A DNA stretch of 63,774 bases, filler included, from Reticulomyxa filosa (lineage: Eukaryota; Protista; Foraminifera): the NCBI GenBank assembly GCA_000512085.1. It is 18 parts of 18 records of this genome, joined end to end, with 100 filler letters (N's around TTAATTAATTAA, not from the genome) between each part and the next. Parts side by side here need not be neighbours in the genome. Positions count along the whole stretch, not along the records: positions 16,834 to 28,202 come from ASPP01019194.1; 17 more parts are not named here. One strand, given 5' to 3'. The notes below the pieces were generated by a model. It did not search any database. It was given only the letters and a program-made list of their open reading frames with translations, and had not been told where the DNA came from. Shown here piece by piece: positions 1 through 63,774 of this stretch. How positions within the stretch are numbered: the first letter of the stretch is position 1; each line of letters opens with the position of its first letter. Position numbers and translations under genes: made by a program.

Positions 1-27
1 ACACACACACACACACAGACACACACA
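1..27. repeat. (AC)n microsatellite at contig start
   Basis: Direct reading. Confidence 0.9.
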
Positions 28-46
28 ATATATACATATATATATA

Positions 47-3000
47 TTGTATATGTATGCAATAATTGATATATTGTATTTGTGTGCCAATCCTTGCACT
101 ATGACTGTAGTCCACACGAGTAATGATAGCGAGAATAATAATAAGGAGAATGACAATGTTGAGACGCTGAATAACTTTTGGTTTGATGTAGCCAACATCA
201 AGTACTTGAAGCAGATTAACTTTTCGAAGCCTCGTTCCAGCGGCGAGGAAGCGAGTGATGCGACGTCGGTGCACTTGAGCTATTTCATTTACTATGAACA
301 CGATCGAAAGGCTAGAAAAGTGGTGATCCTAAACAAACGCTTGTCGGAAGAATACAACCAACTTATTCGGCATTCGTCGTCGCACTTCTCGTCCAATTGG
401 ACATCCCAACACCAATTGTTCGAAAGTGGCGTTGTCGATATTCACCTCAACTTTGGTTCATTCCGTATGGAGCGCAGCTGACACATACGTTTGCGTTGCA
501 TAACGATAATCCCTTAAGTTTGAAAGTGACACCGGTGGAAACGACATTGCCTCCGAATCAAAAAAGTTTTTTATTTTACACATAACATATATGATGTATA
601 TGCGCATAAAAGAAATATTTAATTATTATTTTTAAAAGCAATGAAACAAATAAATAGACGGAGAAGCAAAGTTGGAGTGGGAGCAGTATGCGTTGAACGA
701 TCCAGTGCATACGTATTTGCACCGACGAGAATTGGATTTGAAGCCTTCGTCCGTGAACGTGATAGAAAGCCATGGGTTCAGTTATCTGACAGTTGGTTTG
801 TCGACCACGAGTTTGTACGAATGGATGGTAAAGCATCTGTGTGACGATGGTCCCTACGAGTCAGTGGACCAATGTCTTTCCCAAATCGACGGCTTTGTTT
901 CGTACGCGTTTTTGAATGTCAGTGCGATGGCCCCTTCCATGATTAGACACGCCTTTGAAAATGACTTGTGTTTAGACAGCAGTGATTTATGGCCCAATGC
1001 CAGCAAACAGGAGGAGTCCACTTGTAACACGTCAGATGCAATGGCATGCCAATATCGATGGATGAATACGGCCCTGAGAAGCTCGGTTTTAAGGATACGT
1101 GTGGAGTGGAACATGGCGTATGGATACTATCAACTCGTCCCAAATCCAATTGCATTTGGCTCCTCTTGGCCGTATCAATCGCCACTGAGTCGACGGCTGT
1201 TCCTCGTCAATCACTACAACATCGACTTGCAAATCCAAGATTTGATGCTTTCCAATGACGATAATGTGGATGTCATACTCACCAATACAATCGTCCCTCC
1301 TCATTCCATGGTAGGCTAATACTTTTTCATTTCAGTAATATCTATTCACATCAAAATAAGAGTGTCTCAAATAACACGAACGCAAATACAACAAATAATT
1401 TTTTTTAAAAAAAAAGGTGGAAATTGGTAAAGTGCAATTGAATCCAATAAAGTTATTGTCGTCACGCGAATACGACTACATAAAGATTGAGTTGTGCGAA
1501 GAGAGCCTTCTAAAGAATGAACACTTTGTGAACAGCGGCGCATATCAATTGTATTTGCTGTTTCGTGAAATGGTGGACGAGAACCCGGACATGACGATGA
1601 CGGGATTGTACGATAACAAAGGTGTGTCGTTGTTGGAATTGGTCGTGGACAACTATCGCGGTTACGTGTGGAACACATTATTGCAAAAGAATCTCACGGA
1701 AATGACTCGGACAGTCCATTTGTGGTCGCCGCAATTGGGAAGGATTCCATTGCTTGTTCAGGCCTCTTTGCAAATGCCATCAATCATTCAGTGTCGCGGT
1801 TTGGACTTTGGAGTGGTGGATGTCGGCTCTTCTCTCGGACTTTATGTCCCTGTCGCCAATATCTTTAATCAAACCATTGAAGTGTCATTTGCCCAACTTA
1901 TTGACACCAGCAACGCTGTATTCGTCCCAACTGTCAAGTCTCTCGTCTTGTATCCATTCGAACAGGGCCTTCTCGGTCCTGTCTACTTTTTTCCTCAATG
2001 GGTTGGCTTTCATAGCACTCGTTTGTATTTGCGTAACAATCATACCTTTTTAGAAAGCGTCCAGGTCAATGGGACCGGCATGCAAGGCAATTTGCACTTT
2101 CAGAGTGTTTTGTTCTCCACTCCATCTTCACTGTCACCCGATGGCTCGGTTTTCATCCGCTCTACTTTGCATGCCCCACATATGGAGTCATTGTCCAAAG
2201 ACACGTTTCCATATCGCAATTGGCCGGATCAAGAACATGACGGGGATGATAACATGCATTGGAATGTCAATAACTACTTGGTGCCGCCGCTGCCTTTACC
2301 CAGTTCACTGAACGCAAACCATGAAAAAGGTATCCCAGAAGATGATCTTTTACAAAGTAGAGACGTGTTTTGGATTGAACATACTGACGCCTGGTCACAG
2401 ACAAGCCATTGGACACAGTCATTCGGAAAGTGGTTCGACTTTTTGCTGACATCCAATTTGTATAATCACACAAAAGAGAGACAACAGTTCAAATAATCAT
2501 TTATATAAATATACATATATATTTATATAAATGCAATTTGATGAGTATGCAAAAAAAAAAAAAAAGGTTAAATCGACTGGGACAACGTTTGGCGGTGCGT
2601 TACGACGGAGCTGACTTCGGGCTGAAAAGACAAGAGAACAAACAGTATGAATTTGTGGACAAAGATCTGAAACAGGCATTAGTGAAACGTATGAGTGAAA
2701 AAAAGCCATTGGTGTTAGAGATTCAATTTGCATTGGAAAACCGAGGGAATATTCCAATGCGTTTGGAGTCGATGGCCGTGATGCCTGTAGATGTGTGGAA
2801 ACGCAACGACGCCATCAACGACAGTGTATTGGAACAGTACAATCCATGTCCGCCATTTGAATTGGAAACAGAGCCAGTGCTGACCATTGAAAGATCGGCG
2901 TTGCGAGACAAGCGAAGGCCTTCGAGTGAAAGGCATTATGCCAATCAATACTTTGAGCCCGATATTGTGAGCAGTGCGAGTCCATCCTTATCACCCGTCG

Positions 3001-6000
3001 CTTTTGTGACATGGGCGCTATCCTATCTAATCAACATTCGCTCGTGTTCCGATGCTTTGGATTGCAACGACCATTCTACTGTCAACACTGCATCCACAGC
3101 GCAATCGTCTCCACACAGTTCGGGCTTCTTCCCTTTGGGATTTGAATTTGGTGATGCCACCACCCAATCGTCTGCCTCGCTGTCAAAAGGAAACCGCAAA
3201 GAAGATGACGAATTAGAGCCAGTCACGTTGATGCCACTGTTCGGACAAGGCGGAATGGAGTGGATGGAGTATGACACGGAATACCTGTCGTCGTTGTATT
3301 TTCAAAAAAAAAAGACATTGTATCCGGGACTTTATCATAAAAAAAAAAAGACAAATGAGGACGAAACACAGAGGACAAAGACATCAACGCGTGAAGGAGG
3401 GCGCGAAACGGAGCACGTGGACAGGCAAGTCACCGTATTGGGATGCGATGTGTTCCCCATGCAATTGGCTGCGAATGAACAAAGACAATTTATATTGCAA
3501 GTTTTATATTATGTGGATGCCCCGTCGTTGCATTATCAATTGGTGGTTAAGACCTCGTTATGGAGTTCAACTGACGAAGAAGAAGAAGAAGAAGAAGAAG
3601 AAGAAGAAGGGGATAGGGATGGAAACACAGATATTATCAAGGCGAAATATGAATATTTCAATGTCAGTGTGCATATTGATATCCCACAAGACATTTTCGA
3701 CATGTTGCAGTTGTTCAGGCCGTTGGAATGGAAACGTACATTGCTGCGCATCTGCACAATCCTATTCTCGGCCGTGATCACGATATGGGTCACGTTGATA
3801 TTGTTCCATCACATTTTGAAATGGGTGTACGACCACTACTGCTATCACAACTATGACAATGAACATGATTTTAGACTCGTGCGCAAGTTGTGCTTGTCTT
3901 TGTATCCAAACACCAGATTTACACGCTGGATGGAACAGGCCGAGGTGTATTTGTATGCTTTGTTATATTGGATCGACCGTGTTTTTCCGGTTCGAAACAA
4001 GTTGTATTCGCTTGGAAAGGCTTTGCTATGGATCGCCACGGTCTCGTCTTTGCTGGTTCAAAGCACTGCCACTGCCATTATTTACATGTGCGAACGTGCG
4101 AAGAAATGTTTTCGACATTTGACCTATCGACTCAGAAAACGACGCAAGTGGTTTGCCACTCGATTGCAAACACTGTATCGAAAGAACAAAGATACCCATG
4201 CTCCTGCGACGGAATTGCACTTACCTACCACTGCTCCTTCCCATTCCATCCATGAATATGAGGAGGTTATCGACTCATTGATGGTTTATGAAGAGCATAA
4301 GCACCATTCCAATCGTGCGCAACAACAATCTAATTCGCGGACAAATAAGAAAAAATGCATTTATCAAGTCATGTGGAGACAAGGAAAAGTACAACTTCGC
4401 AAGGGAAACATACTGTAGAAGATGTGCAACCAAGAGAAATGCCCATTCCGACTGGTTTGAGAGATGATGGTAATGCCAAAGAATCTGTAATGGACAAAAC
4501 AAACAAAGAAAAACAAAAAGTTGAAGATGTGGTTGTAGATGATATTGCAGTGAATCAAATAGATCCAGCAACACATGTGAAAAATGAAAAAATTGGGGCT
4601 GTTTCTCCAAAAAACGCTGAGAGTGATCCAATTATGCTGACTCATCCAATCGGATTGTCTGACCACAAAGAACGGGATGATGAAGATAGCCATGAAACCC
4701 GACTACCAAGCCATGCGGAAACAGATGATAGCATGTCTTCACGTTCCGAATCGGAAGAACGAAATACACAGCTCTCTGTTTCCATCACATCGTCTCCATC
4801 CGGGTCATGTGCGGTCCAGGAAGAAATTGAGGATGAACCTATTCACAAGTCTTCTTCGTTGGATAAAGATGTTGACAAAGACAAAGAAAAAGAAAAAGAA
4901 AAGACGAAAGAGATAAACTCAGAATTATCTCATAACTTGAAAGAAGAAAAAAAAAATGAGAAACAAGCATTGGACGAAGCGAACAAATCAAAGAGTGCTG
5001 AAGTGAATGTAGAAAAAAAAGAGACGAAACTTCGCAACTCAACTCACCACGGCGACCATCACAATCTTCATCCTCCTCCTCCTCCTTCTTCTTCTTCCTT
5101 TTGCATGGAAATGTAACTAAGAATAGACGAGAAGAACTGCGAACAAAAGCGTTTCCGATGCGTTTTCAGCGACAAATACGACGAGTCGAGTCGGAGCTCA
5201 TCACAGCAGTAACACCTCGAAGCAATCGACATCATCATTATCTCACGCAAGTGACTTGGACCGAGGCAATAATTCTCAAGGTGGACCTGGTCACAACAAA
5301 AACAACAGTGGCAATGGAGTGACAAGAAAAGTGAACATTCGCCATGGACGGGAAAATGGATCGTCCACTTGTTCTGCAGCTGCATCAAGCTCTTCTTATA
5401 AATTCGTCGTGACAAAAAACAAGACGTATGTTTGACGAATTCTGGCGTGAAAAGCAATAATGATGCAATCCCGTCCAGTGGCACGCCTTTGTATACGTAT
5501 CAAGTCCCACCGATAGTGGACAACAGTCCTGGAAACAAGCCTAGGAAGCCACCGAAACCTCATCGACCAATCGCAGAGGTGTCAAATGAGTTGCTAGTGT
5601 TTGCACAAAGTAACGACAAAATTGAAAAGCAGACGCCGAAAAGAAAAGAGAAAAACAGTGAGACAGAAAAAAGTCGGCAGCCAATCATCGCGTCGATTGT
5701 TCCAATCGACTTGTCACGCAACAACTTGCAAAGCTCTTATCCGTATGATACACCCTCGCCTCTTTTATGTCCACAACAATCCAAAGCCAAAGACTGCCCA
5801 TATCTCTGACTCTGAAAATTCTTCCACGCTTGGTTTGTTCCATTTTCTTTTTGCTGTTATTATTGTTGTTGTTGTTGTTGTTTGCATTGGCGACACTAAT
5901 CATTGGATAAATAAACAACAAATAAAGACTTTCCATTGTCAACCATGACGACCCTAAGTGGACGTGAACGAACAGGCTCATTCCCATCGATTGTACCTGA

Positions 6001-8044
6001 TGCAGTGGACAACAACAAATCAAAAAGCTCGAGTTTTAATCTATGCACATGTTTGATCGCAGAAATAAAACAATAGAAAAAGGGTTTGAAATATTGATAT
6101 TCTTTTTTTTTTTTTTTTTGGTTGGATTGAAATTCATGCAGGCAAAAACGGAGATATGGACGAAGGAGTGATCACGACCACCACTTCGTTCAATGAATGT
6201 TCTGTCACTGTTCCGGAACCGAATGGAAAGCGCTCACGCAAAAAAAAAAGACGGAAAAAAAGCTCGTTACAAACTCTCCGAATATCACCCATGTCAATCA
6301 CAACGCTGTGATACCACCCCTTCACGACAGCACCAACCACACCAAAGTGTCGCACCACTCCACAAACCAACTACGTATTGCCACCGATCGACACAACACT
6401 CGCCAAATCGCTCCTCAGCCACGCAATTCCAGTCCCAATCAAAGGACGACACATACACCCAATCAAGATTCTTCTGACAAGTTTTGTCATATACACATAT
6501 ATTATACATGTATATAAAAGAAACAAATAAATAATAAAATGAATAAAAAAAGAAATGTCTTGAAAGTCGAGGCAATAAAATGCAGACAACGATCGACAAG
6601 TGACTCAGGTCCAACGTCGTCTGCAATGTCACCTAAAAAAAGAGCGAATAATGGAAATATCCAGTCGAGTCAAGGCAAAGACAAAGTGATAAGCAAGACA
6701 CCAGTGTCCGTTTCAACAATGGAGCCATCGCCTTATATTGTCATTCCAAAGGCGATGCAAATCAAGGATTCCATGAAATCAAAGAATCCAATCGATCAAC
6801 CGGTGAGTCCGCTGGTCATTCACGAGATGCCCATTCCATTGCCTCCAGATGAAGACATGAGAGCTATCCCCATTCTCGGCTGCAAGCCACCGACCGCATT
6901 AAATCAATGGAAGTCTACGGCAAACGAGGAAAACAAACAAAAAAGATCCGACAATGCCGTTGACATCGTCGTAAGTCCATCTCCTGTACTCCCGCTCTCA
7001 TCTCAGATGATTTTAATCAGTGAAGACACCAAATCTGGTATATCACAGCAAGAAGAGAAGCAGGAAAAAAAAACGAAAAGCAAGTTAAATGCAGACTCCA
7101 AACCTTTTATTCCTCAGTCGTTGAAACACAAATTTGATTTGGAGACGGGCAAACCTTTGAGTCATCACAACGACCATGACCAGAGTTCGGAGCACTCCTT
7201 GCAAATGAAATCAGCCACTCATGGGACATCCACTACAACATCGGAGACCCATTTGATGCAACATGGTTCGCTATCTGCAGTCCATCCGAATCCAATGGAT
7301 TTGTACCCTCCTCCTCCTCCGTCGTCGTCGGATCACACCTTAAGTTATGCCATGGGCACAGAAGCGTGGTTCAATAATGCTACCGACCCCGATTTGTGTA
7401 CGTCGTGGACGAATGAATATTGGACATCGTCGCCAGATGGATATACGTCGCATTGCTATCGTACACCAATGATATCCGCCTATCCTCCATCGTCCTCTTT
7501 TGCGCCGCCAATTATTCCAATGTCGACTCACTCCAATCTTGACTCCAATACTTTGGAGTCTCGTCATAAGGTTGAAGAGGAGAAGCAAGAAAGTCTTATC
7601 ACCTTCCATTCAAACAATGCGGATGGAGATGATTATAAGGGAAGAAGAAATGTATCGACAATATTGGATATAGACTTGCAAGACATTGGATACGAGGCTG
7701 TGGACAATCCCTTAACGAATTACGAATCGCAACAACAAGACAAAAGCAGTCAAGAGAATGAAGATGATGATCAAGGCTTGTGGGAAGAAGCGCAATTGCA
7801 AGCTGGTGTATTGCCAATCGAAGTCGCCTATTTAAGATTAAAAATGTCTCGTGAAAAAAAACGTTGTGAACAGAAAAAAGATTTTGATCATGTTCCACAC
7901 ACTCGAGAAGATGATGATGGAGAAGGCCCCAATAGCCCTTTGATTGCATCATTTCCTACACATGTTGGTACAACCACAGATGAATTTGATGCGGATGCTG
8001 ATTCAATGCCGTTGCCTATTGATTTTACTGCGTTCCTACAGTAA
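47..8044 (+). CDS. TMEM131-like large membrane protein (multi-exon, 5' incomplete) with long low-complexity C-terminal tail and a PAM2-like motif
   Basis: Successive + ORFs are separated by short AT-rich GT-AG introns. Motifs resemble TMEM131: FALHNDNP, LDFGVVDVG..VANIFNQTIEV, LLGPVYFFP..STRLYLRNNHTFLESVQVNGTG, FALENRGNIPMRLES. A TM helix follows (ICTILFSAVITIWVTLILF). One frame change at an A-run (~4350) is likely a sequencing error. Exon boundaries are approximate. Confidence 0.7.
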
Positions 8045-10204
8045 CAATGAACTCCAAAAAAATCTTTTTCTATTTGTTGCATTTTCATCTCCTTTTTGGG
8101 TGAGATACATCTGGAAAAGATTAATTGTTTCAGATGAAATTCTAAGATGATCATACAATTTTGTTCATGTCTATTTGTCTGGATTTTTTCTTTTTTGCTG
8201 GTTGTTTTCTTTGTCGTTGCGAAAACATGAGTCCATGATAAAAGGTGTTGTAGTTGATTTTTTTTTAACTTTTTTTTCAGTTTCACTGATCTTGAGCTGA
8301 TTTTGTGCACGATCTATCAACACAAAATTGAAAAAAAAATCTTGAAATCACAATGTGCGATTTACTATCTTGTTGTCAAGAGTGTTAGACGTTCTTTTTC
8401 TGATTTGGTTTAAACTTTTTAAAAAATCAGCAGTAACGTACTCAAAAATTTTTAATTAGTGCCAAAATTCTTGAAGAAAATAGTGTATTTTTTGTTATCG
8501 AAAAAAAAAAATTTTGAGTTGATAAGTGAGTTAAAACTGCTCGTTGTTCAATTAAATACATTCGTTATATCTATTAAATCACACATTTTGTTGTGGTATA
8601 TCGAAAAATATTTATACTTATTAATTTTGACAGATCAGTGGTCAATAAATCTCGAAGCTGATATTAAATTTTTTTTGACCAAAAAGGGAAAGAAGAAAAG
8701 TAATCACCACATACTTAGAGAATTTGTAAAACGAAACAACTCTATATTACATTCCATTATTCAGAAAACGGTAACTTTTCGATAATTACTTTTGTTATAT
8801 GCAGTAATAGAGTCGCAACAGCAACGTATGAACATCTATTTAGAATGAAGAATGTGCAAATGCATTTGAAGAGGAAAGTACTAAATATCATTATCAAATT
8901 TATCAATTCAAATTAAAATAATTAAGAACTAAATTAACTAAATTTCAAAAAAAAAAATTAAAATACTCCGATAGTATTCACAGTAGACACAATAAGGGGG
9001 TGGTGTCAATGTATCACAATGCGGATCATATGCACTGACACAAGACATATGACCAGTAGTAGATAAGCTGCACATTGGAGTTGTTGATATGACGTCTACA
9101 TCATTGACTTTTTGACTTGCGGGACTGGTGCCAAAAATATCACTCACTCGGTGCAAAATGTATCGTAGCTAGTCTATCGGTGCGTGACATCTATAAAGAG
9201 CAAAAGAGTAGCCATATTAAACATACTCCACATGACAAGAATAACAAATATATGATGCCATAATACCAGTACAAAAAAGCAATTACAAAAATTGCAAAAT
9301 GGGAAAAGCGAAGACATCAAGTAGGTGAAAAGAGCAAGATGCGATGGAAAAAATTTCAAGATTTAAACAAGTGCATCAAGGACACTATAAAAAAAACAAC
9401 AAAAAAACAAAGCAATCCACCAAATGCAAATACTGTATCCAGCTGATAATATAACACCAATCTATCCACAAAAAAAAGCATTTATAATTGATGGGAAAAA
9501 AATAAATTACACTATAAAGAAATAAATTTAACATTAACCCTAAAATCATTATAATAATGGCTGTCGTCAGCCAGATGAAAAATGTATGTGCTGCAACCAC
9601 ATTAGAAAAACCAACATAAAAAAAACTGAATCATATCCCCCTATCAAACGTTTTAGAATTATTTTTTTTGACAAAAAGTTGTTTTTTTATAAAAATTAGT
9701 TCAAAAAAAATTAAAAATGACCCACAAACAAAAAATGACCCAATTTTGAAAAACCCAAGATAGTGAAAAAGAGTTAATATGCCATTTTGCCGGTACTAAT
9801 TAAACTGATTCATATCCTTTTTTTTTAATTATTATTCAAAATAAAAGTCAAATCCAAAAACGTCAATTACTAGAACATAATCCCAGTAAAAAGCACACAA
9901 AATTGAACAAAAAATTATTTATTGAAGGCAACATTAACAAACATTTAAATTTCTGTTTTCCAAAAAAAATACGTACAAATACTAATTATTTATTTAAAAA
10001 CATGTTAAATGTACGTATCACACAAATTTGAAAACAAAAATCTTACGTTCAAAGTATTGTTTTGAAAAAGCTGGAGCAATTCACTTGACTAGTTTGTGAA
10101 AACGTTTGTGGGGAGTCTACAGTGAAGAGCTTCACTAAATGTAATAACGTAAAGATTGTTACTCTCAATTAGAGTGACTTTCAGTAAACAAAGTTAAATT
10201 AAAG

Positions 10205-10304
10205 NNNNNNNNNNNNNNNNNNNNNNNNNNNNNNNNNNNNNNNNNNNNTTAATTAATTAANNNNNNNNNNNNNNNNNNNNNNNNNNNNNNNNNNNNNNNN
10301 NNNN
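10205..10304. other. Artificial contig spacer N44-TTAATTAATTAA-N44; identical spacers start at 11457, 15293, 16734, 28203, 29521, 30912, 37231, 38715, 40282, 41402, 48078, 51413, 56833, 60030, 61478, 62630
   Basis: The same 100-nt block occurs 17 times and TTAATTAATTAA gives stops in all six frames. Confidence 0.99.
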
Positions 10305-10335
<31 letters not shown>

Positions 10336-10376
10336 GTATATATGTATACATATATATGTATACATATATATGTAAA

Positions 10377-10845
10377 CCTGCAATGATGCTTTCGATTGAC
10401 AAAAGTGAATTTACTACCACAAGTACCCACTTGACAGACGTTACTCCAAGTGTCTGGAATCCAGAGCGGAGCACAGAGATCCCATCGATTTTGTTGTGGC
10501 GTGGCTTTCTTTGCGATGGCGTCGTTGAGCAAGTGAAGCCACTCGTCCCTCTCTTGCGAGGTCTGACAGTAGGCCAGAGTGGACTTGTGTTTGCCAAAGA
10601 AGAGGAGCAGACGATGGTCGTAACGAGGACTGGCCTCGACGTGGAAGATATCGTCGATGGGGAACAAGTGTAGCAGTCGTAGTCGCGGCTTGTCGTTGTC
10701 GTTGTTGTCGTCGTCGTCGCCGCCGCTGCTGATGCCTATTGCATTGGCAGTTACCTGCGTTATCGTATTTAATGAAGAGAGAATGGATTTGCGAGTTTTG
10801 TGTAATATGTCATTATTCGTTGAAGTAATATTTAATGTATTATCA

Positions 10846-10892
<47 letters not shown>

Positions 10893-11342
10893 TTCTTCGG
10901 AATGTGAATATAACACAGGAGAGGCACAGATTAACAGATCATTGAACAAAAGGAAGGTAGCGAGAACAGTATCCCCTTTTTTTGTAATGCGAACGAGATT
11001 CCCCTCTTTGATGAAGATGCGATGAGCAATGACGAGCGACGGCTTGGGCGGCTTGATGAAGCGATACTGGATTTCGCGCACGTACTTGCGCGCGTCGTAC
11101 TCCTTCATGCGCTGATTCGTCACATTGGCCGTATCTTCGATGAAGCGTAGCGCCTTTTGCAGCGACTCCAAGTCGGGGTGGTCCAGCTCCGTGCAGCTCA
11201 AGATCTCTTGCAGCAGCAGGCGGTACCGAGGTAATCGTTGGATCGGCAGTATCAGCAGTGACTCTAATGTCTTATTGCCGCACTTTTGTCGTTGCGTCAT
11301 ATAAAATGTTTTCAAGTCCATTCGTTTCCATTCATTTTCCAT
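10377..11342 (-). CDS. DH-PH-FYVE RhoGEF (FGD/frabin-like), internal exon
   Basis: DH C-terminus LESLLILPIQRLPRYRLLLQEIL; PH FIKEGNL..FLLFNDLLI..ERDEWL; FYVE WIPD..C..C..F.F.NRKHHCR; poly-Asn insert. Confidence 0.9.
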
Positions 11343-11347
11343 GTCAA

Positions 11348-11456
<109 letters not shown>

Positions 11457-11556
11457 NNNNNNNNNNNNNNNNNNNNNNNNNNNNNNNNNNNNNNNNNNNN
11501 TTAATTAATTAANNNNNNNNNNNNNNNNNNNNNNNNNNNNNNNNNNNNNNNNNNNN

Positions 11557-12086
11557 AAAAAAAAAATAATGCTCAAACCCTTTATAATGCAATGCAGTGC
11601 CAGATCCATTAATGCTACCAGCATAATCAAGACAAGGAGAAATAACGATTCCTTTTTTTTTTTTGCAAACAAATAAAGCTACGTTTATGAACTCCAAAAA
11701 AAAAAAAAAAGACAAAATTATATAACGATACCATCACACTCATCCGAACGAATGATAATAGTCACTGGCCCTGCTTTATCTTCTTCCTTCAAGTAACAGG
11801 ATTTATAACCAGCGCTAGAGTAATAGGGGTCGATTTGATATTCGTAGCCATCACTATCGGTAAATTCCACTTTCCACCAGTCATAATCCGACATTGCTCC
11901 AAGACCCACTCTATAGCGAATTCTGAGCTTATCGATCGTAGTAGAGCCATTGCTTACATATTCCCAAGTATCACTTTCTGTATCACCGTCCTCTCGAAAG
12001 CGGTGGGACACTGTAACCTTTCTTAAAGTTTGGCCAAACCAATTCTTTACTTGCACCGTTGTGCTGAAACTGGTACCATTTCCCAT
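11557..12086 (-). CDS. Small PUD1/2 (up-regulated in daf-2)-like beta-sandwich protein, two exons
   Basis: VQVKNWFGQTLRKVTVSHRF..TW..IRYRVGLG..DWWKVEF..DP..GYKSCYLKEED.G.VTIII matches my recollection of the PUD1_2 pattern. A putative intron at ~11652-11727 continues into ISPCLDYAGSINGSG. Confidence 0.6.
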
Positions 12087-12896
12087 GCTTACAGTAATAT
12101 GCACAAAACAAGAAAAAAAGGCTAAAGAAAAGTAAAAAAACAAAGATTAAGAAGTTTTTTGTTAAAAAAAGGGGGCTTTTATTTAAGGGAAAAAGTCTGC
12201 GCACTTAATCTAAAAATGTTTTCTCTTCGCACTGGCGTATCAGAAAAGGGTTCCAAAAGCAATATGAAGATAATTAATTTTATATGTGAAAAATAAACAT
12301 TTTTGATTTTTTAATTGGCTGAACGTATCTAGCACGGACTGCCAAAACAAGTAGATATAATATTTTGTCTTTCGAAAACTGAAATATATAAATGTGTACA
12401 ATCGAAGAATTCAAGCAACACCAGAACTGGTGTAAAGCAAAGTCTCTTATTTTGCTTTTAAAAACAAAGTACACCTCTTTATTCCGTTTTGCTAGAATAT
12501 TCAAAGCTCTGGAAATACTGTCAGTCGTTTAATAGTTAGGATAAAGTAATTAATGTGGTGAATTAAAAATTCACAGTGATACTCAGAGGTATTGCAATAC
12601 TAATCACCATTTAACAAATCCAAAGAAATTTAAACCCATTTGGGCTGTGAGTCTATAAAAGAGTGAGCTCTTTTGTATTGTAGATCAGCATAGTTAGGAA
12701 AATCTAAACATCAATCTCACAAAGCTTTTTTGAAAATTAAAAACAACAAAAAAGCTCAACAATCTATGAAACACTCATAAATTAATTTTACTTTTTGAAT
12801 AGAATATTTTTTCCAATAATTTCGACGAAAATTTATATTTTAAATTAAGTTGGTGTCAACAAAGTTCAAAGTTTTTCAATACTTTTTCTGTCTCAA

Positions 12897-15292
12897 ATGG
12901 AACAACTTCAAGAAGTATTCAGCACAATTAAAGAAGAGATTATCTCAAGGACATGGAATTTGTGCAAGGGAGACTTGGAAATAGCAGCCATTATTCTCAG
13001 ATTCATCATAGACAATAAGTTAAGCCGTACAAATATATTTGACAACAAACTTGTTCAAATATCCCTTTTCTAAAACTAATTTTAATAATACACATTAATT
13101 ATAGCACGACTTTTCAGCAACAATCATATTTAGTGAGGTTACTAAAAAAATTTGGTAATAAAATTGACAAAATAACTATTTTGAAAGTATGGAGAAATTG
13201 CAATCAAATTAATGCTGATACACACGAGAAATTACAAGAGATTTGTACAACCTCCAACTTAGATGAGTTAAATGTGTCAAAATGTACGCACGATTGTAAA
13301 GTAAACTAAAAAAATTATTGAATAGGTCAAAAGAAGAAAATGAAACGAAAATATTGAGAGAAATGTGTTTACATATTTTGTGGAATATTTTGAAATATCC
13401 TAAACGCATCAAATATCGCCAAATTAACAAACAAGCTTTATACAATCATTTATTTAAGAAATGTTATATGTTAAGTGCAGATTTTGAGCAAGTATTAATG
13501 GATATGGAAAAAAATTTACAATATCTTGGATTCAAAAAAGGAGATGACGACAATAGCTATTATCAAAATAATGATATCCAATCCTTATTGCTGTGGCACT
13601 ATTACCAACAATTAATCAGTCAACAAATCATGTATTGGTTATGTGTGCGTATTTATTTTGTTGTTTTAATAAAACAAGTGATATAAATGATATAACCAAC
13701 CATTTTAAATAGATATAAAACAAGATATTGGATTATAGAAAGAGCGTGTATGTTATCGAATGGAAAATGGAAAGATTATGAAATTTTATTTGATTATCAA
13801 CATCGAACAATAATGTTATTGGATGAAAATAAGTTGAAAATAAAATTAATACAACTTGGAAATCCAAACAAATTATATCCGGAATGTAATATTCATATTC
13901 AATTCTACAATGACCTTGATGTCAATGACACGCATGCCAAATGGGCTTGTCTCATTATCAATCGTACTTGGCACTTCCGCACAGCTTTTCAAATAGATAG
14001 AGATAATTTATCAAATTTTGTATCAGTTAATAAAGCAAAATATACAAATGAATTTATCAATTGTACAATTTATCTATTTCAAATATAACAATTGTTATAC
14101 TCATAAAAAAAAATACAAGGAGTTCAATTCTTTCTATATCACTTGGAAGGATAATGAAAAGAGAACACATAAAGAGCCATTGAATCCATATTCAATCACT
14201 TTCAAACAAGGAATTCAACATGTAAAAAATCAATTACAAATGAGAGAACATTTTCGATTTGGAATGGATGAGTTAGCGTTTTTTAAATATAACTCTGACA
14301 GTTGCAAATTAGCGATATCATCAAAAATGAATGAATCAGATGCATTATTACATGATATTTACAAACATCTTCCTCATTATCCAATTACTCAAATACATTG
14401 GAAAATAGTATATACATGCATAGTATCTTACAAATATACAATTAGTACAGAAAAAATCAATTTACAAAAAAGTATCCCAATTCAAAATACAATTACTTTG
14501 TCAAATGAAAAACTTAACTTCAATCCATTATTGTATGAATGTGATGTCCACAAAGTTAAAATCATTCAAGATGCAATAGACACAAAGGTGAATTATGGCT
14601 GTCAATTGCGGAGACTATTCTATGAAGTGATAAAAAATGATTATTTGTATGATTTAGTCACAATTCAGTACACAAACAAAAAAGAGAAAGATAAACTTTG
14701 TGAAAATATCAAACAACAAATTCGTTTCAATGAAAAGAATAGCGAAGATGAATTGATATTAAATGATAAAATATTAACAATATTAAATGAATTAAAGTTA
14801 TTATATCATGATGATATTCATAAACAAATGGGATATCCACTTCAATTACATCAAATTTGTGCAATTTTATTATATTGTAGTAAAGCATGTAATGTTCAAT
14901 TTAGTTATGATCAAATCAAATTTAGGCATCATTTATGGCCTTATTTGGATAGGTACTTGTGGGAGGCTATCATGATACTTCACGCCCATGAAAGAATAGA
15001 AGAAAGTGAAATGGAATTATATTGTGGATTGAAAGGAAGTGAGATTGGAGAATATTAAAGAAATAAAATCAGGATTTTTCATAAGTCATGTAAGTACTTC
15101 TGATGATATTCAAATTGCAAAAGTGTTTAGAACTGATCAAGGATGTATTTTACATTTTCATCCTTCTATGAGAAGAGCAAATATGATATTTAGTTGTGAT
15201 GTTCATGGATATCTCCATTCAAACATGAGCGTGAAGTTTTGTTTGCAAGATCTTTCATACATTTTATCATAATAATGAGAAAGCTTATAAAA
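12897..15292 (+). CDS. CUE-like + PUB domain + C-terminal ADP-ribosyltransferase-fold protein (multi-exon, frameshifts, 3' truncated)
   Basis: N-terminus MEQLQEVFSTIKEEII..GDLEIA (CUE-like). PUB: LWNILKYP...KYRQIN...LQYLGF. ART: LYCGL, HVSTSDD, and after a 1-nt frame fix at ~15203 DVSWISPFKHEREVLFARS (ExE). Frameshifts at ~15036 and ~15203. Confidence 0.7.
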
Positions 15293-15615
15293 NNNNNNNN
15301 NNNNNNNNNNNNNNNNNNNNNNNNNNNNNNNNNNNNTTAATTAATTAANNNNNNNNNNNNNNNNNNNNNNNNNNNNNNNNNNNNNNNNNNNNTGGCCAAT
15401 TCTTCAATCGAATAAATTGCAGTTTTTGAATCAGTTTATTCCCTCAAATGAAATAAACAAAATACAAAACTAAATTATGTAAATATAAATTGTCAATGAA
15501 AAACAAAATGCTTTTCACTAAATGTTTTACATATTTCGTTGTCATTACATCAAAATTAACAAAATAAAAAAAATTAATAAAAATTTTACTTTTCCAAGGT
15601 ATCTGTTTTCTTGTA

Positions 15616-15845
15616 TTATCCCCAAATACGAATGAGACCTTTACTTAAACCATAGCATAAATTGACATTGTAAACACTGTTATCAATTTTTTTCCTTACA
15701 TTTTCTTTATTTTTCAATGGTAAAAATGTAAGAGAAAGTATTCCACCATCCTCATTTTCATTTCCTTTGATCACATGCAATTGTTTATTGTTTGAATGCC
15801 CCAAAAACAAATCGTATTATCAAGTGATCCAGAACACATTATATT
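15616..15845 (-). pseudogene. WD40-repeat protein relic
   Basis: CSGSLDNTI, KQLHVIKG.E, LCYGLSKGLIRIWG in broken frames. Confidence 0.6.
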
Positions 15846-17058
15846 CGAATTAATAATTGATGTTCCAGCTACATTATTATTGTACAGTAATTGTATATCC
15901 CTTAAATATATTAGTATCTAAACAAGAAACCAAACGACGAAAAGAATTAGCCAAGAGACAAATTGCTGCTTCTTCTTCTTTTGTGAGTTTGGATAAAGAC
16001 GACAACGTTCAAGAGATTTTTAGTTGTTCCTTTTTTTTTGAAAGAGCCTTTGCTCAACGATAGCATATTAGCCACGTTTTTTTTATTGAAAATATTGGCA
16101 TAAGATACAATAATATTGATAACATTTGCAATTGTAAATTGCTAATTTGATTGTGTTCATTTTTATGAATTAAATAAGATAATATTTATTATTTAGAAAT
16201 CACGATTATTTAAATATTCTAATATTCCAGTTGTATTGAAAATAGGACATGCTCTTAGATTATACTGAAAATATATCAAAGAAAGTAAACTTATGATTAG
16301 AACATAAGCATGTGCACTACATGTAATACGAAAGATTTGTCAGTTGTATTTCCTTTTGGCAAGTTATACACAATAAAAAGGTTGATATTCCTTAAATATA
16401 ACAATTCGCCGCAAAAAAAACTTGTGGTGATGTGCTGAGTTTTATAAACAAAAAACTCAATGGTTTGTATATTTGTAAAGTCGTTTTTCTACTTTCAAAT
16501 ATTGTTGAAAGTGTCCGAAAGTTTTTATTTTTAGCATATCGCTTGAAATTTGAGAATAAATACTTACCAAATGAATGAGAAAAGAATTTTGCATGAGGGA
16601 AAATTAGTGAGTAAATAGACATTACAAAAAAACTTTTCTATTGATAATACTAAAAACAATAAAAGTAAGAAAACGAAAACTATTGATAAAATCTTTTGTA
16701 TAATAAGAAAACGGTGGTATGTGAACATAGAGCNNNNNNNNNNNNNNNNNNNNNNNNNNNNNNNNNNNNNNNNNNNNTTAATTAATTAANNNNNNNNNNN
16801 NNNNNNNNNNNNNNNNNNNNNNNNNNNNNNNNNTTTTTTTCAAACCTTTTGTTGTCAAGAAAATTTTTGGTCCTATTTGGTATGTCAAACTGCTTTGGAC
16901 TAACTTTGGTTTCTGACCGCTTTTTTTTCACGCTTAATTTGATTATTTGATGTTGCAGCGCGAGGGTGGTACCTTTTTATTGAAATGAAAACATTGCAAA
17001 AATTAACATTTATGTGTCTAAATGAATTTGAATTTTTTAAGTCACTACAATCGAAAAA

Positions 17059-17113
17059 TACGGTTTCGCCCTTCCTTTGGGCTCATCAGTACACTCAAGA
17101 AGTGTAAACCGTA
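17059..17113 (-). ncRNA. Type III hammerhead ribozyme (compact), GUU cleavage triplet
   Basis: Minus strand reads UACGGUU/UACAC-UUCUUGA-GUGUA-CUGAUGA-GCCC-AAAGGAA-GGGC-GAA-ACCGUA. The core is complete and stems I, II and III pair perfectly. Predicted cut between 17107 and 17106. Confidence 0.93.
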
Positions 17114-17555
17114 CATGCGAGCTTTAATACCCTCATCCCCAATAAGCATGAGGGTGAGTTGTAAATACGAAACCGTTAGCCCAGAAGACCAGCATAAGAA
17201 AACACATAAGTGTTTTCTTATACATGTGCACTTGGATTAGATTTCTCTCACCTATTTAGGGTCCTGGAGATCTAACCTACAACAATATGACTTGTGGTAT
17301 GCACACGCGATAGGCTGACTCGACCTTTCATCGCCATTCGAAGTTAGCGATATAGGGGAGAAGCCTCTATGATTAGTGTTCTTTGTTAGGTGGAACTCCG
17401 AGCTTTGACACCAATCGTCAAAATAGTGCGAACACCAGCAAGGTTTCCTAGGCCTAACAAGTCCCACTAAGAGGACAAAAGCAACCCGCAGGTCTGTTTT
17501 TGTGAGCAGAACACTATCGCTCATTCCATTATCTATTACAATTCTATAATGGAGA

Positions 17556-18148
17556 CGGTTTCGCCCTACCATTGGGCTCATCAGTACTCTCAGGTCGGGA
17601 TTACTATCCAGCAGCCAGCATGCCTGCTAACACGCGGGGGGACTTAGAGCGCTATCTCTACCACGATAGCAGGCCTCCTGCCAATTCCGCAATGTGCATT
17701 CACCGCAATTGCTGGGTTCTTCCCTCAGAGGTAAGCTATAACCAGACCGTCGCGCCACTCTACCGTTTGAAGGCCCAGTTGCTTTAGGGCTAACCTAGCG
17801 TGCTCAATTGAGGCACTAGGATCCTCCTATAGTGAGTATTGGTCGGACGGACCATCCAATAGAGTTAACTGCTGCTTTCGGCCATTGCCTACCCGGCAGC
17901 GAGCAGAGCCCTACTTTGGGTTATAGCCTCCCCTGCCCCCCTAGGATAGATATTCAGCTTATTAGGAGGTTATATGAAATTAGTTAATAACCCCATCCTA
18001 CCGGCCATCGTGGTCCTTCTCCCGTGATGACCCTCCAAGAGACTAGTTGGCTGTACAACCATCCCTAGCAGTAGGGTGAGGGGTTATAGGTGAACCCCAT
18101 ATAACACTAATAGGCCTATATCTATCCCCGAAGGGAAGAGTAGACCGT
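17556..18148 (-). ncRNA. Second hammerhead ribozyme with ~550-nt structured insertion in stem I, GUC triplet
   Basis: Core at 17556-17591: GAGAGUA-CUGAUGA-GCCC-AAUGGUA-GGGC-GAA-ACCGU. Complementary substrate ACGGUC/UACUCUU at 18148-18136 completes stems III (5 bp) and I (6 bp + GU). Predicted cut between 18143 and 18142. Confidence 0.75.
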
Positions 18149-19410
18149 TGTTATAGCCTACCAGGCTTCAGGGCACAATCTCCCCTATCCAAAAGGTAGG
18201 ACTTTTGAAATAGATAATAATGTTAAGCTTGAAGGCCTTATGATTTATCTCCCTCTTACTTAACATTATTAAAATTTCGGGTATACTGAAATATGCATAC
18301 TATCTACTGTCATGAGTTAACATGTCATGTCATACATATAAATCATCAAGTGATGATACTGTTTCCTGAACTAAAGTGTTTGTTTGGTCATCCCAAGCTC
18401 GCAATTTCGCACTTGCAAAATTTACTTATACTATGACTTCCCAACACTAGATATGAATCCCTGAAAGGTGGAGCTATCAAAAAAGATGTTACATCTTATA
18501 TTTATGATGGAAATTTAATTATTTACTAGTTGATGACATTGCTAGCGCTTAGCAGTTGTAAGAACATTTTCGAAATGTTTTTTAAAAAAATCGATTAAGG
18601 TGGAAAATAATAAAATTCATTTTGACTACTTTTAAAAAAAAAAAGTGAGTTTTTGCTAATTTTAATATAAAAAAATCTCAATCTCAATCACAAGAATGTT
18701 CATCAAATGACCTTCAATATTAACATTTTCTTTAATCTTCAAAGCTTGTCTTCATTTCTAATCAATATCGATATCTTCAAATGATGTCTATTCAACAACG
18801 ACCGCTACTCGTACCAAAAACTAAAACAAGTATTATCTCTATAGCTGAAGTCGAAGATAGATTTAGTCAAATGTATAATTCTTTTTTAAAGAAAATATTT
18901 ACTTATTGATATCATACTTTTATCAAATTTTTTATCATTGCTATTGAACTATTTTTTAATCTAAAAAAAAATTTTTTTGTATATTGAAACATGAACACTT
19001 TGATCTGCGACTTTTTTCAAAAATCTGGTCATGATCAACAAAAAGATCTAAACCAAGATTCTTACGGTGAAAATAGCTTATTGAGAAATGACGATAAAAA
19101 TAATGTCGATATGGAAGAAAGAAAGCAGACCAACAAAAGAAGAAAACGGAAACACAAAAAAATAAAATATATTTACAAAAAAAGAAAAAATCTAAATAAA
19201 AAAAGAAAAATAGTATTGCAAGATCTACAACCTTCCAACTTTTTCCAATGTCGGGCTAAAAGTTAGTATGATACACTTCAATTTATTTACAAAATAAAAA
19301 CATGTATAACTGTTTTAATCAGGGTATTCCGATCGTAAAAAGCAAATTGAAAGTACTATTAAGTTCCGTGAATAATATTTTCTGTATGTTATTTTTTCAA
19401 ATGATAGACA

Positions 19411-20364
19411 TTGTCTGGTGAAACAATAAATAGAAAACTGAAAACTTTCATTGGAGAAGCGGAACAGAACAAAAATATTAACTATACAGAGAGCATTGCA
19501 AATGCAATACTAGATAATCAAAAAAAAGAAGAATATGAACAGATTGCAAAACTTAACCACATGCGTGCAATAAAATTACAACAACTAACAGATGAACAAA
19601 AAAGAATTGTTCAACAAACGTTTCAAACAGCGGAAAAGAATACACAATCTACAGTATATGGAAAGTTGCGTGCTAGTGACATTCTACGACTAAAGCCAAG
19701 AGGTTGGCTAAATGACGAAATAGTCAACAGCTATGGTGAGATGCTTGAAGATAGGAACAAAATAAGATTTAATAATGGTGAATGTGGCATGATTATATTG
19801 ATGAATTCTTTTTTTTTTACCAAATTGACAAGCAATGCATACGACTATAATGTATTCAATCGATGGATATCATCTAAGGTTATAATTGTAATACGATATA
19901 TTATTATATTTGACATGTCATTACACTAAAATGGTTTTTTTTTTTATCCAAAATAGATCAAGAAAATTGACGTTTTCAAAATAGGTAAAACAATGTTTGA
20001 TTTGGATAAAATCATAGTTCCAATAAACATGAACGATCATTGGTTTTGTATGTGCATTAATATTCGAAAGAAGAGAATTGAATTTTACAATTCAATAAAC
20101 ACTGATCATATAAAACTTTATGATCGTTTCAAAAGATGTATCGAAGATGAAATAAACAACAAAAAATTGATAATGAAAGAAGAATGGAGTTATTATACAC
20201 CTTCCAGCATTCCATTGCAAAAGAATAATTTTGACTGTGGTGTATTTACGTGTAAGTTTATGGATTGGCTATGTGATGATCTCAATCCAGATTTTGAACA
20301 AGAAGATGTTCATGGCTTTAGATTGAAAATTGCATATGAATTAATAACAAATAAATTGTTATAA
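19411..20364 (+). CDS. Ulp1/SENP-family (C48) protease, multi-exon; upstream exons probably from ~18780
   Basis: RLKPRGWLNDEIVNSY, NSFFFTKL, IIVPINMNDHW, FYNS, QKNNFDCGVF; intron ~19879-19957. Confidence 0.9.
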
Positions 20365-21049
20365 CATCGTTGTTTTTTTATGAAATAATTAATTTGAATG
20401 TACATATAAGCTATTCTGCATGTGGAATATATACACTTTTCAAAAAAAAAGTGTTCAACAAATCAGCAACAATATCTCGTTCCAACTCTTGTGTCCAAGT
20501 TTAAACGCTTCATTATGTCTCAAAGAAAATGCAACGACAAAACAGAGCATTTTTTGTTTAATTTGCTAATATAAATCTAATTTACGTATTTGTAGCAGCT
20601 GCATTGAATTGGAAGTCTAAAAAAATCCATTTTATTCACAATTATAATTGAAAATAAAAAACTAAAAACAAAAACAGTGGTTGATCTGGTGACATATTTA
20701 TTGACTCTGCCATTACCGGTTGTGCGGCCTGTTGATGGGACACAGTATTGTGCACCAAATTGAAATTGAGTTGCTGGATATTAGGCTGAAAATACGTCTT
20801 GCCAGATTCATATTGAAACTTTGATAAACATAAATTTAAATAATGAGCCCTATTATAGGAAATTTGGAAATTTTGTAGAAGAAAAAATTTTTGTGTCTGA
20901 ACGGGGTTTATGTAACCGGACTTTTTATTTCTGAATCTCGAACTTCCACATCTTTATCATGATGATGAACATTCTTGTGTGTCTCCTGTCATGCACAATG
21001 ATAGTTCAGCATCCCTTTTTGTAGTTGGGTGCTCAATGTGTTATATATC

Positions 21050-22770
21050 TGTGTCTTGATCTTTGATAGGTCTCCTCCATCTCTGTTTGCAATAACTTGG
21101 GCCAGTCTGTCGAAGGAGTCGCTTCCGCAATGAGGAGTTTGTAGGACTTGTTTGCTTGTTCACAGCGAAGTCTGTGGTATCTCTTTAAAGCCCAGTCGTC
21201 TTGATTTTCCTATGCGTTTGTGTGTTAATGATATTCAAACAATTTCAAACAAATATTGGTTGGATTCATGGTTATCCCGGAGGTTTGAGATACAAGCAAT
21301 AATTCTATCGTAACGCGAAACTCGGCCCTTTTCAAATTGACAACACAGCGCGTGGTTGCCCAGTCGACAATTTGGATGTTTGGATAATTGGCAATCGCTG
21401 GCTTGCTGCTAGTGATGACGCGATGTATGCTGGACTGGACATGACATTGGCAGAGTTGAGGCACTGTAGCCATTGACAATTGGTTAATGGGCCTGCCATA
21501 ATGGATTCTGTAGTGTCTTCATTTTTTCATCGAATGATTGTCCAATTGTGGGAATCTTTCAAGAAATTGGTCCTCATGTGGAGGTGACCTTGGTTGCGTT
21601 CAATAAGTTCCTAAGGATGAGGAGCATTGTTCAAATTGGGCGTTCCATTCTTTAAGAATTACGTTAATCTCTTTTTGTACATATCTTCATCTCCGGTTGG
21701 GATACTGACGATTGTTGCGTTGAATGTTTGATTGTGGGGGATCTGTTTTAGGATATCCATTCGCATTTATTCAAATTGATCTTGGTACCATGTGTATCAG
21801 TCGTTGCGTTGCTTATCTGTGGCAATGATTGAATCATCATTGATATGGTTACTTTCAATGCGTCAGCAAAGATTATGGCAAAGAATGTTCCTCCCAATGG
21901 ATCTCCTTGGTGGACTCCCGATTTGGACATGCTTGGCGTAGCAGCCTCTCGCATATCTATATAACCCAGGAATCTGTTTCCTTACAAATTCCAACAGTTT
22001 TCTTCTTTTACATGTATTGAATGCGTTCTGAAAATCAATTTTTACCAAAACTCCTTTGTCGTTTGTTCGTATGTGTTTGTATATAGCCTTGAATCCATGA
22101 TAGGATATGATTTGGTCCAATGGTTTTGGAGATTTGTTCCGAGCGCTTCTGAAGAAGAATATCGCCTGCTGATCTCGGCGTATTATCTGGTTTTGGAATG
22201 GCAATTAACCTGGCCCCGTATGCTATTGCTTGTGCATCCGAACAAACTTTTACTTCGATTATCAACTGCGCGACCTTTTCCCAATTCGTTAATGTATTGA
22301 ATTCGGTTTGATATGACTCCAAATCCATTAGATGCTGCGCTGTGAAGAGATCGATCCCACCTGACGACGATCTACTTAATTTGTTTATATATTTTGTTAT
22401 TCTTCAACAGTAATGTGTTTGTGAATTGGGATAGGTGGCATGTTGGAATTTTTGTTATGCTCGAACGATGCAATGATATCAGTTGGTGGTACAATGTATG
22501 GCTGTTGATGGTGACAATGATTTGAAAGTTTTCGATACACCTTTTGTTCCTAGCTATGATATCGTTATGTTTATTGGATTGAAGATATTACTGAAATGCT
22601 TCAAAAAATTGTTCCATAATTGATTGTACGATTGATCTATCCCACAATTTTATTCTATTCATTATGGTTTTGGTTATATTGTTAATGTGTGACTGTCCCC
22701 CCTCTTCCGGGATCCCATAGGATTGTTCGAAACATTACCATCCATTTAGCATAAGCATACTTATTATTTC
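21050..22770 (-). mobile_element. Decayed CRE/SLACS-like non-LTR retrotransposon (RT)
   Basis: Broken-frame motifs GARLIAIPKPDNTPR, VKIDFQNAFNTCKR, GVHQGDPLGGTFFA, KINLNKCEW, LWDPGRGG; many stops and frameshifts. Confidence 0.85.
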
Positions 22771-23479
22771 TATTGGCTATATCCATTAATGCTACACTAG
22801 CAATTGAGGCGAAGTGGCTTCTCGATACAATTTTTGCTGGAATGATCCTTCCAAAACTACTAGACTTTTGTGTAGATAGACATGTGAAATGAAAGAAGTG
22901 TAAAAAACACGTAGAAAAAAGAAGCGCAAGACACATTGATACGTTTAATCGACTAAATCAATCCAACAATAAAAAATACCATAAGTAATAATAAATGAAA
23001 GAAAAAAAAGGGTATATAAAAAAAATAAAACAAAAGCTTATTAAAATGGGTTAAATATACAAACAAAGCAAATTGGACCATAAAATGTTCAAAAGTGTTT
23101 ATTTTGTTTGAAAGAGAAAAATAAAGTATGAAATCCAAAAAAAAACAAAAAGCAAACGCTGAATTATTCAAAAAAGGGTGCCCTCTTAACCACAAAAGAG
23201 TTGCATAAGAACAAAACAACCATTTTTCTTAAAAACATTCAATCTTATTATTTACTTATCTCATCGTAAGTGGGTGGTTTCTCTTTTCATAAAATATTTT
23301 TATTTTCAGTTAAAAAAACTCTAACAGTAAACACTTTCACTTAGGTCTACCTTAAAAAAAAAGGGAAAATGGGACGGCGCCCCAGGAACATCGTGACGCC
23401 GTCCAATATTACCTTTTTCTTTTGCTTTTGTCTTCCATTGCTCTTTTTTTGGTGTCATAAACTAGATGTAAGTAGAAAT

Positions 23480-25150
23480 CTGCCCGTGCAATCCCGAGGT
23501 TTTACAGACGACTTGCAAATCTTAACATCATATCATGGAAACGGTCAAGAGCATTATTGAAATGCACCAGCAAAATAACGCGAAACAAGATGTCGCAAGA
23601 AAACTTTCGGAGAAAAACTGGTCATTTGGGACACCAAGCGTATCATCGGATAGAAGCATTCCAGAAGAGTGCCAACAATTGCACCAAACACGCACTAGAA
23701 TCGAACAAAATAGTCACTGGGCGCATAAGAAAAGGCTTCACATCGTCATCCGAGCTCCATAAATTATCCCCTTATTCATGCCGGATAGAAGAAGCAGCAT
23801 TTGAACGCGTGATAAGTTCGTATTCAGAAAATTTGTGTCCGCAACATTCGATAGAGGCCCCAGCATACAAATCATTGGAGCAAATAGCGAGGCATAGGAA
23901 GGGAAAATATCATACCAGCCAGTGAAGACCGCTTCAGCGGTGATGACGACAAAGAACCAAATAGCCAAGATACTAGCCTGTCAGCTTCAATTGAAACAAA
24001 TCCATCACCAAACCAAAAAATATTGTCACTGGGAACACATTGCAAACACGGAAATTACGACAACTGGATCAGCCGTTATTTCTTACACGAAATTGCGTAC
24101 CAAGGAATTGTTAATCAAACATTACTTAGTAATCTCTCCAAACGATGAACAAGAACTCCAAGAAATTCGAAACCGCAATCCAAGACATACAACACCAGAC
24201 TGATATGAAATGGTATCGACGAAGAAAAAGACGCTTTGCTAAATGATGCCTTTGAGGACGATGAAGCATACAATATTGATTATGATGCCCATCCAATAGT
24301 TTCAAAAAAAACATTGCATGATATCCAACAATGGTTCGATGTTTGCCCAGTCGAATGGATGTGGGGTGGTTTTCAGAAGAATTCAAACATAGTTGTTTCA
24401 TCTAACTATTACAATCTCTACAAAAAGGGTCTACTGCTTGCAATGTCGTTTGTCTTTGCCATCAAGTAGTGCAGTTCATGGAATGAACCCCAAATGCTTC
24501 AATGGACGTTTCCAAAACCAGATGAGGTGGCCTTCTATATACAATACAATGATGATGTCATCACCGCCATCCGCAACAAGCATCCAGATGAACTGCTACC
24601 ACGTGAAGTTGTTGCCAACGTACCACCTATCCCAATACACAAACACATCACCGTGGAAGAACTGACAAAATATATTAACAAATTGAGCACTTGAAAGATC
24701 TGGAACAATATCAAACTGAATCAAATACGCTATCCAATTGGTCGAAGGTAGCCCAACTAATAATTTAAGGAAACGTGAGACAATACATCGAGACCTATAG
24801 CCGTGGGTTTTTTGTTTCGTCGTTCAACAGGTGCTATATTACTTCGAAGACACATGAAGAACATTTCAAACCAAATGGGGGCGAACGTTAAGCAAGGCAT
24901 CGAAATCTTTTCACATGGGTTCAAAGCTATTAGAAGAGCTCGAATAGCCCGACACGATGGTGTAGTTGACTGAATTTCTAACCTTTTGAAGCGTGTAGCC
25001 ATTCCACACGAAAGGGAAGTTCGTGCTAATCACGAATCGAACCACAGACCAGGCGACATCTGACTAAAGTGGTTTGGTGATGAGTTTGACGAAAAGTACC
25101 TAGACATAGGCATAACAAATCAAAACATCATCAATCAATAAGCACATAGA
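23480..25150 (+). mobile_element. Second decayed copy of the same CRE-like element, RT core deleted, restriction-like endonuclease end retained
   Basis: 24615-24690 is clearly homologous to the reverse complement of ~22375-22446. RPIAVG...HGFKAI is joined directly to RIARHDGVVD...NHRPGDI (RHD and PD motifs). Confidence 0.75.
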
Positions 25151-28073
25151 AGAGACAACACAGACAATTAGGCTTAGATCTGAGCAAATTTTTATCACTC
25201 ATTTGTAATTACATTTATATTACTTGTTCTTTTGTCAAAAAAAAAAAATTATTTAAAATAATAAGATAACAGTTCAATAGTATAAATTGGAATTATAAAA
25301 AAAATAAGGACATATGCAATTTGGTAACATCAGGTAAATTAGCTCACCAGTAATTGTAAATGAATAAATAGAAAATACTACTTTAACTATTAATCATGTT
25401 ATGGATAAAAAACATACTCTCTAAGAAGTCAAGTATTTTGCCATTCTTATGCAAAATATCTTCAGCTATAAAACAAAACAAAGTAAACCTGTTTCGTTAA
25501 AAGATCAATTATAAATCTCTTATCTTTCTTTTTTATTTTGTTGGATCCATGCACACGTGTTTTATTTTGCTCTTTTCATTTATTTTCAAAATAAAACAGT
25601 ATCAATCCAAGTTTAAAATGAATTCTATTATACCAAAACAATTTTTTATAAGATATATAAATATACTTCTGTTATAAAATTTAAAAAAATTGTGTAATCA
25701 CATATGTAACTTGTTTCTCCTCTAAAAAAACTAATATGAATTAGAGTGACTCAAAATGCAAAATAATTTCATTTTAGAAAAAATTACTTGGAATTGATAA
25801 TTTTAATTTTGAAAATATAATTGGCTGTAATAAAAGGGATGAATTATGACATTAATACCTAGTCCAATGAAATATGAATAAATTATTTTTATTCAAAATG
25901 TATGTGTTATTGCAATTGCAAATTATGGAAGAAATCTTGCTTTCGAAAAAGTTCTATAAAAAATTGTTGTAAATAAAAAATAATGGTAATGCAAAATTTC
26001 ATAATATTAATTTATCATCTATTTTTGAGCGAGAAATCAGCAGTATTTTTTAAATCAAAAATAGTATTTTAAAATTGAAATGGTTAAAACTACTTCTAAA
26101 ACAAATTAATACAAAGTAATCATAAAGTAAAATCATTTGACATCCTAATTTAATGTTTAATGTGATCGATTTAATGATATCAAAATATTCTACTTATTTA
26201 TTTTACAGCTTATATATATGCATTATTTGATATTTTTATAAAAGACAAATCAAAATTGTAGCTTGCCGATAGTCTTATTAGTTGGTCCTGAGTCTGTTAG
26301 AGCTTTTTAGCATTTAAAATTCTTTTTTTTTCTTGATGTGGCAATTTTATGAACAAGTTTTTTCGAATTGTTTTCCTAAAAAAAAAAAAAAAAACTTTTT
26401 TTTTTAAGTTTGTTAAATTTTTTTGATGTATATGTGTATATTTTTTAGTTTTGATTAGGTGTTTGAGTTTGCATTTGTTTTGTTTTACAGCGCACTTAGC
26501 AAGAGTTTACTTTAATTTTGTGACAAAGTGAAAGGTTTTTAAACCGTATTTTTTTTAAAAAGTGTTTAATGCATATTAATAAATATTTTTTTATAAGTTT
26601 AATTATTGGATAACTAATGTTTTACATTCAAGTATATTGCGCATTACAAGTGGTCGTTTTAGAACTTTTATGCTTATTGTTTATTTAGATATATTTTATT
26701 GGAAGAACTTTTATTACAATTATAATCGTAAACTATGCCATTATATATCAACTTTAATGATTTTTAAATGCAATGTGAACAAAAACTGTAGTTGATTACT
26801 TTGTTTCTGAAACCTTAATACGACGAAGCATCATATTATCATTATTGCTCAACAGACGCATACGATACATGTTCAATCGACAACAAAAATAAAATAGATC
26901 AGCTAATCATTTGCATAGCTCCAATTAAAAATCTCTTTACACTTTTCTTGGCGGATGAACGGTTCATTCCATTGTTGTTATTGGTTTCATATTTCATCTC
27001 ATTACTAGTGCTGCTCTTATTACCAAAGTCTTGATGGAGCCAAGTATGGAGTCGGTAAGTGTATCCTTTCTTTTTCTGCCTCTGCTTTATCAAATGAGAA
27101 AAATACAAATAAGAAAGTTCTATTTTTAATCCCAGGAACTGTAGGAATACCGCGAGTGAAAAAAGACAAAGAATGGTGGACCAACATACATCGGGATATT
27201 TTATCACGAATCACTAGTCAAACTTTGCCAGTGCATTTTTGGGTTTAATCCAACTGAAATTACATATACTTTATCAACACTTGTGTTCAATCTGTCCACG
27301 GCCACTGTGGACTGGTTCTTGTGTTTGTTCGCAGCCACTGGAAGACTTTACGGCCGCCCTGCGAGATGGCTGCACACTCCTCACCCCGACTTTGTCTCCC
27401 AATCACTATGGCAAGACAGAGTTTTAGTGAAGATTCAACCCATTCCCATAATTACTACAAATACTCCATTTGCGACTCCATTTGCGACTCCATTTGCGAG
27501 GCCCATCGCTCCATCACGATTTCGCCCAAGTTCAGTCTACGATTTCAAGACTTTAGTTAATACTTTGGAAGAATTCAAAAAAATACAATTTTGGCCGAAG
27601 TTGGTTTACATTTGTTTAGATACATATATATATATTTCCATTTTTATTCCGACACAAGGACAATCGACAAGCGAAAATTCATCTATACTGGAAATGGATA
27701 CGCAAATGGAAACGGAAATGGAAAAACAACAATACATTTTTCAATATGTTGTTATGTGTCGTTTTTAGTCTTAAGTTGGGTTGTAGTTGTCGTTATGTGT
27801 ACTAAATTGTTTCATAATAGCAACTTTTTTTGAGTTATTATCTGTACGAATATAGTCAAAAAAAGTACGTTTTAAAGAGCATGAGTTAGTCTAATTTAAT
27901 ATAAAAAAAAAGGAAAAAACTGAAAAAGAAAAAATTAGACAAATGTTATCTTGTTTGCTTTTGTAAAATTTGTCAGGAACTTTGAAAGAAATTAGCAGAA
28001 AAAGTATTTTGAATATTTTCAAAAAAAAATTAAACATTCGTTTAAAACAAAGAAAAATAACGAATGTATTTTA

Positions 28074-28202
28074 TGCTTGAAATTGGAAAGCTTCAAATTA
28101 AATTGCTTGAAATTGAGTTGCTTGAAATTAAATTGCTGTAATCTAGTTGCTGTAATTCAGTTGCTGTAATTGAGATGCTTGTAATTGAGTTGCTGTAATT
28201 GA
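28074..28202. repeat. Degenerate 14-15 bp tandem repeat (TGCTGTAATTGAGT-like), ~8 units, running into gap
   Basis: Direct reading. Confidence 0.85.
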
Positions 28203-28302
28203 NNNNNNNNNNNNNNNNNNNNNNNNNNNNNNNNNNNNNNNNNNNNTTAATTAATTAANNNNNNNNNNNNNNNNNNNNNNNNNNNNNNNNNNNNNNNNNN
28301 NN

Positions 28303-29381
28303 AGCATGGAGAATACCCAAATTAAGAATATTGTCGACAAAATAAAGTATTTGGGACTAACAATAAATATAAAAAATCGATGTTGGAAGGACCATGTGAT
28401 GGCAGTTTATGAGAAAGTAGCGCCATTGTCCAAAAGAGCATAGAATATAACATAATTGGGGGATCACTATCCACTGACCTACAACGGAAATACTACATTC
28501 AAATGATAAGACCAATACTCGAATACGGATCTCGTACCTTTACACTGAACAAGACATTAGCAAACAAGCTAGAAATCATTCAGCATCGTGCACTCACAAA
28601 GATAATACATACTCATTGCACTGCCAAAAGGACAGCCATTCGCCTCTTACTAGGCATCCCACCAATCGAAGCCAGACACGACCTGATGCTATTATGTGGA
28701 TACTATGTGTTTGTTAAAACCAAACAAGACATGATGGTTGGTAAACTTATACTGAAAGAGCATCACTACATTACAGAGAATATAGACGTGATTAACAATA
28801 GCAGCGAAGGCTACCAGGAATTGCTATCCACTTACTGCGGGGAGGTATTGCTGACATTGAGGAAATACGAACTCCAGCAATTTTGGAGCATAAAAGACCT
28901 ACCAGACAACTTATTTATTTGGAAACGTATTTTGAAAACGCAGATATACGATTATCATTTCCAGAAAGACAAAAAAGAAATGAAAGATAATGAACATATG
29001 CAAATCTGTATTGACATCATAGAGTCACTGCAAGAAATACATGAAATATATCCCAAAATATACAAGAAGTTGCTTGGAAAGGAGGAACAGAATGGATACC
29101 TGTTTAGGGTAATAACAAATAACATCAATGTCTGTTGGAAAAAATCGTCATCGCAGGGGAGGAGATTGGCAGTAGAATATTGCAAATGTTGTGAAGAAAA
29201 ATGGGAAAAACCTGTACAACACTTACTATTTGATTGTGTGGAAACAAGAAGTTTTTTTGAAAATACGAGGAGCAGCGGAGATGAGCCATATAGCCCACTC
29301 ATATGCAATGGGCAAATTACAATTAATGAACTGAAAAGACGGTGTAGCATTTTATATAAAATTTTAAAAAAAATGTACTAA
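28303..29381 (+). mobile_element. LINE-type non-LTR retrotransposon ORF2 3' fragment
   Basis: IKYLGLTI (RT motif 7), IRPILEYG, LEIIQHRAL, LLGIPPIEAR, C-terminal CxxC...H....C knuckle; stop/frameshift near 28440-28500. Confidence 0.85.
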
Positions 29382-29699
29382 AATTTATTGTAACACTTTC
29401 GTTTTGTCTGAGTTATGCAAAAGGATTTCGTTAAACAACTTTCTACCCGGCAAGTGACTTTGTTTTTGTTTAATTTAAAGAAAGAAAAGATTGAATTTGT
29501 GTTCCAGATAATACATCCCANNNNNNNNNNNNNNNNNNNNNNNNNNNNNNNNNNNNNNNNNNNNTTAATTAATTAANNNNNNNNNNNNNNNNNNNNNNNN
29601 NNNNNNNNNNNNNNNNNNNNTTTTTTTTTTTTCTCCTTTAAACAAATCTAACACAATACAGACTTGACATTCTCTTTCTTTTCTTCATTATAATCCTCA

Positions 29700-30880
29700 T
29701 CTTCCTATTCTTTCTTGTCAATGTCTTGGAATTTCGGCCCAACTAAATTAAATCATTCTCACATTGGATGATTTTCCCGATGTAGTGATTGTTCGATCGC
29801 AATGTCGAGTATTTTCTAACAGTGTTCACGTTCTTTTCTTCATTGTCTTCCAATTCTTTTTTTCTTGATTGCTGCCCAACATGTCGTCCGTAGTGCATAG
29901 TTGATCCTGAAGGCAGTTCGACAAAGATAAGAGACATTTTTTCAATAAACACAAGGTACACAAATCTTGCAGAGATGGACTCGGAAATGCGACTAGCTTT
30001 CTCTCTCTTTCTACCATCAGTATACGCACCTAAATTTGCGAATGTGCGTGTACACACGACCAGTTTCGGAACGAGTGCGCAATCTCTGAGTTAACAAAAA
30101 TTAGCTCAATTTCCATAACAACAAAATGATCCTTTTTCATTGTCTCCGATAGATCGCAGCTTGATACCTTCTTTAGTGCTGTGCCTCGCCGACAATTATC
30201 CGCATGAACTTTTGGGCGCTTGTGTTGATGGAAAACGTTCTTCCCAATGCTCCGGTGTGCCACTCCTTGACATTGCCAAACTTGTTCAAATTTTCATTTG
30301 GAGTGAGACATGTGAAGTTATCCACGTTCGCAAGTGGCGACTTTGCGCATTTCCATGGATAAAGAACGTTTCTATAGCCGAATTCAACAAAATCATCGGA
30401 CTAGTTATTTTTTTTAAAAAAAACAAATTCAAAGCGATACTACTTTTTTTTTTTCATTATCATCCCCATTCCAATCGCTGCTGCCGTTGTGGACATTACC
30501 ATGTGATGTCGGTTTCACTTTGCATGATACGCCGTCTTCTTGGCGAGCTTGCTCTTTCGTATCGGGCGGCAGCAAGGCTGGAATTTCTTGAGATTGGTCT
30601 GTGAGAATCTTGACCCACTGTACCAGTGCCACATCCAACACGTCGACTGTAGTCCATAGCATGTTCCGGAAACAATTCAGCAAAGATAGCCAATTCTTGT
30701 TGGACCAACACGACTTTTGCAACGATTGAACCATAAAATGCAGTCAGCTCTATGTTCACCGATTGCCAATGTTCTACGTCGCCAACCAGCTCAAGTTTTA
30801 TAATTGTAGCTCGACGACACAAACTTGGACCACACCGATCCATAACTCAAGTGCGAAAGTGCGCACGTATACTTGGGCAG
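29700..30880 (-). pseudogene. Decayed member of an unidentified multicopy gene family (paralog of 50330-51130)
   Basis: Shared DNA blocks such as ccaacatgtcgtccgta (29877 vs 50411) and aagtgcg..a.gcgcacgta (30849 vs 51098); fragmented frames. Confidence 0.6.
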
Positions 30881-31011
30881 TCCCCCTTTTTTTTTCCACT
30901 TCACATTTTTTNNNNNNNNNNNNNNNNNNNNNNNNNNNNNNNNNNNNNNNNNNNNTTAATTAATTAANNNNNNNNNNNNNNNNNNNNNNNNNNNNNNNNN
31001 NNNNNNNNNNN

Positions 31012-31992
31012 CAATAATTCTATTTCAATTATTTTACGTTGGACTGATAATTTTCGTTCATTCTCGAAATATGATTGTTTATTCGCTGTTCAATCCAAAC
31101 TTATTGAAGATTTGAAAGATGAAAAAGATTCAAATGATGAAAAAACGAACCAAATAAATCAATGGAAAGATATCAAACAATTCAAATTACTTGAATCACA
31201 AACCAATCAAATCACCATTCAACATTCCTCTTTTCAACTATTTCACACTTTTGCTTTTCGAATTCGTGCCTTTTACAACTCTTTTTATGCCACTCCTTTC
31301 AGCAATGTTTTATCTTTAAACATTGACAGTTTTGTTTTGTTTTATTTTTGCTGTGAATCATTTGATGATATGTCTGCTTTTTTTATGTAGGATCATTGAT
31401 ATTAACAAAAGAGGAAGAGATCATATTGCAATCGTATTTGCCAAAGAAAAGTGAAAGTAAATTGAGTTTGTTGTATCGTGGGTCTCGTGATGGATTTCGA
31501 GTACAAGACTTTCACTCAAAATGTGACAATCAAGGTCCCACTCTCACCATCGTTCAGTCCAATCAATACAATCATGTCTTTGGTGGTTTCACCAATATCT
31601 CTTGGACTTCCCAGAATAGTTGGATGCAAGAGAGTGAATCATTTATATATTTGTTGCGATCTTCCAAGAGTGGTCAATCCCCTACTAAATGGACCATCAA
31701 ATCCGATACAGTACAATATGCTGTTCGCCATAATGCTGGTTATGGTCCCACATTTGGTAAGTAGTGTTTGATAGAATACTCTCACAAGAATAATTGATGT
31801 TTGATGTGTTTGTGTGCTTGTGAATGTAACATAGGTGGAGGACACGATTTTTATATTGCTGATCAGTGCAATACAAACACCAGCAACTATTCCAATGCTG
31901 GACACAGTTATAATTGTCCATCAGATCAAAATTTGTTAGCAGGAGCGTATAACTTCACAGTGAAAGAATTGGAAGTGTATAAAGTGCAGTGA
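31012..31992 (+). CDS. FN3-like + TLDc domain protein (3 exons visible, 5' incomplete)
   Basis: LLYRGSRDGF..FHSKCDNQGPTLTIV..VFGGFT..W, YGPTFG|GGHDFYI, FTVKELEVY; upstream FAFRIRA..FSN (FN3-like); introns ~31329-31390 and ~31758-31834. Confidence 0.9.
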
Positions 31993-32382
31993 GAATTTGT
32001 ATTTCCATCGAACAGAAGAGCGACCAAAACACATTTCGTGCTTTCAAATATAAAAAATACTTTTCTTAATTTCACTAGTGGATAATGAATGAGAAATAGC
32101 AAAATTGAAAATAATCTCAAGTTCTTCGTGAGTTTGTTATATTTTGTCACTGTTGTTTAGATTTTTCGATTGTTGAAAATGGTTCAACTTACGTGACTTT
32201 TTTGTTTAAAGATTTCACAAACACAACAAAATGCAATGGTGCAAAATGGCATGTTATGCATGATGCAGTCAATATACATCCTAAACGGAGATCAATACAA
32301 AAGTCACCAAAAAATTAACATAACAAAGCCAAGACCAAGCCCTTTTCAACCTCTTTCACCAAGAGTGTTGTCTGTTGTCCGT

Positions 32383-35300
32383 TCAAACGTCTTCAAAATC
32401 GTCATCATCGTCATCTATCAACAAAACAAAAAAATTCGTGAATAAGGAATTACTGCAATTAGTTTTCTTTTTAGTACCTGAATTTTGGGGTTGTTCATAG
32501 GCAGACCCTTGCGCTGGCCCATGCAGGGGTGCATATGCTGCTGGTCCATGTGGTCCTACGGCTGGTCCCACTGGCCCTGCAGGTCCTATCGGTCCTGCTG
32601 CTCCGTGCGGTCCTTGGGCTGCTGCTAGATTATGTCCTGCTGGAAGGGGTCCTGCTGCTGGAGGGGGATGTCCTGCTGGTGGAGGATGTCCAGCAGGAGC
32701 TCCAGCTGCACCAGGTCCTGTTCTATGTCCTCTTCCTCCAGAGCTTGGAGCAGGTGCTGCTCCACCAGCACCACCACTTGATGGTCGATCTTCATCTGAG
32801 TCATCCTCATCTGCTTGGCCAGGACCTTGTTCTTCCAGATGTGATGGTAGATTGGAATTATTCTCAAAATAGTTGGCGTTATTGCGTGTATTGTCATACA
32901 TGTTTTGGTTTCCTTCGTATACATTGGCGTTATGATGTCTTGATTCTTCTCGATGAACATTTCGTATTAATTCGATGTTGTTGTCAGTCAGCAATTGCAT
33001 GTACCCCTCAAAGAATTTCTTTTTTTTCAGCGGATTCGTTAGATGAGGAGGAAGCGCTTCCGCCATGATGTGATCGGTTAACATAATTGTCCAACCACGT
33101 ATCCCACCATTTCCAATCATTACGCTTTTGGAGCATGTATTTACGATACATTTCACTTCTGCTCATAATTCCAACTAAGCATCTGATGGAATTGAATGCA
33201 AATGGTTGATGTTGCAATCGATAGAAATTGATTGAATATAGCACGCCGACATCTCTGCCATGCAATTGATCTAAGCGAGTTTGTTGAATTGAGTCATTGA
33301 TGTCAATGAAACGTTCCATGATTTGCAAATACGTTTGTACCTGCTCCGGACCGCTTCGATCAACACCTTCATTTATAATTCGAACAACCTCCTCACTATA
33401 TTTCGGATTTTCAAATGACCAATGACAAACAATTTCATTCAAGGCATCCAATGTTTCTTTGGAATTATGTGCGTGAGATATCATTCGCATATAAAATTCT
33501 TTAGCATTTGGCAATTTTTCGTCTTGTGGGGTTAATTCCAGCAGCTCTTCTTCGTTATTCGAAGTTTTGTGAAGAAGTGACGTCTTTGGTAGCTTGAGCA
33601 AGTCCTTCTTTTCATTTTCTGAAATGTTTTTCTGTTTTGCGTTGTTGAAACGAATTTTTGTGGATGGAGTATGACATGAACATATCAGCAATGCGAGGAT
33701 GTGGATTAAAGAATCAAATTTTGGAGGATACATGGGCGAACCAATTTGTGGATACTGTTTGTTTGGTGTATCTTTTGCGTATGGGGAGCGATTGCCCAAA
33801 TAAAGATCACCCAATTTCTCAATCAATTGCTTGCGCACCAAGAAAATACGTTGATACGGACCAAGGAGAGCAAAATCCCGGAAAACATTGAAGAAATATG
33901 TAAATCGGAACCAAAATTTTGGTGCAATTTCAATCATTGGTACTAGACATCCAATCATGCGAGCAGTTGCGGTAGTACCTACTTCTTCTTGGATCTCTTT
34001 TGGACCTTTTTTCGTTTTTTTGGTACGAGTGATTTTTTGTGTTTTGTGTAAATCTTCTTCTTCAAAGGGTTTCAGTGTTTTAAATACATGCACCAACAAT
34101 TCACTAAATCCGCGCATTACTGGCACTTCGCGTGTTTTCAATAAATAATCGCTAACTGTCACTGGTTTATCACTTAGCAGCATCAATAACCACTTACAAG
34201 CGGGGACATTGTCTGAAATATTATTTGTAAATTTTGATAGTAATTTTTTGAAATTTAAAAAATGTTTACTGTATTTAACTTTCGAATAACCATTTCAAAT
34301 AAGCGACGAACTTGTTGAATATTCCTTGTTTATCTGCCGTTCTAGCCACATATTGAAAGCAAATTTTTGTGGCCAATTCAATGACAGGATGGCCAATATT
34401 TTTTTTGTCTTTGTCGTCATATTCTTTGAAAGGTGGGACTGGAGCAACTCGGAAAGCATCAAAGACAAACTTGAAATACAATGGATTGAATACTTGTCGA
34501 TCACGCATAAATTCCATGTTGTTGCCGACAATATCGTTTTTAATTTGTGGTGCCATTATCTTCATTGGTTCCACATCCAGAAACTCTAAGACATCGACAA
34601 AATCAGGTTCTTTATTTTCCTCTTTACTTTCAGATTCTTCTTTTTTATTTTGCAGTGACACGGCGGAGTCGTCAAGAGCTTTTTGGGTGGAAGAGGCGTC
34701 AAGTTCATTACTAACTTCCAGGTCGTTTTCTTGGTTTGTGCGTTCTTTTTCCTGCAACTTTGATTCATCTGACACAACATCTTTTTGGTCGCCATTATCT
34801 TGTCCTTTGTTTCCACTAGCAGTTTCGTTTTGTTTTTTTTCTTCTGGCTTACTATCTCGCTGTGGCGGCAAAAATTTGACTCGCTCGTAGACTAATATGT
34901 ACCCATTTTTGATTCTCTCTTGGCTGTCCCAATCGTTGCTCCACGAGTCATTGCCACCATTTGGTTTTTTCCCACCAAAACATTCTTTGTCTAAATCCTT
35001 TGGGTCAAAAGGTTTAATCATGCTATCGTTGAATTCGTTCCATTCACCAGTCTTTCGATCTTTGATGTATGAATAGTAATGTCCAGCATCGGCGCTTCCC
35101 GTATGTACCGTGACACCCGTTAATCTGTACTTGTAGTATTCAGGAGGATGGACACTGTATTGTGGCGGAACTTCCACATTTGGATTGTTTTGTGCGACTT
35201 TGACTTTTTCCGATCGATCCAAGCCTTCTTTTGTGTAAGGCTCGAAGTCCAATTCCTCTGGAAATTCAAATCGTTGGTTTGATTTTTCATGACGAAAAGT

Positions 35301-37230
35301 TTCAAAATTGAGCTCGAATCGCTAATTTACAAAACAAACCATTATTAAATCAAAAAAAGAGATTTGTTTTTAAATAAAATGCATTACGTACCTTCAAGTG
35401 CACAAAAACGCTGTTGGGCAATTTGTACAGTACTTCACGCTTCAGCGTGTTACATTTATTGTTGCAAGTATCGCATTGCACGCCTTCCAATTGCTCTGGC
35501 TGAACATACGCGTCTAATGACTCTTTCATGTTGGTTCTGCTTTTTATTGGAAGAGAGATCATCAAAAAGTCTTGTTCTCTTTCTCTAACGGATCCACAAC
35601 CTCCTTGACATATCATTTGGTTTACTACCTTGCCACCAAAGCAGTCATGCATTAAATATCGAAATTTGGTTCCTTTTAATTCGTTTTCAATTCTGTCCGT
35701 CAAAATATTGAAAAATTCTTGTACATCTTGTTGAACCCTCACATCTACTGGACGCCCCTGTTGCAGTAAATAAAACAAACAAGCAAAAGAATACACACAC
35801 CAAATATATTTGTAAAAAATTTTTAATTAACTGTTTCGTCTTTGTAGGAGCGGCAAAATTCTCTTGTGTTAAATGCTTGTTTTTCTGACAATGTCAAGTA
35901 AGAAAACATTCGCATCACTTGGAACAAGATTGAGTTAGCTTGTTCTTCAGGGGTCAAATTTCCTGCTTTCTCTTTTCCACCAGAAATGACAGCATTGCGG
36001 AAATGTGGCATCATATAAAATTGCTGCAATAATGAGTTCATATAGCAAGTGGATCCCAGATTTTTTAGACCAACGTAACCGCGTGTCGATTTTGTATTGC
36101 GGTCTGGTGAATAATCATAACCAGAAGGGGGCTTAACTTTTTCATGTAATTCTTGGATAAGTTTACGCAATCGATCAAAGTTCTCTGGCGTTTCCATACA
36201 CAATTGCACCAGCAAACGGAAGCCTAACTTCTTGCTCACGTTTGTTTTGCATTTGGGCCAATTGTGCTCTTTGTCTTCTTCCGTTTTTCCAGTTGCAAAC
36301 AGGAAATGGTTGAAGATTTCTTCAACCAACCTTTAAAAAACAAAATGAATATTTAGCCTTTGCAAATTTATGTATGTTTTATTTTTTTCTTTAATAAGCA
36401 GATAAAATGACATACCCCACTTGCCCAGCTTCTTTTCGGAAACCTTTGTCTCCCGCCAATAGAACTGAAAATAATGACATCAAGCCGGTCAATACTTTAT
36501 CATTGATCGCATCGGTGAATGTTTCCAGACTTTTGTATGCTTTCAACTGTTCCACCAAATACTTGAACAAATCACCAAATTCGGACACAGATGATTGATA
36601 TTTTTCGGTATATTCTTGCATTAAGGATATGAGCAAATAAAAATGTTGTTCTGGATCAATGTTATTTTTTGCTTCCCCTTTTGGCAAATATTTCAGCAAG
36701 ATATCTTGCAAGAAAAATTTTGTTACTTCTACTCCAGGTAATGTTTTTTTCAATTCGGGTGTGTATGAGGGGGATTCGTCCACGATCCGACACAGTTTGC
36801 GCAGTGATTTGGCAAATTCACTACCAATTTCTCTGTCCGTGGAATGAAGTGCGCCCAAAATAAATGACGGGTCTTTTCTCAACGTCTTGAATAGATCTGG
36901 TAGCAAAGAAGGACGCAATAACAAAATTGAAATCCACAGCCGTACAGCATATCTGACAACCCAGTCTCTCTCTTGAGTAGGATGAGAATCGATACTTGCT
37001 GATTTCAAAATATCCAGCAATTCCAAGAGCAATTCGTCAAAATTCAACGATTTAATCAAATTACTGCTGAATTGTTCCATTGTCGATTTGACCAATTCAT
37101 TGAATCGAATTGAGTTTTGTCTAATCGTTCGTGGGGGTTTTTCAGTTTCGGTTGCATTTTCTGTTTTTTCTTCCTTTTTGGAAGTATCAACATTGGCTTG
37201 TTCTTTTGTTTTGTCCTTGTCTTTGTCTTT
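32383..37230 (-). CDS. USP9X/USP24/USP34-like ubiquitin C-terminal hydrolase (C19), multi-exon, 5' incomplete
   Basis: Cys box GLKNLGSTCYMNSLLQQ, QQDVQEFF, His box GVTVHTGSADAGHYYSYIK..W.EFND, GYILVYER; frame change at A-run ~33020; G/P/A-rich tail. Confidence 0.92.
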
Positions 37231-37330
37231 NNNNNNNNNNNNNNNNNNNNNNNNNNNNNNNNNNNNNNNNNNNNTTAATTAATTAANNNNNNNNNNNNNN
37301 NNNNNNNNNNNNNNNNNNNNNNNNNNNNNN

Positions 37331-37481
37331 TCAGCACGATATCGGCCTCGCTGAGGTGGGCTTCCAGCGCGATGTCGTCATCGTCGGCGTAGTCTTCCGA
37401 GGCGTACATGAATTCGGGTTTGACCAGCTGGTTGTTGACCTGAATGTAATCGGACTGGTTCATCAGACGCAGGATGTTCAT
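37331..37481 (-). CDS. Bacterial hypothetical acidic protein (3' truncated)
   Basis: AAGGAG RBS then [24 protein letters not shown]...; lies downstream of radC. Confidence 0.6.
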
Positions 37482-37552
37482 GGCTTGCTCCTTGTGCAGC
37501 GGCCAGACCGGCTGACCGTACCACCACCGCAACGGCAGCCAGGTGGCCACCG

Positions 37553-38226
37553 CTACACCCATCCACGCTCCGCCAGCGATTCGGCGTGCGCACCCGTTAC
37601 CACGATATGGTCCAGCAAACAGATATCGACCAACTGCAAGGCCTGCTTGAGACGGACGGTGACGGCCTGGTCTGCCGCCGACGGCTCGGCCACCCCGGAC
37701 GGGTCGGTTGTGTGCCACGATGACCGCCGCCGCATGGTGAAACAAAGCCCGCCGCACGACTTCCCGCGGGTAGACCCGGGTTTCGGTCAACGAGCCACGG
37801 CTTAACTCTTCGACTGCCAGCACCCGGTTTTGTGCCGACAGGAACACCACGTAAAACACCTCTACCGGCTGCTGGCCGATGGTCAGTCGTAAATAAGCGG
37901 CTGACCGCCTCGGGGCTATCCAGCACGTCGGCGTCGGCCATTTGCTCAGCCAGCAGGCGGCGTGCCAGCTCGTGCATCGCCATGAACTGCACGTACTTGG
38001 CCGGGCCCAGCCCCGCCTGCTGCTGAACGCTTCCGGGCTGGCACTCAGCACCGCCCCAGGCTACCAAAGCGTTGCATCATCAATCTGGCCATATCAACAG
38101 CCGAGCAACCCTTGATGCCTGTTCTTAAGAATATCGCCAGCAATTCGGCATCTGACAAGGTATGAGCACCATGTGACAACAGTTTTTCGCGCGGACGCTC
38201 GTCCGCTGGCCGTCGCTGATCGGCAT
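37553..38226 (-). CDS. radC: RadC/UPF0758 JAB-domain protein (several frameshifts, probably read errors)
   Basis: Stitched frames: [77 protein letters not shown]. Confidence 0.9.
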
Positions 38227-38372
38227 TGCACTCTCCGGCATGACAACAGCAGGCAGTGTGCGTGGCGAGCGGCTATCGTTAAAACCGGGTTTGACGCCTG
38301 CCAGCACGGGCTGGGTGCAGGTGCAGCATTAGGCTACAATTACGCCTCGCATCACGACAGGCAGGCAGCAAC

Positions 38373-38714
38373 ATGGCTCAGAAACGCATCCTTCTTGGCA
38401 TTACCGGCGGCATCGCTGCCTATAAATCGGCAGAGCTTACCCGGCTGCTGGTCAAGGCTGGCCATCACGTAGAAGTGGTGATGAGCGAGGCCGCTACCCG
38501 CTTTGTGACCCCGGCCACCTTCCAGGCACTGTCCGGCAACGCGGTCTACAGTGACATCTGGGACCCGCGCCCGCACAACGCGATGGCGCATATCGAGATG
38601 TCGCGCCGTGCCGACGTGTTCCTGATCGTACCGGCCACTGCCGACTGTATTTTCAAGCTGGCACACGGTGCGAGTGACGACCTGATCAGCACCATGGCCG
38701 CGGCCCGTACCTGC
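38373..38714 (+). CDS. coaBC: Bifunctional phosphopantothenoylcysteine decarboxylase/synthase, N-terminal part
   Basis: KRILLGITGGIAAYKS..FVTPATFQALSG..MAHIE..PATAD..KLAHG..DDL; divergent from radC, as is typical in proteobacteria. Confidence 0.95.
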
Positions 38715-39681
38715 NNNNNNNNNNNNNNNNNNNNNNNNNNNNNNNNNNNNNNNNNNNNTTAATTAATTAANNNNNNNNNNNNNNNNNNNNNNNNNNNNNN
38801 NNNNNNNNNNNNNNATTTGTTGATATTATCAAATCGAAAATTTATTAAAATAAAAATTCTTATTACGTAGCTGATTTGATGCCAAATCTGTTTTGAACTT
38901 TACATAATTTTCATGTCATGTAAATCTTTGTTCACAAAAACAATAAAATAATTTATCGAAAAAGTAAAAGCAGTGAATTGATAATATTTTCATTATATGT
39001 GTCCAATCTGAACAAATACAATTTTGACGTGCAACAGAATGTTTTTACTAAATCACGACAAATCGCAAGTCAATGACTATTTTTTTCATATTGAATCAAA
39101 CAAAAATTAAACAATACTATTTTACAGACAAAAAATATATAATAAATGTCATTGACACAAATTTATATCTTGTATAACATATTGGTAATAATTTTCTTGT
39201 AGATAACTTGTTTTTCGCAACTGATATGTTGATATTTCCAACTAGTTGGCGTTTGCGGCTCAGTTGACATTGCGGTTACTAAAAAATTTTGTGTCAAAAC
39301 TTTAAAACTTGCAAAAGAGACAGAATGACGACATATAACAAAATAAAAAAAAATGAACTAGCCCCATTCAGTAGGTTTTAGCTCTCAAATTTTCATATCA
39401 TCGTAGTTTTGCCTTTTATCTCTTCTACCTTTTGCCCAAAGGATAAGGACAAAATTTCGATATATAATTGATTGCTGTCACTCTGTTTTACTGATACGTT
39501 AATTAATCTTTGGAAACAAATATTACTTTCAGAAATTCGGAATATTGCAAAAAATAAGACACGTTACCGAAAACGAACTTTTCTTTTGCTAAAAGGGCTT
39601 TTAATTAAAGTTCTTTTTGGTGAAATATTTAGCTCAAAGTTTTTATACAATTTATTCTTTATTATCCCTTGATAGTAGAAG

Positions 39682-40205
39682 ATGAATATTAAAATACCAA
39701 ACAATTCTGTCAGTAATGACAATAGCAAAGAACAGTTAGAAGAGAGAGAAAAAGTTTTGTCATTAATTCGAAAGGCAGAGGACAAGAGATTAGCAAAGCG
39801 AAAAATAATTCAATTTTTGAAGCGAAAAGGAGTGATAGAAGCAAAGCTTATTGAAGCCTACCAGCAATACTATATCGATGAGGTACGCGAAAATAATATT
39901 TTGTATTTTTTTTTTTCCCTGGCCATGGCAAAAAAAGCATATTATTTGTTGTGTGGCATTGAATACAGAAAATGTATGAAATAACGTTTGCAGAGCGTCC
40001 GTTGGGCTTTAGTGTGATCATGGACACCCGAGGTAAAAATGCGATAGTGTCATCGATCCAAAACGCAGAGAACACTAAGATGGGGATGAAAATCGCGTCT
40101 CGAATGTACGAAGTGAACGGACAAAGGGTCGATGGTCTAAAATACAAAGAAATATTGAAAATTGTGGATTCCTTCAAGTGTCCTTTTTACATTGTTTTCA
40201 AAGAG
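39682..40205 (+). CDS. Pex14N-like helix bundle + PDZ-like domain protein (partial)
   Basis: KRKIIQFLKRKGVIEAKLIEAY; YEITFAERPLGFSV..IVSSI..G.KIAS..YEVNG.RVDGL; intron ~39883-39968. Confidence 0.7.
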
Positions 40206-40486
40206 GTACATTTTTTTTTTTTTTTTTTTTTTTATGTAGGCCGGGTTTTTAGTCTCAAAGAAAAGAGAGAGAGAGAGAGAGNNNNNNNNNNNNNNNNNNN
40301 NNNNNNNNNNNNNNNNNNNNNNNNNTTAATTAATTAANNNNNNNNNNNNNNNNNNNNNNNNNNNNNNNNNNNNNNNNNNNNAAGTTATATATACGTATAT
40401 ATTTTTAATGCACGTGTAATGCGAAAGTGGCATTTTTTTGGGTATAGTCTCTCTCTCTCTCTTTCTCTTGCATGCACGCCCTCCTC

Positions 40487-41347
40487 TCACCCATCTCTAG
40501 TGCCATTGTTGACTTGATTATTTAACAAGGCTTTCTGCTTGATTTGGAGCCTTTGTATCATTCCGGTGATCCGTATCATCCGCAGCAGTGCATAGACAAT
40601 GACAGCGAACAAGAACAGAATGCCATTGTAAGTCTCGGACTGGTACAGCAACAGGTTGTCGTGTTGTTGTTCGGTGATCAGTTGATACAGCAAATAGCAA
40701 GCCAAGCCAATATCAAGAATGACCAGAGCGCCGACAAAAATTTCTTGGCGAGTGGAAATGATAAGGCCTTTGGAATACAAATACGAGCGCATTTCGACCC
40801 AAGACAAGGCATTGGATTGACGAAAAAACGACAAGTACGGCAACCCCCTGTGGATCGCAAATTCCGGGTCCAACAGCGACGTCACATCGTCCATCCATTC
40901 GACATAGTTTTGTAAGCCACTCATCAATTGCATTTGCAGAACCAAGGCCAGCACGAACACCAGCAGCAAATTCGTGACAAAGGCCGAGACGACCACTTCA
41001 AAGTGGAGAACATCGGAAGGCCAAAACTTGCGTCCCGAAAGTGCGCGCGTGACTCCGGGGATTAACGAATACACAATGGACACGCAAGTGGCAATCAGCA
41101 ATCGATCCCAAGTGGCCTCCAGTCGGTGGATTTCTAAAGTGGATTTGCTAAAGCCGCGTAAAAACACGTACGCCGTTGTCCTTAGCGATTCTTCGCTGCC
41201 AAAGTATAGCACAAACGGACGCAACTCCAACATATTGGGCACCTCTGGAGTTATTCTCGTTTCCGTTGCGACATAGAACGCCAATATCACCCACGTGGCC
41301 GCCCATAATAGCAGTGGTCCCAAATACTCCATCACTGACATATCCAA
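40487..41347 (-). CDS. Multi-pass membrane protein, internal exon, function unknown
   Basis: 286-aa open frame with ~5 hydrophobic segments, flanked by AT-rich intron-like sequence. Confidence 0.7.
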   Translation of the reverse strand: MDMSVMEYLGPLLLWAATWVILAFYVATETRITPEVPNMLELRPFVLYFGSEESLRTTAYVFLRGFSKSTLEIHRLEATWDRLLIATCVSIVYSLIPGVTRALSGRKFWPSDVLHFEVVVSAFVTNLLLVFVLALVLQMQLMSGLQNYVEWMDDVTSLLDPEFAIHRGLPYLSFFRQSNALSWVEMRSYLYSKGLIISTRQEIFVGALVILDIGLACYLLYQLITEQQHDNLLLYQSETYNGILFLFAVIVYALLRMIRITGMIQRLQIKQKALLNNQVNNGTRDG

Positions 41348-41501
41348 GTTATCTATTTTTAATAGATAACATTACGTATTTTTTTTTTTTTTTTTTTTTT
41401 TNNNNNNNNNNNNNNNNNNNNNNNNNNNNNNNNNNNNNNNNNNNNTTAATTAATTAANNNNNNNNNNNNNNNNNNNNNNNNNNNNNNNNNNNNNNNNNNN
41501 N

Positions 41502-41832
41502 TATTACTTTCTAAACGGGATGCTATACTTCTTATTTGTTGATAACTTCCACTATGACCTGGAACAAATATCACTTTCAATGTTTTTTTATTTTTTCCTT
41601 CTTGTCTGAATTTTTTTCCTTCAACATATTTATATACATTATATCCAGAAGGATATAACATATCCCTTCCAATATTTGAAGAATTATCAATAGATGTTAT
41701 CAATGTGTACTGGGGACGAGACCAAGACATTGAACATGTACTTGAAGGCAGAAGTCTGGTCACATACAACACTGAATACAATAAACAACACAAACTCAAA
41801 CAACTCAACAAAGCATAAAAGTATCGAGCCAT
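41502..41832 (-). CDS. PGAP1: GPI inositol-deacylase PGAP1/Bst1-like, N-terminal fragment
   Basis: N-terminal TM, CSMSWSRPQY, VIFVPGHSGSYQQIRSIAS. Confidence 0.85.
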
Positions 41833-42077
41833 TCTTCCTTTTAAGTTTTTTATTATCTTTTCTTTTGTTAAAAATTCTTTTTAACTTTCTGGCTCCCTTT
41901 ACACACGTAAACTTTGTCTCCTACTCAGCACATTTCTGATATTTTCTCATTGCCAGTATTTAAAATTTAAATTCTATCCAATATAATTTATTTGATAAAG
42001 CATAGCAACAAAATCAAAACACGTTGTAAAAGTAGCAAGTTTGCAAAAAAAAGTCGCTTAAAAATCTAAAAGTGAAA

Positions 42078-43438
42078 ATGACGTCAAATTCAAATGAGGA
42101 GAGCAATGTCGATAAACCAAAACCAAGTAATGCGCTTCTAAGTCAGTTGGCAGATGGTAAACAACTTCGCAAAACGACAACACGAGTGAGGACAAGAGAC
42201 GGAAAGTTAATATCATTGACAACTGCCAGTCAAAGTGACTAATGTGCTCATGCTTCACACATAACTTGCAGAATATTTGAAGAAGAGCGAAAAGATGACG
42301 GGTCAACTGTCATCAAAGTTTGGTTCTCTTTGATGCATATCTATTCTTTTTTTTAATCCAGTGAAAAGTAACCCAACGAAACATGATAAAAGTCGCAAAA
42401 TCGGGAGCCAATCCCAGCGTATTTGGATGAAAGCACTAGTGCAACGAAGACATTGCCAATCTATACGTTCGATGTCAAAAAGGGCAGATGGATAGGAAAA
42501 AGCGAGGAATCAACGACTTCCACAAAGACAAAAGTGAAATCAAGCGATGACAAAAAGGAGAAGCCGGTGGAAACGACAACCGATAACAATATCAAGGAAT
42601 TGGTAATAATTAGCTTCAACGTATGGTTTGCAAATGAAAAGTGGCAAGAGAGACAACAAAAGCTCTTACAAATATTGAAAGGAAAAAATCCGGATATTAT
42701 TTGTTTGCAAGAAGTAACGCCCAGATTTATGGAAGGCTTTTGCAAAGGTATTTCAAAAAAAAATAAAAAAATATGCAAAAAAAAAAAAAAAAAGCCCCCC
42801 TTTTTAATGCATGTAGACAACTTCATTTGTGAGGGATATGATATAAGCGACAATATGGTTGGCAACACGGTGAACCCGTATGGTGTCCTAATCGCCACTC
42901 GCAAAAAGACAGTCCCAATGACCCGATTGGAAATTAGCTCGCTACCATCCAACATGGCTCGACGTTTGGTATCCGCGAAAGTTGGTCCCTATGACTGGTG
43001 GATCAATACTGTTCATTTGGAGAGCTTAAATAATACTCCCTACCGCGTTGCACAGCTCAAATTGATTTTCAATGATTACATGGGCAAAGTTATCTGAATA
43101 TTTTATTTTGTTTTTGTACGCATGGGACAAACTAAAAAACAAAACAAAAAAAAAAGCAAGGAGAGAACTGCATGTTGATGGGTGATTTCAATTTTGGTGA
43201 AAGAGATGAAGAAAATGCACATCTCTCAAAAAATTTTTTGGATTGTTGGACCGAGTTTGCGCAACAAAAGAAATTGTCTCCCAAAATGGGAGCGACGTGT
43301 GTTGGTGAACGCTACGACAGAATTGTAGTGAAGTGGGACAAGAAGAGCCCATGGAAAATAACCCATTTCGAAAAGTTAGGGGGACACAATATGCCGTCCG
43401 ATCATCTAGGCATTTGTGCAATTTTAACAAAAGACTGA
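42078..43438 (+). CDS. TDP2-like endonuclease/exonuclease/phosphatase (EEP) with N-terminal WH2-like motif
   Basis: SFNVWF, PDIICLQEVT, PYGV, LPSNMAR, VHLES, MGDFN, RYDRI, PSDHLG. Upstream exons 42078-42205 and 42272-42317 splice in frame via GT-AG. Confidence 0.85.
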
Positions 43439-43757
43439 CATGTGTTTATAAGAGAAGGTCTTTTTTGTGTTGGCAATCTCATGTTTAGAATTTTATTGAG
43501 TAAACCAATATTTTTTTGACTGTCCAACTTTGAACATCCTCTACATTCTTTATGTTCTAGTTTTTTAGACTTGTATTAAACACAAAAACAAACTAGCCCG
43601 CTAAAAAAAAAGGATGCAAAGAGTATTTGAAGCATCCATTACAACAAAAGAACACAGATTGAAAGAGAGGGGGCAAGAAAAAATAAAAAATTAAAAAATT
43701 TAAAAAACTCTAAAATTAAAATTCTTTCCCTCTTTTTTTTTTTCCCGCTTTGTTTTC

Positions 43758-45183
43758 TTATTTTTCGTCGAACACTTGGTATCTATGTCTCATCCACAAA
43801 CTGTCTTGAAGACAATTTGGCTCAGCTTTTTTTTGTTTTTTACTGTCCATGGTCTTGTCTTCAGAGGCGAGTGGAGCGGACAGGACACAAATTTCATCAA
43901 ACTGATGTGTGGAATGAACACACTGTTGTAGCAGCACATCGATTTCACTTTGATCTCGACACGAGTCTCTTTCGCCGCCATCAGTTTGCACGGACGTATT
44001 ATCCCAATGAATTACAACATGTGTTTGCCTTTTGGAGGCATCACAACAAAGATTTCTGTTGTAATCGCCATTGAGGCCATCCTCGTGCTTGTCTGTATCA
44101 CTTTTCAAGGGTTCATCATCTCTTTCACCTTCATGTTTTTGTTTTGTTGTCGGTTGTCGCAACGGATAAGTGGCTCGTGAAACAATCAAAGTGTTGCACC
44201 AAAAAAAAAAAAAGTTGAGATTAGATTCGATTCGATTCGATTTTTTTGGATGAAAAGTGCAAAAATAATAAACTTGGAAAGAAATTGTTGGGACGAGACA
44301 GATTGACATGATACGTTTTGCCTTTTGAAATGTGTTGTTTGAAATGGACAAGTTTGATCTTATTCGGGTCTGTGTCACGTTGTTTTTGTTTTTGTGTTTG
44401 TGTTTGCGGACGAATGACAGGAGAATGGATGGGCTTCATGTCCAATTGTCGAAACGGATAACGTATTTTGTTTGGGAAGCAGCAATCGACACATTGTGCC
44501 TTATTGGCGCAGCGGTTGATCCACTTGGGAATGGACACATGTAGCAACTGATGTACCAAATCCTCGCTAAAATGATTGCAATTGTTATACAATAAGTCAT
44601 AGTTTTTGGCGAGATATTGCTCTCGCAACTTGTCCAACTTTTTTTCCAATTCTCGTAACGACATCAACTTTACTCCCATCGATACGCTCGTTCGCAGTCG
44701 AGTACCTTTTTTGTTTCAAACAAAACAAGTCAGTTGCAATTACAAATCAAATCAAATTCTATTCACAACCTACCCTCGGGTGCTTTCTTCGGAATATTTG
44801 TAAATACACCCGTCGCTTCTGAATGTGGATTGCCACCATACGCATATTCCAAATTCATTTGGACTCGGCCATTTTTGATGACTCAGACTTCAAATATTGA
44901 TCGGTCGTTGATGAATACCTTTTTCCATTTCCAACGTCTTCATCTCCCTTTCTCTTTCCTTTTCTCTTTCCCTTTTTCTTCTTCTTCCCACTCTCACAAG
45001 ATCAAACGACTTCTTCTTCTCCATTCTTCTTTCCTTTTCACTGTCCGACGTCTTCAATTCCACGCCGGAGTGATAGACCCCTAGTCCCATCCAGTGCAAA
45101 TATTTGTTGCTCTCGGTCAAATCATACACATTCACTATCACTTCTATCAAGACCCGTGAGGAAATATGACTTTGCTTTGACAT
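43758..45183 (-). CDS. PPPDE/DeSI (C97) deubiquitinase/desumoylase, multi-exon
   Basis: VIVNVYDL..GLGVYHSGVE, EYAYGG, YDLLYNNCNHFS, IPKWINR. Confidence 0.9.
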
Positions 45184-45846
45184 AGACACTACTGTTTATT
45201 GCCTCTAAATGAGGAGATTGATAAAGATTAATCAATTTATTATTTCAAAAAATCTAGACATGAACCTATCTATACTTACTCACTATTTTGTTCGTCTTTG
45301 CATTTAAAAACATTCTTTGGGCACAGTCAAGACTGGGTAAAATTTTAATGAAAAAATCATCACATTCTTTTTTTGTGATATGCTGTGGTGACGTCATAAG
45401 TTATTTTTTTGAAAAGATATATATTTCGCGATTTTTTAAAACATATGACATGAATGCGCTTGTCAAAAATTCATTTAAAAAGAATCATGTATCTGAAAAC
45501 TCAAGGTTATCGTGCAAAAACGGTCAAACATGTCAGCCAGCTGAGGTAAACACTTTGTGAAATTGGATTTTTTTTGAAGACTGGCACTGGATAATCGCAA
45601 TTCGAAATTAAAAAAATGTTTATTGCTTGTAAAACAGCAAAACAAACACAATGTCGGGAAACAAGAGAATTCAAAGCAAAATGAAATATCATTGGAACCG
45701 AAAAAATCAAACAAACAAATAACGAATGAAGAAAACATTATGTTTGCAAATCCTAAGTTTTTTACAGCGCTTTTCTAATCCTAAGTCTGACAAAGAGTAT
45801 CCATAGTTTGTTGTGGGGAATATAACCAAATTAAACAAAAAGAAAG

Positions 45847-47373
45847 CTAGATCATTCAAATGTATATCGAAACAATGTAGATAAAAGCAAAGAAAGACTG
45901 AATTTGAACGGAAGAAATATGGAGATGTGCCCAATACTTGAAGGAGAGGAAGAATTGAGGCTATTGAATTATGAAAATAATTTGATAACACATATAAGCA
46001 ACTTGGATAACTTACCCAATTTGATATTTCTGGATTTACATAACAACAAGATCGAAAAGATAGAAGGATTGGAGACACTCAAGCTATTGCGCGTATTAAT
46101 GCTTGGAAAAAATTGCATTTCAAAAATTGTTGGGTTGGATAACTTGTTACATTTAGATGTTTTAGACCTGCATGAAAACAAAATCAGTACAATTGAAAAT
46201 TTAAATAAATTGTCAAATTTGAGAATACTGAATTTATCTTTTAATGAAATTGTCGCAATTGAGAACATAAGTGATCTACAATCACTTGTTGAAATTAATT
46301 TGAGTGACAACGCAATTGTAGCTTTGGATGAACACACATCTTTTCGGCAACATAACAAACTTGAAAAAATTTTCTTATCAAACAACAGGATTGATGAACA
46401 ACAATTGCATTGCTTAATTTCCACACTTAAGACAGAGTGTCCAAATTTGGAACAACTGACCTTTGATGAAAATCCACAGCTGCTTTCTGCATATCGAAAG
46501 AAATGTTTTTCAAATCTAAAACAACTCAAAAAGTTGAACAATGCTCTAATCTCGACAAAAATGAGAGCACTTGTATTGCAAGAAGAAAGCGAAAGAAAAC
46601 ATTCCAGTTTAGATGGACGGTCAATTTCATCCATTATAGCTCAAATCGAAAAGGAATGGGTAGATTCCAAACTCAAAAAAACAAGAACCTACCACAGTGA
46701 ACTAAGTACCGATCAAAAGATTTTAAGATGTTACGGATGCAATATTCCGATGAAATTTAAAAATAGTTTCTCCAATTTGACCGAAATTCATTTTTATTTT
46801 ATTGAATTCACCTCCTTTCAAAAACAACTCACATTTATTAAAAGTTTGCGAAAATTGGAAAGTTTATTGCTGAGCAATAACAACATAGATTCATTTGGTC
46901 AAATCCAATTGTTGTCTATTGTTAGTCAATTGAAAAGTATTTCCTTTCAAAATAATGATATTAGTAATCTACCATTATATCGACATTTTATTATTTCCTT
47001 TTTCCCAAATATTCACAGCATTGACAACCTTCCGATCTCAGAATTAGAAAAATTGGAGTCCTCGGAGTATTTTCAATATTTCAAACAACATTTGTATGTT
47101 AAAGCTTCTATTTCCAATGATCACCAGTCCAATTTCTTTCATCATCCATCCTGTTATCAACATTTACCTCTTGTCAATTTTGATACTATTATTCATCATT
47201 TGCCAGATAATGACAAATTTCCTACGGATAAGGACTCGCCTTTGGAGCAGGAAATTACAAAACGGGAAACCAATCAAGTTTTGTTCAAACACAAATTGCA
47301 AAGAGTATGGCAAAAGGTCATGCTTGAGTGCGTTGATCAAGTATTTGATGAATTGTCTTCGAGTTTTGCTTAA
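45847..47373 (+). CDS. SDS22-type leucine-rich repeat protein, LRRC49-like (upstream exon(s) unresolved)
   Basis: ERLNL..CPILEGEEELRLLNY.NN.I, LIFLDL.NN.I, LRVLMLGKN.I, LDVLDLH.N.I; second LRR block. Confidence 0.85.
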   Translation, partial: LDHSNVYRNNVDKSKERLNLNGRNMEMCPILEGEEELRLLNYENNLITHISNLDNLPNLIFLDLHNNKIEKIEGLETLKLLRVLMLGKNCISKIVGLDNLLHLDVLDLHENKISTIENLNKLSNLRILNLSFNEIVAIENISDLQSLVEINLSDNAIVALDEHTSFRQHNKLEKIFLSNNRIDEQQLHCLISTLKTECPNLEQLTFDENPQLLSAYRKKCFSNLKQLKKLNNALISTKMRALVLQEESERKHSSLDGRSISSIIAQIEKEWVDSKLKKTRTYHSELSTDQKILRCYGCNIPMKFKNSFSNLTEIHFYFIEFTSFQKQLTFIKSLRKLESLLLSNNNIDSFGQIQLLSIVSQLKSISFQNNDISNLPLYRHFIISFFPNIHSIDNLPISELEKLESSEYFQYFKQHLYVKASISNDHQSNFFHHPSCYQHLPLVNFDTIIHHLPDNDKFPTDKDSPLEQEITKRETNQVLFKHKLQRVWQKVMLECVDQVFDELSSSFA

Positions 47374-47700
47374 AATTTACTTTTTTAATTATATCCATCC
47401 TATTTTATCGTTTCACTTATGAAAATTAACATAAAAAATGTCAGTCTTATGATCAGTAGCACATTTTCTTCAACTACAAAAAACTTCTTACAAAAGTGTA
47501 AGAGTGGAGGATGACTTAAAACAAAGCCGTCAGAAAATAAATTAGTAATTATTTGAGATAACAACAAATACAAAACAACTAACCGTTATGAAAAATATTA
47601 ATGTAAACAATAAATTATTGTAGAATTTTTTCAGGTTTTTTTCAGAAAAAAAGAAGTCTAGTTTGTGAGAAAAAGTAACAAGTAGTTACCATCAAAGAAG

Positions 47701-48069
47701 ATGACTGAAACTAAAAGTGAAACCTTGAAAATACCTCATGATAACTCTTTCCTGTCTGTTGGGAGTGTAGCTAACTCTGGTGCACGCACAGAACATATTG
47801 CATTGGCAAATAAAATTTTATCTGATATTGAAACAAAAGATAAAAAAAGAGCAGAAGAGATATTAAAAACATTTACAAAACAAGTGCAAATGAATAATAT
47901 TGAAAAGGATGAAAAAGAAACAGTAATAAGAATTCCTGTATGGAGAAATTCATTAATTCCATCAAAAAGTGTAAATGAAGAAACACAAAATGATATTATA
48001 GCAAATGTATCATCAATGTTGAATCAAAGTAGTGTACAAATAAAAGAAATAAAAATGCAGTTAAAATGA
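47701..48069 (+). CDS. Hypothetical protein (possibly partial)
   Basis: 122-aa ATG ORF in AT-rich DNA; no recognised motif. Confidence 0.45.
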   Translation: MTETKSETLKIPHDNSFLSVGSVANSGARTEHIALANKILSDIETKDKKRAEEILKTFTKQVQMNNIEKDEKETVIRIPVWRNSLIPSKSVNEETQNDIIANVSSMLNQSSVQIKEIKMQLK

Positions 48070-48177
48070 AATATGTANNNNNNNNNNNNNNNNNNNNNNN
48101 NNNNNNNNNNNNNNNNNNNNNTTAATTAATTAANNNNNNNNNNNNNNNNNNNNNNNNNNNNNNNNNNNNNNNNNNNN

Positions 48178-51130
48178 AATTCAAAGTCGCGCATATGCGC
48201 ACGCACATAATCAGTTTCGACCACGAGCGATCAATCTATGCATTTTCGATTGTTGTTCCGCTCCAATTTTCACAACAATCGAGTTTCCTTTGTTCGCCAG
48301 CGCCGTCTTTTGAGTGCTTCGAGTTTCCACTTGACATTGTCACAATATTAAATTGGGCGATACATCAAAGTTGGATTTTGTTTTTTCATTCATGTCGTGA
48401 CCAGAACCGCGCCTTCAATGTCGATTTCATCAAAAATCAATTGCTCGTTCACCTGGCTATACCGAGTTCGAAGGTCGTGGATATCTTCTTTGTGATTATA
48501 ATTGACAAAAGTAGTTTTGATATGCAGTCCAAATTGTAAGTCAACTTGTCACATTTTGAGCTTATTTGGTGAATTTGGTCCCATGATGATGGCCGTGCTC
48601 ACATACCATGCCGACTCCTTTGTAGCATCCCAACTTCAAAACTCGCCTTCACATTCTGGACATCGTCTTTTCAAATATTGGCGACTCAGATCATCGTTGT
48701 GGTGACGTTTTAATTCTTTCACAAGTAATTCTCGTTTTGGTGGACACGTAGAGTACGTATTCCTTTGTGCGCTCCATTGTTCTTGTCCCTCCACAACTAT
48801 CTGCTCGTCTGTCGAGAAATGTGTTGTACCAATGAAATGGATCGTGGACATCATATGCCATTGATCACTTCCACGATCTCACCTATTCCAAGAGGTTAGT
48901 TGTTGTTTTCTCCAATTCTGTTCATTTTGTTGCGTTGCTGTCTTGGTCGAACTCGGGCTGTATTGCGTTGTCTATGTTTCCAAATTTCAAAGTTCAGCAT
49001 TGCACATCGTTTGAAAAAAAAAAAATAGTCAGATTAACTCTTTTTTTCCCCGTTTCAATTTGCATCCGTTGTCCAATACTATATTTTCTTCTCTTTCGTC
49101 GTCGCTGTCATCTGGCTTCCACTTCCGAAATCGGTTGTCAATTGGAAGGTCGCATTTGAGGTTTCCGAGCCCAATGGCTTCACCACAGGAAGCACTACTT
49201 GAGAAATTGATTCTCTCGTGTGGAATGGCCACGACATACATTGGCCTCAAAAAGATTCTTTCCTCACGCTGTCCCATTGTGCCATAAGTGTTCAATGTAA
49301 TTCCAAGTCAGTGATATTTTCTTTCATCTCCAATGCACTTCACCACTTCTTCTTTTCCTCCAATCTTGAATTGACTTTTCGGTTAGGCTCTTGCGGAGGT
49401 GTTGTGTATCGTCTTCGTCGTCGAAGTTGTTATCGTTGTTGCACGCAGTTTGCTTTCTAACATCAAAAAACAAAATCCAACAATAATTAAGGACTTTGTT
49501 TTCCAAAAACAAATAAATAAATTATATCACTAGCCCTAGTTTCTCTACAACAAAATTCACCAACATACTTTTTGTTCGTCCATTTTCGGCTTGTCGTCTT
49601 TGTTTTCGTTTTCTTGCTCATTTTCATCCACTTCTGCTTCTTCCTCGCTTTTTTGATACTGTCCAAAGACGTTTCCGAGCTCGAGTCCCGTTTCTCGCCT
49701 CGACTAAAGTCAGCCCGCCAACACATTTCACGACACCTTTACGAACACGACCGCCAACTTTGACGTTTTTGCTTCTTGTGTCGGCCCTACCACGGTCAGT
49801 TCGTAATGGAATTTTCCGTCATGTACCCCTTTCTCAGTCATGGCCCCTTTATCCGTCATGTGCCACCTTTATCCATTGAGCAATCCCAACATGATCATTT
49901 CATCGCATTTGTTAAATCCAATGAGCTTGATCTCACTCCATTTTGGCATTGATCATCCTTACTTTGTTGTCGACTTTGCAAGCTTGGGCGGACTGGAAGC
50001 GGTGCTGGCCTCCGTCGTAATGATCCAAGTACAAGCCACTCAATGCATCCGGATCAGTCGCTGCAGCTGTTGCTACACTATAATATCGGCGTCGCTTTCA
50101 CTTTGCGTGCTATCACCATCTTCTTCTTTCTTCTTCCTGGCGGGCTTGGTTTTATGTTCTAGTGGCACCAAGGTCTGGACATTGTTTGAGATTGGCTCTA
50201 TAGTCTTGTCCCAATGCTCCTATGCTATATCGTGATGCTTTCCAACTACGAGTTTATCTTCTATCGTCGACGTTGTGATGATGAACACACTTTGGCCTGG
50301 TCGAATGAACGCGAACATTTGCAATGAGGTACTGCACTATTTGTAAATTCTATTTTTTTTTTTTTAAGAGTATCCGTTCTCCATCTTTTTTTTTGCTTTC
50401 TTGATTGCCACCAACATGTCGTCCGTATTTCATAGCGATCCCGGAAGAAGTTCAACAGAGATAATATGCGCTTACTCGACAAACGCAATTCCAAAACGCT
50501 TGCGGTAATGGAGGCAGAAAATGCAACCGACTATCTCTTTCTTCATCAATCAACTATTCTCAACGTCGACCCCATCCAAGTTTTGCATTTGCGTACGCAC
50601 ACAAACAGTTTCTGTGCGATCTCTGTGTTAACAAACTTAAGTTCATTTCCATAACGATCAAATTTTCATTATTCTTTGACGCTGGCAGGTCGCATTTCGA
50701 TACCATTTTTGGTGCTGTGCCATATCAAGAGTTATCAGCAGGACTTTTGCATCTAAGTTGGTGGCAAACAAATCTTTATACTGCTTCGAGTTGCAATTGC
50801 CGGACATCAACAAAGTATTTTTTATTGGGTCATAATATGAGAAGATAGCCCACGCACACGAGTGGCGAAATTGCGCTTTTCCTGAACGCGAAGAAAAATT
50901 TCATAACCAAGTTCGACAATGCCATTGGTAATGCCCGTTATTGGAAATTGTGGAACAGGCGAATTGCGATGATGATAACGATTTGCATTGGCGACCATTG
51001 TTCTCCAAGTGCTGGAACAATTGGACGAATATAATAATTTTTATATTCATCTCCATTCACAAACGCTCACTGCTTCTCACGCTCACTACAATCAGCAAAG
51101 TGCGAATACGCGCACGTACCCAATTTGATA
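48178..51130 (-). pseudogene. Decayed multicopy gene containing a CAP-Gly-like segment
   Basis: STIHFIGTTHFSTDEQIVVE; DNA homology with 61680-62372 (inverted) and 29700-30880; no long ORF. Confidence 0.6.
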
Positions 51131-51595
51131 TTGGCGACCGATCTCCGCTGCTAGATTATTGACGCCCATAAAAATTGATTCCAATTTCCACATCGATATA
51201 ATCTATCTTGTTCGTCGGCACCTGTCGGTAGACATTCCACAAACAAGCAAAGTAATTTAAACTATTTTTTCTTTCTATAATAAATACCAAACTTTGGAAT
51301 TCTCTTTCTCCTCCAATTTTTTCTCATCCAATGATTTGGCTAGTTTCGCTAGCTTCTCCACAACATTTGGCCACTTATACTTTGTCAATTGTTCGTGCGT
51401 GTGGCCAACGCANNNNNNNNNNNNNNNNNNNNNNNNNNNNNNNNNNNNNNNNNNNNTTAATTAATTAANNNNNNNNNNNNNNNNNNNNNNNNNNNNNNNN
51501 NNNNNNNNNNNNAAAAAAAATCGCAGAGGAAAAGGGGGGAGGAGGAGAGGGAGGGAAAAAAAAAAGGGGGAGGAGGGGGGGGGGAACACAATTTA

Positions 51596-52231
51596 ACATC
51601 TTTAAAGACAATATAAAAAGGACACTCGCAAGAGCTCAGGATTTTGATAATTTCTTTGTGCTTCAAGTCGTCCACTCTTTTTCCATTCACTTCATACAAT
51701 CTTGACGCTATTTTCAGACCCTGTTTCGCATTTTTTTGGTCTTGGATTGACGACACAATGGCATTTTTGCCCTTTGTGTCCATTATTACACTGAATCCCA
51801 ATGGACGTTCGTTAAATGTTATTTCGTACAATTTCTGTCAAACAACAAAAAATATAAATATGTATATAATTTTTTTTTTTTTTTTTTTTTTTTGGGAAGA
51901 GTTTGCAGGCGAAAATATAAAACTTATTTTGTTATCTTTTTTTTTCCCCTCTTCCCTCTCTCTCTTCCCCTTTCGTCTCCTCGCCTTCTTTCGAAGTTGT
52001 GACAAATAGTCCAACCTCTTCTTTATAATGTCGTTCATAAGCTGCAATAATCTTTGATTCATTGATCCCTTTTTTTTTCAAAAATTCAATAATTTTTCGT
52101 TTCGCTACTTGTTTCTGTTCTGCTTTTCGAATCAACGCCAAAACTTTCACGATATAGTCCTTATCGTCTTTCTCTTTTTCAGTATTATTCTCAACTTCTT
52201 GTTCTGGAATTTTTGCATTTGTAGTCGTCAT
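51596..52231 (-). CDS. Pex14N-like + PDZ-like protein, paralog of 39682-40205
   Basis: KRKIIEFLKKKGINESKIIAAY; YEITFNERPLGFSVIMDTKGKNAIVSSIQ; intron at the same position as in the paralog. Confidence 0.75.
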
Positions 52232-52718
52232 CTTTACGTTGTCTTTTTTGGGAAAAAAAAAAAATTTAACTGAGTTTTCACGAACTTTTCAGTATTTTGT
52301 AAAACAAGAAGTGGTACAAAAATCACCAAATTTTTACTTTTTAAAATAGAAATAGTTGTATTTTTCTCTTTCTCATATTGCTTCTCTATTTCAAACACAA
52401 GGTTCGTTTTATTCTTGTCATTTTTAACCTATGGCTTTTTTCTTTTTTATACCTTTTCAAAATCAGATGTCGAGGACTATCGCAAAATTTTTTTTTGGTA
52501 ATTTATTCAACTTACATTTTTAGCAGGCTCCACTATGGAATTAAGTAAATATGTTATCTTTAAACCTACATTGACAAAACCCTTACAACAAAAATAGCGG
52601 CACAATCTCCGCTCTCTACACGAAGTGAAGTTACACGCAAACAACTCGTTTTATCTACAGTCTGTCCTAAGGACAGCAAAATATATTTTAATTTTTTTGG
52701 ACAATTGTTGTGTCTAAT

Positions 52719-54737
52719 TCATTTAGCCGTTGTATGATCTTCTTTTTTTATTATTTCGTTTTCATTTTTTATCAAAGAACCAATCACTGGAATAAGTGGT
52801 GGTAAATCGGTATCAACCTCCATTAACTGTTGATTCTTCTCTGATTCTGTCCACTGTTCAGCTTCGGAACTTTTATCAGAGGAAAGGAATTGGTCAAACA
52901 ATTCCGGATTCTGAAACAAAAACATCTCTGGAAAAATTTGGCTAAGTTCAACATTGCAATTGTCACTAATGTTTTGATCATTGTTAAAAACTAAAACAGA
53001 AGAGTCTCCGTAATTACTAACGATGGGATGAACAACTTCGGAAGACACATCAACCTCTGGCTTGAGAGCTTCCAAGCAAGACGATTTGATAGAATGTTTT
53101 TTTTCACTATTCAAGTTGTCACAAAGTTGTTTTACAATCTTGGGTTTTTTTTGGGTTGAAATCCATGATGCGTCTTTGTCACAAGATGGATGTTTGGTTT
53201 CCACATGTCGTCTCAAGGACGATTTACGTGTAAACTTGCGTTCTAATCCTTTTTCTTCACACAGTAAACAATGAAATGGGTGTGTGAACACGCGATTTTT
53301 TAAATGTGTTAACATGTGGCACATTAAATTGGCTTTCTGATGAAATGCCTGTTGTAGTGTTAAAACATTAACATAGAAAATTTTTGTAATGAATGTGTAA
53401 ACTAATGCCAAATTCATTTTTTTTTTTTTTAAATAAACTTAACTTTGTTGCAAATTGTACAGACATGATCAGGCTGTTGGGCAAGATGCTGTTCTTTTAT
53501 ATGTCTTTGCAAATGAGCCCTTTGTTTAAAAGGCTTTTGACATTCTAAACAAGTCATATTTGGCCCACAAAAGTTTTCAATCAATTGATTTAATTTTACA
53601 TTTTTTGAATATTGATTTGAGTTCATTTGAAAAGGAAAATTTATGTTGCAGCTACGCTCCGACAATGGCGTTGTAATATTTTTTTCATATACTGTTTCTT
53701 TTGTGTTTTCAGTTTTAACGTTATGGTTTCTTTCATCGTTTTTTATTGAATTGTGTGTAGTGTTTGATAACGCTACATTCAATTGTGTATGTTCTGGCAT
53801 TTCATTTTGATCAATTGCGACAAATTCCTTTGTTTTCGTGTTGCTCGTCATTTTTTCAGCTGTTAAATTTATTTTGTTAAAGTTTAACTTTAGATTAAGA
53901 ATTAATGTAGGATCATATCAGCGATGTTTTGCTTTTCAAAAACCTTACCACTGCTTGCTTTTTTTGCATTTTCGATTTTTACAATAAAAGTTTTATTATG
54001 TTGTCGTTTTTGTTTATTTATGTTATGCTTTTTCCTTTCGCGTTTAAATTTTGACGACACTGGCAATGATGAATGTTTCGGAGGAACTTTTGTTTCCACA
54101 CTGCTCATATTATTATCACTACCTACACTTTGTCTAACTTTTGTGTTTGGAGTTATCGCAAGAGGTGGTAAAGATAGCTGTTGAAAATCAAACAAGGACA
54201 ATTACTTGTTTTATGTTTTGTTACAATTTTAAATCTTATCACCACGAGGTTACTTCAAAACGCGAGGTTTTGTTACAAAAGGGGAAAAAGTTTTGACAAA
54301 ACTTCTTGATCCCTTGTATTACGTTCAACCAATAGTAATTGATTATTCAATCCGCCCATATCTGTTTGAACGGCCATGCTCACCTTGTAAGAGCTGTGAT
54401 CATCTCCACATGGAGTAGAGCTCTTCTCACTCGTTTTACAACAACTGTTGTTCACTAAGGTTAAAGCCTCAATATTACAATGGTTGGGAGTAGTGTTTCC
54501 ATAAGTCTGCAAATTAAAAGAATTTTTTTTTTTTGCTAGTATTCTTTCACATAAATAAAAGAAAGAGGTCTTAACACAATTATTGATTAAGTCCCTCAAT
54601 GCTGACATATGTGAAATCAATCCATCTTGATTGCTTGTGTTATTATCAATAACATAAGATAGAGAATAAAAATTAGGCAGTGGCAAGGACAATGAATGTC
54701 CAGAAAGCATATTATTTTGCACAAGGTATTGACTCAC
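52719..54737 (-). CDS. C2H2 zinc-finger protein (3 fingers), multi-exon
   Basis: CLECQKPFKQRAHLQRHIKEQH; CTICNK|AFHQKANLMCHMLTH; CLLCEE..FTRKSSLRRHVETKH. Confidence 0.85.
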
Positions 54738-55422
54738 TTCTCTTAATTGTCGTTATCAATGTTCAATTTTCTTGTTTATAACTTTTCTATGTTGCGTATA
54801 AACAAAAAAATGGGTCTGTGGAAAATATGTGACGAAAATGAAGCAGCGTTCTGACAGAGTTGATAAAAAAATATCAACTTTTTGTTTGATACCCTCAATA
54901 TGAATTATTTTACTTGAATTTCTCACAATGTGAGCATGTAAGGAGTCATTGATTACTTGGCAACAAAATTTTTGTCTGAGTTAGTTATGGCAGAAACTAT
55001 GGGTGTTGTCCGACATTGCAATCGATTCTGACATTTTAATGTTTTTTTTTGCTACTCTTTCCCAAAAAAAAAAAAGTCATTTTGTCTGCAATTGTGACAG
55101 CCTCTTCTTTTTTCTAGTTTAACTTATGTTTTATTTAAATTTCCTCAAAATATTAAACTTTTCGTGTCACAACTTTTCTGTGGTTTATCGCGACTTATTG
55201 CATGTGTTGTTTATTTTTTGAGTAACAAAACAGCAATGTAATTTTTATTGGATTCAATTGAGTTGCAACTAGTTGTCGATTGTGTGATGTGTTATTTAAT
55301 TTAACAGCAGTAATTAAAGCTTTGGTTAAACTTTTTTTTTTTTTAGTTTAAAATGAGAAGTTTTTTTTTTGGTACAAAAATCACAAGTGTTGTTTCTTAC
55401 AACGAACAATAAAGTCTTCATT

Positions 55423-56480
55423 TCAAAGAAACATATAACACGACAAGGGACTTCCCATGCCAAATCCTCGACAATACTCGACTTGGATTTGGCTGTTGTC
55501 TTCAAATTTTTCTTTTGGAAAGCTGGACCCAAAGCACACATGGATGGGCAGCAAATGCTCCTCACGAGGACGTGCAAAGCGACCACTATTTTGTGGCGAT
55601 TGTTTTTCCCAATCGGCCAACAGTTTCCATTTTTCTTTGGGACTCAGTTTTTCACTAGTTAAAGTGCTATACAACCAGTCATCAAATAGTTTGGCTCTGT
55701 TTTCGTTTGTGCCAAAGCCCCTCAAGTTGTGAAAAGTCATTCCAGAGCCGATTATCATTACCCCTTTGTCACGCAGCGCAGATAGCACCTATTTTGTTTC
55801 ATGTTTTTTTAAATGAGTTGTAAGCAAAACAAATAAATAAATAAATAAACATATATATATATATACATATATATATATGTTTATTTATTTATTTATTTAT
55901 TTTTTGTAATGCATTGATTACACACACACAAAACTTTGCCAATGTGCAAATGTTCCGTCGCGTCCAAACTGTTCAATAACGACAACTGCAAAATGTGTAT
56001 ATCTGCCTTTGGCCTTGCAAGTAGCAACGGTATGAACACTCCATGGTCCCATCCTCTTGTCTTATCATACTTTATCTGCGACTTTAGAAACTTCAGACTA
56101 GTTGATGCGCCTGTTAATAACTTTGCCATTTCGTCTGTCAAATCTAAGGCGCACTCCGCTTTGTACTTCAATTGATAGCTTTCCTTTGGAAAGTTGTAAT
56201 AGTCAAAAAATAACGAAGGCTTCTTATGATACATACACGTCAGCTCTGCTTCCTCCCAATGTGCTGAGACCACGAGCAATGCTCGCGGCTTGTATTTGCT
56301 TATTTATGCTCCCAACCAATCCAATGACTTCAACACAAAACCATTCGTTTTGTCTTCCTACGATGCGTTCTTCAACTTTGCCAAGTATGGCATTGGACCT
56401 CCGCCGTGACATACGTACAACGCGAGCTGTCTTTGGAGTGCTTCTCCTTCTTTCTTGTCAGAAACAGTTGCCTGTGACAT
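55423..56480 (-). CDS. LigB-family / 4,5-DOPA extradiol dioxygenase-like, with two in-frame stops in exon 1 (possible pseudogene)
   Basis: HGGGPMP, LLVVSAHWE, FDYYNFP..Y.LKY, RGWDHGVFIPL, IIGSGMTFHNL, PREEHLLP; intron ~55790-55936. Confidence 0.85.
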
Positions 56481-57329
56481 TTTTTGAAGAGAAAAAGGAT
56501 AGCAAAAAGTGGATAAACTAGCACTATATAAACGAGCTATAGATAACAACATAAAAGGGAAGAAAATTAAAATTAAAAAATTCATTTTTTAACCAACTTT
56601 TCAACGTCTGGCTCTTATTCTCCTTTTTTGTTTTACCCAATGTTTTTTTGCTGGAGCCATTTACCTGTAAATAAAAATTTTTTTGAAAAAAACTAACTTA
56701 AACGGTGGTGTTTTTATTATTATTATTATTTTTTTTGCTGAAAACTACAACAAGATAATTTGCACAGTAGACGAAAGAATTCAATAAATTTAAAGTAAAC
56801 AATATATATTAATTTTTACAAGCAATTCAAAANNNNNNNNNNNNNNNNNNNNNNNNNNNNNNNNNNNNNNNNNNNNTTAATTAATTAANNNNNNNNNNNN
56901 NNNNNNNNNNNNNNNNNNNNNNNNNNNNNNNNAAAAAAAAAAAAAGAGCCGATGCGGTTTACAAAAGTGGCTCGGTGCTGGGGTTAACATACGTTTTGGA
57001 AAAAGAACATTCTCAAAACGCTTAAACTTAAACACAGTCAAAAATAACCTCAATAAAAAAATAATCCCAAACAAATATTTTCTTTTTTTTCCGTCTTTGA
57101 AGATTTAATACTGTAACCAAATTGGTTTGCAAACGCTCAACGAACACAATTTTTTGGAACTTATTTGGCTTGATCTTAAACAATTACAAATTAAATCGTG
57201 ATAAGTCGCAATGAGAGAGAAATAACTTTGCATATCGTTGATCAATTTTCAAAGACCTTTGGTAAAGGCAAAGTTCCAAAAGGGTCCTCTCTAATAAATA
57301 TTATATACGGTAATTATAGCTCTGCAATC

Positions 57330-58759
57330 ATGGCAGAAGGAAATAAATTAAGTGAAAGTGATCAGTCAAAACAGTCAAAAATTCCTTTGACCATTATAAC
57401 GGGTTATTTAGGCAGTGGGAAAACGACGTTAGTGAACCGTTTACTGGACGAGCTTGTGTCAAAGAAAAAAAAAGTGGCAATAATTCAAAACGAGTACAGT
57501 AGTGGCGGAGTGGAAGAAACGACAGCAACAAGCTCTGACGGGAACGTGTACACAAACTTAGTGGAATTAGCGAATGGGTGTGTATGTTGTACAGTGCGAG
57601 GAAACTTTTCGATAGTGGTCGAAGATCTAGCAAAAGAGCATAAATACGATTACATTTTATTGGAATGCAGTGGATTAGCCGATCCTGCGCCATTGATTGG
57701 GATGTTTTGGATAGACAGTTTATATCTCAAACAAACAAAAAAAAAGTCTTTTATTTATTTATTATTATTATTATTTTTTTTTTGGAGAAATGCAAAATAA
57801 AAAAATAAAAAAATGGAATAGATGATTTGGAAGCAGATATATACTTGGATGGTGTGATTAGTGTATGTGATAGCAAATATTTGCTGACGCATACAAAATG
57901 GGACGCACACGTACATAACGACCATAAGGACAAAGAAGAAGAGAGAGATGATGGAAACAAGTATGGACAAATAATCCATCAGGTTGCATTTGCTGATCGG
58001 ATTTTATTGAATAAACAGGATCTAATCACAAGTGAGGAGCACATAGCATCACTCATGAATAAGATCACGAGTATCAATCAAATTGCTCGTGTATACCTAA
58101 CACAGAAATCAGTGATACCGAACTTGCTAGGAGAACTGTTGTATATCCGGGCTTACAATAACGACAATAGCGAATACGAAAATGCTTTAGTAAATATGAA
58201 GGAGGCCACTACAAAGCACAGTTCCAATTGCGCACAATGCGCCACACAAAAACAATGTTGTCATGATCCACACGTCCAAAATTTTGTCCTTGAGAAACGT
58301 GGGAGCTGTGTCACCATTTCAAAGGTGGAGGAATGGCTCAGTGATGTTTTGTGGCAAAATGCTTACGATGAAAATGCTCGAGAACTCATTGCTTATAAGA
58401 AAGGCTTGTCAACACAAAATCAAACAGAAAAAGCAACAGAAAAAGAAGAAGACAATAACAATGACGATGACGATGACGATAATGGTGACAAAATATCGTC
58501 CAAAACCAAAATGGATATTTACAGAATGAAAGCTGTCCTGCCTGTCGCCACTGGCGAAAATTATTATTTGCAAGCCGTTGGGGAGTTGTTTGACATTGAA
58601 AAAGGAAAATCCAAATGGAAACAAGAAACTTCTTCTTTTTCCACGACCAATCAAGACTCTTCCAATGCAAATGATGAAAACTGTTTGTGTCGGTTTGTCG
58701 TTATTGGTAAACGTCTAGACAAGGACATTCTTCAACAGGGATTTGAAACCATTTTTTAG
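57330..58759 (+). CDS. CobW/COG0523 (ZNG1/CBWD-like) metallochaperone GTPase
   Basis: IITGYLGSGKTT, IIQNE, ELANGCVCC, LLECSGLADP, QVAFADRILLNKQDL, IYRMKAV, FVVIGK.LD; intron ~57719-57822. Confidence 0.93.
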
Positions 58760-59197
58760 CTTTTTTTAAACATCCAAACGCTTGTTACCTTTCTTGTTGT
58801 TCCTGCAAGCTTTCTTCAATCAAAATAAGAAAAACAAGAGGAATGTCTTTTTTTCGAAACACAATTTTCCTTAAAAAAACTTTGTATACGGATACTTTCG
58901 CCAAGGACAATTGGCGCAAATTTTGAAACAAAGAAAAAGGGTACGACCAAAAAAAAAAATCTGCCATGGGGTGAAAAAATGTACGACAAACAAAACAAAC
59001 AAAAATTACAATGCTACATAAAATAATGAGTGGGAAATTGGATCCAAAATTTACATTTTTGTATTTGTTTTGTTGCAGTAGTACATTTTTAGTTGAATTG
59101 CACGTAAATGGGGAAGGGAGGAAGGGGAACAACCACTGCATATGTTATGTGCAATAGCAACATAAGACATTGTCGGAAGACCAAGTATGGCACGGGA

Positions 59198-59850
59198 CTA
59201 ATCCTCTGACATCAATTTGTAATGATTATCAACGGAAGGAGAAGCTTCAACAAGAGTACCAGTATTTTGGGCAGCGGACTTTGAATAAGTGCTTTGATGT
59301 CTGACAACAGCATCACCCTCCTCGATGATATAGCGTAATAAGAGCTTCATGGTCAAAAGTTGAAACATTTGGAAACAACAATCATGGGCATTGCAATAGC
59401 ATTTGGAAGAATGTTCATTAGTGGTCTCGTCATTGTTACATTTGCACTCACAAAATATTTTATAGTAGGGGTCCGCAAAAGAAAAGCATAGAAGAACACA
59501 AACGCAGTTTATAATAGTGTCGATATTGTAATAATAAGACAATACCCCAAACGACCACTTATCTTGTCCATACGATTTCCATTCCCAATATATCCAAGAC
59601 AGTCCAAACATAATACTACTTAGTAATGCTATCGCCGCCAATACTGTGGTTTTCGTTACCACTCGCAACAATACCACATTGCGGGTCGCTGTCGTCCCCG
59701 CGCTTTCACTCGACAAGCTCTTCTGCAATGGCAATGCACTAGGTGGTTCCAATGTGGTCACCGCCGACTGGCTATGGCTAATGCTTATGCTATTTTGTAG
59801 TGTCAATTGTAGATCCTGCGTCGATCCGGAATTATTTTGCCATTGCCGTT
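59198..59850 (-). CDS. Membrane protein C-terminal exon (GPCR-like TM6-TM7 pattern)
   Basis: VVTKTTVLAAIALLSS..., IDTIINCVCVLLCFSF..YYKIFC. Confidence 0.55.
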
Positions 59851-61579
59851 GTTGTAATTGTCTTTGTTGTTTCGTTTTGTTTTATTTGAAGCAAAGTGTT
59901 ACGCAGATGTACTTTTTTTTTTTTTTTTGGAAACAAGTACGTATACATATTGAATTTTTTTTTTTTTTTCCCTCACGGAATTTAGCTTATTAAAAAAAAT
60001 AAAGATTGCTCTTTTTTTTTTTTTTTTTTNNNNNNNNNNNNNNNNNNNNNNNNNNNNNNNNNNNNNNNNNNNNTTAATTAATTAANNNNNNNNNNNNNNN
60101 NNNNNNNNNNNNNNNNNNNNNNNNNNNNNTGCGTGTTGTGTGACTGTGAGAGGTGGAAGTGCTTAAAACCTACTGCATATATTGACCTCAGTTGCTTTAA
60201 GTGTACCGAGTGCAAACTCCTGGTAATTGAGATAGTAACTCCTTTACTGGGAACGGGTGTCTTGTGTGAGAGGGTAGCTTAGCCTTAAGGGTGTTCGACG
60301 CCTTCCGGGAAATTGGCAATTTCGAGGCAAATACCAGTCTTTTGTTTTGGCAGAACTCCGAGAGTTGGGTAACTTCTACTGAACCTCGGGCAAAACCGAA
60401 ACCCACTCGCTGATAACAAGGCTTGTGAAGGCGATCCAGACGGTCGAGGCAAGGTGTATTTACCCCAATCGGCTCTACTGCAAGCCATGATTGGACAAAA
60501 TACCCAGCATCCGATCTAATGGTAAGGCAGACATGTTAACTACACTTCCGAACATGTCTGACACTAGTGAACTATCAAATGCCGGCATGGTGGCATTGGA
60601 AATGGAATCCAATGAACTTAATCACCGATGTTGCTGATTTAAATTCTTTGGATTTGATTGGAGTGACGACAATCGTTGGCGTATTCGTACACAGGAATTG
60701 TCGTCGAATTTGCATGTTTTTCTTTCACACATTTTCAAATGTGATTTCATCAATCTTCTTTTCTTTGTTTTGTCGCATACTTGAGCTGTGTAATAAAACT
60801 TGAAAGTCGATAATTGATGCTTTGCTTTCTTTGCAACTTCATCATTTAATCCATCATCTGTCGTCTTTCGTTTTATGGCTATTCGCCTTGTGCTATTTAT
60901 GTCGACGTCCATGTCTTTATTCAACGTCATTTTGGAATCAGGCATATCAATACCATATCCAATTAAGAAACAAAAATGCGTTGTCCAGAAAAGTATTAGC
61001 GTATACATTTTCTGGAAATTTTCGGACATTATTTGTTCGTTTTGCAGTTGATGTTAATGAGCAGCAACTAATTCAAAATTTCAATGATGCGAAGGATGGA
61101 CAAATGAATTGGATGTGCACTCAGATCAAAACCACGTGGTCATCACCACGAATTGAAAGACAAAAGATTGAATCTGAGATTGAAGAACATTGACAATTGG
61201 ATGCAATCTATTGATCTTAATGTATTGGGAAGCACAGAGACTAGCAAGAATGAGATCTTATCCTAGTTAAAATGAGCACCTCGTCCCAAAGGAACACAGT
61301 ACTCTAAAAAAAACAAAATCCACAAAAAATTCTCAGGCTCACACACAACCGACACAATAAGTGAAAAAAAAATTAAATTTCAAGTTTTAATTAAACTTCA
61401 AAATACCAAAAAAAAAAATTAAATCTCAAAGATCAATCAACAGTTGTGAAAACAATTTTGGCTCTTCCCTGTGGAATNNNNNNNNNNNNNNNNNNNNNNN
61501 NNNNNNNNNNNNNNNNNNNNNTTAATTAATTAANNNNNNNNNNNNNNNNNNNNNNNNNNNNNNNNNNNNNNNNNNNNCA

Positions 61580-62629
61580 TTACAGCCAATTCGCTGCTCG
61601 AGTTCGACCAAGACAAGCAACCACAGCTCGAAAGAGTCCAAAATGGACAGAATCGGAAAAAACGACAACTAGCATCTTGAAGTGGGTGAAACTGTGGAAT
61701 TGACCAATGTCATGACGGCCACAATCTGTTTTATCGTTATCACACATTTTACGACAGACGAGCAGATAGGTGTGGAGTGTCATGATGGATGGGGCAAGCA
61801 CGATGGCGCGAACAAAGGGAATACGTTACTCTATATGTCGACCAAAGCGATGATTATTTGTGAAAGAAGCAAAACGCTCGCCACAACAATGATCCGAGCC
61901 GCCAATAATTTAAAATGACTGTGCCCAGAATGGAAAAGCCGACTTGTAATTTGGATTGAATATCAAAACTACATTTGTCGATTATAATCACAAAAAAAAG
62001 GATGTCCACGATCTTCGAGTTCCGTATCGTCAGGTGAACGAGTAATGGATCTTTGAAAGCATTCATTCGACAGAGAAACTCTTGGAATTGCTCAAACGTG
62101 GGGAGTGTAAGAATAAAGAGGTCTGTGAAGAATTTTCATCCGACATTACAAAAAGCATTATTGTCAAATTGTGCAGCAGCTTCCATTGGGTTTAATGTCA
62201 AATAGAAACCCGAAGCATTCAAAAGACAGCGCCGGCGAATTAAGGGAAACTCAATTGTTGTGAAAATTGGCGCTAAAATTTTATGGCGATGAAGAACAAC
62301 AATCGAAATGCATACATTGATCGCTAGTGTCGAAACTGATTGTGTGCGTGCGCATATGCGCAACTTTGAATTTTGTATTATACGCGCGTGCTGATGGGAA
62401 GAATCGTGAGCTCGTGAGACATTAACCATTGATTATTGGCGAAGAGATAGAGAGGCAGAAAGAGCTGTTGCGCTTTTTGACTCGAACAAGCACCGATCAT
62501 CTTTGCTTAACTGTCTCCGGGATCGATGATTCAAAAATTGCTCCACCATTTGACAAAACAGTGCAATCAATCGCTTCAATGTGTTGGGGGCGCTGCTGGG
62601 TGGATACTTGGGCAATGTCAGTGCCAGAA
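61580..62629 (+). pseudogene. Decayed CAP-Gly-containing family member (paralog of 48178-48900)
   Basis: ATICFIVITHFTTDEQIGVECHDGWGKHDGANKG resembles the CAP-Gly GKNDG motif; inverted DNA homology to 48178-48860. Confidence 0.65.
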
Positions 62630-62729
62630 NNNNNNNNNNNNNNNNNNNNNNNNNNNNNNNNNNNNNNNNNNNNTTAATTAATTAANNNNNNNNNNNNNNN
62701 NNNNNNNNNNNNNNNNNNNNNNNNNNNNN

Positions 62730-63069
62730 CATTTTTAGGTACTTTATTATATAATTTTAATCTTTCTCTTGCAATTGTTATAACTGATAAATACAGATAA
62801 ACGATTTACTCTTGATTTTATATTTGATGCTGTTCCATGTCCATCTTCTAACATTTTTTGTACTCTGGATATTTGATCTTTTTGTGGTATTACTAATGAT
62901 ATCATTGATGTTCCGTTTCCGCGTGCTTCTTCTTCAGACTGTTCGGATCACAATTTACATACGATAAGTAAAACGTAAAAAAAAGACAACAGATTTTCTA
63001 AAAACTTGTACTAAAGCTTACCAACTCTGGTTGTGCTGAGGTTTGCTTCGTATTGCTGAGAGTTGTCAT
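62730..63069 (-). CDS. ETF1: Eukaryotic release factor 1 N-domain fragment (divergent; not in ORF track)
   Basis: Exon 62938-62730: [45 protein letters not shown], then (+1 T at ~62790) [20 protein letters not shown]. Putative exon 1 63069-63022 with a GT-AG intron. Confidence 0.9.
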
Positions 63070-63774
63070 TTTGTTTTTTTTTCTTAAGACCGTTTTCGAT
63101 GATGTAAAATGGAAATCTTGAACTTTTTTCCTTTAGGGGGCAATGAAAGGGGCTTTCAAAAATATTTTTGGCGACATGAAAAACTAATTTTAATTTTCTT
63201 TTTCAGTGAAGATAAGAAATTTTTTTAAAAGAACTTGTCCAACACTGAGCATGCACGTAGATCACAAGTTTTTTTTTTCAAAAGATTTTCAACAAAATCT
63301 TTGAAAACAGTTGTTCAACTTTTTTTGTAGTTGTAAAGAATGTTGAAAACAAAAAGAACTTCAATGTTGAAATAAAAGGTGTAATTCACACAATTTTTAT
63401 TTACTTTGAATGTATTTGTTTCTTACATTGACTATTGCTTTGCTAAGCTTGTTCTTTTATTCAAATTCATCAAAGTAAAACACAATTTAATGTATTTGCA
63501 CAATATTTCAAATTAAACAAAAAATTACGCATTAAATGAAAAATTTAATAATATTTTGTTTCAAACAATTCAGTTCTAATGTAAATTTAATATAACATTT
63601 AAGCTTAGGGTTAACACTATTTTGAGTATAAAATACTCTGATCGAATTAAGAATATAGGATCAAACGACGCAAATATCAACATTTCTTAAAGATTTTCAA
63701 AATTTTTAAATAATGACTTTGGCAAATTTGTCGTAAATTATGTTATGCCTTTGCGTTGATAACTTTTTATAAAA

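Follow-up and report, generated by a model that had tools for sequence, protein, structure and literature searches.

A discontinuous and a compact hammerhead ribozyme around a structured non-coding kilobase in the genome of the foraminiferan Reticulomyxa filosa

Introduction

Can a genomic locus with two hammerhead cores on one strand, one of them without a local substrate, give rise to a circular RNA in a foraminiferan? The question is raised by a piece of the Reticulomyxa filosa assembly (GenBank ASPP01019194.1) for which a preliminary description, made from the sequence alone, had proposed that a twin-hammerhead cassette excises and self-circularises a non-coding RNA of 1036 nt. Positions below refer to the window, i.e., the whole stretch of 63,774 nucleotides that was analysed; the work reported here was confined to positions 16834–28202 of it, an 11.4-kb piece with one locus. 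The upstream, split ribozyme is designated HHR1, the downstream, compact one HHR2, the insert in loop I of HHR1 lobe 1, and the segment between the two cores lobe 2 (Table 1).

Table 1. Features of the ribozyme locus and of the adjacent gene.
Feature	Position	Strand	Remarks
Whole element (GC-rich block)	17060–18203	minus	Unsupervised two-change-point fit
5' leader, released by the predicted first cut	18149–18203	minus	Local hairpins, or competitor of the split hammerhead
HHR1, substrate half	18136–18148	minus	Stem III 5' strand, GUC, stem I 5' strand, U at 1.7
Lobe 1, insert in loop I of HHR1	17594–18134	minus	541 nt, 52% GC, folding z −3.9
HHR1, enzyme half	17555–17593	minus	Loop I end, stem I 3' strand, CUGAUGA, stem II, GAAA, stem III 3' strand
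Lobe 2	17113–17554	minus	442 nt, 43% GC, strongly folded, z −5.8
Putative PBS-like 18-mer, weak	17396–17413	minus	Reverse complement resembles tRNA 3' end with CCA
HHR2, compact type III hammerhead	17059–17113	minus	GUU triplet; Rfam match and MFE fold
Predicted excised monomer	17107–18142	minus	1036 nt, inferred from the two cuts
T5 run directly after HHR2	17054–17058	minus	Only run of at least five T between 18400 and 17003
Only ORF of at least 70 aa on the ribozyme strand	17252–17581	minus	109 aa
Ulp1/C48 SUMO-protease gene, in pieces	18991–20364	plus	ORFs 18991–19266, 19411–19929, 19993–20364

Results and Discussion

Boundaries and Composition of the Element

The element stands out as a block with 48% GC between flanks of 27–30%, a composition sharply unlike that of host DNA. 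The block spans both ribozymes: it stops at 17060, the end of HHR2, where the stem III strand common to both ribozymes has its final base, and starts 55 nt before the HHR1 substrate. AT-rich, host-like DNA is found on both sides; about 225 nt separate the element from the end of the piece, and the contig runs on into a Reticulomyxa-type Ulp1 gene. A 14-bp hairpin is located just upstream of the block (18215–18271, minus strand), and the folding z-score over 18100–18400 is −3 to −3.8; the element may thus start further upstream than 18203. The T5 run after HHR2 is a possible, if weak, candidate for a Pol III terminator, and three T4 runs are present inside the element. The view that the element carries no credible ORF was borne out, since the 109-aa reading frame had no match in Pfam or sequence databases and corresponded to no family, homologue or recorded gene.

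The Compact Ribozyme

The downstream core had been described as a complete type III ribozyme with a GUU triplet, and an Infernal search with the Rfam hammerhead models had been suggested. This search found HHR2 at full length: the match to RF00008 (Hammerhead_3) at 17058–17114 on the minus strand covers all 54 model positions and scores 44 bits (E = 4.3e-7), just below the gathering score of 48.5 for this family, and is the only credible RNA found by Rfam in the piece. The conserved core (CUGANGA, GAAA and NUH) and three helices are all present, with helix III open. In isolation, the hammerhead is the minimum free energy (MFE) structure of HHR2, with stem probabilities of mostly 0.92–1.0. The predicted cut falls at 17107/17106, after GUU, which is a slower hammerhead triplet. 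The use of GUU in hammerheads is permitted (PMC3138052).

The Split Ribozyme and Its Distant Substrate

The upstream core, placed at 17556–17591 in the preliminary description, is real, although its stem III strand extends one base further, to 17555. It comprises CUGAUGA at 17584–17578, stem II at 17577–17574/17566–17563, GAAA at 17562–17559, and the 3' strand of stem III at 17558–17555. Rfam missed HHR1 even at E-values up to 10, and the enzyme half was detected by a custom model, R1, with 26.6 bits (E = 1.2e-6). No valid local NUH substrate is available to this core. The proposed pairing with 18148–18136 was corroborated: the GUC at 18143 is its best Watson–Crick substrate in 22.7 kb (both strands of the piece), with 4 bp in stem III and 6 bp in stem I, against a total of 7 bp for the runner-up. 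When the 2 kb upstream were shuffled 2000 times with dinucleotides preserved, such a substrate never arose; a much looser, GU-tolerant pattern was matched in 64 cases. The cut is predicted at 18143/18142, about 550 nt upstream of the core (17555–17591), and HHR1 also has the core and helices of a type III hammerhead, with the 541-nt insert accommodated in loop I.

As originally noted, the two cores are nearly identical (35 of 38 nt); they are 495 nt apart, and no hammerhead core other than those at 17059–17113 and 17555–17591 occurs on either strand of the piece. An antisense ribozyme was considered and rejected, since Rfam, pattern and custom-model searches revealed none on the plus strand. 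With positions 18134–17594 removed in silico, HHR1 becomes compact, with loop I shortened to 5 nt and resembling that of HHR2, and aligns with HHR2 without gaps over 53 nt. Of the six differences between them, three lie in loops and one at position 17 (C or U); the other two make up pair 4 of stem I, which is U-A in HHR1 and A-U in HHR2, i.e., a compensated change, located across the insert in HHR1. Owing to this pair, each core is matched specifically to its own substrate. None of the six differences breaks either fold; six random substitutions spare the core and stems in 0.03% (no GU) to 0.2% (GU allowed) of trials. The U at position 1.7 and the A ending loop II, which we take to form the loop–loop contact of type III hammerheads, are kept in both copies.

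The 14-nt stretch 18148–18135 is identical to the HHR2 substrate at 12 positions, and on such sequence grounds the distant HHR1 substrate is a true paralogue of that of HHR2. The tolerated differences show selection on both folds after the duplication, not necessarily after the arrival of the insert; the compensated pair could predate it. These observations make it hardly credible that the long-range pairing is a matter of chance or that the sequence is foreign or misassembled: a composition far from that of host DNA and the short distance to the piece end would fit such an artefact, but the shuffles yielded no substrate, the substrate is a paralogue of that of HHR2 with a compensated change, and the flanks are host-like on both sides, with the contig continuing into a Reticulomyxa-type gene. 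A long-range split hammerhead and cleavage at both predicted sites are well supported by covariation, modelled folding and composition.

Folding of the Insert and the Leader

The complete split HHR1 is the MFE structure of 18150–17553. In this structure lobe 1 consists of three arms (18135–17936, 17935–17726 and 17724–17597, of 200, 210 and 128 nt, respectively) meeting at stem I. The probability of stem I is 0.97 with lobe 1; shuffling the lobe lowers it to 0.20 on average, and a value as high was reached by only 2 of 70 such sequences. In the model, the insert thus behaves as a part of the RNA. Both lobes are more stable than shuffles of their sequences (z-scores in Table 1). Complementarity to the core is modestly enriched in the 3' part of lobe 2, with anti-core segments near 17490–17453, 17176–17168 and 17122–17107 (p of about 0.03 each, uncorrected).

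The two lobes share no homology, and the idea that lobe 1 is a diverged copy of lobe 2 was rejected. Neither contains a tRNA or another Rfam family. Some segments resemble by eye group II intron domain V, the group I element S, loop B of the hairpin ribozyme or a telomerase template; these resemblances were dropped, since they had no partner strands or Rfam support. The PBS-like 18-mer is the sole match in the piece of a post hoc tRNA-arm pattern, lacks the T-loop UUC, and is not preceded by an LTR end. The TpA ratio of lobe 1 is 1.54 (CpG 0.58), compared with 0.95 in lobe 2 and 0.65–0.70 in host DNA.

The predicted behaviour of HHR1 depends on the leader. With the leader unconstrained in an equilibrium model, the probability of HHR1 stem III is 0–0.03 and that of stem II 0–0.58, and the energy cost of HHR1 in the presence of the leader is 0.3–7.2 kcal/mol, depending on the window folded. 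When the leader's own hairpins are fixed, the probabilities of stems I, II and III are 0.97, 0.98 and 0.85, respectively. The leader may keep these hairpins during transcription, upon which the HHR1 fold would return; these modelled effects make HHR1 activity plausible but context-dependent. A 10-nt repeat occurs both in the leader (18162–18150) and in arm B of lobe 1 (17929–17919), and the two segments compete for pairing with 17742–17730 (13 and 11 bp, respectively), a possible conformational switch. The 13-bp helix does not exceed chance expectation (27 of 300 shuffles), and neither does leader–core complementarity (p = 0.16).

The same features bear on a rival account, in which an unrelated 541-nt insertion into loop I of the first ribozyme broke an ordinary, retrozyme-like twin type III unit of 495 nt and left a silent relic that is either untranscribed or cut only by HHR2. 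We regard this as unlikely, though it has several points in its favour: deletion of the insert restores a compact hammerhead, the lobes differ in GC content and TpA ratio, the leader disfavours HHR1 at equilibrium, and decayed mobile elements occur in the neighbourhood (see below). It is less easily reconciled with the finding that no substitution has damaged either ribozyme, with an insert that outperforms 68 of 70 shuffles in closing on stem I and has no clear terminal inverted repeat (TIR) or target-site duplication (TSD), or with the strong folding kept in both lobes. The element probably originated as a 495-nt twin-hammerhead unit whose first ribozyme gained an insert and yet stayed foldable.

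The Predicted 1036-nt RNA and Its Closure

From the ribozyme motifs, covariation, predicted folds and boundaries described above, we infer transcription, both cuts and ligation in the following order. A minus-strand transcript through 18203–17060 would be made, and lobe 1 would fold into its three arms, bringing the substrate 18148–18136 to the core 17591–17555 to form a discontinuous type III hammerhead. HHR1 would then cut at 18143/18142 and HHR2 at 17107/17106. The freed non-coding RNA, the coordinates and length of which agree with those first given (18142 to 17107, 1036 nt), would have ends lying near each other, namely a 5'-OH and a 2',3'-cyclic phosphate, as left by hammerhead cleavage, and a host RtcB or tRNA ligase would join them into a branched circle, within which lobe 2 would mostly pair the internal core away. 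In our estimate, this retrozyme-like cassette, with both ribozymes cutting and a host ligase closing the RNA, has about an even chance of being the correct model.

Folding of the monomer is consistent with this order of events. Modelled as a branched circle, it is 68% paired; the exterior loop of the linear MFE structure has only 8 unpaired nucleotides, which places the predicted ends close together, and the internal core is sequestered by pairing with the 3' portion of lobe 2. Similar masking of the core has been described for retrozyme and viroid circles (PMC5680766).

Self-circularisation through a hammerhead rebuilt at the junction, as envisaged in the preliminary description, fared less well. 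In this variant, which requires no protein, the internal core would exchange the leader ACGGUC for the monomer 3'-terminal ACGGUU. The sequence is compatible with it, stem III being identical in both copies and stem I matching the monomer 5' end, and natural hammerheads are able to ligate (PMC7229834). However, the junction hammerhead lies 3.9–4.5 kcal/mol above the MFE structure of the monomer or circle and its stem III has a probability of 0.001, while tested animal retrozyme monomers yielded only 1–3% circles by self-ligation, compared with 30 to over 80% with RtcB (PMC7229834). These figures favour closure by a host ligase, and we consider protein-free closure very improbable; moreover, the stem III sequence is largely common to the whole ribozyme family, so that its identity in the two copies needs no exchange as an explanation. 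Nor is a junction-spanning hammerhead peculiar in itself: to our knowledge, the ribozyme spans the junction in every retrozyme or hammerhead-viroid circle. What sets the element apart is that its two ribozyme copies are asymmetric and that loop I of one of them holds a 541-nt insert.

Both ribozymes could also cut without appreciable ligation, the product being a linear structured non-coding RNA, or a longer transcript being processed or destabilised in this way; tandem hammerheads around prophage genes and the Clec2 3' UTR ribozyme would be the models for this outcome. Uncapped, untailed linear RNA is short-lived in a eukaryote, which speaks against such trimming. Tandem prophage hammerheads do cleave without detectable circles (PMC3088659), the nearest ribozymes found are of the compact phage type, two of them lying 348 nt apart around a small ORF, and retrotransposition exerts no selection for circularity here because the circle cannot regenerate the locus. 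On the other hand, the predicted ends are of the type joined by tRNA ligases (PMC7229834) and are adjacent in the predicted fold. Altogether, we judge linear trimming to be a distinctly improbable outcome.

The predicted circle contains the whole of HHR1 but only six bases of HHR2, so that its reverse transcription cannot rebuild the locus. Any mobility must use the uncleaved 1.14-kb RNA, or else the locus is a one-way producer. Beyond ligase-mediated closure of the retrozyme-like cassette, it is tempting, though doubtful, to see in the locus a gene that the host maintains for a ribozyme-made circular RNA, its discontinuous hammerhead, with a 541-nt functional domain in loop I, and its disposable compact hammerhead forming a one-way cassette, or else the first member of a rhizarian class of retroelements with ribozymes that moves via uncleaved RNA.

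Genomic Neighbourhood

The Ulp1 gene is transcribed away from the ribozyme cassette, and its ORF pieces are probably split by introns. Its four closest relatives are all R. filosa proteins, with identities of up to 74%, and the gene shares 80% DNA identity with contig ASPP01005268.1; by these comparisons, it is one member of a Reticulomyxa-specific paralogue family, and the host is R. filosa or closely related to it. No ribozyme was found at four Reticulomyxa Ulp1 paralogue loci, and the cassette is therefore not a fixed partner of this family.

At 22375–24687, imperfect TIRs of about 76 nt enclose 2.3 kb in which the ORFs are fragmented and nothing matches Pfam significantly; the region looks like a decayed DNA transposon, with no TSD evident. 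Frameshifted ORF pieces at 21866–22328, on the ribozyme strand and 3.7 kb upstream of the cassette, contain motifs that by eye resemble those of non-LTR reverse transcriptases (LIAIPKP, KIDFQNAFN), and searches of Pfam and PDB gave no reverse transcriptase match for them. A short repeat (27465–27495 and 27692–27722) is present as an inverted copy 196 nt apart, and a tandem repeat with a 15-nt period occupies the end of the piece (28078–28193).

Relatives of the Ribozymes and the Element

Exact and relaxed core patterns, searched for in viral, metagenome and prokaryotic genome contigs, matched compact phage-type hammerheads and otherwise only chance sequences; the body of the element had no relative there, and a blastn search against phages and plasmids gave no match to the element. 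The closest ribozyme sequences found, of the tandem-prophage kind, are about 81–84% identical over 51–54 nt. The family of the two ribozymes is also represented in phage-like contigs, where stems I and III are similar, a likeness that is partly by construction because the search pattern fixed part of these stems.

In six phage-like metagenome contigs (L004, L006, L009, L016, L018 and L023), a ribosome-binding site is immediately preceded by a type III hammerhead; L023 contains two hammerheads (838–890 and 1183–1240, plus strand), 348 nt apart around a small ORF, where related contigs have one. In another phage contig (L001, 11704–11760, minus strand; the same as L013), the stems of a type III hammerhead are nearly identical to those of HHR1. 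A metagenome contig, L015, contains a type I hammerhead (781–840, plus strand).

Comparison with Known Systems

Circles of plant LTR retrozymes measure 600–1000 nt with about 55% GC, those of Eucalyptus 900–1034 nt (PMC4918200, PMC5680766); the element comes close to these values in both size and GC content. As in these retrozymes, a GC-rich non-coding RNA of about 1 kb is bounded by a pair of type III hammerheads of like orientation (PMC4918200, PMC5680766); it is predicted to be branched, with ligatable ends and with the core paired away in the circle. Plant LTR retrozymes are characterised by multiple genomic copies and abundant circular RNA, a PBS for tRNA-Met after the 5' LTR, a PPT before the 3' LTR, and a TSD of 4 bp. 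Unlike them, the element has no LTRs of 300–400 bp, only the 38-nt core being repeated, and no convincing PBS or PPT. No clear TSD was seen around it: the only candidates were AT-rich 7–8-mers away from the GC boundaries, and a 4-bp duplication would be recognisable only by comparison with an empty site. Similarity between the flanks of the two ribozymes does not exceed that of shuffled sequences (p = 0.29–0.91), which agrees with the earlier remark that there are no long direct repeats outside the ribozymes and led us to reject decayed LTRs. The judgement that this is not a classic retrozyme thus stands. Further differences are the asymmetric ribozymes, one of them split by 541 nt, the foraminiferan host, and a circle that has no compact ribozyme and cannot template the locus.

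The precedent for the split ribozyme is mammalian. Discontinuous type III hammerheads with 150–1500 nt in helix I occur naturally (PMC6155905), and that of Clec2d reduces reporter expression by 80% (PMC2950038). HHR1 resembles these Clec2 3' UTR ribozymes in having halves hundreds of nucleotides apart in helix/loop I (PMC6155905, PMC2950038). Each of them, however, is a single ribozyme in an mRNA, while HHR1 is paired with a second, compact ribozyme and its insert is a compact three-arm domain; no Clec2-like gene is present upstream on the minus strand, the nearest gene being the divergent Ulp1 gene on the plus strand. Split type III hammerheads and twin-hammerhead circles are thus each known already, and the claim of an unfamiliar architecture has to be narrowed to their combination: within a literature search of incomplete coverage, we found no report of a hammerhead in Reticulomyxa or of a split ribozyme combined with a compact one. 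Putative tandem-hammerhead elements have been reported from algae and oomycetes. The feature itself is real and its architecture unusual, with a discontinuous and a compact hammerhead enclosing about 1 kb of structured non-coding sequence in the genome of a foraminiferan.

Metazoan non-LTR retrozymes likewise encode a ribozyme-delimited RNA in the genome without LTRs, and theirs is circularised by RtcB (PMC7229834), but they are tandem repeats of 170–400 nt with type I hammerheads, whereas the element has type III hammerheads and an unrepeated body. With tandem prophage hammerheads (PMC3088659; compare L023) it shares the duplication of the ribozyme alone; the prophage pairs differ in that both ribozymes are compact and lie around ORFs that have ribosome-binding sites, and in that no circles were detected (PMC3088659). 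The type III hammerhead and high pairing (68%) recall hammerhead viroids and viroid-like circular RNAs, including zeta viruses (10.1101/2022.07.19.500677; 10.64898/2026.09.16.752053). Unlike them, the element is encoded in DNA, has its ribozymes on one strand, and is branched rather than rod-like. As regards zeta viruses, 1036 nt is not a multiple of three, the longest stretch free of stops in the standard code has 124 codons, and there is no endless ORF. An integrated unit-length or multimeric copy of a circle (retroviroid), in which identical sequence would follow both cut sites, was also rejected, since cut 1 is followed by lobe 1 and cut 2 by a 5-nt loop and the second core.

If expressed, the element would extend ribozyme-made circular RNAs to Rhizaria and would represent, within the literature searched, a natural discontinuous hammerhead outside mammalian Clec2 genes and the first to serve as half of a twin-ribozyme cassette. 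Covariance-model screens score split ribozymes poorly, as the failure of Rfam to detect HHR1 illustrates, so that the design may be widespread and overlooked in genomic as well as viroid-like RNAs. Since the circle cannot regenerate the locus, the element offers a test of whether retrozyme-type circles are retained for host function as opposed to transposition. In the synthetic Tornado system, two twister ribozymes trim a transcript and lie outside the circle, which is closed by a host ligase; the element differs from this artificial design in that it keeps one catalytic core inside. If the reading as a one-way cassette is true, the locus would parallel synthetic twin-ribozyme circular-RNA systems as a natural design in a eukaryote.
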